The position numbers were made by a program, and so were the translations under genes. 64,000 nt of DNA, taken from the NCBI GenBank assembly GCA_963799845.1, contig CAWCYI010000004.1, forward strand, positions 1,696,001-1,760,000. The letters run 5' to 3'. Every line of letters begins with the position of its first letter. The stretch's first letter is position 1. The stretch comes from an uncultured Nitrososphaerota archaeon (lineage in GTDB: Archaea; Thermoproteota; Nitrososphaeria; Nitrososphaerales; CADDZS01). This document shows positions 1 through 64,000 of the stretch, piece by piece. Under the pieces are notes generated by a model, which had not been told where the DNA came from, did no database searches, and worked only from the letters and a program-made list of their open reading frames with translations.

Positions 1-219
1 GAAAGTCTGGGACAGTATGGATGTCTTGATCAATTGGAGCACAGAAGAGGTAATCTGGATCCCACCAATGTTGGATGGAATCAAGCTCGTGGGATTGAAC
101 GAGTTTCCGAATAAAGCAAGATAGAATAGCGCCGTAAAAAATCCGGGGAGCACCGCGGCCGGATTACGGATCCACTTCTTCAAAGCTCTTCCCGTTAGGG
201 CAGACAAATCCTCGAGCAT
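1..219 (-). CDS. ABC-2 type exporter permease, N-terminal part (runs off window)
   Basis: ATG at 219 abuts the stop of the ATPase; translates MLEDLSALTGRALKKWIRNPAAVLPGFFTALFYLALFG, a typical ABC-2 permease start. Confidence 0.8.
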   Translation of the reverse strand, partial: MLEDLSALTGRALKKWIRNPAAVLPGFFTALFYLALFGNSFNPTSLIPSNIGGIQITSSVLQLIKTSILSQTF

Positions 220-1215
220 CTAGTTCGTCCTCCCGAGGTTCATGTTCTGCACCCAGGATTCTTCCCCGCCTCCTTCGTCCTCCCTCATCGAGCGGCCTGT
301 GACGTCGAGGAACACGTCATCTAGTTTCGGCCGCGTGAAGGAGATTTCTGTAATCTTCAAGCCGCGTTTGGTGACGCCATCAATTATGACAGGAAGCGCC
401 TGTTCCGTCTTTGGGAGTTTCATCTTGTAATCCCGTCCTTCGTGGCTCACGTCGGTTACGTCGGGAACGGTCTTGAGAAATTCGGTGAGGTCTATATCGC
501 CGCTGACAGAGATGGAGAGGATGTCCCCGCCGAATTTTTCCTTCAAATCATTGGGCGAGCCAAGTACTTTTATCACTCCGTGATCTATTATCGCGATTCT
601 CTTGCACAACCCGTCAGCCTCTTCTAGGTAATGCGTGGTCATGAAGACAGTCAACCCGCGCTCCTTGTTTAGGCGGTTAATGTAATCCCAGACCTTCGTC
701 CTAGTCTGGATGTCCAACCCGAGCGTAGGTTCATCCAGGAACAACACCTTGGGGGAGTGAACGAGGCCCATCGCCATCTGCAGCCGCCTCCTCATACCAC
801 CGGAGTAGGTTCTCACACGCCTATCGGACGCTTCTTCTAGGTCGAAGAGCTTTAGCAGGTCCTTTGCCCTGACCGACATTTCGGATCGAGGGACATGGTG
901 AAGCCTCGCGGCAAGCACCAGATTCTCGATGCCCTTTAACTCATCATCGGCAGTAAGCTCCTGCGGGACAACACCGATGCTCCTTCGGACTGCCGAAGGA
1001 TCGTGAGCGACGTCAAAACCTGCGACGCTCGCTGTACCCGATGTGATAGACGCAAGAGTCGTCAGCATCTTGATCGTCGTAGTCTTCCCGGCCCCGTTGG
1101 GCCCGAGAAAACCGAACACTTCACCTTCTTCAACGGAAAAAGAAACGTCATCGACCGCCTTTGTCTTGGGCGGGTAAAGTTTGCTGATATTTTCAGCTTG
1201 AATAATAGAGGGCAT
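220..1215 (-). CDS. ABC exporter ATP-binding protein (DrrA-like)
   Basis: Walker A GPNGAGKT, signature YSGGM, Walker B LFLDEPT, TTHY; start taken at MPSIIQAEN. Confidence 0.93.
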   Translation of the reverse strand: MPSIIQAENISKLYPPKTKAVDDVSFSVEEGEVFGFLGPNGAGKTTTIKMLTTLASITSGTASVAGFDVAHDPSAVRRSIGVVPQELTADDELKGIENLVLAARLHHVPRSEMSVRAKDLLKLFDLEEASDRRVRTYSGGMRRRLQMAMGLVHSPKVLFLDEPTLGLDIQTRTKVWDYINRLNKERGLTVFMTTHYLEEADGLCKRIAIIDHGVIKVLGSPNDLKEKFGGDILSISVSGDIDLTEFLKTVPDVTDVSHEGRDYKMKLPKTEQALPVIIDGVTKRGLKITEISFTRPKLDDVFLDVTGRSMREDEGGGEESWVQNMNLGRTN

Positions 1216-1311
1216 TCGAGTTCGACAGAGCGTAAGGAACATAATGAAAAGCTTCTCCCTCAAGAATGCTACCGAAGGCTTTACAGGAGCGAGTCTCTTA
1301 CATCTACGACT

Positions 1312-2151
1312 ATGGCCTTCTGCCGAAATTGTGGTGCGACTCTCCCTTCAGCAGCAAAGTTCTGTCCTGCTTGCGGTGTTCCCGTCTACGCCTCGGGGAG
1401 AAATAGCGAAGTAACTCACAATTCGTTTCAGATTGCCGGTAAACCAAAGGTCATCATCAACCTCAGAACGCCGGGTTCAGTGGACGTAAGAAGAGGGGAA
1501 GCCGGAGCGATCACCGCAGACGCAGATGTGATGGAGCCGGAAAGTATCGATTACTCCGCAAGACAGGAGAGTAATCTCATCACGATCACGGGTCGGACAA
1601 AGTCCTGGAACCCACTGATCTGGGGATCCTACGCTTTTTCCGGAGGACCGAGAACCAACGTTCGAGTGACCATTCCTCCCGACGGTGACTTGACCATCGA
1701 GACGCAGACCGATTCGATTTCCGTGAGCGGGATTTCTGGCAGCATTAACGCCGAATCGAAGACCGGCCCGATTCGTTTGAAGGACTGCAATGGCACCTTC
1801 TCGATAAAGACGCATACGGGAAACGTCGACATGGACGACGTTAACGGTACGGTCGATGTTCGAAATACCATCGGGAACGTGAGCTACTCGGGAGCACTGT
1901 CGGCCGGCGTGAACGCTTTTCGAGCCACGACGGGTGATATTGAGGTTGCCCTAAAAGGAACTTCTGATCTTTCGCTCGACGCATCGACGACGGTGGGTCG
2001 CATTGTCTGCAGGCTGGAAATGACTGAATCGCACTATGATAGGGGTGATTTTGTCGGGCAGCGCCTTACGGGACGGATAGGTTCGGGCAAGGGCAGGCTG
2101 GTAATCGAAGCCACGACGGGCTCGATCTCGATCTACCGGGCTGGCAACTAG
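1312..2151 (+). CDS. Zinc-ribbon plus DUF4097/adhesin-like beta-repeat protein
   Basis: N-terminal CRNCG...KFCPACG ribbon, then repeated S/T-x-x-G-x-I/V beta motifs. Confidence 0.75.
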   Translation: MAFCRNCGATLPSAAKFCPACGVPVYASGRNSEVTHNSFQIAGKPKVIINLRTPGSVDVRRGEAGAITADADVMEPESIDYSARQESNLITITGRTKSWNPLIWGSYAFSGGPRTNVRVTIPPDGDLTIETQTDSISVSGISGSINAESKTGPIRLKDCNGTFSIKTHTGNVDMDDVNGTVDVRNTIGNVSYSGALSAGVNAFRATTGDIEVALKGTSDLSLDASTTVGRIVCRLEMTESHYDRGDFVGQRLTGRIGSGKGRLVIEATTGSISIYRAGN

Positions 2152-2880
2152 ATAACGCCGAGATGGTACTTTCCTTCTATTTCCTGGATCCGCTTTGGGT
2201 TAATCGGCGGCATCGGGGGAACCACGAAGTAGTTTGTGAGCTGGCGTCCCGCGCCGTAAAACATGAAATAATATACAAGGTGGCTCAAGTACGGATCTTC
2301 AAGCCCCGAGAGAGACACGCGAAGTTCGCGCATCTTCTGGAACATTTTCGGGAACAATCCGCGGTATTCGTCGTAGATGCGGTCAAACATAACCACCAGA
2401 GGGTCGTTATAGTCTCCCCAAGCTCTGTAAAATTGTGATGCTATCCGCCTGATTGCCTGATTTGCGATCATCGTGGGAAAGGGTGAGCGGTGGTTAGCCC
2501 ACCAGGCAGTAGGCCAGCCAGACGTTACACGCTCTCCCGTGAAAAGGTTGCAGAGCTCGTGGGCAAGAATTCCATAACGGTACCTGGTTTCCTCCCCACT
2601 GCCCCGCGCAGTAGCTGAGTTCTCCGTTGCCGGTTGCTCCGGATATACCTCCTTGACACTCGGTACTCGGTCTGACAGAGACACGGATTGGAAGATTATT
2701 TGCGTCCCCGAGCTGGAGGATATCGTTTTTGTAAACCGAGTACACTTTCTCCAGGTAAAGCAGTCCTTCCCTAGCAATCCAGTCCGAACCAACGACGCTG
2801 CTCCTCCCGAACTGGGGGCGCCACTCGAAATGCTCGGATCGCCCTAAGAAATATTCATCCTGAGGATTTCCGGCAGTGTC
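2148..2880 (-). CDS. Hypothetical protein with HExxN zincin-like motif, apparently frameshifted near 2600-2618
   Basis: Upstream frame (EHFEWRPQF...GATGNGELSYCAGQW) joins downstream frame (ETRYRYGILAHELCNLFTGE) if one base is removed; start uncertain. Confidence 0.45.
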
Positions 2881-3055
2881 GTCCTTTCTCCTCTTCCTTG
2901 AAAAAATTGAAAAATCCCTTCCCTCCTCAAATCTCGATTTTTCTGCAATTTATTACCTGTCTAGAGCCAGATGAACCGTACAGAAAATAGCCAGTATCCT
3001 ACTAAAAACGATTATTACTCCAATCAGCCCTCATACAAGGAAGAGGTTTTGTTCA

Positions 3056-3652
3056 TTGCACAGATATCTCGTCAGACTGGCGAACAAGAAAAATTACTCT
3101 CCAAAGCAGACTTTGCCACTGATGATCGAATTCAGAAAGAAAGTTGACAAGTTCGGCACCGTCGTTAAGAACATGCGAGTAACGGGGGTTGCCATCGAAT
3201 TCGATCTTTATGCCAACGACAAGGCTTCGATGGAAGAGTCAGTAAAGGAATTATCCGAAGAATACGGAAATGTCCTTCTTGGTCGGGATCTGACAGAGCA
3301 AGATACGAGTTTTCCAACTCTCTATCACGACAAGGAAGAAACAGTCAAGGAATCGGTCCAACTTTTCAACGAGCAGCGATACTGGGAGTGTCATGAAGCT
3401 ATGGAACAGATCTGGCGCAGGGAAACAAATCCGACCGAGAAAGCATTGCAGCAGGGAATGATTCTTTCTGCTTCTGCTTTGGTTCACGCACAGAAAGATG
3501 AGGACGCCATTTGCATCGGGATGATTCCCAGCGCCCTCACGAGGCTTAATCAATGGAAAGAAGCAAGCTACTATACTCTTAACGTGGATCTCTTGAAGAA
3601 AAGCATGGAAGAGATTCTAAAAAGCGGTAAGATTACCTATCCTAAGATATGA
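3056..3652 (+). CDS. DUF309 domain protein with N-terminal extension
   Basis: FNEQRYWECHEAMEQIW...QGMI motif typical of DUF309. Confidence 0.8.
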   Translation: MHRYLVRLANKKNYSPKQTLPLMIEFRKKVDKFGTVVKNMRVTGVAIEFDLYANDKASMEESVKELSEEYGNVLLGRDLTEQDTSFPTLYHDKEETVKESVQLFNEQRYWECHEAMEQIWRRETNPTEKALQQGMILSASALVHAQKDEDAICIGMIPSALTRLNQWKEASYYTLNVDLLKKSMEEILKSGKITYPKI

Positions 3653-3805
3653 GGTTTCGCCTCTCAGCTCTTCTCAGGCGAACTCTTCCGCGCTGGATAT
3701 GATATTTCTAGGCATGATAATTGAGCTTAAAAATCCACATCTGCGATAACCTGCAGGACAACAAAATCTTGGTATCTTTGGAATCAAGACTTCCCCGTAG
3801 ACCCG

Positions 3806-4228
3806 ATGAATCTTCCAAAAGCCGGAGGCATCTGTAGCTTGGCAATCAAAGATCCACAAAGGTTGTGCGAATCGCTTCTTTCAATAGATCCCGGGATCAT
3901 ATACACCTGCATTCTCTCGTCGACTGGAGAGCAAATCAGCTCCGCAGCCAAGCCATCCGCCAAAGTGATCATAACATCAAACGATCAATTAATCAGTCAC
4001 TTCAAAGCGGTCAGTCAGCTCGTTACAGCGTACGTTAACTCCGCACCTGCATTGCCTCAGGGAGAACGTTTGTTCGGTGAACTGAAAGACATCGTGGCGA
4101 CGTTCGGTAACCTTAGAGTGATATTGATTCTAAACCAAACTTTGCAAGCAGTGGTTGCTTTGGTAACATTGAAAGAGGCTGATTCAAAGAAGATAACATT
4201 CCAATCGTCAAAGATAATTGCTGGCTAG
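3806..4228 (+). CDS. Roadblock/profilin-like small protein (thaumarchaeal-type)
   Basis: LCESLLSIDPGIIYTCILSSTGEQI...FGELKDIVATF alpha/beta pattern. Confidence 0.55.
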   Translation: MNLPKAGGICSLAIKDPQRLCESLLSIDPGIIYTCILSSTGEQISSAAKPSAKVIITSNDQLISHFKAVSQLVTAYVNSAPALPQGERLFGELKDIVATFGNLRVILILNQTLQAVVALVTLKEADSKKITFQSSKIIAG

Positions 4229-4244
4229 TTCTGATTTCGGCGAG

Positions 4245-5174
4245 TCACTCCTCGATATTTCGTAAGATCCCCTGCCCAAATCCCAGCGAAATTTCCATGT
4301 CCGGGTTGAGATTTCCCTGCTTTGATTTGAGGCAGGCGTCAACCGGGTCGTACGAGTCGATCACCCCGGTGGCATCATCCATTGATTGATAACTTATGAG
4401 GTGGTTTGAATTACTCTCAGAAACCACTCCGGTCTCGTAATTCTTTGAGAATTCGCTTGATGATTCTATAACAGAGTAGGGGTTTGCCCTGATATAATCC
4501 ACAATGTCCTCAACGCCGGTGTTGCTCCCATCACGTTCGATTGGCTGGACGAGAGCGTTTATCGCCATCGAAAGTTTTTCGCAGAGACGAGCGTAGGCGT
4601 CGATGAAGGGCAGTTTATCTTTGATCAAGGCATCATTTCCGAGGAGCATGATGCCGTCGGAAATCCTAGTAAGCTGGCGAAGAGCACAACCGGCAAAAAA
4701 ATGCTTGTGCTTCTCAAAGATGAAAGGCATCGAGACGATACCTACCACCATCGCGTGAACCTGCCTCGCACATGCTGCCACAAGTGGAGCCAGACCAGAA
4801 CCGACGGAGCCACCCAGTCCAACAATAATCAATACGATTTGAGATCCCTCCAGAGCATATTTCACCTGATCGAGCTGGGAAAACACCATACCGCGCACAT
4901 TTGCTGGGCTTCTCTCACTCGCATTTGAAATCCGTAGGAGTATTTTCTTTCCCGAAGAAATATCCGCAACATCCTCTTCGTCGCAGCTGATGTATAGAAA
5001 ATTGCTCAATTGTTTGCACTGGTGGGAAAGCTCGTGAGCAATGTCGCAACCCCTCGTCGAAATTCCAACGACCGTGATCTTCTTGCCATAGGTCTCTTTG
5101 AAAAGGGCGAAATCAGTTATCTTGAAATTTTTTCTCAGCAAAACGGTGGAGGATCGCGGCATGGCTAGCCGCAA
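4245..5174 (-). CDS. Divergent FtsZ/tubulin-family protein
   Basis: GLGGSVGSG variant of the tubulin signature, SMPFIFE, LGND; C-terminal domain degenerate. Confidence 0.8.
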   Translation of the reverse strand: MRLAMPRSSTVLLRKNFKITDFALFKETYGKKITVVGISTRGCDIAHELSHQCKQLSNFLYISCDEEDVADISSGKKILLRISNASERSPANVRGMVFSQLDQVKYALEGSQIVLIIVGLGGSVGSGLAPLVAACARQVHAMVVGIVSMPFIFEKHKHFFAGCALRQLTRISDGIMLLGNDALIKDKLPFIDAYARLCEKLSMAINALVQPIERDGSNTGVEDIVDYIRANPYSVIESSSEFSKNYETGVVSESNSNHLISYQSMDDATGVIDSYDPVDACLKSKQGNLNPDMEISLGFGQGILRNIEE

Positions 5175-5417
5175 GGCCAGTGTGACCCGCGTATTTATTT
5201 TCGCACTTTGTTAATCTCAACCAATCTTGTCAACAAGTGCTACTGCAATCTAGTGGTAACATCGCCTTTGAAAATCGCAATTCGGTAGAGCTCGGAGAAA
5301 TCCATTGCGGGAGAAGTTCCAGAGGTTGAGAGTGTCCTTGAGACTCTAAAACATCTAACGTCGCGATGCTTTTAATTCGACCTTTATTGAAATAGAAGCA
5401 TCTGGATCGCAGGGACT

Positions 5418-5828
5418 TTGAAACTGCCAAGAATTCTCAGCTCACTTTTAGTCGCGTCTGCTCTTTCTCTCACGTTCGGAGGAATCCTGCTCTACGTTTA
5501 TGCGCTCGTTCCTGTCATTCTAGTCGAGACCACATTTGCAGCGGTAATTGTGCTATTCATACTGTCTTATTTTGTCTCAAAGGGAAACATGATCTCGATA
5601 AATATCGGAACGATTCTGGGAGTCATCGCTCCAATAATGTCGTACCTCACACCGGCCCACGTTGGAGTCCTCGAGCAAATCGGGACGGGGGGCCTAATCT
5701 CGTTATTGGGAATTTTGCAGCTTTTAGGATTCTACCTATTCCCAATTCTATATGTCATCCTGCGGATCGTTTACAACGGAAAACTCAAGCAGCTAGCAAA
5801 TTCACCGCGCGCTTTTGTAAGATCCTGA
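5418..5828 (+). CDS. Small membrane protein (about 4 TM)
   Basis: Hydrophobic 136-aa ORF. Confidence 0.7.
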   Translation: MKLPRILSSLLVASALSLTFGGILLYVYALVPVILVETTFAAVIVLFILSYFVSKGNMISINIGTILGVIAPIMSYLTPAHVGVLEQIGTGGLISLLGILQLLGFYLFPILYVILRIVYNGKLKQLANSPRAFVRS

Positions 5829-6555
5829 GAATACATGGCGGCATCCGGATCCCAGCTACTTAGCAAGCCAGCGTTTCAATTTCGATGCTTTCAAACGAAG
5901 CAAAATCATAATAGTATACGCATCACTTTCGGGATCAAGTCGCGCGCTTTGATTTGGAAGAACCGCCCCTTTTTGCCGAGCAAGAAGCTATTGCTCTAGT
6001 GCGCGAACTACGCAGGATTGAACTTTCGAATTACCGAGGGGTCGGCGGAATCGTAAGGTACGAACAGCGTTTTATCTCTCTAGAGCAACTCGCAGTAGAA
6101 TCGAATTTTCTACCTAGATGCTGAGCCGAGATACTAGGGCGTCTCAGAAGTAAAAATTAGAATCTAACGTTAGTTCGTGACTCCTAGAATGGTGACCGCA
6201 AATGTGATGGATGCGACGACAGCATCTAAAATGTTCTCGGTAAGAAAATACGGAGCCGCCAGCGCCGTAAGTGCTGGCGAAATAAGATATTCCTGTGAAG
6301 GCGGCACGACTAATTGCACTGCTCTTTTTCGATTATTGTTTGAAGAAGCGAATTTATGAAATCATAGTCTTTCTTCGAGCCCAACCTGGTATATCGGGAT
6401 TCGATATATGTCTCTTGGCCTGTCGAATCGCACGCGATCAGAAAGTATCGAGCAAGGAGTCTACTTCTGTTCAGCCTCATCTTCTCGCATAGCTTTTCTC
6501 CAAATCGACTTGGCCGAACCTCTTTCTTTGAATCAAGTTAGGTAACAGCACTGAT

Positions 6556-6571
6556 TTGCAATATATTGCAA
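6556..6571. promoter_or_regulatory. Perfect 16-bp palindrome TTGCAATATATTGCAA, candidate operator
   Basis: Seen directly, 80 bp upstream of the 6651 ORF. Confidence 0.4.
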
Positions 6572-6650
6572 TGGTCCCATATTCAGTTCTAGACTGTTAA
6601 ATTCTCTTGGTTTAAGAACGATATTTCAAAAGCGCGATTCGATTCTTGAA

Positions 6651-8483
6651 ATGCAAAAAAATTGCTTAAGATCGAATCAAGTTAATGGTCTAAGCTTCAG
6701 AATAAACTCGAAATTTCATAATTCAGTACCCTTTACACGTCGGTCTATCTGTATCAATCTGTTGGTGATCGCTACTTTTGCGCTAGCATCCACTGTTTCA
6801 ATGGTCGGAGTCAGCATCCATGCTTCCGGATATTCTCAGGTTTCGAATTCTCAATCCGCACAGACATCAAGTCTTTATCCACTGGTAAAGTCCCCCGCGG
6901 TTCCGTCATCACTATATGAAGTGAACGTGGGTGGAAAGTCTCCACTTTCCAACTCGACAAATATTCCACTGAACTATCCACTACCAAAATCATCTACACC
7001 TGCCACGACAATTTATGTTGTGGGTTCATCTGGATTCAGTTATACAATTGGAGCACTTGAAGGTATAGTAGCAAGAAGTCAACCACAAATGTTTCTGATA
7101 ACAAACAGTCAAGATAGATCGTGGTTGACATTTACCGAAAGCTACTACAAAGGCATTACAGATCAAACACTAACAGCAAGTCAAGCATTCTCGAAATTTT
7201 CGTCATACTTCTCAACAAACGGAAAAGCAAATATCATAGTTTATGATGACAGTGATCCGAATTTTCCGTTAGAAGTAAACATGGCGAGAACACTAGCAGG
7301 AGCTTACAATGCGATTCCTGTTGGTTCAAGTGAGCTATCAACTTTCGATGGATATTTCAAAAATAATGTGAATGTTCTTTATAATCTGAAGACTATGTAC
7401 GGCTCAACATTCACTGATACGTTATCTGGTTATCAGTGGCTCTGGAACAATGTTCAAGGTAGGATAGGAAATCAATTCTTTGTGATCTCGCCATCAGCAA
7501 ATATCGGTCTCACAGATTATGCAGTGGAATGGAAGGCCTTCATCTTTAGTTTTAGTGACATTTCTCCTACAGATCTCACGCAAGCTGAGTTGAATTTCGC
7601 TAATACTGTAATGAGTTCATATCCAAGCGGGACTCCGGTGTTAGGATTCTTTGGTCTCGGTGGAGAAGGAAATACTGTTGGAAGCCTAACAACACACCAA
7701 GAATATATGACAGTATCCGATGATGCTGCAGATCTTTCTTTCTACTCAGGCTTTCCTAACGCTGAAAACTTGCAACAAACTACTGCGGCACCTATTTCTT
7801 ACCAAGCATCAAAGACATACGTTTTGTGGCAATTCACTCAAGGTGATGCTCTTGCGCAATACCTAATGTATTCAAACTGGGCGCAGTTCACTCAGAAAGA
7901 TAGCAGCGGGAAACTGTACATATCTGAAATTCCATCAGATTGGCAAATTAATCCGTTGATGGCTGAAATTGCGCCACCGATTATGGAAGGATGGTACACG
8001 ACTGCAACATCAGACACGTCATTCATTTCAGGTGCGTCAGGAGGAATCTATGTTCATCCTGATACCTTACCAATTACTAGTCAATTTTTCAATGTTGTTC
8101 TTCCACTTGATAAAAATGCTCAGATAAACTATCAGTTTGTAATCTTTGGACAACGACCACCAGGAACATCTGCAATAACAAATTACATTCAACAATCAGG
8201 AGCAGATGCGATATTCAACTGGCAGAAAACAGGTGCAAGTCCGATTGTAATTAGTCATGTTCCTGTCTTTTACCAAACCTTTACAGTTAGTACCGGGACC
8301 TCTGCGAGTTCAGTTGAGAGCCAAATCAAATCAGCAGGAACACACTTTGTCTATGTTACAATGAATGCGAATAATCCAGGAATGCCATTCATACAACAAG
8401 TGATGAGTTCACTCGGTTCAAATTATGTAGCAGTAAGATCTGACCAGTTTGTTGAATTATTCTGCAATAGTCAGTCATGTTAG
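6651..8483 (+). CDS. Secreted GxGYxYP-type putative glycoside hydrolase
   Basis: Signal/TM segment; LEGIVAR-P, TDYAVEWKAF, PVLGF, QGD, SGGIYVHP motifs; locally AT-rich. Confidence 0.7.
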   Translation: MQKNCLRSNQVNGLSFRINSKFHNSVPFTRRSICINLLVIATFALASTVSMVGVSIHASGYSQVSNSQSAQTSSLYPLVKSPAVPSSLYEVNVGGKSPLSNSTNIPLNYPLPKSSTPATTIYVVGSSGFSYTIGALEGIVARSQPQMFLITNSQDRSWLTFTESYYKGITDQTLTASQAFSKFSSYFSTNGKANIIVYDDSDPNFPLEVNMARTLAGAYNAIPVGSSELSTFDGYFKNNVNVLYNLKTMYGSTFTDTLSGYQWLWNNVQGRIGNQFFVISPSANIGLTDYAVEWKAFIFSFSDISPTDLTQAELNFANTVMSSYPSGTPVLGFFGLGGEGNTVGSLTTHQEYMTVSDDAADLSFYSGFPNAENLQQTTAAPISYQASKTYVLWQFTQGDALAQYLMYSNWAQFTQKDSSGKLYISEIPSDWQINPLMAEIAPPIMEGWYTTATSDTSFISGASGGIYVHPDTLPITSQFFNVVLPLDKNAQINYQFVIFGQRPPGTSAITNYIQQSGADAIFNWQKTGASPIVISHVPVFYQTFTVSTGTSASSVESQIKSAGTHFVYVTMNANNPGMPFIQQVMSSLGSNYVAVRSDQFVELFCNSQSC

Positions 8484-8721
8484 AGAAACTCAACAGACAC
8501 TCGATCCTTCAAAAGGAAAAGCTGATGTTCACCTAGCCGAGGTTGCACTTTGCTATACAAAGTTAGGCAGGACAGATGTAGCGAGAAAGATACTGAACGA
8601 TCTCGTTGGGATTTCAAAGGATCAATATATCCTAGCAGATTATGTTTTTCCTCTTTATCTAGCGTTTGGCGAGAAGGACAAAGCTTTCGAATACTTGGAA
8701 AAGCGCGCGCGCTTCAACTGA
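8484..8721 (+). pseudogene. Remnant of TPR C-terminus of an adenylate-cyclase/TolB-like regulator
   Basis: AEVALCYTKLGRTDVARKILNDL...YLAFGEKDKAFEYLEK with no plausible N-terminus. Confidence 0.55.
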
Positions 8722-9010
8722 GCGTATTTGAATTCGCTTTCGCCCGTCTAATTCGATTTATGATTACTACGATTGGAGGATGCCTAAAGTCCCAAAGGTC
8801 GAAAAATAAACAGAAGGAAAACGATGCCGCAATGAATAAGATGACCAAAACGAAGTTAGTGTCATTACGAATAAAGAGATGTCCTCCGATATCGCCACCA
8901 ATTCCATAATCAAAAAGGAAAAAATAAGATAGCAGAAGGTAAAGTCCGAGGAAAAGAAAATTGCTCTTCAAATTTTCTTTGTATTTTGACCGAGAAGACA
9001 ATTGCGTCAA
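8714..9010 (-). CDS. Hypothetical small membrane protein
   Basis: Two hydrophobic segments. Confidence 0.35.
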   Translation of the reverse strand: MTQLSSRSKYKENLKSNFLFLGLYLLLSYFFLFDYGIGGDIGGHLFIRNDTNFVLVILFIAASFSFCLFFDLWDFRHPPIVVIINRIRRAKANSNTLS

Positions 9011-9442
9011 AGGTCGTTAACTTCCCAACTTTGAGAATTAATCAGATTCGTTCCTTATAAATTGTGAACAATTGCAGATTGAACTTCTTCCAGAGAGTTT
9101 CCGAATTAGAAGAATGAACCTTTAGCGGTAGCGTTTTCGACACCCTCGCTACTCTTCTACACACACACCAATAGATGAAGTTCAAACAGTTTCAAAATAC
9201 TTGTTCGTAGTTCGTTCTTCAATGGGGTCTATGACTCTGAACGATACTAACGGAACGAAACGCTAAATCGCAATATGTGGGCGTCACTGATGTGACCTTA
9301 TTCCACACCGCCGCATATCGATTTTAGCAAATACTATTGGATGGGCAGGGCAGTTGTGTGGTGGGGATTAGGCATCATCACTACCTATAGGTCGATCGAA
9401 GGTATCATCGATAACTTCGGCCTCTTCTCAATCTCTGCAACT

Positions 9443-10255
9443 TTACGGTTGCCGCCATCTCGCCTTGAAAGCCGCAAGACCAAACAAGAAAATCGTCGAT
9501 CCCAAAAGCACTATCCAGCTCAGAGCAATCTGGCTTGACGAATACGACTGCAGTCCGAACGCCGCTTGCATGAGAATTGAAAGATGGGTCGTGGGAACGA
9601 AATACGCAAGGAACCTGTAATTGGAAGGGATAACGTCGATTGGATAGAAAACTGGTGGGACTACGGTCAGTACCGTCGATACGAGCGAGGTAACCGAGAA
9701 GGCGCTCCTGCTCCTGAGGATGAACGTCGAAAGAAAGAATCCCAGGGCAGAGGAGAGTACCCAGGCTAGAAGCATGACGAGAATTACAATGGGAAAGCTC
9801 CAGTTTATCAGTCCCTGATATCCAAAGAAGGCAATCAACACGGCAAGGGACGGCGTGACGAAGGTGAGCTCCCCAAGGCTCAGACCAACCATATAGTCAA
9901 CCGCCCGCAGCGGCGATGCAACGCAAAAATCTTGGAACTTGAACTGGAGCCTGTTATACGTCGCATCCGCTCCCAGGAAAAGTCCCGCCCCGACAAGAAT
10001 CGAGATTGTGGCTCCAATCAGCCCGTACGGGAGATACTGTTTACCGCCGACGACGAACAGGAAAAACAACACCGTGAAGGGAGTCGTCGAACTGAACACG
10101 ATGAAACCGGGTGAGCGGATGACGACGAGAATCCCGGTGTAGTAAGAAAGCGCCCCTATCGCCCTAATTCTTGAGGAAAAATCGCGCCTCTGCGGTCTCG
10201 GACGATCAATTCCATTTTTTCCCTCCTCAATCGTTTCCAAAGTTCCGCTACTCAC
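9443..10255 (-). CDS. ABC-2 type permease
   Basis: About 6 TM, PPVFYPI...PTTH motif; overlaps the ATPase stop. Confidence 0.88.
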   Translation of the reverse strand: MSSGTLETIEEGKNGIDRPRPQRRDFSSRIRAIGALSYYTGILVVIRSPGFIVFSSTTPFTVLFFLFVVGGKQYLPYGLIGATISILVGAGLFLGADATYNRLQFKFQDFCVASPLRAVDYMVGLSLGELTFVTPSLAVLIAFFGYQGLINWSFPIVILVMLLAWVLSSALGFFLSTFILRSRSAFSVTSLVSTVLTVVPPVFYPIDVIPSNYRFLAYFVPTTHLSILMQAAFGLQSYSSSQIALSWIVLLGSTIFLFGLAAFKARWRQP

Positions 10256-11184
10256 TATCCTCTTCCTCCCCCTCGCCCACGAGATCTATGAAAACGTCAT
10301 CCAGGCTGACGGGAGAAACGTTCGCGCTCACCTTTCTTTCAATTGCGAGCGAAGCAAGCCTGCCGGCTCTCTGCTCGTCGGTGAGCACTCTGTAATTGTC
10401 TCCGATCCTCATCACTTTCCCGAAGGACCTCAACTCGTCTTCGTAAAATCCCGAAGCGATGTCCACCCGCATAGTTTCCCTGAGCGAGGACTTTCAGCTC
10501 TGAGACGGTGCCGACTCTCAGGAGCCTCCCCTTTGAAACGATTGCTATCTTGTCTGATATCGACTCCGCCTCGTCGAGGTAGTGGGTCGTGAGGAGTATC
10601 GTTTTCCCCACGTGCTTCAGGTTAACTATCATCTTCCAGACCTCGCGTCTTGCGACGGGATCGAGACCGATCGTGGGCTCGTCAAGGAAGATCAGTTGGG
10701 CTTCTGTCGCGAGCGCCATCGCAACGAGAGTCCGCTGCCTCAATCCGCCGCTCAATTCGTCTGCATGAACGTTTGAGTACGGCGAAAGACCGAGGCTCGC
10801 CAGAGTTTTTCTCGCCTGCGGTCTCGCGTCGCTAAAGTGCCAGCCGCGAGAAGTGAGGCTCATCATCACGTGGTCGTAAGGAGTCAAGGATTCAAACGTC
10901 CTCATCTCTTGAGGGACGGCAGCGATTCTCTCCCTGACCTCCGTGGTCTGGTTTACAGCGTCAAATCCGAGAACTGTGATTTTCCCTGAAGTCGGTTTCA
11001 GCTGTGTTGCAGCCATCCGGAGAAAGGTTGTCTTTCCGGCTCCATTTTTTCCCAGAAGCGTGAATATCGTAGCCCTTGGAATCGTAAGGGTCATGTCCTG
11101 CAGAGCAGGCCTCGATGACCTGCCGTATGTCTTGGATAGAGAAACGCACTCTATCGCAATGTCAGAAGAATCGAGCCGCTGCAT
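10248..11184 (-). CDS. ABC exporter ATP-binding protein (one extra base near 10482)
   Basis: GKNGAGKT, LSGG, IFLDEPT; C-terminus ...SLDDVFIDLVG lies in the shifted frame; span 937 = 3n+1. Confidence 0.88.
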
Positions 11185-11319
11185 GAAGTAGTTTGGAGTA
11201 AAAATCAATCGAGAAAAGGATTATCGTTCGGTGGGCTCGTCCTGGACTGGTTACTGACCTCAGACACGGAACTGCTCAGTCTTCGCTTGACGACTCATCA
11301 AGTACAGCCGAGATCTTTC

Positions 11320-11637
11320 TTACGCCAAGGCAGTTTCAAGTTCCTTGTCGTATTCCATCCTCGAAATCACGAGACATTTATGCCGAATTGTGTGGATGGG
11401 GCAGAGGAAAGAGCCGCACGCACAATAAAATGACGCTATTTCCTTTGAAGAAAGTTCTTCGGCGAGACACACGAGGCAATAAATCGTTTTCCCGATAACT
11501 TTTATCGACTGTCTAACTTTCTTTGAAGGCTCGGCATAATCGAGCTGCTCATCGTTCCTTTCCGTGTCGTTTCCCTTTTCGTTCTTATTGTTGTCTATCA
11601 GGTAAAAAGAAATTATGAGTTTTAGAGACGTATTCAA
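11320..11637 (-). CDS. B-box-like zinc-finger microprotein (paralog of 25036..25257)
   Basis: QSIKVIGKTIYCLVC...FYCACGSFLCPIHTIRHKC; start uncertain. Confidence 0.7.
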   Translation of the reverse strand: MNTSLKLIISFYLIDNNKNEKGNDTERNDEQLDYAEPSKKVRQSIKVIGKTIYCLVCLAEELSSKEIASFYCACGSFLCPIHTIRHKCLVISRMEYDKELETALA

Positions 11638-11908
11638 GTTAGGATATTAGAGCACCTTTATTGAAAGCTGGAGCTCGGCTTCATTGCTTGAATCATTAAC
11701 ACTTACGGATTGATCAACCCTTCTTGCAACAATTATTAGCTCTTCTTGACTCTAGTAATCTAACTGCTTGGCCCGATTTCACTCCCATGAAAATCTAGTT
11801 CTCGACTTTCAGATGATGACCGGACTTCGATCTGGCTGATTTCCTTTTCGAGAACCAGTCACAAGACAGGATAACAATTAAGACTTCACGATTTTCAAAT
11901 CTGTTCCG

Positions 11909-12436
11909 ATGAAGATTCTAGGAATCTCAGGAAGCAACCGAAGGGGATCATTCAACACAGCTCTTCTTGAGGAAGCGAGGAGAATGGTTCCGGAGGGTAG
12001 TACTCTTGGAATTTTTGACGTGTCAACTTTTCCACTATTTTCACAAGACATCGAGCGAAACCCGCCTGAAATTGTCCGCGAATTCAAACAATCTATCAGA
12101 GCGGCGGACGCAATTCTGATCGCTTCTCCCGAACACAACTACACAATCTCTGCCGTGCTAAAGAACGCGATCGAGTGGGGCAACAGACCCGGCGAAGACA
12201 ATTCTTGGGACGGCAAGCCGGCGGCAATAATCAGTGCGTCAAGCGGTGTCAGGGGAGGCGTCAGGTCGCAACTGCATCTCAGGCAGATAATGGTTGATCT
12301 TAACATGTATCCAATCAACGACCCGGAACTCCTGCTCGGAGGGGCGAGAGAAGCTTTTGATAGTGATTTGAGGCTAAAGGACGAAGCTGCAAAACAGCTG
12401 TTGAGAAAGGTCCTCGAAAATCTCGAAAATAAATAA
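11909..12436 (+). CDS. NADPH-dependent FMN reductase (ChrR/SsuE family)
   Basis: GISGSNRRGSFN, SPEHN, LKNAIEW, GKPAAI. Confidence 0.92.
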   Translation: MKILGISGSNRRGSFNTALLEEARRMVPEGSTLGIFDVSTFPLFSQDIERNPPEIVREFKQSIRAADAILIASPEHNYTISAVLKNAIEWGNRPGEDNSWDGKPAAIISASSGVRGGVRSQLHLRQIMVDLNMYPINDPELLLGGAREAFDSDLRLKDEAAKQLLRKVLENLENK

Positions 12437-12460
12437 CTAGTGACTCAACAACGAGGGGAC

Positions 12461-13655
12461 TTGGAAGACGACACGACCTAGCGATAATATTGTCTCGGGG
12501 AGATCTGTCGCAGCTCTTGTCGCCGCGCGATCCGTGTACGCCATAAACTGGCTGAACGTCGGCGCGATATACTATCTGATGGAGGCCGATCTGAAGGGCG
12601 GGGTCTCAGGGCTGGGAACGTTGACATCGAGTTTCTATCTCGGCATCGGGCTGCTGCAGGTTCCGGGAGGAATCCTCGCAGCAAAGTGGGGTCCAAAGAG
12701 AGTCGTGACGATTGGCATCATGGTATCCTCTTTTTCTTCGATTGGCGTGGCAGCTGCTTCGTCCATCACTGAGGCATCAATCCTGAGGTTTCTAGTTGGA
12801 GCTGGGATGGCGTTCGTATTCTCTCCTTCAATCGTCATCGCGGCCAGTTATTTAGGACATCACAGGTCAGGCATCAACGTGGGGCTGTTCAACTCTGCAT
12901 ACAGTGTGGGAGGAATTTTTGGTTTATTCGGATGGACAATCATTGCAACTGTCACCAGTTGGCGACCCAGCATTGTATTGAGCGGGGCGCTCGGAGTGAT
13001 TACCGGAATCCTAGTATTATTTGTGGTACCAAACGAGCACAATCTCTCCTTCAAGGTCGATACATCTAGATTGGTGAATATACTGAAGGACAAGAGCCTG
13101 ATATTGCTGGGAGTTGGAACTCTCAGCCTAACAACAGGAAACAATCTGATAGGGGCATTCATGGCTTACTATCTCGAAACCAATCTTGGAGTAGCCTCGA
13201 TTCCGGCATCATTGGTTGCTGCAATCGTTGTAGCAATGCCGATTTTCTCCGCTCTGATAGGTGGGAGAGAATACGACAGGACGAAAAAGCCCAGACTACT
13301 CATGATCGTTACTGACTTTGGAATTGCCAGTGCCTTAGTAATATGTGCGGTACATAGTCTAGACGCAGCAATAGTCGGCTGTACTGTAGCAGGCATCGTT
13401 TTTGGGATCGGATTGACAACCGCTTTTGCAGCTGCGAAAGATCTCAACAAGGAACCGAAGGAGTACGATACCCTTGCAATCTCCTGGGTGAACAGCCTAT
13501 CCCTCTTCGGAAATTTTGGGCCACCGCTCATTTTCTCTTATCTCGCGATTTCGTCGGGCTATACTGCGGCGTGGCTCGGCGGTTCAGCGATTGTGATTAT
13601 TCTGCTAATTCCACTGTTTTTCCTGACTGAAGGAATTGTTAGAAAGAGTTCTTGA
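12461..13655 (+). CDS. MFS transporter (probable TTG start at 12461 with one extra base near 12477)
   Basis: 12-TM pattern, QVPGGILAAKWGPK; first helix RSVAALVAARSVYAINW lies upstream of the called GTG; GAGGGG precedes the TTG. Confidence 0.85.
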
Positions 13656-13875
13656 TTTCTGATTTTCGTCAGCAGAGCTTCCGAATTCTGGAAAAGAAAT
13701 TCATCTTTATCTCGTTGCGTGATGAACGCATTTCCACTCTCGTATTAGTCACATTTGACTTTCGATTGATCGTTGGGTGCTTTTGGGGGTAGAAGTCGGC
13801 CTTTATGACGTTCATCACGATATCGACTGCATCTTGGCGTGCAAGTTGCAACCCATCCTTGCGCACTGATTTTTT

Positions 13876-14235
13876 CTACCACTTGAAAAAATATCCTCGC
13901 TTACGAATCTCGGAATCAATTTCTTGTTTTCTAGCTCTTACGACTTTGGCAAAATTAATTAAACCCACGTCTGACCAACGCTTCAATTCTTTGGGAGTCA
14001 AGATCCAGTCAAACCGTGGACTTCCCAAGATTTCCGATCCTTTATCAAGAAACTCATCCATCTTTCGCCCTTCCTTGATACTAGACCGTGTCTTGACAAA
14101 CTCTGCTAGCGCCATACGAAATATGCTCGTAATGTCTCGTCCTTCGTTCTTTGCTATACTTAACGCGGCGTCAAGCACTTGCTTGTCTTGGGCGCGCATG
14201 TTAACGGGAATTGTCCATCGCGGCTGTGGCGCCAT
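13876..14235 (-). CDS. Ribbon-helix-helix (CopG-like) DNA-binding protein
   Basis: WTIPVNM-RAQDKQVLDAALSIAKNEGRDITSIFRMALAEFV strand-helix-helix pattern. Confidence 0.6.
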   Translation of the reverse strand: MAPQPRWTIPVNMRAQDKQVLDAALSIAKNEGRDITSIFRMALAEFVKTRSSIKEGRKMDEFLDKGSEILGSPRFDWILTPKELKRWSDVGLINFAKVVRARKQEIDSEIRKRGYFFKW

Positions 14236-14345
14236 TCTTGAACCAAGCACCGTCCCAAACTAAAAGCGATGAATGCGTGTATGCATGCACTGCTGCCTTA
14301 CCACTAATACCTTGTTACGGGGCGTCAATTGCTTTTTCCTTCCTC

Positions 14346-14819
14346 TTATTCTATCACAATTGCATCTTCATGAATCACGTACCTCGGGCTCCAATTATTC
14401 CCCTCCATAGCCGACCTGAGTAGTCCCTTCCGCGTTATTCTCCAAATGACTGCTGGTTGATCTTCATCGACAGCATAGATTTCCCCCTTCAGAACAAGAT
14501 TTTTCTTTGCAAACTTGATGACGCTGTCAACTATCTTCTTCCTTGAAGCGGAATACCTTGCCCTGCGATCGTCATCGTTAAGTTTGGGATACCAGACTCC
14601 GCCACTTACCTCTCGCAATGCGTCTCTTGTACGGACGCCATTTTGCGAGTTTTTGGCGAGGACTCTCAATATTGGAATTTCTGGACTTGTAGCTGCCGGC
14701 GAGGTTGCTCGTACCTTAACAATTATCTTTGTTGCTCCGATTCTCTTACGTTTAGTCGTATGATCACTTGTTGTCTTTTTTGCTGCTGACTTCTTTCTTG
14801 TTAGTTGAACTTCTTCCAT
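14346..14819 (-). CDS. Stand-alone Mrr N-terminal-like winged-helix protein
   Basis: PILRVLA...LNDDDRRARY...VIKFAKKNLVLKGEI...WRITRKG; no nuclease domain. Confidence 0.6.
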   Translation of the reverse strand: MEEVQLTRKKSAAKKTTSDHTTKRKRIGATKIIVKVRATSPAATSPEIPILRVLAKNSQNGVRTRDALREVSGGVWYPKLNDDDRRARYSASRKKIVDSVIKFAKKNLVLKGEIYAVDEDQPAVIWRITRKGLLRSAMEGNNWSPRYVIHEDAIVIE

Positions 14820-15107
14820 TTCTTATCGGTTCAAGAACCGCTTCTCAACTAACGTCTTCCATTAGGGTTGTGGTCACTATTCGCAGATGGGCTCGTCTGC
14901 AATAGCTAAAGTTGGGCGGATATCAGGGTATGTCATGTCATTGTGACAACACATCGAGACTTGCGAAATATTGAGATTCGTCCGGCGACTTGAAGCTGAC
15001 GACTGTGAAACGACACAAACAGACCTAATATTTTGAAAGAAATCGCTAAGATAAGACATCGAAATCGAGGCTGATCACTTGAATCGAAAAACAAAATTAT
15101 TCTATTT

Positions 15108-16167
15108 TCATGTTTTCTTAAATGCATATGAATAGCTGGGACTTACAACTTTACCGCCATCCACGATTAGATAATCTCTTTCGATCTGTCGGTTGTCAAG
15201 AAAACGAGTTAGAGAATCGAGGACGCCATCGGCGTAACGCTTCTGCGCCTCAAGTGATGTACCAGAGACGTGGGGTGTCATCGCATGATTTGGCATGTGT
15301 CGCCAAGGGTGGTCAGGAGGAGCGGGTTGAGGATACCACACATCTCCCGCGTATCCCGCGAGGTGTCCGCTTTCCATGGCTTCAACAAGAGCGTGTGTAT
15401 TCACAATCTTCCCCCGGGCAGTGTTCACCAAATAAGCTCCCTTTTTCATCTTGAAAAGTCGCTCCCGATTGAACAGGCCGTCGGTTTCCGGAGTCAGCGG
15501 GCAATGGATTGATATCACGTCGCACTGCGGAATCAGATCGTCCAAGAGAGCGTACCGTATGCCCAAAACGTGTTCCTCAACAGGTCCTGAGGCGCCTAAA
15601 ATCATAGTACAGCATTGAAACGTCGAACGCCCTAAGCCTGATGGCAAGTCTCTGACCGATCCTGCCGGCGCCGACAATTCCCACTGATTTTCCCTCGAGA
15701 TCGTGGGACTTTGAGGCAATTTCTCCAATGTCCCATCCCCCTTCAATTACGTCCTTGTACGCGGGCATGTAGTTTCTTACGAGTGCTAAAATTTGCATTA
15801 CCGCATGTTCAGCAACGCTGACTACATTGCACCCGGTTATCTCTGCTACCGTGACATTGTGCTCCGCCGCAGCGGCGAGGTCGATGTGATCAGAACCAAC
15901 TCCGGCGGTCAGAACGAGTCGAAGCTTCCGGGCATTTGCAATCCTTTCTTTGGTCACATAAGCCGGCCAGAAGGGAGTGGTTATCAAGACATCAGTGTCT
16001 GGAAGTTCCTTGTCGAGACCCTCTTCTTTGTCAGACGACGAAATAAACTCGATTCCTTTCTTCTGAAGAAATGGACGCAACCCTAGCGCGTTCTCGGCAC
16101 ACCCCAAAAGCTCGGGAGTCTGTTTTGCAGCAGGACCACCTGGATAGAGAATTGCAACGATTTTCAA
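15108..16167 (-). CDS. fdh: NAD-dependent formate dehydrogenase (one extra base near 15589)
   Basis: LLGCAENALGLR, TTPFWPAY, AGVGSDHIDL, GAGRIG, GDVWYPQPAPPDHPWR, MTPHVSG; span 1060 = 3n+1. Confidence 0.92.
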
Positions 16168-16389
16168 ATGTCTTCGACGGCACTAGGTCGAGAAATTCCC
16201 GGTAATAAATCACTTACGATTCAATCAACATCCGAGTTTTCAAGCTTTGAGTTTGCCCCGTCTTCGATCAATCATCATTTGGATATATCCCCGTTAGGAA
16301 AAACACCATTTGGGCATCTTTCGATATACGTATTGACGATAGTTGAACCTTAATAGTTCTCGAGTGGTATTTGTCCCAGTCTTTCCGGT

Positions 16390-17433
16390 TTGAGCGTCCA
16401 GCCAGCCCGAGGCATTGTGGGGTTTTTCAAGAGTCACACGATTTTACTTCTACTGATCCTCAGCCCCGGCATCCCCGAATACCTCTCGGGCTCCAGCGCT
16501 CTAAATTCGATCGTTCTGAACCCGATTTGGTTTGTTCTCGGCATCGTGGCCAACTTGGGTCTCTACGGCCCGGGAGTCTTGCTCATTAGAGAAGCGAACG
16601 TGCGGTGGCACAAGGGATGGGGGACGGTACTCTTGCTCGGCGCAGCCTACGGGATTCTCGAAGAGGGGATCGCTCTTAGCACGTTGTTCAATCCAACAGC
16701 AGGACCTGTAGGCCAACTTGGATTTTACGGCCACTGGCTCGGCGTGAACTGGATCTGGACTTCGGGGATTTTGACCGTGCACATGCTGTTCAGCATCTCC
16801 CTGCCAATTCTCCTTCTCGGGCTCACACTCCCGGAGACCAACGGGAAAAGCCTACTGAAATCCGACAGATCGATCGCGACTGCAATCGGCATTCTTTTCT
16901 TCGACGTGCTCATTCTGTTTTTCTTTATCCTTTTCGCAGAGCACTTCTGGATGGGAGCGCCGGTCTTTGCTTTCAGTTTCCTCGCCATAATCACTCTCAT
17001 CTACCTAGCCCGTAGGGCACCCGCGAGTGCTCTAACTCCGCGAAACGACAAACCAACAAAGAGTCCTTTCTGGTTTGGACTGATAGGCGCTTCATTTTAT
17101 CCCGCGATTCTTTTCTCAGAGTTCGGAGGGATGGGATTGCACCTGCCAGCGGTGATCGACGCTGCTCTGGTTGTAGCCGTTCAGGCTCTTTACCTAGTAC
17201 TTGTTCTGAGGATAGTCGGACAATCAAATAACGAACGAAACCTAATTGCACTCGCAGTAGGTCTGATAATCCCAATCGCTTTGTTCGGAATTATCTCAGA
17301 GATTCATCTGCCGATAATACTGGCCGGAGATCTCGTGGCAGGGATTTTCTTTTGGAAGCTGTGGAAAAAATATCCGCCAACAGATAGGATCGCCTCTCAG
17401 AACAAATCTGACCAGATTCGCATAAACAATTAA
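16390..17433 (+). CDS. Conserved-looking multi-pass membrane protein
   Basis: SPGIPEYLSGS, AYGILEEG motifs; about 9-10 TM. Confidence 0.75.
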   Translation: MSVQPARGIVGFFKSHTILLLLILSPGIPEYLSGSSALNSIVLNPIWFVLGIVANLGLYGPGVLLIREANVRWHKGWGTVLLLGAAYGILEEGIALSTLFNPTAGPVGQLGFYGHWLGVNWIWTSGILTVHMLFSISLPILLLGLTLPETNGKSLLKSDRSIATAIGILFFDVLILFFFILFAEHFWMGAPVFAFSFLAIITLIYLARRAPASALTPRNDKPTKSPFWFGLIGASFYPAILFSEFGGMGLHLPAVIDAALVVAVQALYLVLVLRIVGQSNNERNLIALAVGLIIPIALFGIISEIHLPIILAGDLVAGIFFWKLWKKYPPTDRIASQNKSDQIRINN

Positions 17434-17548
17434 TTTCGTGGATCTCTCTAGTCAGGCTGTCCCTCGAGTTTCTGAAAGTGCATTTTTTGTAATCTCGTGC
17501 GCTTAAGAAAACATCAAAAGAGGATTCAGCTTACATCGCTCGTCAGAT

Positions 17549-18136
17549 TTGAGAAAGGAAAGAAAGTTTCTGATTGCAGCAGTAGGATCGCTTTTTGTTG
17601 GATTGATTTTGCTGGCGATCGCTTTTTCCCAGATAACTCAGAGTGCTTCCATCCTCAACACGACCGTCGATCTGAAAGCAGCTTCTCCCTATGGCTCCTA
17701 CGGGGTCTCAGCAAATTACTTCCTAAAAGGGAACAGCAACGGCACCATGAAAGGGAGCCTTCAGAGTTCTCAGTGCTGCGTAGATTTTTACATTTTCACC
17801 GATTCTTCGTGGAACAACTGGATTCCGAATAATCTCACGATAACTAATTCTTCAAACTCCCCAGTCCTCACAGTGAATTCATCTGCAATTGATTCCAAGA
17901 GCGGAGTCCCAGCATCTTTCTCTTTCATCCTAGATCCGAGCGCAACCTACATTCTGGCGTTCTACAACCTCAATAGATCTCTATGGAACAGCAGTTCCAA
18001 GGCCGTGTATCAAATAAAGTCCTACATTAGCATCGAGTATTCAGCAGCTCCTGACAAGTTTCTGATCTATCCCGCTGTCACCTTGCTGGCGCTTGCGATG
18101 ATATTGATCTTCGTGAGGACGAGATATCCCCGATAA
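17549..18136 (+). CDS. Membrane-anchored protein (N- and C-terminal TM, extracellular beta domain)
   Basis: TM, Ser/Asn-rich domain, TM. Confidence 0.65.
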   Translation: MRKERKFLIAAVGSLFVGLILLAIAFSQITQSASILNTTVDLKAASPYGSYGVSANYFLKGNSNGTMKGSLQSSQCCVDFYIFTDSSWNNWIPNNLTITNSSNSPVLTVNSSAIDSKSGVPASFSFILDPSATYILAFYNLNRSLWNSSSKAVYQIKSYISIEYSAAPDKFLIYPAVTLLALAMILIFVRTRYPR

Positions 18137-18244
18137 CTTTCCTCTTTTTTTTCGAAATCCACAGGGAGCTTGAGATCGCCATATCTAGAACCAAGATATG
18201 ACATGAAATCCTTTTTTCCCTAATTATAGGAAAAGGAGAAATGA

Positions 18245-18628
18245 ATGGAAAGGGAGGCCGCGAGAGTGATAATCAGAGTCAAGATGAATATTTGTAACAC
18301 CCAGGAGCCAACAAGATGCACAGGTGATATAGAAGCAATTGTAGATAGCGGCTCCTTCAATACATGTATTCCGAAGGAACGAGCTCAAGCGATTGGATTG
18401 CTAGAGCTTGGGTACAAGAGATTTAGGACGATCAGTGGAGAAATTGTGGAGCGCCCATACGGAGCCGGGGTCTGCACCGTCGACGGCGCAAGAGGAGTAA
18501 GTGAAGTCGTATTCGGCGAAGCTTCCGATGCGACAGTTCTTGGGGCGCTGACGATTGAGGAACTTGGAATCAAGATCGACCCCAGGAACGGTAGGATAAC
18601 TAGGGAAGATGTGTTCCTCGCAGTCTAG
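18245..18628 (+). CDS. Clan AA (retropepsin-like) aspartic protease
   Basis: IVDSGS catalytic motif and VLGALTIEELG. Confidence 0.85.
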   Translation: MEREAARVIIRVKMNICNTQEPTRCTGDIEAIVDSGSFNTCIPKERAQAIGLLELGYKRFRTISGEIVERPYGAGVCTVDGARGVSEVVFGEASDATVLGALTIEELGIKIDPRNGRITREDVFLAV

Positions 18629-18749
18629 CAACAAAGTACCGCGGCAATAATTTTTTACCCACTTTGGATCAGTCCAAGCTTGCCTTTTTGCAATGCTACG
18701 AATACTTACATTCCTACTCGACGAAATCAGGCAGTTTTAGAATTTCCCG

Positions 18750-18898
18750 TAGGTCCATCTCCCTCTTCGTGTACCTGTGTACCCTCTTTGATTATCGAAG
18801 ACATTCTCTCACTTTCATTGATTTATTATGCAAATATTGACTACGTGCGCAACGGTGCAATTCTGCGTACCGAAGAGCTTGAAACGAGCTCTGTTGGC
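18750..18898 (-). repeat. Dispersed non-coding repeat, copy 1 (core AGAGCT-TGAAACG-AGCTCT at 18874-18892)
   Basis: Inverted homology to 27527-27670: 21/22 and 12/12 arms, plus AATCAATGA and ACAGGTACRCGAA blocks at matching spacing. Confidence 0.8.
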
Positions 18899-19028
18899 AA
18901 ATTCTAATGCCATGGTAGAGAATGGAGCTGCTTTTTCATCAACTGGCTAGAGTTGCTCTAACTCCGTATACTTCAGGTAGTCTTGTACCCGCAGACCTGA
19001 AAATCACCCAGATGGCAAATAGCGCCGA

Positions 19029-19277
19029 TCAAATATGAGGAATCGGGTGATAGCTGTCCAGCTCAACTTCTTCAAAGACAAACTGATCGTTGAATGACTC
19101 CCAATCTTCTCTTGAGATTTTTGCCCTGATTTTTTCAATAGCTGTTTCGCGCGAAGAGAACACTCCAAAGATCATATCCACGACGGTCTCACTGTCAGTC
19201 GCAGCTTGCCACTGCGATGGCCAGTAGGCGATCCAGAGATTCACTGATTCCATCCCATATTCTCGGGATCTTCCCAT
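19029..19277 (-). CDS. Hypothetical small protein
   Basis: IFGVFSSRETAIE...EEVELD pattern. Confidence 0.5.
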   Translation of the reverse strand: MGRSREYGMESVNLWIAYWPSQWQAATDSETVVDMIFGVFSSRETAIEKIRAKISREDWESFNDQFVFEEVELDSYHPIPHI

Positions 19278-19424
19278 ATCAAATCTGTTTCCGTCAATTG
19301 CCAGAGTTTCTATCCAAAATGAGCTAGGTTCGTCGCCCTCTACTTAAATAACGTGAAATCTAAAATTTCTCCGCCCAATTTTTTTGGGCATACATTTCCT
19401 CAAAAAATTAGAAGTGATAGAAAA

Positions 19425-20678
19425 GTGTCAAGCAAAGAATTGAATCCTTACGACAACGCAATGAAACAATTAAGCAGCACCGCCAGAATAATCGGTCTCG
19501 ACGCGGACATCCTCGAGACGCTGTCCCAGCCGAAGAGAATCCTTTCGGTCTCTCTGCCGGTCAGACTGGATAACGGCAGGATCAAGAATTTCCAGGGTTA
19601 TCGAGTGCAGTACAGCGACGCGAGGGGGCCCTTCAAGGGAGGGATAAGGTACCACCCCAACGTTTCCCTCGACGAAGTTAAGGCGCTTGCCACCTGGATG
19701 ACTTGGAAGTGCGCGGTCGTTGATATCCCGTACGGCGGCGCAAAGGGCGGAGTAATTTGCGATCCGAAGAACATGTCGCTTCGGGAAAAGGAGAGGCTAA
19801 CGAGGAGATATACGTCAGCCATTGCAGATTTCATCGGACCCCGCAAAGATATTCCGGCGCCCGACGTCTACACCGATCCGCAGACGATGGGCTGGATTCT
19901 CGACACATACAGCCAGATTCACGGGTTCCCGGTTCCGGAAGTCGTGACGGGAAAACCAATTTCATTAGGCGGTTCTGAAGGGCGAAACAACTCTACCGCC
20001 CGCGGTTGCGTGATTTGTGCTCGCGAAGCGGCAAAAGTAACTAAACTACCGCTGAAAGGGGCGAGCGCCGCGGTTCAGGGATACGGCAACGCAGGCTCGT
20101 GGGCTGCAGTATTCTTGAAAGAACTTGGCGTGAAAGTTGTCGCTGTCAGCGATTCGAAGGGAGGAATCATGTCCAAATCGGGACTTGATCCTGCAAAGGT
20201 GCAATCATACAAGGACAAGACAGGATCAGTTGTGGGTCTGGAGGGAACTTCGGAAATCAGCAACGAAGAACTCCTAGAGTCGGACGTGGACATCCTGATC
20301 CCCGCCGCGCTTGAAAACGCCATAACTGCAAAGAATGCTCCGAACGTCAAGGCGAAGATTATTTGCGAAGCCGCAAACGGGCCGACGACGCCGGATGCCG
20401 ACAAGATCCTCGCCAAAAACAAGGTCTTCTTGGTACCCGATATCCTAGCGAATTCGGGCGGCGTTACGGTCAGCTACCTTGAATGGGTCCAGAACCTGTC
20501 CAGAGAACACTGGACTGAAGAGGCGGTGAACCAGAAGTTAGAGCAAAAGATGGTCTCCGGGTTCAAGGGAGCATACGAAGCTTCGATGAAGTACGGCGTC
20601 GAAATGAGGGACGGTGCGCTCGCTGTCTCCATCGGCCGCGTAGCTGACGCGATAAAGACTCTGGGAATGTGGCCGTGA
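19425..20678 (+). CDS. gdhA: Glutamate dehydrogenase
   Basis: GPFKGGIRYH, KCA...GGAKGG, PAPDV, QGYGNAG, EAANGP, PDILANSGGV. Confidence 0.96.
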   Translation: MSSKELNPYDNAMKQLSSTARIIGLDADILETLSQPKRILSVSLPVRLDNGRIKNFQGYRVQYSDARGPFKGGIRYHPNVSLDEVKALATWMTWKCAVVDIPYGGAKGGVICDPKNMSLREKERLTRRYTSAIADFIGPRKDIPAPDVYTDPQTMGWILDTYSQIHGFPVPEVVTGKPISLGGSEGRNNSTARGCVICAREAAKVTKLPLKGASAAVQGYGNAGSWAAVFLKELGVKVVAVSDSKGGIMSKSGLDPAKVQSYKDKTGSVVGLEGTSEISNEELLESDVDILIPAALENAITAKNAPNVKAKIICEAANGPTTPDADKILAKNKVFLVPDILANSGGVTVSYLEWVQNLSREHWTEEAVNQKLEQKMVSGFKGAYEASMKYGVEMRDGALAVSIGRVADAIKTLGMWP

Positions 20679-20849
20679 TCTGTTGGTTCGAGGGATTCGG
20701 CTCGCAGGCCGATCCCTCTGAATTGCGGCATTAATCTTAGAGCAGGCCAACCAAAGATGTGGAACAATTCTGGACCGGCTCTCTGAATAATTTTAGAAAA
20801 TAATAATCTCGCGAGACCGTTATATAGGACGCTCATCGATGAGCGCGGC

Positions 20850-22463
20850 GTGGCATCGTCACCCGCCCCAGAAGAAAAGAAGCAAGTTTTTGTCAGAAAC
20901 GCGACCGGTCTAACAAAGTCGCTGTCTCCCTTTGATCTCTTCAACCTGAGTTACGGCCAGATAATGCCCGCCGTGGGCATTGTATTCATCGTATCTCTAA
21001 GCCCATTTGCCTTCCCCCAGAGCAATATGTTTCTCGCGTTCCTGATTGCGATTCCGCTCGTCGGGCTGGGTCCCGCACTGCTATACTCGATGCTGGGAGC
21101 CGCGATGCCGAGGACGGGAGGAGATTACGTGTATGTCAGCAGGGTGATTCATCCGGCCCTGGGATTCATGACGAACTGGCTGTTTACTCTAACGGTGATC
21201 AGTTTCATTGGAGACGCAGGATATGTATTTCCCTCAAGCGCTCTAAATATCTTCGTCGCCACGATCGGTCAGATGACGGGAAATCAATCGCTCGTTGCAA
21301 ACTCGGTCTGGTTCACAACGCACACTGGTGAAATCGCAACCGGAACGATACTCATACTGGGGGTTACGATATTGATGGTTTTGGGGCGTGCCGTTTGGAA
21401 CTTTATGAAAATCCTATTCTTCATAGTCATGCTCGGAACAATCGTCAACATCATTTACCTGCTTACCGTTTCCAACGCGACTTTCATCACCACCTTCAAC
21501 AACATGTTCGCGTCTCAAGGAATCTCATATCAAGGTCTCATCAATAGCGCCGTGACCGCCGGGTACAAAACTGGCTGGACATTTTCGGGAACTATCGGCG
21601 GTCTCGTCTACGCGATGGCTGGCCTCATCGGTTTCAACTTCGCTGCCTACAGCGCGGGAGAGGCAAAGTCTTCATCCAAGAGCATGCCACTTGCGATCGT
21701 TGGAAGCCTCATAATAGGAGGCGTGCTGTTTTCCGCCTGGGCTTTTGGGATTTACCACGCGTTCGGCTATGATTTCTTCTCCGCGACAAACTATCTGGCG
21801 AACTGCGGTTGCTCTTCCGTTGTACTGCCGATCCCGGTTTCTGTGAACTCGCTTTTCACAATACTCCAGCAGAATCCGATTCTTGAAATCCTGGGAGCTC
21901 TGGCGTTCGGTCTCGCGTGGATCTGGCTGACTCCCACCGACTTTATTCCGGTCGTGCGAAACATGTTCGCCTGGTCGTTTGATCGCGTCGGCCCGGAGCA
22001 GCTCGCGGATGTCAACCCGAGGTTCGGCTCGCCTGTAAAGGCAATCCTGCTCACGGCAGGTCTGGGAGAGTTGCTTCTCATCCTCTTTGTCTACACCAAT
22101 TTTGGCGTCGCATTCGCAAACACTACAATCCTCCTGAATCTGGTCTTCTTCATCACGAGCTTTGCGGGGATACTTTTTCCGTACAGGGCAAAGGCGGTGT
22201 TCGAACAGTCGCCCCGTTGGGTGAAGGCAAAGATCGGCAACATACCGATTATTACTTTGGTCGGAATTTTCTCCGCCATAGTGCAGTCAATACTCCTCTA
22301 CGGCTCTTTCACGAACGCGTTCATCGGAGGTGCGCCCGCATCGTACCCAATCGCGGGTGGGCTTGCGGTTGCAGGACTGGTCATCTTCTACGTTGCAAAG
22401 GCGTACCGGAAAAGCAAGGGAATAAACTTGGATCTTGTGTTCAAGGAAATCCCGCCGGAATAA
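20850..22463 (+). CDS. APC-family amino acid permease
   Basis: FVRNATGL, MPRTGGDYVYVSR, FAWSFDR, FKEIPPE; 12 or more TM. Confidence 0.92.
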   Translation: MASSPAPEEKKQVFVRNATGLTKSLSPFDLFNLSYGQIMPAVGIVFIVSLSPFAFPQSNMFLAFLIAIPLVGLGPALLYSMLGAAMPRTGGDYVYVSRVIHPALGFMTNWLFTLTVISFIGDAGYVFPSSALNIFVATIGQMTGNQSLVANSVWFTTHTGEIATGTILILGVTILMVLGRAVWNFMKILFFIVMLGTIVNIIYLLTVSNATFITTFNNMFASQGISYQGLINSAVTAGYKTGWTFSGTIGGLVYAMAGLIGFNFAAYSAGEAKSSSKSMPLAIVGSLIIGGVLFSAWAFGIYHAFGYDFFSATNYLANCGCSSVVLPIPVSVNSLFTILQQNPILEILGALAFGLAWIWLTPTDFIPVVRNMFAWSFDRVGPEQLADVNPRFGSPVKAILLTAGLGELLLILFVYTNFGVAFANTTILLNLVFFITSFAGILFPYRAKAVFEQSPRWVKAKIGNIPIITLVGIFSAIVQSILLYGSFTNAFIGGAPASYPIAGGLAVAGLVIFYVAKAYRKSKGINLDLVFKEIPPE

Positions 22464-22509
22464 GCTCGACAGCAATTTCTTTTCAGCTCGTAGGTGGCGA
22501 AGCAGTTTC

Positions 22510-23490
22510 ATGACCAGTGTACTTTATGGAAAAGTGGATGGGCAGGGGGAGACCTTTGGAGATTTCGCAGTTATGACCATGGACGTTCCGTGGAATCTCG
22601 TGAAGGATCGCATCGGCGGCAGGCCCGCGAGGGTCGTCATGACTGAGGGCCTCGAGGTCAACTATCTCGACAGCCTGGTGAAGGATCTTCCGAAGATTGA
22701 CACGGTCGTCGGGATCGGCGGCGGCCAGGCCGTTGACACTGCGAAATATTTCGCGTGGAAGCGCGGTTGCAAAGCCGTGTTCATCCCGACGATTGTATCC
22801 GTGAACGCCTACGCGACACCGGCTGCCGCGGTGAGGTTCGACGGCAAGGTGAACTATCTTGGAAACGTTGTGCCCGAGAAGATCATAATCGACTATCCCG
22901 CGATCCAGTCCGCTCCAAAACGTCTCAACACCGCAGGAACCGGCGATATCTACTCATGCCGGACTGCTCTATTTGACTGGTGGCTGGCGCACGAGAAAAT
23001 CGGCGAATTTTATGACGAAAAAATTGCTGACGAGTCGCGACAGATCTTGAGCACGCTCGTTGGCAACGGAAGCGAAATCAAGAACGTTACCGATAGGGGG
23101 ATAAAGACCCTCGTCCAGCTGCACATCGACACGAACACCGTTCAGCTCGAGGCAAAGACACCACGACCGGAGGAAGGGAGCGAGCACCTGTTTTTTTACA
23201 CGCTTGAAGAGCTGACCAGACGCGCCTTCGTCCACGGCGAGGTTGTGGGAACCGGAATTTACATTCTGACGCACTTCCAGAATAATGAGGAAGCGATCGT
23301 TGAGCGAGAGATGGACGCGATGGGTCTATTATTCCGCCCAAAGGATTACGGAATCACACGCGAGGAATTCATCGACACGGTTCTCCAGATGAAGAGATAC
23401 TCCCGGGAGGCAAAATCCATGTTTACCATCGTGGATGTGGTCGACATCACCCGAGACGACGCCGAGATGCTTTGGAAGAAGCTGGCCTGA
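22510..23490 (+). CDS. Glycerol-1-phosphate dehydrogenase-like / DHQS-fold dehydrogenase
   Basis: GIGGGQAVDTAKY, IPT, GDI, SEH, HGE metal ligands. Confidence 0.85.
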   Translation: MTSVLYGKVDGQGETFGDFAVMTMDVPWNLVKDRIGGRPARVVMTEGLEVNYLDSLVKDLPKIDTVVGIGGGQAVDTAKYFAWKRGCKAVFIPTIVSVNAYATPAAAVRFDGKVNYLGNVVPEKIIIDYPAIQSAPKRLNTAGTGDIYSCRTALFDWWLAHEKIGEFYDEKIADESRQILSTLVGNGSEIKNVTDRGIKTLVQLHIDTNTVQLEAKTPRPEEGSEHLFFYTLEELTRRAFVHGEVVGTGIYILTHFQNNEEAIVEREMDAMGLLFRPKDYGITREEFIDTVLQMKRYSREAKSMFTIVDVVDITRDDAEMLWKKLA

Positions 23491-24069
23491 TAACTCATCT
23501 CTGAGCGGGAGTATCTGCTACCCAGAAATAATCTGGAAAACGCCGAAAAATTCTTCCTGATCTCTGGGAGATAATGCCCTACTTCGAAAGAAAGTCCGAC
23601 ACGGGTTCGGAGTTCTATTTCGAGCTGAAGAATGGCAAAGCATGTTTTCTCTGTGACGCAGGAATTTTCTTCTTTTCCCCGCTATCTAACACGATGCGAC
23701 GGCTGATAACCAGATCGGATTTTTCTCCTTCCTACTTCCACTAATTCTCGGATGGCTGACAAACCTAATAATTACGAGAAGGCGAAACAAAGTATTCGTC
23801 GGCCGTGAGCTTGACGGACTACTTTCAGACCCCAAGCTCAATTACACCAAGAGAGAATGGGCAGAGGTCAACAAGGTCTACCTCAGACATTATCGGATCG
23901 TGATAAAGTGGCATTCATCGACGTTCATTACTGACAGAGGGCTGACGCTCCCTTTTTGTTGCTACGTCTTACGTCGAGCTAAAGTCTTTCTTGCTGCGCG
24001 TAGTCGGAGACCGACTGATCGAGAAACGCTGAGGTCATCAATGAACTATTCGCTGATCGCGAAATAAGA

Positions 24070-24756
24070 TCACTGTGATACCAGAGAACCAGCTAAGAAA
24101 AATCCCGAGGCAAAGTAAACAACGTACTGGAACGTCTGCCCGTGGGGGAGCTGAATCGGATTTGACGATTCGGGATAAAATGTGAAGAAGCTGATCTGAG
24201 CGCCCGGCACCGCGTTGTCACCCGGATGGCTGGATGAAAAGACTACAAGGTTTGCGGCGCTAGAAGCAGATGTGGTGTTGTCCCAAGCATTAATCGTCGG
24301 ACCATATGGAGAGACAAGAATAATCGAAGTTATGAAGGTGCTTGAATTTGGATTGTTGAACGCCAGCAAAAGGCTCGCAGTTCCCTGGGAGGAGCTCGTG
24401 GCGCTTGCTCCGCCATAGAGCGATGCCTCAGCAACCGTGATGTTGGAGACGACCTGGGTTGTCTGCGCCAAAGTCACGGTAGTACTCGGTGTTACGGTAG
24501 AAGTCGAAACTTCGCTGGATAATTGGGTAGCTGTGCTGACGACAGTTACCGTACCGTTCATGAAGACAGTGCTGAACTGTGTCTGGATTAACGTCTTCGA
24601 AACAATCGAAGTGACCGAAGTCGTGAGAGTGCTGACGCTAGTATCGGTGATTGCATGGTCGGTCGTAGTGAAATTTACAATCCCGATGCCTATGACAACG
24701 ACCAGGAGAGCAATGATCGCCGCTGTCGCGACCAGCCCGTGTTTTGAGTCGGCCAA
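24070..24756 (-). CDS. Ser/Thr-rich surface protein, possibly pilin-like
   Basis: KHG/LVATAAIIALLVVV class-III-like signal, T/S-rich stalk, C-terminal beta domain. Confidence 0.6.
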   Translation of the reverse strand: MADSKHGLVATAAIIALLVVVIGIGIVNFTTTDHAITDTSVSTLTTSVTSIVSKTLIQTQFSTVFMNGTVTVVSTATQLSSEVSTSTVTPSTTVTLAQTTQVVSNITVAEASLYGGASATSSSQGTASLLLAFNNPNSSTFITSIILVSPYGPTINAWDNTTSASSAANLVVFSSSHPGDNAVPGAQISFFTFYPESSNPIQLPHGQTFQYVVYFASGFFLAGSLVSQ

Positions 24757-25035
24757 AAGCCCATCCGGACTTGAAACACCCTCCCGATCTTAATTAGGTT
24801 CGGAATATCGACTATTGATTTCGAATCTCTAGCAGTTCTCTGCCCCCGGTTAGGAACGAAGCCAAGTGTTATTTCTCAGTTGTGCAATGACAATTAGTCT
24901 AAGATCGCGATGGATTAGAATGCCGACTTGATACAAACAATTGGAATGGTGTTCTGATTGTGAAAAAAATGTAGAACGGGAGGTTCAAAAGTGCAATATT
25001 ATAATCGATACTCTCGCCCCCGTTCTTTAAGACTC

Positions 25036-25257
25036 ATGTCTCAACAGAAAACCAAGACGGACACTTACAGGCCACACGTAAAGCAGACGATAAAGGTTAT
25101 CGGCCGGACAATATTCTGCGCCCGGTGTGACGAAGAAGTGGCGACTTACTACTGCCCGTGCGGAGTCTTTCTTTGCACGATTGATTTTGTCTCGCACAAT
25201 TGCACGAATACGCTGAAGGAAACTTACTACAAGGACCTGATCCAGGCACTAAGGTAA
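25036..25257 (+). CDS. B-box-like zinc-finger microprotein
   Basis: QTIKVIGRTIFCARC...YYCPCGVFLCTIDFVSHNC. Confidence 0.75.
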   Translation: MSQQKTKTDTYRPHVKQTIKVIGRTIFCARCDEEVATYYCPCGVFLCTIDFVSHNCTNTLKETYYKDLIQALR

Positions 25258-25311
25258 TCATGGCAGTAACTTCGGCAATTCCTCGACTACGAAGTAGATT
25301 TTGTTTCAGGA

Positions 25312-26196
25312 TCAAGTTACAGCTATGGGCGTTACCGGCGATCCTGTTCCGCCCCGAATTCGAAGCGGCAGGCAAACGAACAAAAACTTCAGAGCTCGAT
25401 CCTGGGAAACTTCTTCGAGAAAAAGATTCTCGATCATCCTGATGCCATTTTTCGTGATCAGGTACTGGTGGACATCGTCCGCCCCTCTGATTTCCTTTGA
25501 AGGATCGACCTCGACATTCCAGGTGTCGGAGCCGACGACAACAGCGCCTTGATCTGCGAGCCACTCGGCGGCCGATAGATCAATGCCCGGAACCGGGCCT
25601 AGAAATTTAGCGTTGTCAGACATCCAGTACTTGCCCCAGCCGGTGCGGATCAATACGACATCTCCCTCTCTAACTTTCACCCGAGTTGCCTCCGCGCAAT
25701 TTCTGATCTCTTTCGCAGAAATCGCGTAACCTCCATCCAGCGCCGGCACCTTGAAAAAAGACGCGACGTCGATCAAGATCCCTCTCGTAAAGATTGGTGG
25801 CGTCTTCTCGATCCCCAGCTTCGTCGTGCCGAACGTCCCCATTATTTCTTCGGAGACGTGGCCGTTGTACAATCTCTCCCCGATCGAAATGTGATTTAAC
25901 CCGTCGATGTGAGTGCCGGTGTGGTCTGCCATTTCAAGCCTGGTGTTCATCCCGCCCGCGTCGTTTGTCTTTCCCGGAGATTTTAGATCCAGGCTGTGGC
26001 GGCGAAATGTGGTGTAGAGAAACTGACCGTGGAAGGAGAGGCTTGGTATCCCCTCTTCGAGGACGTGAGCCAAGTTGTAGGTCTTTCCCTTTTTGACGAG
26101 ACGAGCGGCTTCCACTATCATCAATGGATTGACTGCGCCCAGCGCGCCGATCTCATCTTCCGCTCCCCACTTTGACGGATACCATTTGTCTGCCAT
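25312..26196 (-). CDS. Cyclase family / kynurenine formamidase-like metal hydrolase
   Basis: WGAEDEIG, HTGTHIDGLNH, RTGW, GGTGSP. Confidence 0.9.
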   Translation of the reverse strand: MADKWYPSKWGAEDEIGALGAVNPLMIVEAARLVKKGKTYNLAHVLEEGIPSLSFHGQFLYTTFRRHSLDLKSPGKTNDAGGMNTRLEMADHTGTHIDGLNHISIGERLYNGHVSEEIMGTFGTTKLGIEKTPPIFTRGILIDVASFFKVPALDGGYAISAKEIRNCAEATRVKVREGDVVLIRTGWGKYWMSDNAKFLGPVPGIDLSAAEWLADQGAVVVGSDTWNVEVDPSKEIRGADDVHQYLITKNGIRMIENLFLEEVSQDRALKFLFVCLPLRIRGGTGSPVTPIAVT

Positions 26197-26296
26197 AACT
26201 TCTCGTGCTCGCGAGACATCCCGTTAAAGCACTTTTGATTTTCGCAGATGGTCCAGGGTTCATGATTAAATATACTCTCTATTCCAGATGATTTTC

Positions 26297-27394
26297 ATGT
26301 CACTTGAATCCGACTCTCTTGGTTTGCTGAAGGAGCTTTCGGAATCCTTCGGGCCTTCGGGCTTTGAACGAGAACCGGCGGCGATTGTAAAACGCGTGGG
26401 CTCGCAATTTGCGGATGAAATATTGCACGACAAGATCGGCTCGATAATTCTCAAAAAAAGAGGGACGAGTGAATCGCCGAAAATTCTCATGGCGGGGCAC
26501 ATGGACGAGGTCGGATTCGTGATAACTGGAGTTGATCCCCTGACCGGATATCTCGCGTTCGCTGCGCTGGGCGGCTGGTTTGACCAGGTTCTCCTGGGGC
26601 ACAGGGTGACGATCAGGACGCGCAAGGGCGACGTGATCGGAGTCATCGCTGCAAAGCCGTGGCATCTTCTGACGGTCGAGGAGAGGGAAAAGGTCGTGAA
26701 AATGGATAACATGTTCATCGATGTTGGAGCTGATGACTCGGTCGTCGCAATGGACGAGCTCGGAGTGCGCATCGGCGATCCGGTTGCCCCGTGGACTCAA
26801 TTTACGATGGTGCGCGGCAATCGAATAGCGATCGGCAAGGCGTTCGACGACCGCGTTGGAACATTCGTTGGGCTGGAAGTCCTGCGCCGGATGAGTTTTA
26901 GAAAAGTCGAACATCCAAACACGATTTACGTCGGCGGGACGGTCCAGGAAGAAGTGGGATTGCGCGGCGCGAATACCGTCGCACACGTGGTTGACGCGGA
27001 TGTCGCGTTCGCACTCGAAGTGGATATCGCCGGAGACGTTCCGGGAATAAAGCCAAGCGAAGCTCCGTCAAAGTTGGGCAAGGGGCCCAGCATACTCACC
27101 TTCGATGCGTCGATGATACCGAACCAGGAGCTCAAGCGTTTTGTAATTGATACAGCAGAGTCCGAGGGCATACCGTACCAGCTTTCGACGGTGGCGAAGG
27201 GCGGGACCGACGCGGGGAAGTTCAACCTGAATAAAGCTGGATGTCCTTCAATCGTGATCAGCGTGCCCACGAGGCACATCCATTCCCACGAAGCAATCGT
27301 GGACACGAGGGACATTGATACCACAGTGAGACTGATGCTCGCTCTGATTCAGAAACTTGACCACAAAACGGTGAAAAGCTTTACTCAGAACTGA
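26297..27394 (+). CDS. M42 family (TET-like) aminopeptidase
   Basis: GHMDEVG, KAFDDR, QEEVGLRG, GGTDAG, RHIHS. Confidence 0.94.
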   Translation: MSLESDSLGLLKELSESFGPSGFEREPAAIVKRVGSQFADEILHDKIGSIILKKRGTSESPKILMAGHMDEVGFVITGVDPLTGYLAFAALGGWFDQVLLGHRVTIRTRKGDVIGVIAAKPWHLLTVEEREKVVKMDNMFIDVGADDSVVAMDELGVRIGDPVAPWTQFTMVRGNRIAIGKAFDDRVGTFVGLEVLRRMSFRKVEHPNTIYVGGTVQEEVGLRGANTVAHVVDADVAFALEVDIAGDVPGIKPSEAPSKLGKGPSILTFDASMIPNQELKRFVIDTAESEGIPYQLSTVAKGGTDAGKFNLNKAGCPSIVISVPTRHIHSHEAIVDTRDIDTTVRLMLALIQKLDHKTVKSFTQN

Positions 27395-27526
27395 GCGTTC
27401 ATTGCTCGGATGTGCGTTTACGTGGATTTTTAGGTACGTACACAAGACCTGCATGATTCAAAGATTTTGGAAATACCTGAAAACCGCCATTCTCTAACCA
27501 AAAATTTCAGAATCCAGCTGTCAGTG

Positions 27527-27670
27527 GCCAACAGAGCTTGAAACGAGCTCTTTGGTACGCAGAATTGTGCCCCCGTGTAGAAAAAGGAGAAAATTGTATA
27601 TTAAATCAATGAGATTAAACAATCGCTTTGTAAAGCCAAATAGGTCTACAGGTACGCGAAAAAGACCTAG
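27527..27670 (+). repeat. Dispersed non-coding repeat, copy 2
   Basis: GCCAACAGAGCT-TGAAACG-AGCTCTTTGGTACGCAGAATTG...AAATTGTATATTAAATCAATGAG...ACAGGTACGCGAA. Confidence 0.8.
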
Positions 27671-27712
27671 CAGGAATCGGATCTACGGCTTCGAGCCCCA
27701 GCCGATTTTTTC
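27622..27712 (+). ncRNA. Candidate structured small RNA
   Basis: Follows a BRE/TATA-like sequence; hairpins GCTTT/AAAGC, TAGGTCT/AGACCTA, and AATCGG/CCGATT enclosing GGCT-TCG-AGCC; ends in a T-run. Confidence 0.3.
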
Positions 27713-27842
27713 AATGAGGAATTACTCCGACGGTATGATTAACGCTCCAAATTTGTTTTAGCTCTTCAAGCTTAATCTTCGAGCGTGAAACGCAACCCCT
27801 TCATTTCGAAAATGAATTCCGACGGCTCGCAGACATGATCAC

Positions 27843-27987
27843 AGCTCGTGGACACAGCTCCCTAAGCTCCGTTCAGCTCGTTTTCAAGCTCTTCTGAGCT
27901 AACAGAGCTTGAACGTCAGCTCTTCAGCAAAAAAGTGCTCAAGTGTGTAGAAACGCAGAAAAAAATTCTATATAAGAATCAATGAGA
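27843..27987 (+). repeat. Phased AGCT array plus dispersed repeat copy 3
   Basis: AGCT at 27843, 27856, 27865, 27875, 27887, 27897, 27906, 27918; AACAGAGCTTGAA...GTGTAGAAA...AAATTCTATATAAGAATCAATGAGA matches copy 2. Confidence 0.75.
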
Positions 27988-28287
27988 ACTCGTATATGAA
28001 CGAGAAGGTACTCCTTAGGTTTTCAAGACACAATGATGGTCATCGTTAACTATTGTGTAATATTATTGCAACAAACGATTAGGCATTCTATATTGTTGTG
28101 AGTCGGAAAGTGAATTCGGATCGAAAAATAGAAAATAATTCTCAATAAAACCTATAGAGTACTTTTAGGGCACATTGTTATAGAATATAGAATTTTGGTT
28201 TTTGAAAATAGTGCTACCAATGAGAATTGATTCCGATATAGATTATTGTCAAAAGAAAAATATACCTTCCTCTTCCCATACGCGAAC

Positions 28288-30594
28288 ATGAAAACAAGGA
28301 CGAAGGTATCCATCGCAACGCCGTTACTACTTTTAGCAGTCTTACTCACAGCAAATTTCGCGACAATTTTCGCGCAATCAAATTCGAACTCTAACACTAC
28401 TACGCCGATAAAACACGTGGTAGTAATCTTCCAGGAGAACGTCTCGTTTGACCATTACTTCGGGACTTACCCCAACGCAGCAAACCTGCCCAACGAACCG
28501 CAGTTCACGGCCGCTCCGGGAACGCCCACTGTCAATGGACTCACTGGCGCGCTGTTGACAAGCAATCCCAACGAGCTGGTGACCGGGAATCCCACCGACA
28601 ACCCGGCGAGGCTTGATCGCACCGAGCCAGTTACGTGCGACAACGATCACGATTACACCGCAGAACAAGCTGCCTTCAACGGCGGATTGATGAACATGTT
28701 TCCCGAGCAGACCAGCTGCAGCGACGGTCTCGTCATGGACTACTACGACGGGAACACCGTGACCGCCCTCTGGAACTACGCACAGAACTATGCTCTCGAC
28801 GACAACTTCTTCGGTACTACCTTCGGACCATCAACACCTGGAGCACTGAACCTGATATCGGGCATTGGCGGCCCTATGATCGCGACACTTCCTGGCGGAA
28901 CGACTACTAATAACGTGGCCGGAGTTCTCGCCAATGGACAGGTAATCGGAGACTCCGACCCAACATTCGACGATTGCTCAAGCACAACGAGCCCAACACT
29001 AGCGATGACTCCTTCCAGTGGAGCAGGCGCGCCCCAGAACATTGGAAACCTTCTCAATAATGCTGGCCTGACGTGGGGTTGGTTCCAGGGCGGGTTCACG
29101 CCCACAGTTCCATACAATCCGGTGACGGGCTCCCCGGCAGTTTGCGGCTCATCCAATGTCCAGGTAGGCGGAACGACCGAGGCCGCTTACAGTGCTCACC
29201 ACGAGCCGTTCCAGTACTTCGCCTCAACCTCGAACCCCCACCACTTGCCACCGAGCTCGCCTTCCATGATTGGCTACACCGATCAGGCAAACCACCAGTA
29301 CGACCTTTCCTCTTTCTGGATCGCGGCTGACTCGGGCAACCTGCCGGCGGTCAGTTTCTTGAAGGCAGACAGGTTCCAGGACGGACACCCGGCCAATTCC
29401 GATCCGCTCGATGAACAGGCTTGGCTCGTCAACACCATAAACAAGCTCGAAAGCCTCCCCACGTGGAGCAGCACGGCCATCTTCATCACATGGGACGACT
29501 CCGACGGCTGGTACGATCACGTCATGGGCCCGATTGTAAGCCCATCCAGCGACCCCACAAATGATGTCCTCAACGGAGTCACTTGTGGTACCGGGACCTC
29601 GCCATTGGGTGTTCAGGACAGGTGCGGCTACGGACCGAGGATCCCGCTTCTCGTGATCTCTCCATACGCCAAGCAGAACTTTGTCGACAACACTCTCACC
29701 GACCAGTCGTCAATTCTCAGGTTCGTCGAGGACAATTGGAATCTCGGGAGCGTGGGCCCTAGTTCCTTCGACAACCTCGCAGGCAGCCTGCTCAAAATGT
29801 TCAATTTCAACTCGCCCCAGAGAGGGCCTGGATTCTTTCTCAACCCATCCACCGGAGAGCAGGTCTCTGTTGGTGGATCTCACGGCGGCAAGGTCGGACT
29901 GGACACAACTTCGATGTGCACCGACCAGAACACCAATCCGGACGTTTGCGCCCTCCAATCGAACTTTAACGGAGAGGCCATCGCAAGTGGGGATTACGTC
30001 TGGTTCAGCAGCGTCCTGAACCTGGACTCGCAGGTTCCCACCGTGGGACTCACGATCCACTTTAGCGGTCAGTGGATTTTCGCCCAGCTTCAAGACGGCA
30101 CTACACTGAGCCTACCGGCTCCAAACGCCGAAGTGATTTACAGCCCGACTGCAACCACATCGACGACCAGCTTCACCAGTGGCCAGTGGGTAACGACTGT
30201 GCCCTCGAGCTACACGGGGAATGTATTTCTCTCTGGTCTCGCCTACCAGGTCCCAGCCGGTGTTTCACTGCAGAGAGCCCAGGTAACGTGGACTGGCACC
30301 ATCAGTGGCACGACAAACTCGTTCCACATCGGATGGGAGTGGGCGACAGCAGCATACAGCGGCTTCGGTGCTCTCACCATAACTAACACGAACGCGCTCT
30401 ACAACGGTCTCGGCATCAAACCAATCGACGCAAACACCGGCAATCCGTACCTCAACAACGATAACGCTGGAACTCCAGAGAACTTTGAGTCGAACGTCAT
30501 CCCAGGAGCGACCGGCAACGGAGGAACGGATTACACAGGCTTCTACAGTAACTCCGGCACGGCGCTGTACCAGGCATACCTGCTGAATCAGTAG
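28288..30594 (+). CDS. Secreted phospholipase C / phosphoesterase (AcpA-like) with extra C-terminal domain
   Basis: TPIKHVVVIFQENVSFDHYFG, FGPSTPG, HHEPFQY, WDDSDGWYDH, GYGPRIP. Confidence 0.9.
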   Translation: MKTRTKVSIATPLLLLAVLLTANFATIFAQSNSNSNTTTPIKHVVVIFQENVSFDHYFGTYPNAANLPNEPQFTAAPGTPTVNGLTGALLTSNPNELVTGNPTDNPARLDRTEPVTCDNDHDYTAEQAAFNGGLMNMFPEQTSCSDGLVMDYYDGNTVTALWNYAQNYALDDNFFGTTFGPSTPGALNLISGIGGPMIATLPGGTTTNNVAGVLANGQVIGDSDPTFDDCSSTTSPTLAMTPSSGAGAPQNIGNLLNNAGLTWGWFQGGFTPTVPYNPVTGSPAVCGSSNVQVGGTTEAAYSAHHEPFQYFASTSNPHHLPPSSPSMIGYTDQANHQYDLSSFWIAADSGNLPAVSFLKADRFQDGHPANSDPLDEQAWLVNTINKLESLPTWSSTAIFITWDDSDGWYDHVMGPIVSPSSDPTNDVLNGVTCGTGTSPLGVQDRCGYGPRIPLLVISPYAKQNFVDNTLTDQSSILRFVEDNWNLGSVGPSSFDNLAGSLLKMFNFNSPQRGPGFFLNPSTGEQVSVGGSHGGKVGLDTTSMCTDQNTNPDVCALQSNFNGEAIASGDYVWFSSVLNLDSQVPTVGLTIHFSGQWIFAQLQDGTTLSLPAPNAEVIYSPTATTSTTSFTSGQWVTTVPSSYTGNVFLSGLAYQVPAGVSLQRAQVTWTGTISGTTNSFHIGWEWATAAYSGFGALTITNTNALYNGLGIKPIDANTGNPYLNNDNAGTPENFESNVIPGATGNGGTDYTGFYSNSGTALYQAYLLNQ

Positions 30595-30613
30595 AAACTC
30601 CGCAAAAGAAAGC

Positions 30614-30646
30614 GGGGAGGAAAGACCTCCCCATTCTCTCCTTTTT
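30614..30646 (+). terminator. Hairpin plus pyrimidine/T-run terminator
   Basis: GGGGAGG-AAAGA-CCTCCCC followed by ATTCTCTCCTTTTT just after the stop. Confidence 0.55.
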
Positions 30647-30833
30647 CCTAATCTGATATTCCATGTCATAAACGAAAACGTTTCAGCATAAGATAGCACT
30701 CTGTGGTAAGTATCAATACTACACGAAATCAAATCCCTCATTTGCAAACTCGAAACCGTTATTCAAGAGGGTTTAACAAGGAGACATACTTCGGGATGTG
30801 ATTCATGGCTTACAAATCAGTGAGGGACACCCG

Positions 30834-31325
30834 ATGATCGAGGTGAAAACTCTCCCCCCTGAAAGATGGAGAGAAGCAATGGAACTGCGATTGCGAGCGC
30901 TTAAAACTGACCCGATTGCCTTCGGGAGTTCGTACGAAGAGGAAGAGAATTTCACCGAAGCTGAATGGCAGAGGCGAATGGAGAACGCTTTATTCGCGCT
31001 GTCAGACGGCAAACCTGTAGGAACCTTAACCTATCTTTTCAATAACAGGGTAAAGACAAAACATATTGCTCGAATCTTTGGCGTGTACGTAGATCCAAAT
31101 TACCGTGGTCACGGCATCGGTAAGAAATTACTTGAAAATGCATTAGAGCTAATTCAAGAGAATAAAGATGTCATGAAAATGCAGCTTATGGTGAATCAGA
31201 AACAGAACGCGGCTGTTGCGCTCTACAAAAACATGGGTTTCGTCGTAGTTGGTCAAATGAAGAAGGAAATCAAAGTCGGCGAAGAATTCTATGACGAGTT
31301 AATCATGGAAAAGATGCGATTTTAA
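30834..31325 (+). CDS. GNAT N-acetyltransferase
   Basis: LRLRALKTDPIAF, VYVDPNYRGHGIG, NAAVALY. Confidence 0.9.
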   Translation: MIEVKTLPPERWREAMELRLRALKTDPIAFGSSYEEEENFTEAEWQRRMENALFALSDGKPVGTLTYLFNNRVKTKHIARIFGVYVDPNYRGHGIGKKLLENALELIQENKDVMKMQLMVNQKQNAAVALYKNMGFVVVGQMKKEIKVGEEFYDELIMEKMRF

Positions 31326-31577
31326 TAAAAAAAATCTGGTCTCCAAATGAAGCCGAAGCACGCGATCTGACTGTACCTGAGAGCTAGACACTCAGCGAGA
31401 GTAAATTCCTTAATCGAGCATTCAAGCGTTTTGCAAAAATCAGAGACCGCATCTTAAAAGTGTAAGGAGAGAGCTGCTGGAGACCGAGGTTGAATGTACA
31501 GATAGGTCTTTTCTAACGAGGCTTTCAGCTAAGCACAAGCAATAAGACATCTTAAATCATGTTAGTATTGAAACTGA

Positions 31578-31835
31578 ATGAGCACATTCAAGATAGAAAA
31601 GACCCGAGTCAACGGTGAGAATAAGAGATCAGAAGGAGCAGGGGTGCTCACTTTGGGCCCGAGAGAAAGAGACTGGATAAGAAGTTGGGCTAAAGCCAAG
31701 AAGGCAAACGTTACGATCAATGGTTCCGAAGTTATACTCTCCGGCAATATCACGGTTGAGGACGTCAAGAATTTGAAGTCTTTGCTAAAGGATTACAGAA
31801 AGAGTTCTAACATCGGGTTCGTTGATAGCGTATGA
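31578..31835 (+). CDS. Hypothetical protein
   Basis: 85-aa ORF with ATG start in intergenic space. Confidence 0.5.
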   Translation: MSTFKIEKTRVNGENKRSEGAGVLTLGPRERDWIRSWAKAKKANVTINGSEVILSGNITVEDVKNLKSLLKDYRKSSNIGFVDSV

Positions 31836-31918
31836 GTCTGACAGCTCAAACGCGGGGCCCAACCTTTTTGAAGTCGATTCACTTGAGCTCAGAACTATCT
31901 CCTTGATTGCCCTAAACC

Positions 31919-33949
31919 TTAGTTAACGATAGAAATGCTCGACTCACCATTCGCTTTTGAAACTTTAATCACCTGATCTGCAAAGCTTTCGAGCTCCCTT
32001 TCATGTGACACCAAGATTATTTGAGGACTTTGGATTTCATCCAATATTTCCCTTACCTTCGAAAGCTGTTCTTTTGAAAATCCATCGGTGGGCTCATCCA
32101 AAATCAATAGATTGGACTCCAGACCACTTGATTCTTTCCTCACAACCGAATTTAGTGCCAACCTATATGCCAGAGCGACGCTCGTCTTTTCTCCGCCGCT
32201 CAAATACGAGACTTCCTGATCCAGCCCGTCCTGCTGTATTACTGGAGTAAACTCCTCATCCACCTTCGCCAGCTTCCCCGGATCGTCGACGAGCATCCCA
32301 AACCACTTTTGAAACTGCGCGTTGAACTCCTGGTTGTGGTTCAGCATCACCTGCTTCTCCACCAGTTCCAGAGTGGGCAAAAAGTAATCCTGAACCCAGA
32401 TCAGGTACTCGTTCAACTTGTCTGAGCTTGCTTTCTTCTCCAGCTTTTTCTCGATCGAATCTTTGTAGTCCTTTGTCTGTCTCTCCCAGTCGACGATGTT
32501 TGCTTCTGCGGATGAAATGCTCTTGTCAATTCGCTTGAGATCTTCTTCAGATTTTGTAATCCGGATCTCGACGTTTTGAAGATCGGCGTTCACGCCCTGC
32601 AACTTCTGTATGCTTGCCTTTACAGAGACCATTTCCATGTTTGCTGTTTTCAGAGCGCCATCTGCTTCTTCGAATTTCGACAGCCAGATCCTGACGTTTT
32701 CCTCGTACTCGGAAAGACTCTTCTTCGCATCCTCCAGCCTCGCCTGAGCCATGTCAAACTGAACTTTCTTGTCGAGAACTGTCTTTGAAATCTGGAGTTT
32801 TTCGTTGCAACCCTCCACATTGTCCTGAGTTGCTTTCAGCTCAGTTTCCTTGTGCAAGACAAGATCAGAAAAACCGTGCGGGTCGATAGGCTGGTCACAA
32901 GTCGGGCAAACTCCTTTATCTAGAATGGTTTTGTAATCCGAGAACTTTACACGGATCTGGGTTTCCAAATTCCTGAGCTTCTTCAATTCCTCTTCAAGGT
33001 GTTGTATCTCTTCCTTCAATTCTATCTGGGCAAGCTCTGACGGATTTGCTAGGTTGCTCATCTCCACAATCTTTGGTTGTACAAGTTTGATTCTTGCCCT
33101 GTTGGACGCGAGCTGGGCTTGTGCGTCTTTGATCTCTTTTTCTTTTTCAGCGACCAGTGCAAGAAGAGCATCTGCCTTTCCTGTTTCAGCTTTCAGCACG
33201 AGCTGTTTAGAGCGCAGGTCGTCACGCTTTACCTTTTGTGTGTGGATCAGCTCGTCGACTTGATTTCGTTCAAGATTGAGATTCTCTAGCTCATTCTTTT
33301 TCAAAGCCGTAGATGCCTTTAACTGATCGATCTTTGCTTTCATCGCTTGAACCTCGGACGCCATCGCGGCGAGTTCCTTCCCCCTTGATTTGATTTCGTT
33401 GGAGAGATTTTTCGCATTCTCAGCCGAGGTCTTGTATTCTTCCATGCGGAATGCTTTTCGCAACGTTTGAAGCCTTATGTCAGGACGCAACGTGAGGATT
33501 GCCTTCATCTCCTCTTGCGGTGTGTATATCGCATACCTGTAGATGAAGCTCTGTGCTTTTGGATCAATGGGTTCGTTGAAACCCAGGATCTCTAGAATCT
33601 TCTCTTTCAGCTCAGTGACGGAATACGACTTTGTTCCCTCGTCGGGACTCTTCAGTTTGCAATCATCCTGGTTTATCGAATTCCCCTTCTTCACCAAGTG
33701 GCGATTCACTACGTACTCCTTCCCGCCCGATTCGAAAAAGACGCCGACAAAGCCGTCCTTCTCCCCTGCCCTAAGAAGCGATCCAGCTTTTTCAGAGCCC
33801 AGCCCAAACAGCCCGAACTCGATTGCCATCAGGATTGTTGACTTGCCCGAGCCGATGTCGCCCTCGAACAGAGTCTTTCCGAGCGAAAAATCGATGAGCT
33901 GGTTCTTGTAGCTCCGGATGTTTTCGAGCTTCAGTTTTTTGATGATCAT
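31919..33949 (-). CDS. rad50: DNA double-strand break repair ATPase Rad50
   Basis: GDIGSGKS, coiled coil with CPTC zinc hook, LSGGE, LILDEPT; follows mre11. Confidence 0.93.
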   Translation of the reverse strand: MIIKKLKLENIRSYKNQLIDFSLGKTLFEGDIGSGKSTILMAIEFGLFGLGSEKAGSLLRAGEKDGFVGVFFESGGKEYVVNRHLVKKGNSINQDDCKLKSPDEGTKSYSVTELKEKILEILGFNEPIDPKAQSFIYRYAIYTPQEEMKAILTLRPDIRLQTLRKAFRMEEYKTSAENAKNLSNEIKSRGKELAAMASEVQAMKAKIDQLKASTALKKNELENLNLERNQVDELIHTQKVKRDDLRSKQLVLKAETGKADALLALVAEKEKEIKDAQAQLASNRARIKLVQPKIVEMSNLANPSELAQIELKEEIQHLEEELKKLRNLETQIRVKFSDYKTILDKGVCPTCDQPIDPHGFSDLVLHKETELKATQDNVEGCNEKLQISKTVLDKKVQFDMAQARLEDAKKSLSEYEENVRIWLSKFEEADGALKTANMEMVSVKASIQKLQGVNADLQNVEIRITKSEEDLKRIDKSISSAEANIVDWERQTKDYKDSIEKKLEKKASSDKLNEYLIWVQDYFLPTLELVEKQVMLNHNQEFNAQFQKWFGMLVDDPGKLAKVDEEFTPVIQQDGLDQEVSYLSGGEKTSVALAYRLALNSVVRKESSGLESNLLILDEPTDGFSKEQLSKVREILDEIQSPQIILVSHERELESFADQVIKVSKANGESSISIVN

Positions 33950-35223
33950 TCGGTTTCATCCTCGAACTCTTTCTGGAGCTTCAGCGTTTCGATCCCGGAA
34001 CTGATGATCCGTCCTTGATAATCCCCCTTCGACTCGCCCCCCTTTTGCTGCTGCCTGGTTACTCTCAGCAATTCAATGGCTGAGTGCACCCCCTCCTCTC
34101 CCTTCAGGTTTTGCTGCGAGACCTTGACAGTCCCGATGTTTTCTCTGAAGAGGTTTGACTCTATCTGCGGTTTGTCCTCTCCCGCGATCTTGTTTGCCTC
34201 GTACTCCTTTGATGAGAGGCTGAAGCGGTTGAACTGAAAGTACGCCGCACCTCTAGCGGAAAGCTTACGCCCTAACTCAGAGAAGTCAATGTCGGTCGTT
34301 TTCCCTCCCGCCAATTCTCCTTTTACCCTGACGATTACGACCTTTCCATTGACCTCTAGCTCATCCAGCTTCGTCGCTAGATCTTTCCTTGCCTGATGCG
34401 AATTTTTCCCGGTCACGTCGTATACAAGATAAGCCCCGTTGAATCCCCCGACTTCGACAAACTCTACTTTCTTGACCTTCTCTTCAAACTCGACGATGAA
34501 GAAGCCGCGTTTTGTCCCCCTCGCCGTGTCTTCGATGTCCTTGCCGTAGCCGGTGAACAGAGGCCCGGGAAAGACGATCTTCGGATAACCTGGGAACGTG
34601 AATTCGTCGGTTATGTGGATGTGTCCGCCGGCGTAATAGTCAAACCCCTTTGGAAAATTGGTAATCCGAACCGTCTCCATTTCTGAGAGAAATGAGGGCT
34701 TGAACTCCGAGATTCCGCTGTGAAATGCAAAAATCTTGAATCCCTTCTCCGCTTCAAGCCGCGGTTTGTCGAGCTTCTCGTACAGCTTGCTCTCCAGCCC
34801 TATCCTTCGCGCCGAGATCCCGGCTAGCTTTGCTCCAGTCTTGGGATCTACGACAAACTGGAGTATCACCATCCCTTCTTCATCGACGCGGGCTTTCATT
34901 ACGTTGGTCAGAATGCCCGCAGTGTCAAGGATGTCAATCACCGAAGTCCCGTTGGGCGTGTAGTCGTGGCTCCCGTAGATTGCATAGACCGGAATGTTCG
35001 CTTTTTGCAAGAGGCGAAGGGTTCGTATTGTTTCATTGACGATGGTAAGATCTGGTATGCTGACGTGAAAGATGTCTCCGCAAATAAGGGCGAAATCGAC
35101 ATTGAGCTCGATGCACTTTTCGACCGCGTCCTCGAGTGCCTGCCGCTCCATCTGGCGCAAGATCGGATCACGGAAGGCCCCTAGGTGAATATCTGACATG
35201 TGAGCGAACTTCATGGGATCCAC
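33946..35223 (-). CDS. mre11: DNA repair nuclease Mre11
   Basis: SDIHLG, GDIFH, GSHD, GGHIH. Confidence 0.93.
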   Translation of the reverse strand: MDPMKFAHMSDIHLGAFRDPILRQMERQALEDAVEKCIELNVDFALICGDIFHVSIPDLTIVNETIRTLRLLQKANIPVYAIYGSHDYTPNGTSVIDILDTAGILTNVMKARVDEEGMVILQFVVDPKTGAKLAGISARRIGLESKLYEKLDKPRLEAEKGFKIFAFHSGISEFKPSFLSEMETVRITNFPKGFDYYAGGHIHITDEFTFPGYPKIVFPGPLFTGYGKDIEDTARGTKRGFFIVEFEEKVKKVEFVEVGGFNGAYLVYDVTGKNSHQARKDLATKLDELEVNGKVVIVRVKGELAGGKTTDIDFSELGRKLSARGAAYFQFNRFSLSSKEYEANKIAGEDKPQIESNLFRENIGTVKVSQQNLKGEEGVHSAIELLRVTRQQQKGGESKGDYQGRIISSGIETLKLQKEFEDETE

Positions 35224-36804
35224 TTACAGGGAGAATTTTTCTTTGCTCAGGTCAAAGGGATCGTTCTGGGTATTTTTCTTCGCATCGGCAACTATTGTCT
35301 CAAACAAAGGCGTGTAAATTGGTACCGCAAATTTCGTAAAGATGCTGCTGACTATCGCCTCCCCTTTGTCGAGACTTGCTATCGTCCTGTCCTCGTCAGA
35401 GAGATCCTGTGCCGAGCTTTCCATCACGGCGTGGCGCTCCGCAACCATCTCGTTTCCCAGAATGATTTTCGTGTTCATGTTTGTCAATACCATCTGCGGG
35501 ATGACACTCGTTAGCTGGGTAATTGCGACGAGCCCAACCTTGAACTTTCTTCCTTCTCGGGCGATGGTGCTGTAAATATTTGAGCTCTGCTCTATAGCTT
35601 CGGCTGAAAGTACCCTAGGCGCTTCTTCTATTACTATGCTCACCGGAGCTATCTGACTCAACTTGCCTTCGGCTTTAGCTTTCCTGTGTCCGTAGAATAT
35701 TTCATTGGAAATGATGCTCCCGATGATGAGTTCCGCGTCGTCGCTCAACCGCGAGGTATCAATTACAACAATCTTGCCGGCTTCAAGCGATTTGGTGATC
35801 TCTCCGATCGTTGCTCTGCCGGCGTCGGTTGAGAAAATTTCCATGTCGCAGAGGATCTGACCATTGCTTGCGCTGACTCCAAGGGTCTTGCGGAATTTCC
35901 TCTGCAAAACCTGCAGCGTCCTAGGAGTAGTGCCCTCTACTGCGGCGCCAAGAATGAGCTGCTCCAGCCAATGATTCTTGTATGTCTTGTAATAACCGGC
36001 GATCGCATCCTGCTGCGCGTCCGAGAAAGAAATTATCCCATCAAAGTGACCCGGCTCGAGCGTCTCGAGGTTTACCACGAGTGTGTTTTTCCCAGTGACG
36101 GCATCCGAAGAATAATACACCAGGTTCTTGTTCGCCTTTGCATGATCCTTGAGCCCGATTCCATCCCGCCCGTAATATTCGTCGTGCGGATCTAGAACAA
36201 GAATCCCTACCTTCCCGACATCCATCAAACTCCAGAGGATAACCTTCAGCAAGTTGCTCTTACCCCTGCCCGTTGTTGCAGGAATGAGGATGTGGTGGGT
36301 GAAAGCATCGTCCCCGTTCAGGTACACCTTGACTTCGAGTATTTTTGAGCCGCTTCTAACCTGCCCTAAGTAAACAGGATTCTTTGGTGGAACTGAGAGA
36401 AAGGCTAGATCCTTTTCCGTTGCAAATCTCATCGAAGAGAAAAATGCAGGCATAACCTTTGGTATCTTTACCTGATCTCTATTTCTGAAAACTTTGGCGA
36501 TCGGCTTCACCGAAGCGCAGACGTAATTTCGGAGTTTCGGATCCATAAAATCAACTCCAGATGAATAACCCTCGAGCTTCAGTCCCGCTGCAAGTTCTCT
36601 TACCGACCCGGGTATCTGGCTCCCATACTGAAGATCGTTTACCTTGAGTATCAGATAGCTGTCGTCGTCCGAATCAGCGACGAGTAAATCACCGAGCTCG
36701 ATGTTCTGGTCGCTTTTCTGCCTCACTAGAATGCTCGCGACATTTCCACCGACTACTTGCCCGGCTATTTCCATCATTTTTCCGTCTTGCATTTTTTCCA
36801 CCAA
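35224..36804 (-). CDS. herA: Bipolar DNA helicase/translocase HerA
   Basis: HAS-barrel N-terminus, [26 protein letters not shown]. Confidence 0.92.
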
Positions 36805-37908
36805 CTAGAATCCAGCTATGGTATTCAGAACGTCATGCGCGTCTCCCGCTCTGATGTGGGAAACAAACCTTCCCTGTCTATTCAAACTGGAAATCTGGGA
36901 AGAGACCAACGCACGATAATAATCAATCTCATTTTCTGACACTCGTGAAAACAAATCGGCGTCAATAGACCCATAGGGATAACCGGGGAACGTCGGATCG
37001 GAAGCGTTAGAGCAAAGGAGATTCAGAATCTCGTCCAGTTTATCTTCGCTGAGCTGCTTGAACTGATCGAGCTGGAAATCCAATCGGAAAACCCAGTCTG
37101 AGACAGACTTTAACTTGACAACGAGGCCGAATACATGATGTTTACGCGATTCGAAGATAGGATGAAACCATTCACCATTCATGTTTTCGTTGTTTGCAAA
37201 CTGGCTGATTGCACCTAGAAGAGATAGTCCTGAATCCGTAAAGAGCATGCTCGTCTTTGAAAGACTCGTAAGAATTACCCCGTGTTTTTGGGTGGTCTCT
37301 TCCAGATTTCGAAAGTACTTCCCCTCGTTCTGAAACTGAGTCTGAAGAGTACCATCCAATACAATGACATCATCTGGGTTCAGTAATTCGGCTACCTTTT
37401 CTGCAAATTTCCATTCCGCAAAATTTCTGGCGATTGAGGCAACCCTCGATGTACTAGCTCTATAGTTTCCGTATTCGATATTATGCTCGGAATAGCGGAC
37501 CACGCTGCCCGATAGATCGGGAAGAAGTGAGGAAAACTCGGGGGCGCTGGGCACTATCATCGTTTCGAAGACGATTTCATCATCCTTGATAGTAGAAAAA
37601 ATTGCGGAAAAAAATTCTATCTGCGGAACTTTCAATCCATTCTGTCGCTTATTGTCTTTCCAGATGCACGCATAAATCCTGTTAAGCTGGACAGAGAAAT
37701 TCGGCGCGCCCAGGAGTTCCAGGTTTCCTCCGTCAACGAAAGCAACCTGTCGATCGCTCTTGATCGGTTTGATTGGTAGAAAAGATTCTTTCTTGAAGGG
37801 AAAGGCAATTACATCGGGATCCCTGAAGTAAGGATTCCCCAACGGTCTATCTCCCATTTTCGAATCCAACCTTGAAATGATTTCTTTCGCCGCTTCGAGA
37901 CTCAACAA
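36805..37908 (-). CDS. nurA: 5'-3' nuclease NurA
   Basis: FVDGG, VLDG, LSK, PGYPYG..AD. Confidence 0.88.
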   Translation of the reverse strand: MLSLEAAKEIISRLDSKMGDRPLGNPYFRDPDVIAFPFKKESFLPIKPIKSDRQVAFVDGGNLELLGAPNFSVQLNRIYACIWKDNKRQNGLKVPQIEFFSAIFSTIKDDEIVFETMIVPSAPEFSSLLPDLSGSVVRYSEHNIEYGNYRASTSRVASIARNFAEWKFAEKVAELLNPDDVIVLDGTLQTQFQNEGKYFRNLEETTQKHGVILTSLSKTSMLFTDSGLSLLGAISQFANNENMNGEWFHPIFESRKHHVFGLVVKLKSVSDWVFRLDFQLDQFKQLSEDKLDEILNLLCSNASDPTFPGYPYGSIDADLFSRVSENEIDYYRALVSSQISSLNRQGRFVSHIRAGDAHDVLNTIAGF

Positions 37909-38145
37909 CTACACCAGAATTATTCCGTTTCAGAAAACCGTGCGACCGACTTTCATTCACTTGATTCTTTTAAACCATACAGATAATTTTTGGATTTGTG
38001 ACTTTTATCATCTGTCAAGGTTCATCCCGAGCAGAGCAAACCTCGGCTACTTACCTCCAAGAATCTGATCGCAGGTATGGGAATACCCAGAGACTTACCG
38101 CGCATCTGTCTTAAATAAGATCAGTAATATCCGAAGAAAACTACC

Positions 38146-39283
38146 TTGTCGACCAAATCTGAATTTGATAATTCAAAGATTCAATCATTTGCCTCCCGCA
38201 TGATATCTATCCTGAATGATGGTTTCCTGTGTTTGATGATAAGCATTGGTCACAGAACTGGATTGTTCGATGTCATGGCAAGCTTGCCGCCGATGTCAAG
38301 CGAGCAGATTGCCAACAAGGCGAAGCTCGACGAGCGATATGTTCGCGAATGGTTAGCCTGCATGGTCACGGGGCGAATTGTAGAATACGAGTTCCATTCA
38401 GGAACGTATAAGCTTCCTCCTGAGCACGCTGCCAGTCTCACTCGTACCGCGGGGCTTGCTAATCTCGGATCCTCCTCACAGCTTGTTTCTTTTTTGGGAA
38501 ACGTTGAGGATCAAGTTATCGAGTGTTTCCGCGAGGGTGGTGGAGTTCCCTACACAGCATATCCCAAATTGCAGACATACATGGCAGAATCAAGCGTCCG
38601 AATTCATGACGCGAAGTTGATTGATGTAATCCTCCCACTGATTCCGGGGTGCACTGATCGCCTAAAAGAAGGAGTCGACGTTCTGGATGTTGGATGTGGT
38701 TCGGGACACGCCATTAATCTAATGGCTCGAGCTTTCCCAAAAAGTAGTTTCGTTGGTTACGATATGTCAAGAGAGGGAATAGCAGCAGGAAGGTCGGAAG
38801 CCAAACGGCTTGGACTATCGAACGCCAAATTCGCAATTAAGGACATTGCAACATTGAATGAGTTCAGATCCTTTGATTTGATTACAGCTTTCGATTCAAT
38901 TCACGACCAGGCAAGGCCAACTAAGATCTTGAAAGCAATTTCCAAAGCTCTTCGAACGGACGGCGTCTTTTTCATGGTAGAAAACAAATCTTCCAGCAAC
39001 CTCGAAGAAAACCTTGACCATCCCGTTGCACCAATGCAGTACGCCGCCTCGACTATGCACTGCATGACTGTCTCATTCAGCTTATGGTGGAGAAGGACTC
39101 GGAAACATGTGGGGCGAGCAGATGGCACGCAAGAAACTGAAACGAGCGGGATTCAACTCCATTGACGTTAGGCAAGTTGAAGGCGATATTTTGCATAACT
39201 ATTTCGTAGCCTCAAAGAGGCGAACTTCGCCACGTTTCGACGAGATTCTGATGACGACTGTCAATCGTTCTCCCATAACCTAG
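38146..39283 (+). CDS. SAM-dependent methyltransferase with N-terminal wHTH (Rv2258c-like; one extra base near 39078)
   Basis: GHRTGLF, ERYVREWL, VLDVGCGSG, FDSIHD; CMTVS continues as (L)AYGGEGLGNMWG in the shifted frame; span 1138 = 3n+1. Confidence 0.9.
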
Positions 39284-39423
39284 CTACCAGGTACCGAATG
39301 AAGCCCAACAGTGAAAAAATGACTAATCAATCAAACCCAGACTAAGAGCTCGTCCTCCTCCAAACTGTAAAAGAAGGCTGACCGTTTGTTGGTTATCATT
39401 TTGGAAGACTCTGTAATTTCTGA

Positions 39424-41103
39424 CTATCGTCCCGGAGACTCTAGTCCAGACTTTGGGATTTCCGTTGAAATGGTAGAAGAATCCTGAGTGAGTTCCGGAG
39501 GTCGCTCCGTTCCGGATTCATTTATTCCGCCGGTTGCGGTCGGATTTCCTTTGGGAAGCCGTCCTTTTAGAAACAATGCGAAGACCAGTGCTACGACAAG
39601 TAACACTACCATCACGACGAAAACTTGGTCGTACGATTGTACCAGAGATACTTCTAGTGAGCTGAGATAGCTACCGCACAAAGGAATTTGCGGCGTTGGT
39701 GACAGACAAGAGACGTTGGGCAACGGATCGAGTACAGCGAACCGGGTGGCTTGCAGTGATGCGAGTACCGACAATCCGACTGCGCCGCCTAAGGACTGAA
39801 GAAATTGGATCATCCCTCCAGCTTCGCCGACGTCCGCGGATCTTACCTGATTCTGTGCAGCCAAAAGAAACACCGGGAAAGTCAAGCCGATCCCGAACCC
39901 GAGAGGGAGCAATGGCAAAATTATTCCGCCTACAGGGATCACATCGAAAATGAACTTCCAAAGTGGAGTCGTTGCTGATAGGTTGGTCAGCCCAGCCATT
40001 CCGACGAGCCCGATGATCATGCCGATTATTGTGACAGTTCTGTACGAGAGCCGAGTGAGTAGCTGACCTCCAAGAGCCGCTCCTATCACAAGAGGTATGA
40101 CGAGGAAGTAGAGGATGTCCCGAACGGTCGCTGAAGAATTGGAGCCCGGTGCGAGTACGATTCCGACCACGAGCGAGAGAAAAGTCGCCACGGGGAAGAA
40201 GACCATACCTATGAAGAAAGTAGATCCGCCTCCCGCCCACATGACGCGATTTTTCAAAAGGCTGACCGGAACGATTGGATTTTCTGCACGAAGTTCCCAG
40301 ATCACAAAAACCACGATAAGCGCCGACCCGAGCCCGAGCAACCCAACTACTCGCGAGTCGGTCCACGCCCAACCACTGTCTGCAATGCCGTACAGTGGAT
40401 ACATGATGGAGGCCACCCATCCAACAAGAAGACACGTGCCTATGGCGTCAAATTTCCGTGTAAATTCAGGACGCAGGGGTCCAAGTGTAGCAAGGATGAT
40501 CGCAAACCCGGCGATCCCAATCGGGATATTCACATAGAACACCCAACGCCAAGTGGTATACTGCACAATTGCGCTGCCGATCAATGGCCCTGCCACCACC
40601 GCAATGCCGAAAACCCCCGACAGGGCTCCAATCACCCGGGCCCTAGTCTTGGGGGGAAACACGACCGCGACGATAGCAATTCCTACAGGAAAGAAACCAC
40701 CGCTGCCGAAACCTTGGATGGCCCGGAAGAAGATAAGCTCCGTAAGATTCTGGCTCAGACCTGCAAGGACGGATCCCACCATAAACACTGCCAAGCTCCC
40801 GAGGAAGACATTTCGGCGGCTCCAAAGATCCGAGAGCTTGGCAAAGATCGGGATCGCTGCAGTGGTCGCGATAACATAGGCGCTGATTATGAAAGTACCG
40901 CTGTCGGGGCTATGAAACTGCGTTAAGATGATGGGCAGTGCTGTCAGGACGACAAATTCATCCAACGCACCCATCAAGAGAGCAAGAAGGATCCCCACGG
41001 TGATTAACAGCTCAGTTCTCGGAGAGGGTGCCGTTTGGGACACCCCCGTTGAGGGAGATGCCACCGAATTTTCAGAAGACGAAACTTTCAAAACGTCCGT
41101 CAA
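39424..41103 (-). CDS. DHA2 (14-TM) MFS drug/H+ antiporter
   Basis: GALDEFVV..ALP, KLSD, FRAIQGFG, GPLIG...WRWVFYVNIPIG. Confidence 0.9.
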   Translation of the reverse strand: MTDVLKVSSSENSVASPSTGVSQTAPSPRTELLITVGILLALLMGALDEFVVLTALPIILTQFHSPDSGTFIISAYVIATTAAIPIFAKLSDLWSRRNVFLGSLAVFMVGSVLAGLSQNLTELIFFRAIQGFGSGGFFPVGIAIVAVVFPPKTRARVIGALSGVFGIAVVAGPLIGSAIVQYTTWRWVFYVNIPIGIAGFAIILATLGPLRPEFTRKFDAIGTCLLVGWVASIMYPLYGIADSGWAWTDSRVVGLLGLGSALIVVFVIWELRAENPIVPVSLLKNRVMWAGGGSTFFIGMVFFPVATFLSLVVGIVLAPGSNSSATVRDILYFLVIPLVIGAALGGQLLTRLSYRTVTIIGMIIGLVGMAGLTNLSATTPLWKFIFDVIPVGGIILPLLPLGFGIGLTFPVFLLAAQNQVRSADVGEAGGMIQFLQSLGGAVGLSVLASLQATRFAVLDPLPNVSCLSPTPQIPLCGSYLSSLEVSLVQSYDQVFVVMVVLLVVALVFALFLKGRLPKGNPTATGGINESGTERPPELTQDSSTISTEIPKSGLESPGR

Positions 41104-41299
41104 GTATACGGGCTCTCTTCGATTTTCCGTTCTAATAATTACGATTCGAAATGTCCTGGGTAACTTAGATCTTTACTCGGACATTGGAAAGAAGCAGGTG
41201 AGTATTGAATGCCTTAACTCGTCTCATGGAACCTTCGGAGATTTCATTTAGTTTTGCGACGTCGAGCATGACAATATAGTACATCCAATATATAACACA

Positions 41300-41315
41300 C
41301 GATATAACTATATCG
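41300..41315. promoter_or_regulatory. Inverted repeat CGATATA-AC-TATATCG, candidate operator
   Basis: Seen directly, about 200 bp upstream of the MFS gene. Confidence 0.35.
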
Positions 41316-41444
41316 CAGTCATGGCTCCCCCATTGGAGTTTGATTCCAAAGTCCATTTCTGGGCGATCGCACTTTATCTTCGCGGTTCAAATCATGAGGG
41401 ATAGTCAATCTCCTTCACTGACATCAATGGATTCTTGAGGCCCT

Positions 41445-41813
41445 TTATACTCTAATTAGAATACTGTTATCTACAACCTTGATCTCGTATGCCTTAAGAT
41501 CAGTTGCTCTCCTTCTCGTTGCAAGCCTCAGTAGTGCAGTTACATCCTTGGCAACTTTTCCTGTATCTAGATCGAATTCAGCCTTGTGGACGGGACAGAC
41601 CACCCTGTTTTCTTTCAGCTGGCCTTTTGGAAGATATCCAAAATAATGCGAGCAGATTGCGTCAATCGCGTAGTATTTGTTTCCAATTCGAGAGATCAGG
41701 ATTTGTTTTCCGATAACCGTAACTCCGATCATCGAAGCGTCCGGGACATCCCTCACTTTCGCAACTTCGATGAAAGTATCTTCTCGATCGGCTTGTTCAG
41801 GTTCCTTAGACAT
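41445..41813 (-). CDS. Rieske [2Fe-2S] ferredoxin
   Basis: CSH...CPVH...FDLDTG. Confidence 0.9.
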   Translation of the reverse strand: MSKEPEQADREDTFIEVAKVRDVPDASMIGVTVIGKQILISRIGNKYYAIDAICSHYFGYLPKGQLKENRVVCPVHKAEFDLDTGKVAKDVTALLRLATRRRATDLKAYEIKVVDNSILIRV

Positions 41814-42064
41814 ATTATTCGAAGCCCAGCTGTTTTTTAGGCATACCAATATGCGAAAGAAACTCGGTTATTCGCAAATCTGATTTGATAACAGAATTTG
41901 TATGCATTTGACAGTTCTTCGAAGTTCAGCTGATTGTCTGATATAACTGTATTGGTCGTCCAATAAGTCTTAATACAGGATAGAACTCGAAAATATGTCT
42001 GAGAGCTAATGGTGCGATATTCACCGAACGACCAATTTTCACTTGAGAGCGGTGTCTCAGAAAC

Positions 42065-42352
42065 TTGAAAAAGTCATTTCTTGCGCTGGGAATTGTAGGC
42101 ATTATTTTCGTATTTTCCGGGGCGGTTTCAGCACTTCAAGGAGACGGGATGATTGGAGGTTCTCCAATGACAGGTAATCCGTTTTGGATTTACGCAGGAT
42201 CAGGAATTGCTATAGTTGGAGCGATAATTGCTCTTGTTGGCTTCATCCTCGGTTCAAAAAGTCGAATCTCATCGAAAACTGTCGAAGATGAAACCGCTTC
42301 TAAGATGGAAGGAGAGTCGGACACGAAATCTCCGTCCCAGACAAAGAAGTAA
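42065..42352 (+). CDS. Small 2-TM protein (LQGxG...GSxMxG...W family)
   Basis: Paralog of 63022..63294. Confidence 0.75.
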   Translation: MKKSFLALGIVGIIFVFSGAVSALQGDGMIGGSPMTGNPFWIYAGSGIAIVGAIIALVGFILGSKSRISSKTVEDETASKMEGESDTKSPSQTKK

Positions 42353-42883
42353 TTAATTTAGAAAATGGTCAAACGTTATAGGGCTGGCAAACTATCCCTC
42401 AGTTATGCAAACTGTTTTCCTAATGGCAATCTAGCTGTCAAGCATTCCAATCAACAGCCGCCGTTCTGCTTTTCTCAAATGCTCTACCAAAGTTGAGCTG
42501 ACCACATCTAACTTCTTAGCCAACTGTTCAGAATTGATCTTGCGAGGGAGATCATAGTATCCCTGCTTGTACGCTGCAATCAAGATTTTTCTCTGCTTTT
42601 CTGTAAGGCGGCTTAAGGGAGACTCTTGGGAGTACTTTGCGTCAGTGAGACTGACTATTTTATGACGAACCCTCATGATCTCCGTGCGATGAAGGAACCT
42701 CTTAACTTGGACTAGGTTGCCAAGAAAGGTTATCCTGAGCTTTCCCTCTTTGATTTCGAATGGAACTATGAGATATCCACCAATCTTTCCCATGCCAAAA
42801 GGAGGAGATTCCACATTCGACTGCTTCGCCCTAAAGTATACTGTGTAGGCTCCTTCCTTTTCACGCTCAAGGACTTGCATTTC

Positions 42884-43972
42884 TAGGAGTTACGCGGTTG
42901 ACCCAAGAAGATAGATTGGGTGTGCAATGTAGCTCCTTATCGCATCTCTGACGATTCTCGCCTTCGCTTCGTACCAGCTTATCCCGGTCATCAATCTGCA
43001 CAATTCTAGACGTATGAACGCCCTTATTGACATGTGGATGTGATTCAGAATGGATGTCGCCTTCCTGACCTGAGCCCTCTCAATGCCACAACACTGCTTG
43101 ACTCCTCTGTGGTACTCCTCGATTCCCCATCCTTGGTCAGAGAGTTCATCTCTCTTTTCCTCATTCATCCCAACGTCATCGGTAGCCCAGTGTTCAATGT
43201 CTCCTTTCTTGGAGGCTGTCCTGAACACCCTGACCATTCCGAATCCCATGAGATGAACCGTGGTTCCCTCAGGCGGGATCTCCACGTCCTTGATTGGTTT
43301 GTTTCCTTTTTTTCTGCCCGTTGGATTGACGAGCCTGTTCTCCTTGAGGCGGCAGAAGAAATGCCACCCGAGCTCCCTTGCGATGAGCTTCAGATTTTCC
43401 ATGCTCGAGTACCAGCTGTCAAAGAGGACGTATTTTGGTTCCATCCCTCTCTGCTTTGCAACCAACAACATGTCCTGGAAGTGATCGTTCTTGGTGAGAC
43501 CGTCTTTTGACGCATTGTAGAGTCTAAAGTCACATGGAATGAGGGCGTTACCATCGCTCCATAGTGTTGTGATGAGATTTATCCCCTTCACCACACTGTG
43601 GTGTTTTCCGCTCCAGTGGTACGTGACGTAATCCATCTTCTCCGCGTACGGTTTGTCCAGAGTTGAATCATCGACTATCAGTACTCCTCCCGCAGTAACG
43701 GCGATGATCCTCTTCGCCTCATCCCAGAGCGCTTCTGTATCCGCAGGCAGTCTCTCCAGAAGGCGGGTGAAGCTATCGTGTGCTGGCGGCGTGACTCCTG
43801 CATCATCATCAGGCTGACATCTAGCAGCTTCGGTGCAAGCGAATGATTTCTGGGATGCTATCAGGAAGTCTATGTAGTCATTGTCATCGCATTTTGGAGG
43901 GTTCATGCAGCGTCTGATGAACCAGAGAAACAATCCTGGCCAAATTCTTTTCGGCCAAATGCGTAACTCCTA
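42884..43972 (-). mobile_element. IS701-like insertion sequence, 1089 bp
   Basis: Perfect 12-bp TIR TAGGAGTTACGC/GCGTAACTCCTA; 5-bp TSD ATTTC at 42879-42883 and 43973-43977. Confidence 0.93.
42890..43906 (-). CDS. IS701-family DDE transposase
   Basis: HDSFTRLL, IVDDS, FDSWY, WGIEEYHR.VKQ. Confidence 0.92.
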   Translation of the reverse strand: MNPPKCDDNDYIDFLIASQKSFACTEAARCQPDDDAGVTPPAHDSFTRLLERLPADTEALWDEAKRIIAVTAGGVLIVDDSTLDKPYAEKMDYVTYHWSGKHHSVVKGINLITTLWSDGNALIPCDFRLYNASKDGLTKNDHFQDMLLVAKQRGMEPKYVLFDSWYSSMENLKLIARELGWHFFCRLKENRLVNPTGRKKGNKPIKDVEIPPEGTTVHLMGFGMVRVFRTASKKGDIEHWATDDVGMNEEKRDELSDQGWGIEEYHRGVKQCCGIERAQVRKATSILNHIHMSIRAFIRLELCRLMTGISWYEAKARIVRDAIRSYIAHPIYLLGSTA

Positions 43973-44335
43973 ATTTCAATAGTTTTGTTCCTTCCAATGA
44001 AATCTTCAATGCTTGAATAAGGACTTTTGAGTTCAATCTTGCATATTCCAGCGAGCTCTTGATGATCCTGCCTAATGAAATGTAGAATTTCCAACGATTT
44101 CACTTTCATGAGGGGTACTGGCACTGGGAGCATTTGTAGATCCTTGTTCTGAAACTCCAATACTAGCCGATGCATAGAGGATTATCCCATTTCCTCAGCT
44201 TATATTTCTTTGATAGAAAGCCGCGTATATATGGTAGAAAGCTTATCCACGTTTATCTCAGGATCTTTCGAGTAAGTTCGATGGAAAGTCGTTATTTGAA
44301 TTGATTACGGGAAGAGGCAAGTTGAAGATTAATAG

Positions 44336-46900
44336 ATGAAAGCAGATCGTTCGCGGTTTGATTACCTGAACGCCTTTATTAAAAAAAGGCACAGGGTGAT
44401 AGTCGTAGCCTGGATTCTCGCACTTGCTCTATCAGCTCCGCTCACTTTGGACTTTTTCTCATCAATTTCATTCAATGTCGTAAACGGGGGTCCTAGCCTT
44501 AGCGTTCCGAACTCGGAATCGGAGAAGGCTCAGGCTGTACTTAGCGCTCAATTCCCGTCGACCAACACGAGTACCGGTCCAATAATCGTCGTTTTCCAGA
44601 ACCAAAACGTCTACTCAGATGAAGTCAAGGATGATGTTCTTTCGCTAAACCAGACGCTCGGCTCAGATCCGAAGTTAATCAACTTCACTGGAATATTGAG
44701 CCCCTACTCGGAAGAAGGAAGTTTGCTCGATTCGACGATCCCCATCTACATCACACAGATCGCACAAATCGCGGGGCAGCTGCCTAGCTCTGCAAATACG
44801 ACGGCGACATGGGATGCCGCCACGAGAGTCTTCGTCAATACAACTTCAAGTTTGTTCGCATCTTCCCCGCTGTTCACGATAAACGCTTCCTCGCTCTACA
44901 GTCTTCTCTCCCAACTAAATGTCAACAGCACCCCGACTCAGGTTCGAACATCTGTCGCAAATCTTCTCTCGACAGATGGACTTGCTGATTATCCTTACCA
45001 ACTCTCCGCGTCCATCCTGAAAAACTTCGTGAGTCCCGACAACAAAACCATGATCTTTCAGATTGGCTTTTCATCGACACCCAACGCCAGCGTTGTTATA
45101 CAGACTCGAACCGCGGTGCACAGTTCGAGCCTCGCGAGTATTGGAACCATCTACGTGACAGGTAGCCCGGTTTTAGCGGTGGATTTTGCCAACACCGCTC
45201 AGCCAGCTCTAGACGACAGCATTCTACCGGGCCTTATTATTTCACTTCTTGTTGCCGGTCTCTTGTTCCTCTCTCCTGTAGCGGCGCTTGTTCCACTCCT
45301 GATAGCTGGTTTTGCTGTTGGAATATCGCTCGGTTCGGTCTATGGCTTGGTGGTGGTCGTCCAGCATGGCCAGATCAATTTTGCTGTCCCGTTTCTCATG
45401 ATTCTGACGATGCTCGGTCTGGCTGTGGACTATTCGGTACTGCAACTCAGAAGAACGAAGGAAGAACGAGCGAAGGGCAAGACTCTCCAAGAGAGTGTAG
45501 CTATATCCGTAAGGTGGGCGGGGCAGGCGATTCTGACGGCGGGATTGACGGTGGTAGTAGCCTACATCGTACTATCAGTTACCAACGTACCATTCTTTGG
45601 TGATGTTGGGACAGCGATTGCGATAGGTGTTACGATTTTGCTTGCGGCGTCGATTACGCTCCTGCCCTCACTTGAATTGATGATGGGTGACAGGCTCTTC
45701 TGGCCCAAGCGCGGAATGAGGACTCTGCGAAATTCTTCGAGTAAGGGACGATTAGAGAGGATTACTGAAAAGACTATGCAACGAAGGGTCGCAATCTCTG
45801 TAATATTCACCCTATTGGCTGTTGGCTCTTTCTACCTGGCTTACCAGACTCCATCTGGAATCGACATAACGAAACTCATTCCAAACTTCGAGAGTAACCA
45901 GGGCTTAACAGCGATCACAAACAACCTCGGCGGATCCGTTGTTTCGCCCACTTTAGTTGTAGTAACGTTCCAAACTCCCATCGATTATGGTCAGAATCAA
46001 TTCAACCAGACCCTGCTCAAACAGATTGATGCGATTTCATCGACCATTTCCAGCTCTCAGGGAGTCAGCAGTGTCAGCGGCCCGAGTAGACCCTACGGCG
46101 CTACATTCAACTTTTCAGCACTAGGAGTCTTGCCGCCACCGGTCAGATCACAATATCTGATCGGCATGCTCTCGCAGATTGGAAAGGACAATAGGACTGC
46201 CCTGATCACCGTCGGTCTCTCTGAATCTGCAGAGAGCTCAAAAGCCGTATCCGATTTAATGAGCATCGAGACAGCCGTAGATAAGATTCCACTTCCAGCA
46301 GGCACTACGCTCTACTTCGGTGGGTCTACCCAATCAACGGTTGACAGTCTGAACCTCATAAACGGAGTTCTCCCTCTAGTTGTCCTGATTCTTGCACTGG
46401 GGGTCTATGCTATTCTCTTTGTCCAACTTCGTTCCGTCTTTACGCCTCTTCGCTTGATCTTTACCATTCTTTGCAGCGTAGCATTCGCTCTCGCTCTTCT
46501 CTCTATCGCGTTCTACTACCTGCTTCAGACTCCGGTGGTAAGCCTCGCCCCTCTATTTGTGATCGTTACCATGCTCGGCGTGGGAATAGATTACGACATA
46601 TTCCTAGTGACTAGGATAAGGGAAGAAGCTTTGAGTGGGAAATCAGACCATGACGCCATCAGAACGGCAGTAAACAAGATTTGGGTTACCTTATTCGGCT
46701 TGGGCTTGATATTGTCGAGCGTCTTCGCGTCTCTTGTAGCCAGCGGAATAGGATTGCTACAAGAAATTGGCGTTAGCGTCGCTTCTGCTATCATGGTCGA
46801 TGTCGGTTTGGTCATCTTGTTCTTCGTCGTTTCCCTAATGGCAATCGCGCAGAAGTACAACTGGTGGCCGTCAAGAATTGCAGGAAGAAATCAGGAATAG
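44336..46900 (+). CDS. MMPL/RND family transporter
   Basis: Two repeats with GLAVDY and GVGIDYDIFLVTRIREE. Confidence 0.92.
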   Translation: MKADRSRFDYLNAFIKKRHRVIVVAWILALALSAPLTLDFFSSISFNVVNGGPSLSVPNSESEKAQAVLSAQFPSTNTSTGPIIVVFQNQNVYSDEVKDDVLSLNQTLGSDPKLINFTGILSPYSEEGSLLDSTIPIYITQIAQIAGQLPSSANTTATWDAATRVFVNTTSSLFASSPLFTINASSLYSLLSQLNVNSTPTQVRTSVANLLSTDGLADYPYQLSASILKNFVSPDNKTMIFQIGFSSTPNASVVIQTRTAVHSSSLASIGTIYVTGSPVLAVDFANTAQPALDDSILPGLIISLLVAGLLFLSPVAALVPLLIAGFAVGISLGSVYGLVVVVQHGQINFAVPFLMILTMLGLAVDYSVLQLRRTKEERAKGKTLQESVAISVRWAGQAILTAGLTVVVAYIVLSVTNVPFFGDVGTAIAIGVTILLAASITLLPSLELMMGDRLFWPKRGMRTLRNSSSKGRLERITEKTMQRRVAISVIFTLLAVGSFYLAYQTPSGIDITKLIPNFESNQGLTAITNNLGGSVVSPTLVVVTFQTPIDYGQNQFNQTLLKQIDAISSTISSSQGVSSVSGPSRPYGATFNFSALGVLPPPVRSQYLIGMLSQIGKDNRTALITVGLSESAESSKAVSDLMSIETAVDKIPLPAGTTLYFGGSTQSTVDSLNLINGVLPLVVLILALGVYAILFVQLRSVFTPLRLIFTILCSVAFALALLSIAFYYLLQTPVVSLAPLFVIVTMLGVGIDYDIFLVTRIREEALSGKSDHDAIRTAVNKIWVTLFGLGLILSSVFASLVASGIGLLQEIGVSVASAIMVDVGLVILFFVVSLMAIAQKYNWWPSRIAGRNQE

Positions 46901-47198
46901 TAATTGTTGTGGCGTTCCGGTCTGTGGGAATTGGAATTTAAGTTCATATCCGCCAGGAGGCGAGAATCCGATAACGCAGTAGGGACACATTGCGTTCTAT
47001 AACTTCCTTTGCAACTTGGGGAAGAGTTTGGAAATTTGAGAAATCAGATTATCTTGACTTTCTCCAAAATTCACATTGATTTCGTGTCAACTGCTAGTCG
47101 AAGACTGATTCGCACTCGAACTCGAGATTTTACCGGTTAGCACTCGGGGAACACTTACCGCTCTTCCAAGATTCAGAGACGATTTACAAGCTAAGTTG

Positions 47199-47265
47199 TA
47201 CTAGCAAATCCCGAGTGCGAGATGTGGGATTCGCGCACGAACCCTCTCTTCTCGAGGTACCTGGC
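47199..47265 (-). pseudogene. Degenerate tRNA(Leu-like) remnant; direct-repeat copy A
   Basis: Minus strand AGCCAGGT...GGGTTCGTG-CGCG-AATCCCACATCTCGCA with scrambled T-loop; 47199-47231 is 31/33 identical to 53139-53171. Confidence 0.65.
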
Positions 47266-47502
47266 TTTCTTGGTGATTGCGAGTCTCTGTCCTTCTCATT
47301 CAAATTTAGTCTCTTCATGACCCAACACTAGAGGGTCAAATCGCAGTAATAACGAACAAGTTGCGTTTAGGTGTAGCGTAACATATCCTCTTTCTTCAAT
47401 TCTCTTTGCTTTAGACTTTGGAAGGGAGAACGGTATCCACAATGTACTTGGACGACATGATAAAGTCAGGCCTAGGAAGTAATCTCGTCCTTACTAGCAA
47501 GT

Positions 47503-47518
47503 CTATCGCATTCGATAG
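47503..47518. promoter_or_regulatory. Inverted repeat CTATCG-CATT-CGATAG next to the TATA of padR
   Basis: Seen directly upstream of GATATATAG and the ATG at 47563. Confidence 0.4.
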
Positions 47519-47562
47519 TATTCAAGATATTGATATATAGTCTATTCACGTAATTTCTGATC

Positions 47563-48207
47563 ATGGAAAAAGGAAAACGGTTGTCACCCAGCCGAGAGAG
47601 CATGGGACTCTTTGAGAACAGGAGCCCGTATCCTCACGGTGCTCCGAGGGGACTGCTACACTTCTATGCCCTTCTGAGCATAGCTCGCAAGCCAATGCGC
47701 GGTTACGACCTCATGAAAGAAATTGAGATCAAAACTGAGGGAGCTTGGCGCCCTGGACCAGGTGCAGTATATCCTGTGCTCCGGAAACTCGCGAATCAGG
47801 GTAACATTACTGCGAAGAAAAAGGTGGAAGGCGGCCCACACCATGTTCTCTACGAGATAACACCTGGAGGACTCGAGAACATTGCCAACGCCAAGAAGAT
47901 GATGAAATCATCCACGGAACGCTGGAGCCTTATGAGACAGCTATTCATCGATCTGATGGAACCAGAAGACCTAGTAAGATTCGTCCTCAACTCCTTGGAA
48001 CTCCAAATCGAGCTTGTCCACACGCTGGTCGAATCCGATAGAAGCGGCCTGAGCGACCAGGACAAGCTGTTCATCCTTCGCCAGTACAGGCTCAATCTGG
48101 AGAGGGAGCTGACTCGGGCAGTGGCTTCGATAAAAGAGATAGACGGTCGAACTCCCTCGGAGAACCCCGTCGCCGGGGGAGCAGCTTTGGAGGAGAGAAA
48201 GGTTTGA
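47563..48207 (+). CDS. PadR family transcriptional regulator
   Basis: PMRGYDLMKEI...WRPGPGAVYPVL...YEITPGG. Confidence 0.9.
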   Translation: MEKGKRLSPSRESMGLFENRSPYPHGAPRGLLHFYALLSIARKPMRGYDLMKEIEIKTEGAWRPGPGAVYPVLRKLANQGNITAKKKVEGGPHHVLYEITPGGLENIANAKKMMKSSTERWSLMRQLFIDLMEPEDLVRFVLNSLELQIELVHTLVESDRSGLSDQDKLFILRQYRLNLERELTRAVASIKEIDGRTPSENPVAGGAALEERKV

Positions 48208-49259
48208 GCGAAACGACACTCCTCTCAGCCGACCTCATCGTCGGAGGCGACTCGATGATCAGGGTTGAGAACCTGACCAAGAAATTCGGCAACTTCGTGG
48301 CCCTCGACGATATTTCGTTTGATGTCAAGAAGGGTGAGATATTCGGTCTACTTGGTCCCAACGGTGCTGGCAAGAGCACAACCTTGCGAATACTTTCCAC
48401 CTTGGCGAGGCCCACCGAAGGGACAGCCACGATTGGCGGCCATGACATCGTGAAGGATGACACAGAAGTTCGCAAGCTGATTGGTATCGTTTCTGAGAAG
48501 ATGATAATGTACGATCGCCTAACAGCAAGAGAAAACCTCTGGTTCTTCGGCAGTCTCTTTGATATTCCAAGCAATGTGCTGACCCAGAGAATTGACGAAC
48601 TGCTGAACCTAGTCCAGCTGACCAAGTGGAAGAATAGTTTGGTGGGGACGTTCTCGACTGGGATGCGGCAAAGGATGAACGTGGTACGGGCCCTGCTGAA
48701 CATGCCCCAAGTGCTGTTCTTGGATGAACCAACTCTAGGTCTGGATCCCCAATCTTCCGTCGAGATCCGGGAATTCGTGAAGAAACTCAACAGAGAGAAC
48801 GGCACGACGATAATCATAACGACGCACACAATGGTCGATGCTGACATGCTGTGCGATCGCATTGCTATCATTGATCACGGGAAGGTAGTTGCCCTAGACA
48901 CCTCGACTAACCTGAAGAAACTGATTTCCGGAGGGGGCGGCACAATTCTGAAACTGGACATTGCCAATCTTACGGCCAACCTCCTCGAGACGATCCGAAC
49001 GCTAGGTTGCGTTAAGTCCGTTACTCAGGAGAATTCCACACAAATCAGAGTGATCGCAAGCGGCAACGACGCATTCGACAATGTAATCGACGCGGTGAGA
49101 AGGAAGGGCGGGAAGATAACATCGATAGAAAACCTGCAGCCATCGCTCGAAGACGTATTCCTGCACTTAACGGGCCACGAAGTCAGAGACAGCGCGGATC
49201 AGAAGATTCCACTAGAAACGCATAGGGGATTTGGGGCCCCACAACGGAGGGTAAGGTGA
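48204..49259 (+). CDS. ABC exporter ATP-binding protein
   Basis: GPNGAGKS, FSTGM, LFLDEPT. Confidence 0.93.
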   Translation: MSETTLLSADLIVGGDSMIRVENLTKKFGNFVALDDISFDVKKGEIFGLLGPNGAGKSTTLRILSTLARPTEGTATIGGHDIVKDDTEVRKLIGIVSEKMIMYDRLTARENLWFFGSLFDIPSNVLTQRIDELLNLVQLTKWKNSLVGTFSTGMRQRMNVVRALLNMPQVLFLDEPTLGLDPQSSVEIREFVKKLNRENGTTIIITTHTMVDADMLCDRIAIIDHGKVVALDTSTNLKKLISGGGGTILKLDIANLTANLLETIRTLGCVKSVTQENSTQIRVIASGNDAFDNVIDAVRRKGGKITSIENLQPSLEDVFLHLTGHEVRDSADQKIPLETHRGFGAPQRRVR

Positions 49260-49265
49260 AACTGG

Positions 49266-50465
49266 ATGGGGGCTAGGACTCTGCTGTCGCACAGTTTCAG
49301 AATCGCTTGGAAGGACCTAGTCGAGCTTGAGAGGAACAAATTCGGTCTGGTCCTGCTCATCGTGATGCCCCTGTTCATGCTGGCATTGGTCGGTTTCATC
49401 TACCCGACAAGTAGCAGTTCGGCCAGCAACCTGCCTGTCGCGATTGTCAACTTGGACGGAGGGTACCACAACTCAACAATCGCAAGCCAGACATTCATTT
49501 CAGTCTTAGATCAGATTAACAGCAAGACCGAGATGATGAAACTCTCCGCATTGCCGAGCGTCTCGGACGTCAAGAGCTCGATTCAAAGCGGCAACCTCGA
49601 AGGCGCGATAGTCATCCCGAGCAATTTCTCGACGAGCCTCCTTAGTGGAAGACAGGGTACGTTGATAATCATGACTGACGAGTCCAACCCTCAAGTATCG
49701 ACAACCATCCAGACGCTGTTGTCCGGGGTTTTCAGCGAGATGGGCATTGCGTTAGCCCAGCAGAATGTTCAGGCTCTCAGTCCAACGGTCAATGCGAGCG
49801 ATTCCCTTGCAATAGTGCAGCCATACAGGGTTCAAACACAGGGCGTCGTTCCCGGCGCCTCCAACTACTTTGACTTCATTGCTCCTGGCATAATGGCCAT
49901 GGTTGTCATGATGAGCGTCATGACGGGGCTACCCGCAGCGATCTCTCTGGAGAAAGAAATCGGCACCATGGACGGGATGATGGTGGCTCCCATTAACAGG
50001 TTGTCAATCATCCTCGGCAAGGCCCTAAGCCAGACGGCGAGAGGCATGATCCAAGGCCTCATAATACTGGTTCTGGCTGTCTTGTTGTTTGGTGTAACGA
50101 TACAAGGGAACATCCTTCTTGTCTTCGGTTTACTTCTGCTTGGCGTGTTCAGCTTTGTCGGCCTGGGCATAGTGATGACCTCGTTCGCGAAGGACCAGCA
50201 GACGGCAACGATGCTGATGACCACCCTGATGTTCCCCATGATGTTCCTGAGTGGAGTATTCTTCCCGATACAGCAGATGCCTTGGTACATGCAGGATATA
50301 TCAAAAGTGCTCCCGCTCACTTATGCATCGAGTGCCCTAAGGAAGGTCATGGTTCTGGGCGCAGGGATACCCGCCATAACCACGGAGCTGACAATCCTGA
50401 TAGGGTTCGGAGTCGTAATGACCGCAATAGCCGTCCCCGTGTTCAGGCGACAGATGACTAGGTAG
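49266..50465 (+). CDS. ABC-2 type permease
   Basis: YFDFIAPGI, EKEIGT, FLSGVFFPI, PLTY. Confidence 0.92.
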   Translation: MGARTLLSHSFRIAWKDLVELERNKFGLVLLIVMPLFMLALVGFIYPTSSSSASNLPVAIVNLDGGYHNSTIASQTFISVLDQINSKTEMMKLSALPSVSDVKSSIQSGNLEGAIVIPSNFSTSLLSGRQGTLIIMTDESNPQVSTTIQTLLSGVFSEMGIALAQQNVQALSPTVNASDSLAIVQPYRVQTQGVVPGASNYFDFIAPGIMAMVVMMSVMTGLPAAISLEKEIGTMDGMMVAPINRLSIILGKALSQTARGMIQGLIILVLAVLLFGVTIQGNILLVFGLLLLGVFSFVGLGIVMTSFAKDQQTATMLMTTLMFPMMFLSGVFFPIQQMPWYMQDISKVLPLTYASSALRKVMVLGAGIPAITTELTILIGFGVVMTAIAVPVFRRQMTR

Positions 50466-50907
50466 CGGGCATATTCTTTTTCATCTTAGAGGCGGTTGAA
50501 CGGAGCATTCATCATAAAATAATACGGAAGAATCCTCTTAGATCTTATCGGATGAGAAGTTCGTCCGTACAAAACTGCAACGGTACCTACTTTTATTCTC
50601 TTTGGATTTTTCGCATGAAATCAAAACCAAGGTCAATGATTGAGTACAGAATCGTAATCTAGTAGAAGATAGCCTACTCCACTTTGTAGGCAAGTAGTTT
50701 AGCCGAAAGCATCCTGGGCGCGATAACAGATGATGCTACGAATCAATTTTCTCGCACAACTCTGACATCCATATAGCCGGATTCCTAAACTGATTCTCAG
50801 GTACTGATAATCGTCCTCCCAACCTAAATAGTCCGATGTATAACGCACAACGCTACGGTTCTGAGAACAAATGTGAAAGATTCAGCCGTGGGACAAGGCA
50901 GAACGGG

Positions 50908-51339
50908 ATGATGCGACTTTCCAGACCTCTGAGGTTGAAGAATGTCATTGTCGCTTTGGAAAATGACCACGAGGAGATCAGACGTCAGCTACTGATTTTG
51001 CGTATGCAGATCTTGAGAAGTGATTACGAAGGGACTGAGAAAAGGGCAATGGACCTTGAAGGATTCCTGAGGCAGCACTGCATTGATGAGGAATCTAGAG
51101 TGCTGAAAGCCTTGACCGAAGTTTGCGGAAGTAGAGAAGCAGCCGAAGCCGCAGTTGTGTTCCAACAACATCAAGAGACATCTGTCTTACTTGGGAAAAT
51201 GCAACACTCGTCGCAATCTTCTCCAGAGAAGTATTTGTCAGATTTTCTGAGATTAGAGAAAATCCTCACGGATCACATGAAAGAAGAGGAAGAACACATC
51301 TTTCCCCCTCTGATGGATACGATAGAACTTTTGACATGA
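50908..51339 (+). CDS. Hemerythrin-like domain protein
   Basis: DH, HCIDEE, QH, HMKEEE..IFP. Confidence 0.85.
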   Translation: MMRLSRPLRLKNVIVALENDHEEIRRQLLILRMQILRSDYEGTEKRAMDLEGFLRQHCIDEESRVLKALTEVCGSREAAEAAVVFQQHQETSVLLGKMQHSSQSSPEKYLSDFLRLEKILTDHMKEEEEHIFPPLMDTIELLT

Positions 51340-51550
51340 GAGTCTGAGATTTTAGGTAAATCTGCATGGTGCAAAAGTTTTGAAAGAAGATCTCACTAAG
51401 TCATGTTCATTCAATCAAACTAATTTGCCTTCGGTTGAATAACGGCAAGCAATGCTTGCAATCCCGTTCTCCAAGCGATCGAACTTGATACCGTTGAAGA
51501 CACCTAGTTCGCCCGGAATGAGGAGAGGGGGCCTCCCACTATTAGGAAGG

Positions 51551-52807
51551 TCATTCTTCGCGCGGCAAGAACTTGATTATCATGATTAATGCACAAAATG
51601 CACCTATTGCGCTTGCTACTGGTGGAGCACCAAATCCAAACTCCTGAAAAAGAATCCCTCCGATGATCGGCGCGGGAAAAGCGATTATTCCCCTGAAAGC
51701 CGCGAGCTTTCCCGCGACCTCCGCCCTACGATCATTCGGGGCAACGGTCATCAGCATGGACTGTGCTGCAGGCTGCCAAGCGACACTGGTGAAGGCCCAG
51801 ATCGCAGCGAAGGCCACAAATGCCGGAAGAGTGCGAGCAAAGAATAAGCTCAACATCTGCACGACGCTGAGAGATTCTGATAGCGCAATCGATTTCTTTG
51901 CCCCTATCCTTAGCATCAGTCTCGTGGCGGGAACCTGACCAAGTACGAGGACGACGAAATAGACACCGGAGATGAGCCCGAGCTCAGCATCTGAGTAGTG
52001 ATATTGCGTGGCGATCATGCCGAAGATTATGTACCCCGTGATGCTAAAGGCGAAAAGATCAACTGCAAAAGTAGCAAAGTATCCCCGAAGGCCGCTTGGA
52101 GGGGCGAGCATACCAGTTAGGCGTTTGACGATTCCTCGTATCACATCTTCCCTACGCATCCCATGGCTCGGGACTTCGAACGATCGATTCATTTCTTTGA
52201 GTCTTGCACTGTAGAGAACAAAGTTCACAGCCTCTAGAGATACGGCACTTGCAAAGATCACATAGTAACCGAGACTATCCGCTATGACTCCTCCGAAGAA
52301 GGATGTGAAGGCCGCGGGAATGTTGGAGAACAGGAACACAATACTGTAGGCGATCTTCATCCTTCCGTAATCCAACCCCACGGACTCGGCGATCAACACT
52401 TGGGAAGCTGGTAGACTCAGGAGAGAACTGCCATAGAGCAGATAAGCTGGAACCAGTATGAGAGAAATATGGGTGACAGCTGCGAGCAGAAAAAAAGACA
52501 TCGCGATTATTGCTATGGCACTGCCGGCCCGGACGACGACTTTCCTCCCGAAGAGCTCAGAGAGATATCCTCCGACTGGCTGAACGATCGAGCCGGCGAG
52601 ACCACCAGTCCTGTTCCCGAGTGATTGCAGAATTCCGAGCGTCGCTAAGCTCAGACCCACGCTTAGAGTGAAGGGCTGGAGAATCGTGTTTAGCATTCCG
52701 GTATAGCTGCCCGTTAAGAGACCGCTAATGGACATCACCGCAATGTTGCCCTGAAGCGTCGAAGCAACGATCGAAGGTACAATCCGACTAAAATTTCTTC
52801 CGGGCAT
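51551..52807 (-). CDS. MFS transporter
   Basis: GGYLSELFGRK; 12-TM pattern. Confidence 0.88.
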   Translation of the reverse strand: MPGRNFSRIVPSIVASTLQGNIAVMSISGLLTGSYTGMLNTILQPFTLSVGLSLATLGILQSLGNRTGGLAGSIVQPVGGYLSELFGRKVVVRAGSAIAIIAMSFFLLAAVTHISLILVPAYLLYGSSLLSLPASQVLIAESVGLDYGRMKIAYSIVFLFSNIPAAFTSFFGGVIADSLGYYVIFASAVSLEAVNFVLYSARLKEMNRSFEVPSHGMRREDVIRGIVKRLTGMLAPPSGLRGYFATFAVDLFAFSITGYIIFGMIATQYHYSDAELGLISGVYFVVLVLGQVPATRLMLRIGAKKSIALSESLSVVQMLSLFFARTLPAFVAFAAIWAFTSVAWQPAAQSMLMTVAPNDRRAEVAGKLAAFRGIIAFPAPIIGGILFQEFGFGAPPVASAIGAFCALIMIIKFLPREE

Positions 52808-52885
52808 TGTCGCGCGACTATGCGAGTTTTCTCTAGATACTTAACACTAGTTTCAAGATGCTGAGGCTTGTCCAAAATCTAGGCA

Positions 52886-53074
52886 CTAGTGAAATTGGAG
52901 CAGCTTTGAGGAGCTTGTAGATTCTGGTATGGATTCCGTTGGAACGATTCCAAGACCGGGTCCTTCTACTTGAATTGCTTCTTTGTCCAATTTCCCATTG
53001 AAGTCGAAATATTCCTCAGGTGGCTCATTCGTAGGACCATCCAGTATGGCACCGGCGTCGATACACGAAGCCAC
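52886..53074 (-). pseudogene. Possible C-terminal remnant of an enolase/mandelate racemase-family gene
   Basis: ...IQVEGPGLGI motif; lies just inside the repeat at 53139. Confidence 0.35.
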
Positions 53075-53137
53075 ATGCGCGCTACTGGACTAACTATCTT
53101 AGCGATACGCCAACTTGTTTCACAACATTCATGAAAC

Positions 53138-53192
53138 TTACTAGTAAACCCCGAGTGCGAGATGTGGGATTTGAACCCCGATTTACTAGTAA
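53138..53192 (-). repeat. tRNA 3'-end fragment (att-like), copy B, enclosed by 11-bp inverted repeats
   Basis: Minus strand GGGTTCAAATCCCACATCTCGCA (53156-53178); TTACTAGTAAA at 53138-53148 and TTTACTAGTAA at 53182-53192. Confidence 0.75.
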
Positions 53193-53207
53193 CTTCAGCA
53201 GTTGGAT

Positions 53208-54133
53208 CTAGACCTTGATTCTCTTTTCGATCTCATGATCAAGCCAGTCGTGGACAAGAATCCTCTCTTCTATGATTTTCGACCTGACCTCTCTCACTCC
53301 ATCCATTCCTCTTAGTCCACCAGAGATTCGATGAGCTTGCAAGATATTTTGACAAATTGCAGCGATTACTGTGTGGAACTCGGCAGTTGTGTCAATGAAA
53401 ATAATGGGTTCTGTCGATCTGAGAAGGAATCGATCTGCAATACTCTTTTTCTTCATATCAGCAAATGATAATAAAAAAAGGTAAAGAAAGCCTTCAATTC
53501 GCTTCATGTCGACGATGGGATCAGTGAAGAAAGCGTTGTCCTCTGCCAATGACGCGAGCCTTCTTCTCACTGTACGGCTCGAAACCCCTATTTGCGCAGC
53601 TGATGTCAGAAGTACTGCCATGCGAATTTTTTAACAGTGTTCTGATCACCTGCCAATCGGTTGTCCTCAGTTTCGTTTTGCTAGAAGGATAGGTTAGTTT
53701 CCAAGCTAGAGACGGTTGACTTGTCTTGCAAATGGAGCATATCAGTCGAATTTTCCGATTGAGATCATTTCCGTCTTCGTAGTAGAAGATCAACCTGAAT
53801 ACAGACTCGTCATGAAAACTGAAGATAATTACAACTCCCGCGATCAGTTTTAGCTGCGACACGATCTCGTCTTTTGACAAAGAAGCTGTGTTTCCTGATT
53901 CGAGAAGTACACTCTCCGCTTCCATGTTGAAGATGTGCGGATTCAAAATCGCACTCCAAGTCTTTAGAAAACCCGAATCCTCCATTCTTTTCAGGACGCT
54001 TCTTACAGTTTGATCGTCGACTCGAAGTTTCTTCGAAAGATCAGCTAAAGACTGTTGACCACTCCTTCGCAGCATGGAAGGACTAGACAGACTCCCTCAG
54101 GAGCCGAAAGTAAATACTGTCCCTATTTGCCAT
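53208..54133 (-). CDS. Double-wHTH Lrp/AsnC-like regulator (two extra bases, near 54095 and 53602)
   Basis: MANRDSIYFRLLRE / LSKKLRVDDQTVR / TDWQVIRTL / AQIGVSSRTVRRRL; span 926 = 3n+2. Confidence 0.8.
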
Positions 54134-54253
54134 ACATCACTAGTATAACGGGCATTTTCTTATTGATTCTGTCCAAGTAGACGAATTACGCAAGAGCCAA
54201 GTTAAACATCTTTTGAACGGTAATTATTTTTTCAGCTAGACGAGATATTAAAA

Positions 54254-54895
54254 ATGAAACTTTGCGTGTTCGGTGGGACAGGCGCGACCGGTGTTAATGT
54301 CATTCAAGTGGCCAAATCGAAAGGATACGAGGTCGTGGCACTTGCTCGACGACCAGAGGCCTTGAGAGATCGGTTTCCCGAGATTCAAGTCGTGCCCGGA
54401 GACGTTTTTAAGCCCGAAACCATCAAAGCAGCGATTATCGATAGTGACGCTGTAATTTCGACGCTCGGTCCAGTTGGACGAGCAAGAGAGACGAGTATCT
54501 ACTCGGAGGGCGTACTGAACATTGCACTGGTAATGCAAGAGCTTGGCAAACGGAGGTTGATCGTGGGCGCGTCTCTAATAGGAATCGATCCACATCCTAA
54601 TGCGACCTGGTACACCTTGATTTTTGCTAAACTCATTTTGCAACCAATACTTGGATGCCAATATCGAGATACCGCAAGGATGAAAGTGAAGTTGACCCAG
54701 TTTGATGACTTGGATTGGACTCTCGTTGGACTTCCAATGCTCACAAATGGCGGGGCTAGGGGTCACTTTAGAAGCTCAATAGGCTCACCGCTTAAGCACC
54801 CTTCCAGGATAAGCCGGGCAGATCTAGCCGATTACTTAGTTTCCATTATCAACGAAACCGCGACCTACAGGCAATGGACAGAAGTTTCTTGGTAA
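54254..54895 (+). CDS. NAD(P)H-binding (flavin/biliverdin reductase-like) oxidoreductase
   Basis: GGTGATG, LDWTLV, ISRADLA. Confidence 0.88.
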   Translation: MKLCVFGGTGATGVNVIQVAKSKGYEVVALARRPEALRDRFPEIQVVPGDVFKPETIKAAIIDSDAVISTLGPVGRARETSIYSEGVLNIALVMQELGKRRLIVGASLIGIDPHPNATWYTLIFAKLILQPILGCQYRDTARMKVKLTQFDDLDWTLVGLPMLTNGGARGHFRSSIGSPLKHPSRISRADLADYLVSIINETATYRQWTEVSW

Positions 54896-55007
54896 GAAAC
54901 CAATGACTCTCCCATTCGCTCTACATTCCTGTTCATTGTACTGCAAACTTTAATCAACCAGACTTTCCGAAAATTCGTAGTCTATTTCTTTGAAGGTCGA
55001 TTGATAA

Positions 55008-55728
55008 ATGCCCAATTTGAGAAAACCTCTTCTTAAAGAGCCACATTCTTCGCACTCGTTTCTTTCAGATTTTATCCTTGGCAGCCAGGACGGGCTCGTC
55101 AACGTACTTGGAATTCTACTGGGAATTTCCGCCGCGACGAGTGATGTTAGAATAATCTACGTTGCGGCACTCGCAGCTCTGGGCGCCGAATCGATCTCGA
55201 TGGGCGCAGTAGCTTATACCTCCACTGTTGCGAGGCGCAGGCAGTACCCTGAAGGAGACTTCTCGAGAGGAGCTTGAAATGAAAGAGGTCCCAGCCACAG
55301 AGTTCGAAGAGGTGCGGGACATCTTCAAGGGGTGGGGCTATGAGGGCGAGAAGCTTGAAGAAATGACTAACCGCATTGCGTCCAACCCGAAAGCGATGCT
55401 AGAGTTTATGATGTCGTTCGAACTCAAGCTTGCCCCGGTTGAAAAGAGCGAGGCTAGACGGAGCTTTTCAGTTGTGCTATCCTCGACGATTGTCGGGTCG
55501 ATTATACCGCTTATCCCATTTTTCTTCGTGACATCATCTACCATCGCTTCTGGGACGATCGCATCGATAATTCTGAGCGGTGCGACACTATTTTTCATAG
55601 GCGCATACGAAGCGAGGTCGACGATCGGTTCCATATGGTGGAGCGGTTTGCAAATGACGATGATAGGACTGGCGGCCGGATTCGCGGGCTATCTTATCGG
55701 GCACGTGGTGGGAGCCGTGCCTGCTTGA
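55008..55728 (+). CDS. VIT1/CCC1 iron/manganese transporter (one extra base near 55249)
   Basis: DFILGSQDGLV, AESISMG, GSIIPLIPF; span 721 = 3n+1. Confidence 0.9.
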
Positions 55729-55862
55729 CTGCGAGGCTCAAAGCTGAGCTCTTGACAGCGTCTCAAAACCCTGCTCGTTCATCATTGACGAAAGCGGAAT
55801 TATTCGCTACCAATATATCGGCAAAACGCGACGGATCGACCACAGGTTGGAGAGAATTAGGA

Positions 55863-56201
55863 TTGAGGAAACTGAAATCCATCGACGTCGTTTACGCGAA
55901 CTGGTGTCCCCACTGTGTTCCTACAGCGGTCGAGCCGATGAAGAAAGCGGCTAAAGAGCTGGGCGTTCCGTTGGTGCTGCTCGACATCGACACGAACGCG
56001 GTCAAAAGGGCAGACGAGCTCGTCAGAAAATACGGCGACTGGTCTGAGGATTACATCATACCACAGGTCTTTCTGGAATTCGATGACGGTGAGGTCAAGC
56101 ACGTTTTGACAGGATACTCGGAAGGTGTTTCCCTCACCAAGGCAGCAGTTGAGAGATTCTTGAAAAGCCCGCTGTACCAGAGTTTGACCGTCAAGAGTTG
56201 A
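55863..56201 (+). CDS. Thioredoxin-fold protein
   Basis: WCPHC and YIIPQ cis-Pro motif; TTG start inferred. Confidence 0.8.
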   Translation: MRKLKSIDVVYANWCPHCVPTAVEPMKKAAKELGVPLVLLDIDTNAVKRADELVRKYGDWSEDYIIPQVFLEFDDGEVKHVLTGYSEGVSLTKAAVERFLKSPLYQSLTVKS

Positions 56202-56677
56202 AGGTGCCCATGAATTTGGCCGAAACAGAATTACGCGGACTGGTTGAAGAAAAGCTCAACGAACCAACAACCTGCTATGGTCACTGCGAGCAACAGTCTC
56301 AACTCAGATTTGTAGGTGACCGAGAACTGACAGGGGTTTTTGTCTGCCCTTCCGGTTATGTTTCGAGAATAGTTAGGTATGGCGACGAAATAGACGTTCC
56401 GAAATTCAAGTCGTTTCTCGAAAATGTAGTCGGAAGCAGCTTGGACATCCAGAGCGAAGACATCAGAACCGCAACTCGGTACAGCTGGGACTTCGGCATC
56501 GAGAGCGATAAAGAAAGAATACTGAGGGAAGCGTACTGGACTCAAAATTACAGGAGAACCAAGAGGGGCGATTCTGACCGTTCCGCGCTTTTTCTCTGCA
56601 CGAACTGCAATGAAAACTTCCTAGTCCAGGCCGTAACGAGCAAGTCGTCACTGTGCGAAAGATGCAGCAACGTTTGA
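56198..56677 (+). CDS. Cys-rich hypothetical protein
   Basis: CYGHC, CPSG, CTNC, CERC; overlaps the thioredoxin stop. Confidence 0.7.
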   Translation: MKVPMNLAETELRGLVEEKLNEPTTCYGHCEQQSQLRFVGDRELTGVFVCPSGYVSRIVRYGDEIDVPKFKSFLENVVGSSLDIQSEDIRTATRYSWDFGIESDKERILREAYWTQNYRRTKRGDSDRSALFLCTNCNENFLVQAVTSKSSLCERCSNV

Positions 56678-56734
56678 GTCCAGAAAATTTTCGAGCCCTA
56701 ACGGGCAAACATGATCTGAAGGTTGTGTTGTCAA

Positions 56735-57079
56735 CTAGAAGCCGTCAAAAAAGAGAACTTCTGGATACGGGTCCTGTCTGGGCCCGTTGAAATCCATTCC
56801 GGTTATTGCTTTGGTGCCGTCTTTGAGCCACACATCGAAAGGATCCTTGGATTGTCCAAAGTCAGCCATAGACTTCTGGACATCATCCGCCTCGAAGAAA
56901 ACTATCAGCGTGCTGCTCTGAGGAAGCTGCTGGAGAAACCAGGCATGTCTCTTTATTTTCAACCGTTTTGAACTTTTTTCGAAATCCTTCTTTTTGTTCT
57001 TGACATCCGCCGCAAAATTTCTTGCCCGTCCTTCATTACCCGGGAGCACGGGAAAGGCGAGACCGACTACTGAGGTCAT
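56735..57079 (-). CDS. Dimeric alpha/beta-barrel-like hypothetical protein
   Basis: FPVLPG...WFLQ...SKDPFDVW...ITG. Confidence 0.7.
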   Translation of the reverse strand: MTSVVGLAFPVLPGNEGRARNFAADVKNKKKDFEKSSKRLKIKRHAWFLQQLPQSSTLIVFFEADDVQKSMADFGQSKDPFDVWLKDGTKAITGMDFNGPRQDPYPEVLFFDGF

Positions 57080-57234
57080 TATATCGCTAGATTCCGCGGC
57101 CTCGATGGTAGATATACGTTTTCCCCTCGAACTTCAGCCGTTATCTTCGAGATTTTAGGAACCGAAAACAATTGGAATTAATGTATATTTTTGGCCGTCC
57201 ATTTAGACTTGGCTGGAATGAATGCTCACTGTAA

Positions 57235-57462
57235 CTATTGATCGGCAATCTTTTCATCATTCTGCATTCGCCTAAATTGTTCAAGAGTGAGGCCCTTTGT
57301 TTTGGCAAATGCAATTATCCTTCGCGAGCTGAATTCACAGTCTCTGCAGATCCATGCCGAACAAGTGGTGCAGTACTTCACTTCCTTCTTACTCGAATCT
57401 TTCAGTGTCAATCTGCATACGTCGCAAATTCCAATCTCCCACTTGTCGGTCACGTTCCGCAT
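57235..57462 (-). CDS. Zinc-finger microprotein (B-box-like)
   Basis: CDVC-x13-YCTTCSAWICRDC. Confidence 0.65.
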   Translation of the reverse strand: MRNVTDKWEIGICDVCRLTLKDSSKKEVKYCTTCSAWICRDCEFSSRRIIAFAKTKGLTLEQFRRMQNDEKIADQ

Positions 57463-57506
57463 TCACTTTGAAGAATAGGTCGGAGGATCTCTGATTATCG
57501 CTAAGA

Positions 57507-57929
57507 TTACCCATATGCGGAGATCAGTGGAAGTTTGGAATCACCGCTGGGTTGTGACGAAAATATTTCCTTGACGTCGAGAACCCAAATCCTATGAGGT
57601 TTAGTACCAAACCCGTGTTCCTTCAACTTTGAAATAGCCTGTTGTTCGAGCTGCTCATCGGTAACTTCCATCGCCTCTCCCTTTAACTGAAAGCCGCCCA
57701 TAGTCTGAGCATCAATTACCGAGGCCGTAACTTTGTTCCACGCCATCAAATTTGCCAGAGTTTTGTTTTCGTAAAGATCTGCGAAAAGCAGTCGATCATT
57801 GTTCCCAACTATTCCGAGAACAAATCGCGGCGAAATGTTTGGTACTCCCGCTTTATCGACACTTCCAATAAACGCCACATTGTCATTCTTTATCAACAGC
57901 CGAATTACTTCTTCAGGTATCTGGACCAA
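57507..57929 (-). CDS. Pyridoxamine 5'-phosphate oxidase-like FMN-binding protein
   Basis: GVPNISP, KTLANL, GFQLKG. Confidence 0.85.
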   Translation of the reverse strand: MVQIPEEVIRLLIKNDNVAFIGSVDKAGVPNISPRFVLGIVGNNDRLLFADLYENKTLANLMAWNKVTASVIDAQTMGGFQLKGEAMEVTDEQLEQQAISKLKEHGFGTKPHRIWVLDVKEIFSSQPSGDSKLPLISAYG

Positions 57930-58031
57930 TCCGATATGACCGTGATAGGAATTTCAAAGCCCGAAGCATAAAGCGCTTTCTTGCGTTAAGGAACTCGTTT
58001 CGTTAGAAAGTACATCAGATAGGTCGTTCTT

Positions 58032-58469
58032 CTAGTTCTTCTTTGTTTGGAAATACTTCTTCAGCGGCTCCCAGTAATATGTCATCCATCCTTCACTGTA
58101 CATCTTCGATTGCGAAGCAGGCACTTTGAATTGCACCATCGTGAGCTCAGTTTCTTTTCCCTTGGGCTTGAATGTTAATTCCAGGATCGATGGCGGATAA
58201 CCGCTAGGCCATTCGGTCGTTGACCATTCCTGCACGATCTTTTCGCCCTCCACAAGTTGGAGATACTTGCCGGTGATGTAACCATCTCCGTGCGTCATCT
58301 TCCCGCCGACTTTTGGCACACCTGTTGCCGCCTGGCCGGTAAATTCAGCAGCCTTCTTGGTATCAACATACGCAAGATAGACTTCCTTCGGCTTCCCAGG
58401 GATTATCACTTTCTGGGTTATAGTCGCGACTTTAAGATCGGGACTTTTCTTGCTCATGGTAGTGGGCAT
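58032..58469 (-). CDS. SRPBCC / AHSA1-like protein
   Basis: KIVQEW...GWMTYYWEPLKKY. Confidence 0.88.
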   Translation of the reverse strand: MPTTMSKKSPDLKVATITQKVIIPGKPKEVYLAYVDTKKAAEFTGQAATGVPKVGGKMTHGDGYITGKYLQLVEGEKIVQEWSTTEWPSGYPPSILELTFKPKGKETELTMVQFKVPASQSKMYSEGWMTYYWEPLKKYFQTKKN

Positions 58470-58564
58470 TCACAAAAAATTACCTACTAATAAAACATGA
58501 TACGACCGAGAATATTTGCAAATCATACAGGGTTGTTAATAGCAGTCCATGACTTCTTTCTTCT

Positions 58565-60187
58565 TCAAAGATCCTCTCTCCGCCTTATCGAATCCCCCGC
58601 CCTGTTCAAAACGCTATTCAGAATCACCACAGAATAACCTACGCCGGAGATTGCCAGTATGATTCCCAACGGAACAAGTGTTCCAACTCCGAATATACCT
58701 AACAGCCACCCTGCCGCGAGCACGAGAAGCATCAGCGGTCCAACCATCAAGAGGTTGAATGCCGTCTGGAAAACGAAGCGCTTGATGTTTGTCAGGTTCT
58801 GTGCCTGGACAGCCAGGATGTCGTCTGTCGAGCTCTGTGAGTATCTCGCGGCAAAATACATGCTGCCACCCATCGTTATCCCGGCTATCTGCACGGCGCC
58901 GATCAGGGCAAGTACGATGCTGAGGAGTGTTTCCGGCTTTCCGAGATTTCCGGGTATCAACAAGCCTGCGACCACCACGATCGCTGGAGCCAGAAACAAC
59001 AATAGAGGAGTAACTCTCGCAAGAAATACATTCTTCACATAAGAGCGCAGACTTATCGAGGAAGTCTTCAAAATCCACAGCCTCTCCTTCTCGATCCAAC
59101 TCATCGCGTTACCCGAGCCGAACGAGCCGATGATGAACAGGATTAGCAAAAACGATGTCGGAGACGATATGAAAGTCCCCGCTAGAGAATAGATTACCAG
59201 GAAGACCGAGAGTATGAGAGAGCTGAACATTAGACCTCTTGCCTCCTTCGTCCGGCTCATCAGGATTCTTTCCTTTGTCCTGACGACCGACCAGACTGAC
59301 TTTCCTTCTGGGTTCAGCTTTGATACCTCACTCTTGCCGTTGAGACTCGTTTCCGACTGGTCAGGATTGGTGACCTGGAGTAGCTCGTAGAACTGCCGCC
59401 TCGACATTCTTAACCCAATAATCAAAAACCCGACGACCCACATAAGCAATAGTGCAAAGTCGAAAACATAACTTCCAAAACTAATTCCAAGGCCGCTGAC
59501 CAAGCCCACGGTAATTTCGGCGACTATACCGCTCGGGAGAAAACGAATCACGCTGACCACGAGAGAAGACTGCACTCCCGGAATGAGTGTAACTAGGGGT
59601 ATCATGCTGGCGATGAGTATCAGACCGGTCAACACATACTTCAGACTCGACATCCTGCCATCTAAATTGGATCTCTGCGCCAGCGTGATGTCGGCGCTGA
59701 ACAATAAACCCATGAAGAAAAATACCAGCGTCACGAGTCCCGCGACTACAGCCGTAATTGCGGGAGTGTCGTAGAAGAAGGTCGCCCTCAGGTAGAGGAA
59801 GAAGATTGGTGGAAATGTCAGTAGCGTCGTGACTGAATTGAGCAAAATCTTTGCCGTGAATACCTCGGTAGTTTTCACTGGTGCTGTGAAAACATAGTCT
59901 ACGTCGGCAGAAACAAAGGGCAGCCCTGCACCGCTAAACCCGCTCTGCACGAGTCCGATCAAATAAAAGCCAAGTACTAATCCCCACAACGCTTCCGTGA
60001 TCTGGGCTCCTCCCGTCTGCCCGAACCGTGTCGAGAACGAGAGAAATGTACCGCCGGCAAAAAGTAGAAAGACCGAGAGAGCTATCTCCCCCAGGAGCAT
60101 GGCCATAAATGTCGTCTTTGTGAATCTTCCTTTAGACCAATACTTCACAAGTGTCGAAACGTTCCCTACTGATCGCCCAAAGCTCAA
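58565..60187 (-). CDS. Putative ABC exporter permease
   Basis: ADVDYVFTAPV; 12 or more TM; downstream of the ATPase. Confidence 0.8.
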   Translation of the reverse strand: MSFGRSVGNVSTLVKYWSKGRFTKTTFMAMLLGEIALSVFLLFAGGTFLSFSTRFGQTGGAQITEALWGLVLGFYLIGLVQSGFSGAGLPFVSADVDYVFTAPVKTTEVFTAKILLNSVTTLLTFPPIFFLYLRATFFYDTPAITAVVAGLVTLVFFFMGLLFSADITLAQRSNLDGRMSSLKYVLTGLILIASMIPLVTLIPGVQSSLVVSVIRFLPSGIVAEITVGLVSGLGISFGSYVFDFALLLMWVVGFLIIGLRMSRRQFYELLQVTNPDQSETSLNGKSEVSKLNPEGKSVWSVVRTKERILMSRTKEARGLMFSSLILSVFLVIYSLAGTFISSPTSFLLILFIIGSFGSGNAMSWIEKERLWILKTSSISLRSYVKNVFLARVTPLLLFLAPAIVVVAGLLIPGNLGKPETLLSIVLALIGAVQIAGITMGGSMYFAARYSQSSTDDILAVQAQNLTNIKRFVFQTAFNLLMVGPLMLLVLAAGWLLGIFGVGTLVPLGIILAISGVGYSVVILNSVLNRAGDSIRRREDL

Positions 60188-60196
60188 GCAGATCGC

Positions 60197-60931
60197 CTAA
60201 CCAGACTCTGTAAGTTTCAGGAAAACGTCGTCCAGTTTCGCATCATCTTTCGTGTTAGCCATCTTGCGTAGCGAGTTCAGCTCCCCAACCGCCACGATCT
60301 TTCCCTTGTCGATAATAGCGATTTTGTTCGCGTAGTCTTGCGCGATGTCAAGGTTGTGAGTTGAGAGAAACACGGTTACACCCCTGCTCGCGGTCATCGT
60401 GATCCACTGGTTCACGAATCTCTGCGTCTTGGGATCCAGCCCGCTGAGCGGTTCGTCCAGAACCAAGAATCGCGGGTCGTGGAGCATGGACGCTATGATT
60501 GCGACCTTTTGCTTCGTTCCCTTTGAGAGACTTCCGACCAGTGCGTTCTTCTTGTCTTCGATGTCAAAAGCTCTCAGGGATTCGGGGATCTTTGAGTCGA
60601 GGTCCTGATCGCTTACTGCTCTAATTTTTCCAACAAACTGAAGAAACTCCGTAACGGTAAGCGCGGTGTAAAGAGAGGCGTTCTCCGGCAAGTATCCGAT
60701 TATTTTCTTAGCCGCTTCTGGCTCCCGCATTATGTCGATTCCATCTAGAACTACGGTACCGCTAGTGGGCCTCAATATTCCGACGATGATTTTCAGAAGA
60801 GTGCTCTTCCCTGCACCGTTCGGCCCCAAAAGTCCGACGATTTCCCCTGAGCCGATCTTGAGGGAGACGTTGTTTAGCGCGATAACATCGCCATACTTCT
60901 TAGTGAGATTCTCTACGATCAGATCTGCCAA
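60197..60931 (-). CDS. ABC transporter ATP-binding protein
   Basis: GPNGAGKS, LSKG, VLDEPLSGLDP, STH. Confidence 0.93.
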   Translation of the reverse strand: MADLIVENLTKKYGDVIALNNVSLKIGSGEIVGLLGPNGAGKSTLLKIIVGILRPTSGTVVLDGIDIMREPEAAKKIIGYLPENASLYTALTVTEFLQFVGKIRAVSDQDLDSKIPESLRAFDIEDKKNALVGSLSKGTKQKVAIIASMLHDPRFLVLDEPLSGLDPKTQRFVNQWITMTASRGVTVFLSTHNLDIAQDYANKIAIIDKGKIVAVGELNSLRKMANTKDDAKLDDVFLKLTESG

Positions 60932-61252
60932 TTGCGTTCACACAGCCAAGAAACCACATCCGCCGTCGTGATAATGATTAAAGTATCAATAGTAATTGCC
61001 AATTTATTTTCGCAAAGCGGCTATTGGGCGCCCAAGCATATAGGGATTGCATCTTGCCGGTTTAGACTGCTCGGAAAGAAGCGATTTGGCGATAGAATTA
61101 CTCAGACCATTGTTGACTATGCACATTTCGGCAAGCCGACGTCTAACGCTGTCTGATTAACTCATATCATTTCGAAGAAAAAAAGAAAGAAGTGGGGAGG
61201 AGCCCGGGCCAGTATGACCAAAGCCCTGTTTCACTTGGAGGTACGTCTGAAT

Positions 61253-62377
61253 CTACGATGCTGCCAGACCAGATGCGCTGGCGGCCAATCCAGACACGGA
61301 ACCTACGGACGAGATGCTGCCTCCCGAGACTAGGAATCCGGTGATGGATGCACCGTTGTGCACGTACAAGAACTGGCTGTTTTGGGTGAAGGCCATATCA
61401 AGGGTCGCTATGAGGGTGATAGCCGCAACAGAGCTGAAAAGCGTCAGCCCGCCATTATTCGAAACGTAGTAACTCGATATGGTTCCGCCGTGGGCGTTTG
61501 CCGCGTACGCAAAGTGACCGCTGCTATCGACCTCAAGCCAGCAGGGCGCCAATCCGAAATCGGGGATTGCTCCGCTGATGATCGACAGTTTTCCTTGGCT
61601 AGAAACGAAGTAGGATGTAACCGAGTTCGATGCGGCCTCTGAAACTAACAATACGTCCTGATTGTTGAACGAAAACCCGTATGGTCCCATTCCTGCAGAG
61701 GTTTGCGAATCAGGCGCGCTTGCGACTCCGCTCTTGCCAACCGTATACGTATCTATGGTGTTCGTACCTTTCTCAGTCACAACGAGAACGTTTCCCCAGT
61801 TGTTGAAACCTATCTGTTCTGGAGAGGGAGTTGATGCCCCGCTCAGCGGCTGGATCGATCCGCTAATGAATGTCAGCACACCCGCATTGCTCAACCTGAA
61901 TCCCGCAATATTTCCAGAGCCTTCGGCATCAAGCACGTAGACAAGCTTTCCGGATACAGCCAGGCTGATCGGATCACTTCCATGCGAGCTTGCCTTGCTT
62001 ACAAATGTCAGACCCACACCATGTACTTTGAATACTGAGATCTGGTTGCTACCTGCATCGACGACCAAGAGCCAGCGGCCGTCAGAAGTCAACACGACAG
62101 CCCCTTGGCTTGCTAAACCGGTTCCGGTACCCAGTCCATGCGTCGAGACCGAACCCAAAGAGGTCAGCGACCCGTCCGAAGCTCTCGCGTAAACCCAGAC
62201 ATTGTTTCCAGATGCAGAATTGTCGATTATGTAGACCGCTCCGGCCACTCCGCTGTATGCAGCGGTGGAGATGCCGACCGAAGCCAGTATTGCTATTATT
62301 GCTGCTAATGATATGATTGATACCATGGCAGTAGACACACCTAAGTTCTTATTCACCGTTCTGAGATTGGTTCTCAT
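61253..62377 (-). CDS. Secreted lactonase-family beta-propeller protein
   Basis: Repeated blades (DAGSNQISVF, APCWL, YAANA); N-terminal TM. Confidence 0.85.
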   Translation of the reverse strand: MRTNLRTVNKNLGVSTAMVSIISLAAIIAILASVGISTAAYSGVAGAVYIIDNSASGNNVWVYARASDGSLTSLGSVSTHGLGTGTGLASQGAVVLTSDGRWLLVVDAGSNQISVFKVHGVGLTFVSKASSHGSDPISLAVSGKLVYVLDAEGSGNIAGFRLSNAGVLTFISGSIQPLSGASTPSPEQIGFNNWGNVLVVTEKGTNTIDTYTVGKSGVASAPDSQTSAGMGPYGFSFNNQDVLLVSEAASNSVTSYFVSSQGKLSIISGAIPDFGLAPCWLEVDSSGHFAYAANAHGGTISSYYVSNNGGLTLFSSVAAITLIATLDMAFTQNSQFLYVHNGASITGFLVSGGSISSVGSVSGLAASASGLAAS

Positions 62378-62661
62378 GATTCCAGCGGATGAAGGGAAAT
62401 TATTTAGGTAAACTTCAATCTCTGTTACAAATCTCTTCGAAATTTGTTGCACATCGCATGTCTACTTTGCGATGAATCCACGGTTCAAAGATTAACGCAG
62501 GCAAGTACGCTTCGATGTTCTAGAACAATCTTCTAGTTCTATTAGGTACCCATATTCCCATCCTGGCGGATATGTCCTCACTGTCCTGAGCCTACTTACT
62601 GGGGAATCTCTGGAACTGCCCTAACTGTCGACTACTTATTTCATGTCGGCCAAAAAATGCT

Positions 62662-63012
62662 TCAACTTCCCCCAGCTGGAGAAACTTTCTCATTACGATT
62701 TCCTTTCCCGTCGGGCTCGTTCAAAAATCTCCTGATCCCAGTTCCAAACATCAGCATAGTCAACCAGAATCCCACCATAAGTGCCACTAGGGCGTAGTTG
62801 CTGTAGAGATTCAGTACGCTCAATCCAATTGAGATGATCGTCGCAGTTATGAAATTCGAAAGGCCCCAAATAATGTTGGTTCTGGGAGGAGACTTTTGAC
62901 CAAATGGGCTCCTGAATATTTTCCCCGCGGCTCCAAATACAAAGTGCGGCACCCCGTTGCCTAGCAGAAATCCTATAACGAAATACCAGATCAAAAAAAG
63001 TTGGAGTGCCAA
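62662..63012 (-). CDS. Small membrane protein
   Basis: NGVPHFVFG..G..F.SPF...N..WG. Confidence 0.7.
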   Translation of the reverse strand: MALQLFLIWYFVIGFLLGNGVPHFVFGAAGKIFRSPFGQKSPPRTNIIWGLSNFITATIISIGLSVLNLYSNYALVALMVGFWLTMLMFGTGIRRFLNEPDGKGNRNEKVSPAGGS

Positions 63013-63021
63013 TTAAAGCCC

Positions 63022-63294
63022 TCAGGGTTTATCTGTCGAAGGATCCGGACCAGTAGCCGCACCTTGCTTATTCTCGACGACTGTCTTTGGTTTCTCCTTC
63101 CTTGTACCCATCATGAATCCGATTACTGCGAGAACGAATCCAAACAATGCAATGACGGAACCGGCATATATCCAGAAAGTCACTCCACTCATCATAGAAC
63201 CGGGAAGAATCCCGTCACCTTGAAGAGCAAATCCCGTGCCGAACAAGATCAGCAAGATTCCAACGATTACCAGTACCATGAAAGAGCGTTTCAA
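63022..63294 (-). CDS. Small 2-TM protein, paralog of 42065..42352
   Basis: ALQGDG.L.GS.M.G..FWIYAGS. Confidence 0.75.
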   Translation of the reverse strand: MKRSFMVLVIVGILLILFGTGFALQGDGILPGSMMSGVTFWIYAGSVIALFGFVLAVIGFMMGTRKEKPKTVVENKQGAATGPDPSTDKP

Positions 63295-63558
63295 ATGACT
63301 TCCTCCTTCACGCTGGAACAGAAGGGTATAAACTTTATTGGGCAACCAATACAGCCCGCAACAGAACCGTCTTGTATTGAATAATGCCTAAATGGGTCAT
63401 AATTGAGCAACTAGAAAAGAGACTCAATGATGACTTTCGATTCCGAAACTCACGCAGACAAGCCAAAAACAAGAATCCTACTGAGAAAGACAGTTCAGAA
63501 TGAAGTGCAATCATTAACTCTTGACTGCAACGCCTACAGTCTCAGGAGTCGAATATTG

Positions 63559-63966
63559 CTACTTGTTACCCTTTCTTTTCTTGGAAACTGGTTTCCGACT
63601 CGTTCGGATCTTTGTTGGTCGGATATGAACTCGCTTTTTGTATTTCGGCTGATACAATTCTACTTCCAATTCTCCTGGCATCTGAAAATGGGTCAATAAT
63701 CCCCAGCCTTGATCTGTGATTTCCGTTGTGAAGTGGACTCCTCGGGTCTTCAACTCTCCAACCGTCTTGTGAATGTCATCGCAGTAGAAAGAGATCGAAT
63801 GGGACACACTGTCAGATGGATGAGCTGCAAGGTCTGCCTCCGGCATGTCAAAGATTAGCCAGCCCTCGCCCGTATCAGTGTAAGTAAAACCCAGCTTGTC
63901 GCGTATGAATTCGCGCACTTCATCGGCCTTGGGCGTATAGAATATGCCATGCAAACCCTTGATCAT
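63559..63966 (-). CDS. VOC/glyoxalase family protein
   Basis: GWLIF, SFYCDDI..TV.EL, DQGWG, ELYQP. Confidence 0.88.
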   Translation of the reverse strand: MIKGLHGIFYTPKADEVREFIRDKLGFTYTDTGEGWLIFDMPEADLAAHPSDSVSHSISFYCDDIHKTVGELKTRGVHFTTEITDQGWGLLTHFQMPGELEVELYQPKYKKRVHIRPTKIRTSRKPVSKKRKGNK

Positions 63967-64000
63967 TTTCTAATCACAGTAGTACAGGGAAGAGAAATAA

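Follow-up and report, generated by a model that had tools for sequence, protein, structure and literature searches.

An att-like pair of sites in an uncultured Nitrososphaerales genome is probably a pair of dispersed palindromic repeats, one with its hairpin loop inverted

The core sites of the lox, FRT, dif and att systems share a common design, with inverted arms placed around an asymmetric centre of 6-8 bp. Short intergenic palindromic units also make up the REP and BIME families, the extragenic palindromic repeats of bacteria, and the inversion of hairpin loops has a related literature in the 'minute inversions' of chloroplasts. Loop inversion by template switching during replication is treated as a mutation class in the literature (PMC8794818). 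The PATEs of haloarchaea are related to IS200/IS605-type transposons according to two reports (PMC3119063; PMC10055086), the earlier of which defines them by the lack of terminal inverted repeats (TIRs), by palindromes close to the termini and by a length too short to encode a transposase (PMC3119063).

Two 41-nt sites, A (18858-18898) and B (27527-27567), resemble such recombination sites in form. They lie in a 64,000-nt stretch, here called the window (C4:1696001-1760000), of the 4.6-Mb genome of an uncultured soil archaeon of the Nitrososphaerales. The sequence-only reading of this DNA took them for attL/attR-like sites bracketing a cassette of amino-acid catabolism genes; its fallback was that they belong to a dispersed repeat in which the hairpin loop has micro-inverted. 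It is the fallback which is borne out by copy counts, loop states and the recurrence of the flips. With a probability of roughly 0.85, A and B are the middle hairpins of two oppositely oriented copies of Fam1, a non-coding intergenic repeat that is dispersed through the genome, specific to this lineage and of selfish origin, one of the two copies having its loop flipped.

Direct reading of the letters finds the arm-swapped sites at the positions first reported, with inner arms matching at 12/12 positions, outer arms at 21/22 and an identical 7-nt centre. A repeat search pairs A with B as inverted repeats 41 nt long with 85% complementarity, pairing being lost across the 7-nt centre and at a single arm base, whilst the 19-nt core AGAGCTTGAAACGAGCTCT recurs as an exact direct repeat at 18874-18892 and 27533-27551. 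The patchy homology said to continue outward is likewise present: an inverted-repeat search pairs 18815-18833 with 27594-27612 (19 nt, 89%), and ACAGGTACRCGAA blocks are visible outward of both sites. The window contains two occurrences of AGAGCT-N7-AGCTCT at up to one mismatch, where 0.18 would be expected, and one of 100 shuffles reached this count. The 41-nt match and the similarity over some 100 nt outward far exceed this, and descent of both sites from one repeat family accounts for them.

Fam1 and Fam2 are the names given here to two related dispersed intergenic repeats. Fam1 is present in 22 copies in the genome (nhmmer, >50 bits) and Fam2 in 58 (>40 bits), one of which is found 330 bp beyond site B. 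The genome scan for AGAGCT-spacer-AGCTCT that had been proposed as a check meets many copies, including 54 exact hairpins with spacers of 5-10 nt; AGCT-TGAAACG-AGCT units (up to one mismatch) number 82. Both families run from a hairpin through TTCGG, GTGTAGAAA and an A-run to a TATA-like box with AATCAATGA, and Fam1, Fam2 and the AGCT-TGAAACG-AGCT unit probably belong together as one related group. A Fam1 copy (~250 nt) has AGAGCT-N7-AGCTCT as its central hairpin, a further hairpin near each end, a strongly conserved stretch of ~60 nt and the TATA-like box. This box is near-invariant in 21 of the 22 Fam1 copies, and Fam2 has one too; the A/T-rich box with AATCAATGA has 21 genomic matches at up to two mismatches, all of them inside Fam1 copies. 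The features of the locus are as follows.

18742..19002, minus strand: Fam1 copy A, whole element (~260 nt; nhmmer 118.9 bits; ends from family alignment and end motifs)
18815..18831, minus strand: TATA-like A/T-rich box of copy A, then AATCAATGA; near-invariant in the family
18874..18892: hairpin at the centre of copy A (stem of 6 bp; loop of 7 nt, 18880-18886), its loop reverse-complemented relative to the majority
19353-20678: ELFV dehydrogenase, gdhA-type (Pfam)
20850-22463: amino-acid permease (Pfam)
22435-23490: Fe-ADH-like dehydrogenase (Pfam)
25312-26196, minus strand: cyclase (Pfam)
26288-27394: M42 peptidase (Pfam)
27428..27677, plus strand: Fam1 copy B, whole element (~250 nt; nhmmer 141.8 bits; ends from alignment and end motifs)
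27533..27551: hairpin at the centre of copy B, its loop (27539-27545) oriented as in the majority
27596..27612, plus strand: TATA-like box of copy B with AATCAATGA, two mismatches to the family form
27856..28010, plus strand: Fam2 copy, with an AGCT-loop-AGCT unit at 27875-27890, another hairpin at 27904-27923 and, at 27966-27985, a TATA-like box with AATCAATGA

The two Fam1 copies lie on opposite strands, A on the minus and B on the plus, such that their 5' halves point inward to the gene block and their 3' halves outward. Metagenome contig depth at the Fam2 copy is 32-58 compared with ~6 in adjoining bins, as expected of a multi-copy repeat. Of 201 genomes from the order, four have the unit, and these four belong to a single family; two core strings gave no matches in viral contigs. 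No description of such repeats in Nitrososphaerales was found in a full-text literature search, a weak negative, its results being partly swamped by papers on arthropod mites.

Three of the 22 Fam1 copies, namely A and those at C4:1495866 and C4:419951, have a flipped loop, the 7 nt being reverse-complemented with respect to the arms. Since A and B are oppositely oriented copies and the loop of A is flipped, nothing more is needed to produce a direct spacer between swapped arms. Among 38 copies from four genomes, five have a flipped loop, and a tree of these copies requires at least four changes of loop state on its well-supported branches; three loci (L001-L003) were omitted from the alignments for possible double counting. 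The copy at C4:1495866 in this genome (G000) and its orthologue in a congener (G003, L062) have opposite loop orientations, and one loop inversion is datable to after the split of the two congeners. Copy A and its G003 orthologue have the same flipped loop. Both loop states are also seen in the first unit of Fam2 (13 versus 6 among 19 full-length copies). Loop flips are recurrent, and the two families supply clear examples of this.

An intrastrand template switch across the stem may have inverted the 7-nt loop of copy A as the DNA was replicated. The flip exchanges the loop for its exact reverse complement, leaves the stem unchanged, keeps the length and recurs on different branches, as do template-switch micro-inversions (PMC8794818). 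Those concern rRNA or plastid spacers; the present flips are in a dispersed repeat of archaeal DNA. Against such a mechanism, the stem of the Fam2 first unit is the 4-bp AGCT only, a short one for template switching.

Fam1 and Fam2 would most likely have spread, now or formerly, as non-autonomous, palindrome-bearing selfish DNA of the PATE, REP or BIME kind, and may now be largely static, with copies exchanging sequence with each other. Of the twelve copies recognised in G003, six have orthologues in G000, and a minimum of three stand at places where G000 has none. Fam1 resembles PATEs in several respects: it is short and non-coding, has tens of copies without evident TIRs or target duplication, bears a hairpin near each end, the end hairpins being alike in sequence, and forms a heterogeneous family with modular subtypes (PMC3119063; PMC10055086). 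Its near-terminal palindromes and a length too short for a transposase agree with the PATE definition. Fam1 ends show no clear TIRs and no target duplications, and they give no clean comparison of filled and empty sites because the intergenic DNA of G000 and G003 is too diverged. Unlike PATEs, Fam1 is best conserved at its centre, not at its termini, no IS605-type element here shares its end hairpins, and its mobility would be read from presence and absence between two diverged genomes.

In this genome, neither Fam1 nor Fam2 hairpins are found at the ends of two IS605-type elements (tnpA and tnpB), whose left and right ends are unrelated to them, or within 3 kb of 14 tnpB loci. An IS630-type element (Pfam HTH and DDE_3; 18 BLAST rows) has TA flanks and terminal inverted repeats unrelated to Fam1. 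No autonomous partner was found among the IS605-type, tnpB and IS630-type elements. Like REP and BIME, the units are intergenic, are often arranged in mosaics, face either way and occur in excess after gene 3' ends. Unlike them, they occur in an archaeal host, within elements of 150-260 nt which carry a TATA-like box, and just two Y1-transposase genes are present, in ordinary IS605-type elements without flanking units.

Several more specific identities were considered. There are no clear TIRs matching a resident transposon and no clear target-site duplication, as would be looked for in a MITE, and the end palindromes are unrelated to the IS605-type ends of this genome. A REP/REPIN system with a RAYT would have a Y1 gene flanked by the units, but both PF01797 (Y1) matches fall inside IS605-type elements not flanked by them. 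The AGCT unit loosely resembles the ends of CRISPR repeats, a link that was dropped: an exact-18-mer scan of the assembly gave no array, and the Cas1 genes lie in casposon-like elements without these hairpins.

A host function for Fam1 and Fam2, selected either as promoter modules giving short or antisense transcripts or as site arrays for a palindrome-binding dimeric protein, appears unlikely. The TATA-like box may have promoter activity, resembling as it does the host upstream hexamers TAAATA, TTAAAT and CTTAAA, which peak at about -30; upstream hexamer enrichment served as the reference since ARAGORN tRNAs, at only nine, were too few. The similarity among Fam2 copies stops ~30 nt past the box, about where a transcript would start. 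The greater conservation of the centre than of the ends, unusual for a transposon, could mean host function. Fam1 orthologues are also kept at a gene-like identity of ~82% beside spacer DNA which cannot be aligned; copy A and its G003 counterpart, for example, share 82% from ~18744 to ~19005, and the sequence further left is unalignable. This conservation fits selection or gene conversion alike.

Against such a function, the copies show no preferred orientation with regard to the genes that follow them. Of the 22 Fam1 copies, 12 have a co-oriented gene downstream, and Fam2 copies in tandem regions are divided between 18 co-oriented and 17 anti-oriented. Many copies lie between convergent genes, where Fam2 is enriched (17/57 versus 377/2259 background regions), and it is depleted between divergent ones (5/57 versus 594/2259). 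Furthermore, conservation within Fam1 and Fam2 is lowest downstream of the box, the consensus RNA structure of 22 copies amounts to a 6-bp hairpin with no covarying pairs, and whole-element DNA folds are unexceptional (z-scores -1.2 and -1.0). An Rfam scan of 17500-29000 returned only a chance-level snoRNA match (E = 0.99), on a Fam2 hairpin. A small ORF from an ATG after the box was rejected, the start codon being absent from copy B and others and the frames differing among copies. A small hairpin upstream of the box shows apparent compensatory variants (GCCC/GGGC, CCCC/GGGG, CACC/GGTG), with pairing broken in several copies.

The proposal that A and B are tyrosine-recombinase sites, acted on by an enzyme in trans so that the 8.6-kb block excises as a circle, draws on form, namely the inverted arms and the asymmetric 7-nt centre in direct orientation at both sites, and is now very improbable. 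Sites A and B are two of the 22 Fam1 copies, alongside 58 Fam2 copies, and their hairpins are internal to elements of ~250 nt; because the hairpin sits mid-element, recombination at this point would split each of the two elements. In G003, synteny is unbroken across A, one contig carrying the left gene (17341-18139), A in its place and gdhA (to 20227), and no Fam1 copy is found within 1.1 kb past the M42 homologue, the position of B. Another relative, G004, has a diverged B-like copy 139 nt after its M42 homologue, no Fam1 copy beside the homologue of 19029-19241, where A would be, and no 19353-22463 segment (gdhA and permease) between the homologues of the flanking pieces. Copies A and B therefore have independent histories of presence and absence in these two genomes, and the expectation that relatives would lack or relocate 18.9-27.5 kb as a block does not hold; instead, the interior gene content itself varies in G004.

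The whole assembly has three PF00589 matches (C4:2115564, C7:200823 and C2:35074), only one of them over the cut-off. None is in the window, as the sequence-only reading had remarked, and the nearest is ~350 kb away. Results of these kinds are what the sequence-only reading had said would count against its cassette. A circle or empty-site joint of ~18.88 kb to ~27.54 kb was not seen in four metagenome runs, which are from one study and provide short-read contigs that break inside repeats. In copy number, in their place inside a larger repeat, in the lack of a cognate recombinase and in conserved synteny, A and B differ from lox, FRT, dif and att sites. The genes between them are ordinary chromosomal genes. 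Pfam confirms the named members of the supposed amino-acid catabolism cargo; they lie on both strands together with a 228-aa ORF without a family, and do not form one operon. Elsewhere, an apparent 63-kb difference from G003 (L042) is seen beside a truncated copy (C6:1642532), the other breakpoint being without the element's second half.

A dedicated invertase flipping 7-nt segments between AGCT or AGAGCT arms as a phase-variable switch would account for recurrent flips but is scarcely credible: the flipped state of A is fixed and common to G003 and therefore old rather than switching, a mixed loop state at A or B is absent from the differences listed for the four metagenome runs (whose contigs drop rare variants), no recombinase gene is nearby, and the arms are 4-10 bp, known invertase sites being far longer.

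Returning to the dispersed repeat with a flipped loop, two inverted copies of a hairpin repeat, one of them loop-flipped, imitate attL/attR geometry exactly, so that copies have to be counted across the genome and synteny checked before a cassette is called. As a palindromic repeat system specific to one lineage of uncultured soil Nitrososphaerales, Fam1 and Fam2 add modestly to what is known. A broader picture, tentative and on balance doubtful, is that they represent an undescribed class of modular palindromic elements in one soil genus of this archaeal order. Its outward TATA box would seed short or antisense transcripts, its copies would have spread by a single-strand DNA route and been homogenised by gene conversion, and its AGCT-bounded loops would be hot spots of micro-inversion. 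On a finer scale, an internal segment of ~25 nt changes in concert between orthologous copies.

The two palindromic sites at 18858-18898 (site A) and 27527-27567 (site B) belong to a dispersed palindromic repeat that is specific to one lineage and whose hairpin loop has micro-inverted repeatedly. Their letters, and the blocks of similarity beyond them on the outward side, were confirmed by reading the sequence and, for the latter, by the repeat finder (I4). The repeat finder reports the pair both as a 41-nt inverted repeat that is 85% complementary (I1) and, over a 19-nt core, as a perfect direct repeat (18874-18892 matching 27533-27551; D5). Together these matches mean that A is the reverse complement of B except for an uncomplemented central 7 nt and one arm base. 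The motif AGAGCT-N7-AGCTCT, allowing up to one mismatch, is found twice in the window against 0.18 occurrences expected from the shuffled window. The sequence-only reading had offered two accounts of these sites, att-like sites around an excisable cassette or a dispersed repeat with a micro-inverted loop, and the gene content it named for the intervening block holds, with those genes lying on both strands.

The complete assembly, 9 contigs totalling 4.6 Mb, contains 54 exact AGAGCT-N5-10-AGCTCT hairpins. BLAST searches with the 300 nt surrounding each site, combined with a profile search, identified 22 copies of an element, termed Fam1; the weakest of them has 55 bits and the other 21 have 105-153 bits. 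Family alignments give an element length of approximately 250 nt. The two copies in the window and the layout of the family, from 5' to 3', are as follows.

18742-19002, minus strand: Fam1 copy A, holding site A
27428-27677, plus strand: Fam1 copy B, holding site B
Part 1: 5' end at TTTCAGGT, opening a hairpin; recognisable in 12 of the 22 copies
Part 2: variable stretch of about 70 nt, in two subtypes
Part 3: central hairpin
Part 4: about 60 nt, nearly invariant
Part 5: A/T-rich TATA-like box followed by AATCAATGA; 21 matches at up to 2 mismatches
Part 6: 3' hairpin, similar in sequence to the 5' hairpin

From these extents and strands, both site hairpins are internal to their elements, with the 5' halves facing the supposed cassette. 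Copy A is of one 5' subtype and copy B of the other, and for that reason the similarity between them ends on the hairpin's inner side but runs on outward. A sister family, Fam2, gives 58 profile hits above 40 bits, one of them at 27856-28010, and shares the Fam1 layout with the addition of one extra AGCT-loop-AGCT unit. The short unit AGCT-TGAAACG-AGCT occurs 82 times at up to one mismatch.

In element orientation, 19 of the 22 Fam1 copies carry the 7-nt loop as in B, single-base variants being allowed, whilst three (copy A and those at C4:1495866 and C4:419951) carry its exact reverse complement. An inverted pair made up of one flipped and one unflipped copy has the appearance of a direct spacer with swapped arms, and the second of the two earlier accounts is correct. 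Across four genomes the loop is flipped in 5 of 38 Fam1 copies. A loop-masked maximum-likelihood tree of these copies requires five changes of loop state, at least four of them forced by well-supported branches, though the tree is only indicative given the short alignment and likely gene conversion. Tree-independent evidence comes from a relative of the same genus (G003, genes ~82-85% identical), in which the copy at locus L062 differs in loop state from its orthologue at C4:1495866, orthology being established by flanking sequence that is 85% identical over 1.2 kb. The loop is flipped both in copy A and in its orthologue in G003. Thus one flip took place before the split of the two genomes and one after it. 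The first unit of Fam2 also exists in both loop states (13 versus 6 in 19 full-length copies), and its second hairpin has a single state with the exception of one copy. Template switching in replication can invert a loop whilst leaving the stem unchanged, as described in PMC8794818, and may be the cause of the loop flips here, although the 4-bp stem of the first Fam2 unit is short for such a mechanism.

Copies of both families are intergenic and have no directional preference. Genes were approximated as ATG ORFs of 100 aa or more that do not overlap. On this basis 12 of 22 Fam1 copies have a downstream gene in their own orientation, and Fam2 copies in tandem regions divide into 18 co-oriented and 17 anti-oriented. 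Fam2 is commoner between convergent genes (17/57, against 377/2259 background regions) and rarer between divergent genes (5/57, against 594/2259). Such a distribution is what tolerated selfish insertions show, rather than promoters or terminators that act on adjacent genes. The fates of 12 Fam1 copies in G003 show that gains or losses of copies followed the divergence of the two genomes: six are orthologous to copies in the host assembly, three have flanks that are contiguous and copy-free there, one lies opposite a Fam2 copy, one is at a rearranged site beside a truncated copy and one has no matching flanks. Intergenic DNA is too diverged in this comparison for exact ends or a target duplication to be read. 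The truncated host copy (C6:1642532-1642650) is cut off just after the central hairpin, compared with the intact copy at G003 locus L042, whose flanks map 63 kb apart in the host in the same orientation; the other half of the copy was not found at the second breakpoint.

A host function of the repeats is a less likely reading, with which some features would be compatible. In Fam1, conservation is higher in the centre, which spans the hairpin and the TATA-like box, than at the element ends, and orthologues retain gene-like identity beside spacer DNA that cannot be aligned. The box resembles host upstream hexamers that peak near -30, and Fam2 similarity stops about 30 nt past it. Between GAATTG and the box (alignment A2, columns 33-60; 18832-18857 and 27568-27595 in the window) lies a segment of about 25 nt with several discrete variants, which agree within a genome and differ between orthologues in the two genomes (for example L052 and C7:215091). 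This combination suggests gene conversion among dispersed Fam1 copies.

The account of att-like sites around a cassette is not supported. Thirty relatives were searched with window 17000-29000. On one contig of G003 the homologue of 17341-18139 is separated by 19 bp from a stretch matching 18744-20227, which comprises copy A and the beginning of gdhA; synteny is thus unbroken across site A. Past the M42 peptidase homologue of G003 lie 1.1 kb of unrelated sequence with no Fam1 hit. In a second relative of the genus (G004, genes ~75% identical), two contigs have a diverged Fam1-like copy, in B's loop state, 139 nt past the M42 homologue, and no repeat copy lies beside the homologue of 19029-19241. 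Directly after the latter comes the Fe-ADH-like gene, and gdhA and the permease are therefore missing at that location; compared with window 19353-22463, contig C178 of G004 (L015) thus shows an insertion or deletion of two genes within the supposed cassette. The histories of A and B are thus separate, and the interior does not form one unit. Tyrosine-recombinase-like matches number only three in the assembly, none of them near the window. These lines of evidence together argue against the cassette. No contig joining A to B was found in four metagenome runs, whose short-read contigs end inside repeats. The 605 bp at 18140-18744, abutting the outer end of copy A, are absent from the otherwise syntenic G003 contig and contain a 127-aa ORF (18245-18628) matching Asp_protease_2 at 23.7 bits, just below the cut-off.

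A structured RNA is disfavoured, as the Fam1 copies have no consensus structure beyond the hairpin, the folding energies of the elements are ordinary and there is no Rfam match.

The dispersed repeat is confined to a narrow lineage. Of 201 genomes of the order, 4 contain its unit, and these all belong to one family (27 in the host, 13 in G003, 4 in G004 and 1 in G012), with reversed-pattern controls giving none. G001, flagged as unpublished, figures only among the genomes that lack a repeat match and supports no claim here. The 161-nt core is matched in 5 of the family's 13 genomes, and an exact 23-mer occurs in only one other species genome, a Nitrososphaerales archaeon. No copies were found in viral contigs. 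PATEs, in the definition given in PMC3119063, have no terminal inverted repeats, near-terminal mutually similar palindromes and no coding capacity. Fam1 is like them in form, having similar near-terminal palindromes and neither terminal inverted repeats nor coding capacity. The link to an IS605-type parent that defines PATEs was not found for it in the host assembly, and for this reason it is likened to a PATE/REP-type element rather than classed as one. No autonomous partner for either family was found among two IS605-type elements, 14 tnpB loci and an IS630-type element, the ends being unrelated.

The IS630-type insertion sequence (1.13 kb, HTH and DDE_3 in two overlapping frames, TA flanks) has about 18 copies that are 99-100% identical (18 BLAST rows), for example at C4:212496-213629, and appears to have been recently active. 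Copies adjoin Fam1 at C6:1051198-1052327 and C4:1494410-1495543, and the 5' part of one Fam1 copy has been replaced by this element. Only 9 tRNA genes were predicted by ARAGORN, under its defaults, in the 4.6-Mb assembly, likely owing to intron-containing archaeal tRNAs or assembly gaps. An exact-18-mer scan of the assembly found no CRISPR array. Three Cas1 matches were observed, the third partial and at the end of contig C6. Outside the window at C4:~199100-203850 (L074 4134-8845), a family B DNA polymerase of the protein-primed type (711 aa, PF03175) is followed 1.4 kb downstream by a 388-aa Cas1 homologue, a gene pair typical of casposons. At C4:233599-238771 (L075 5600-10772), also outside the window, an element of about 5.2 kb with 127-nt perfect terminal inverted repeats codes for a Cas1 homologue of 328 aa and has a few ORFs that match no family, with no polymerase seen. 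The same stretch of about 13 nt, CCCACCATTTTTA, is present on both flanks and looks like a target duplication, and the whole seems to be a minimal casposon-like element that inserted recently.
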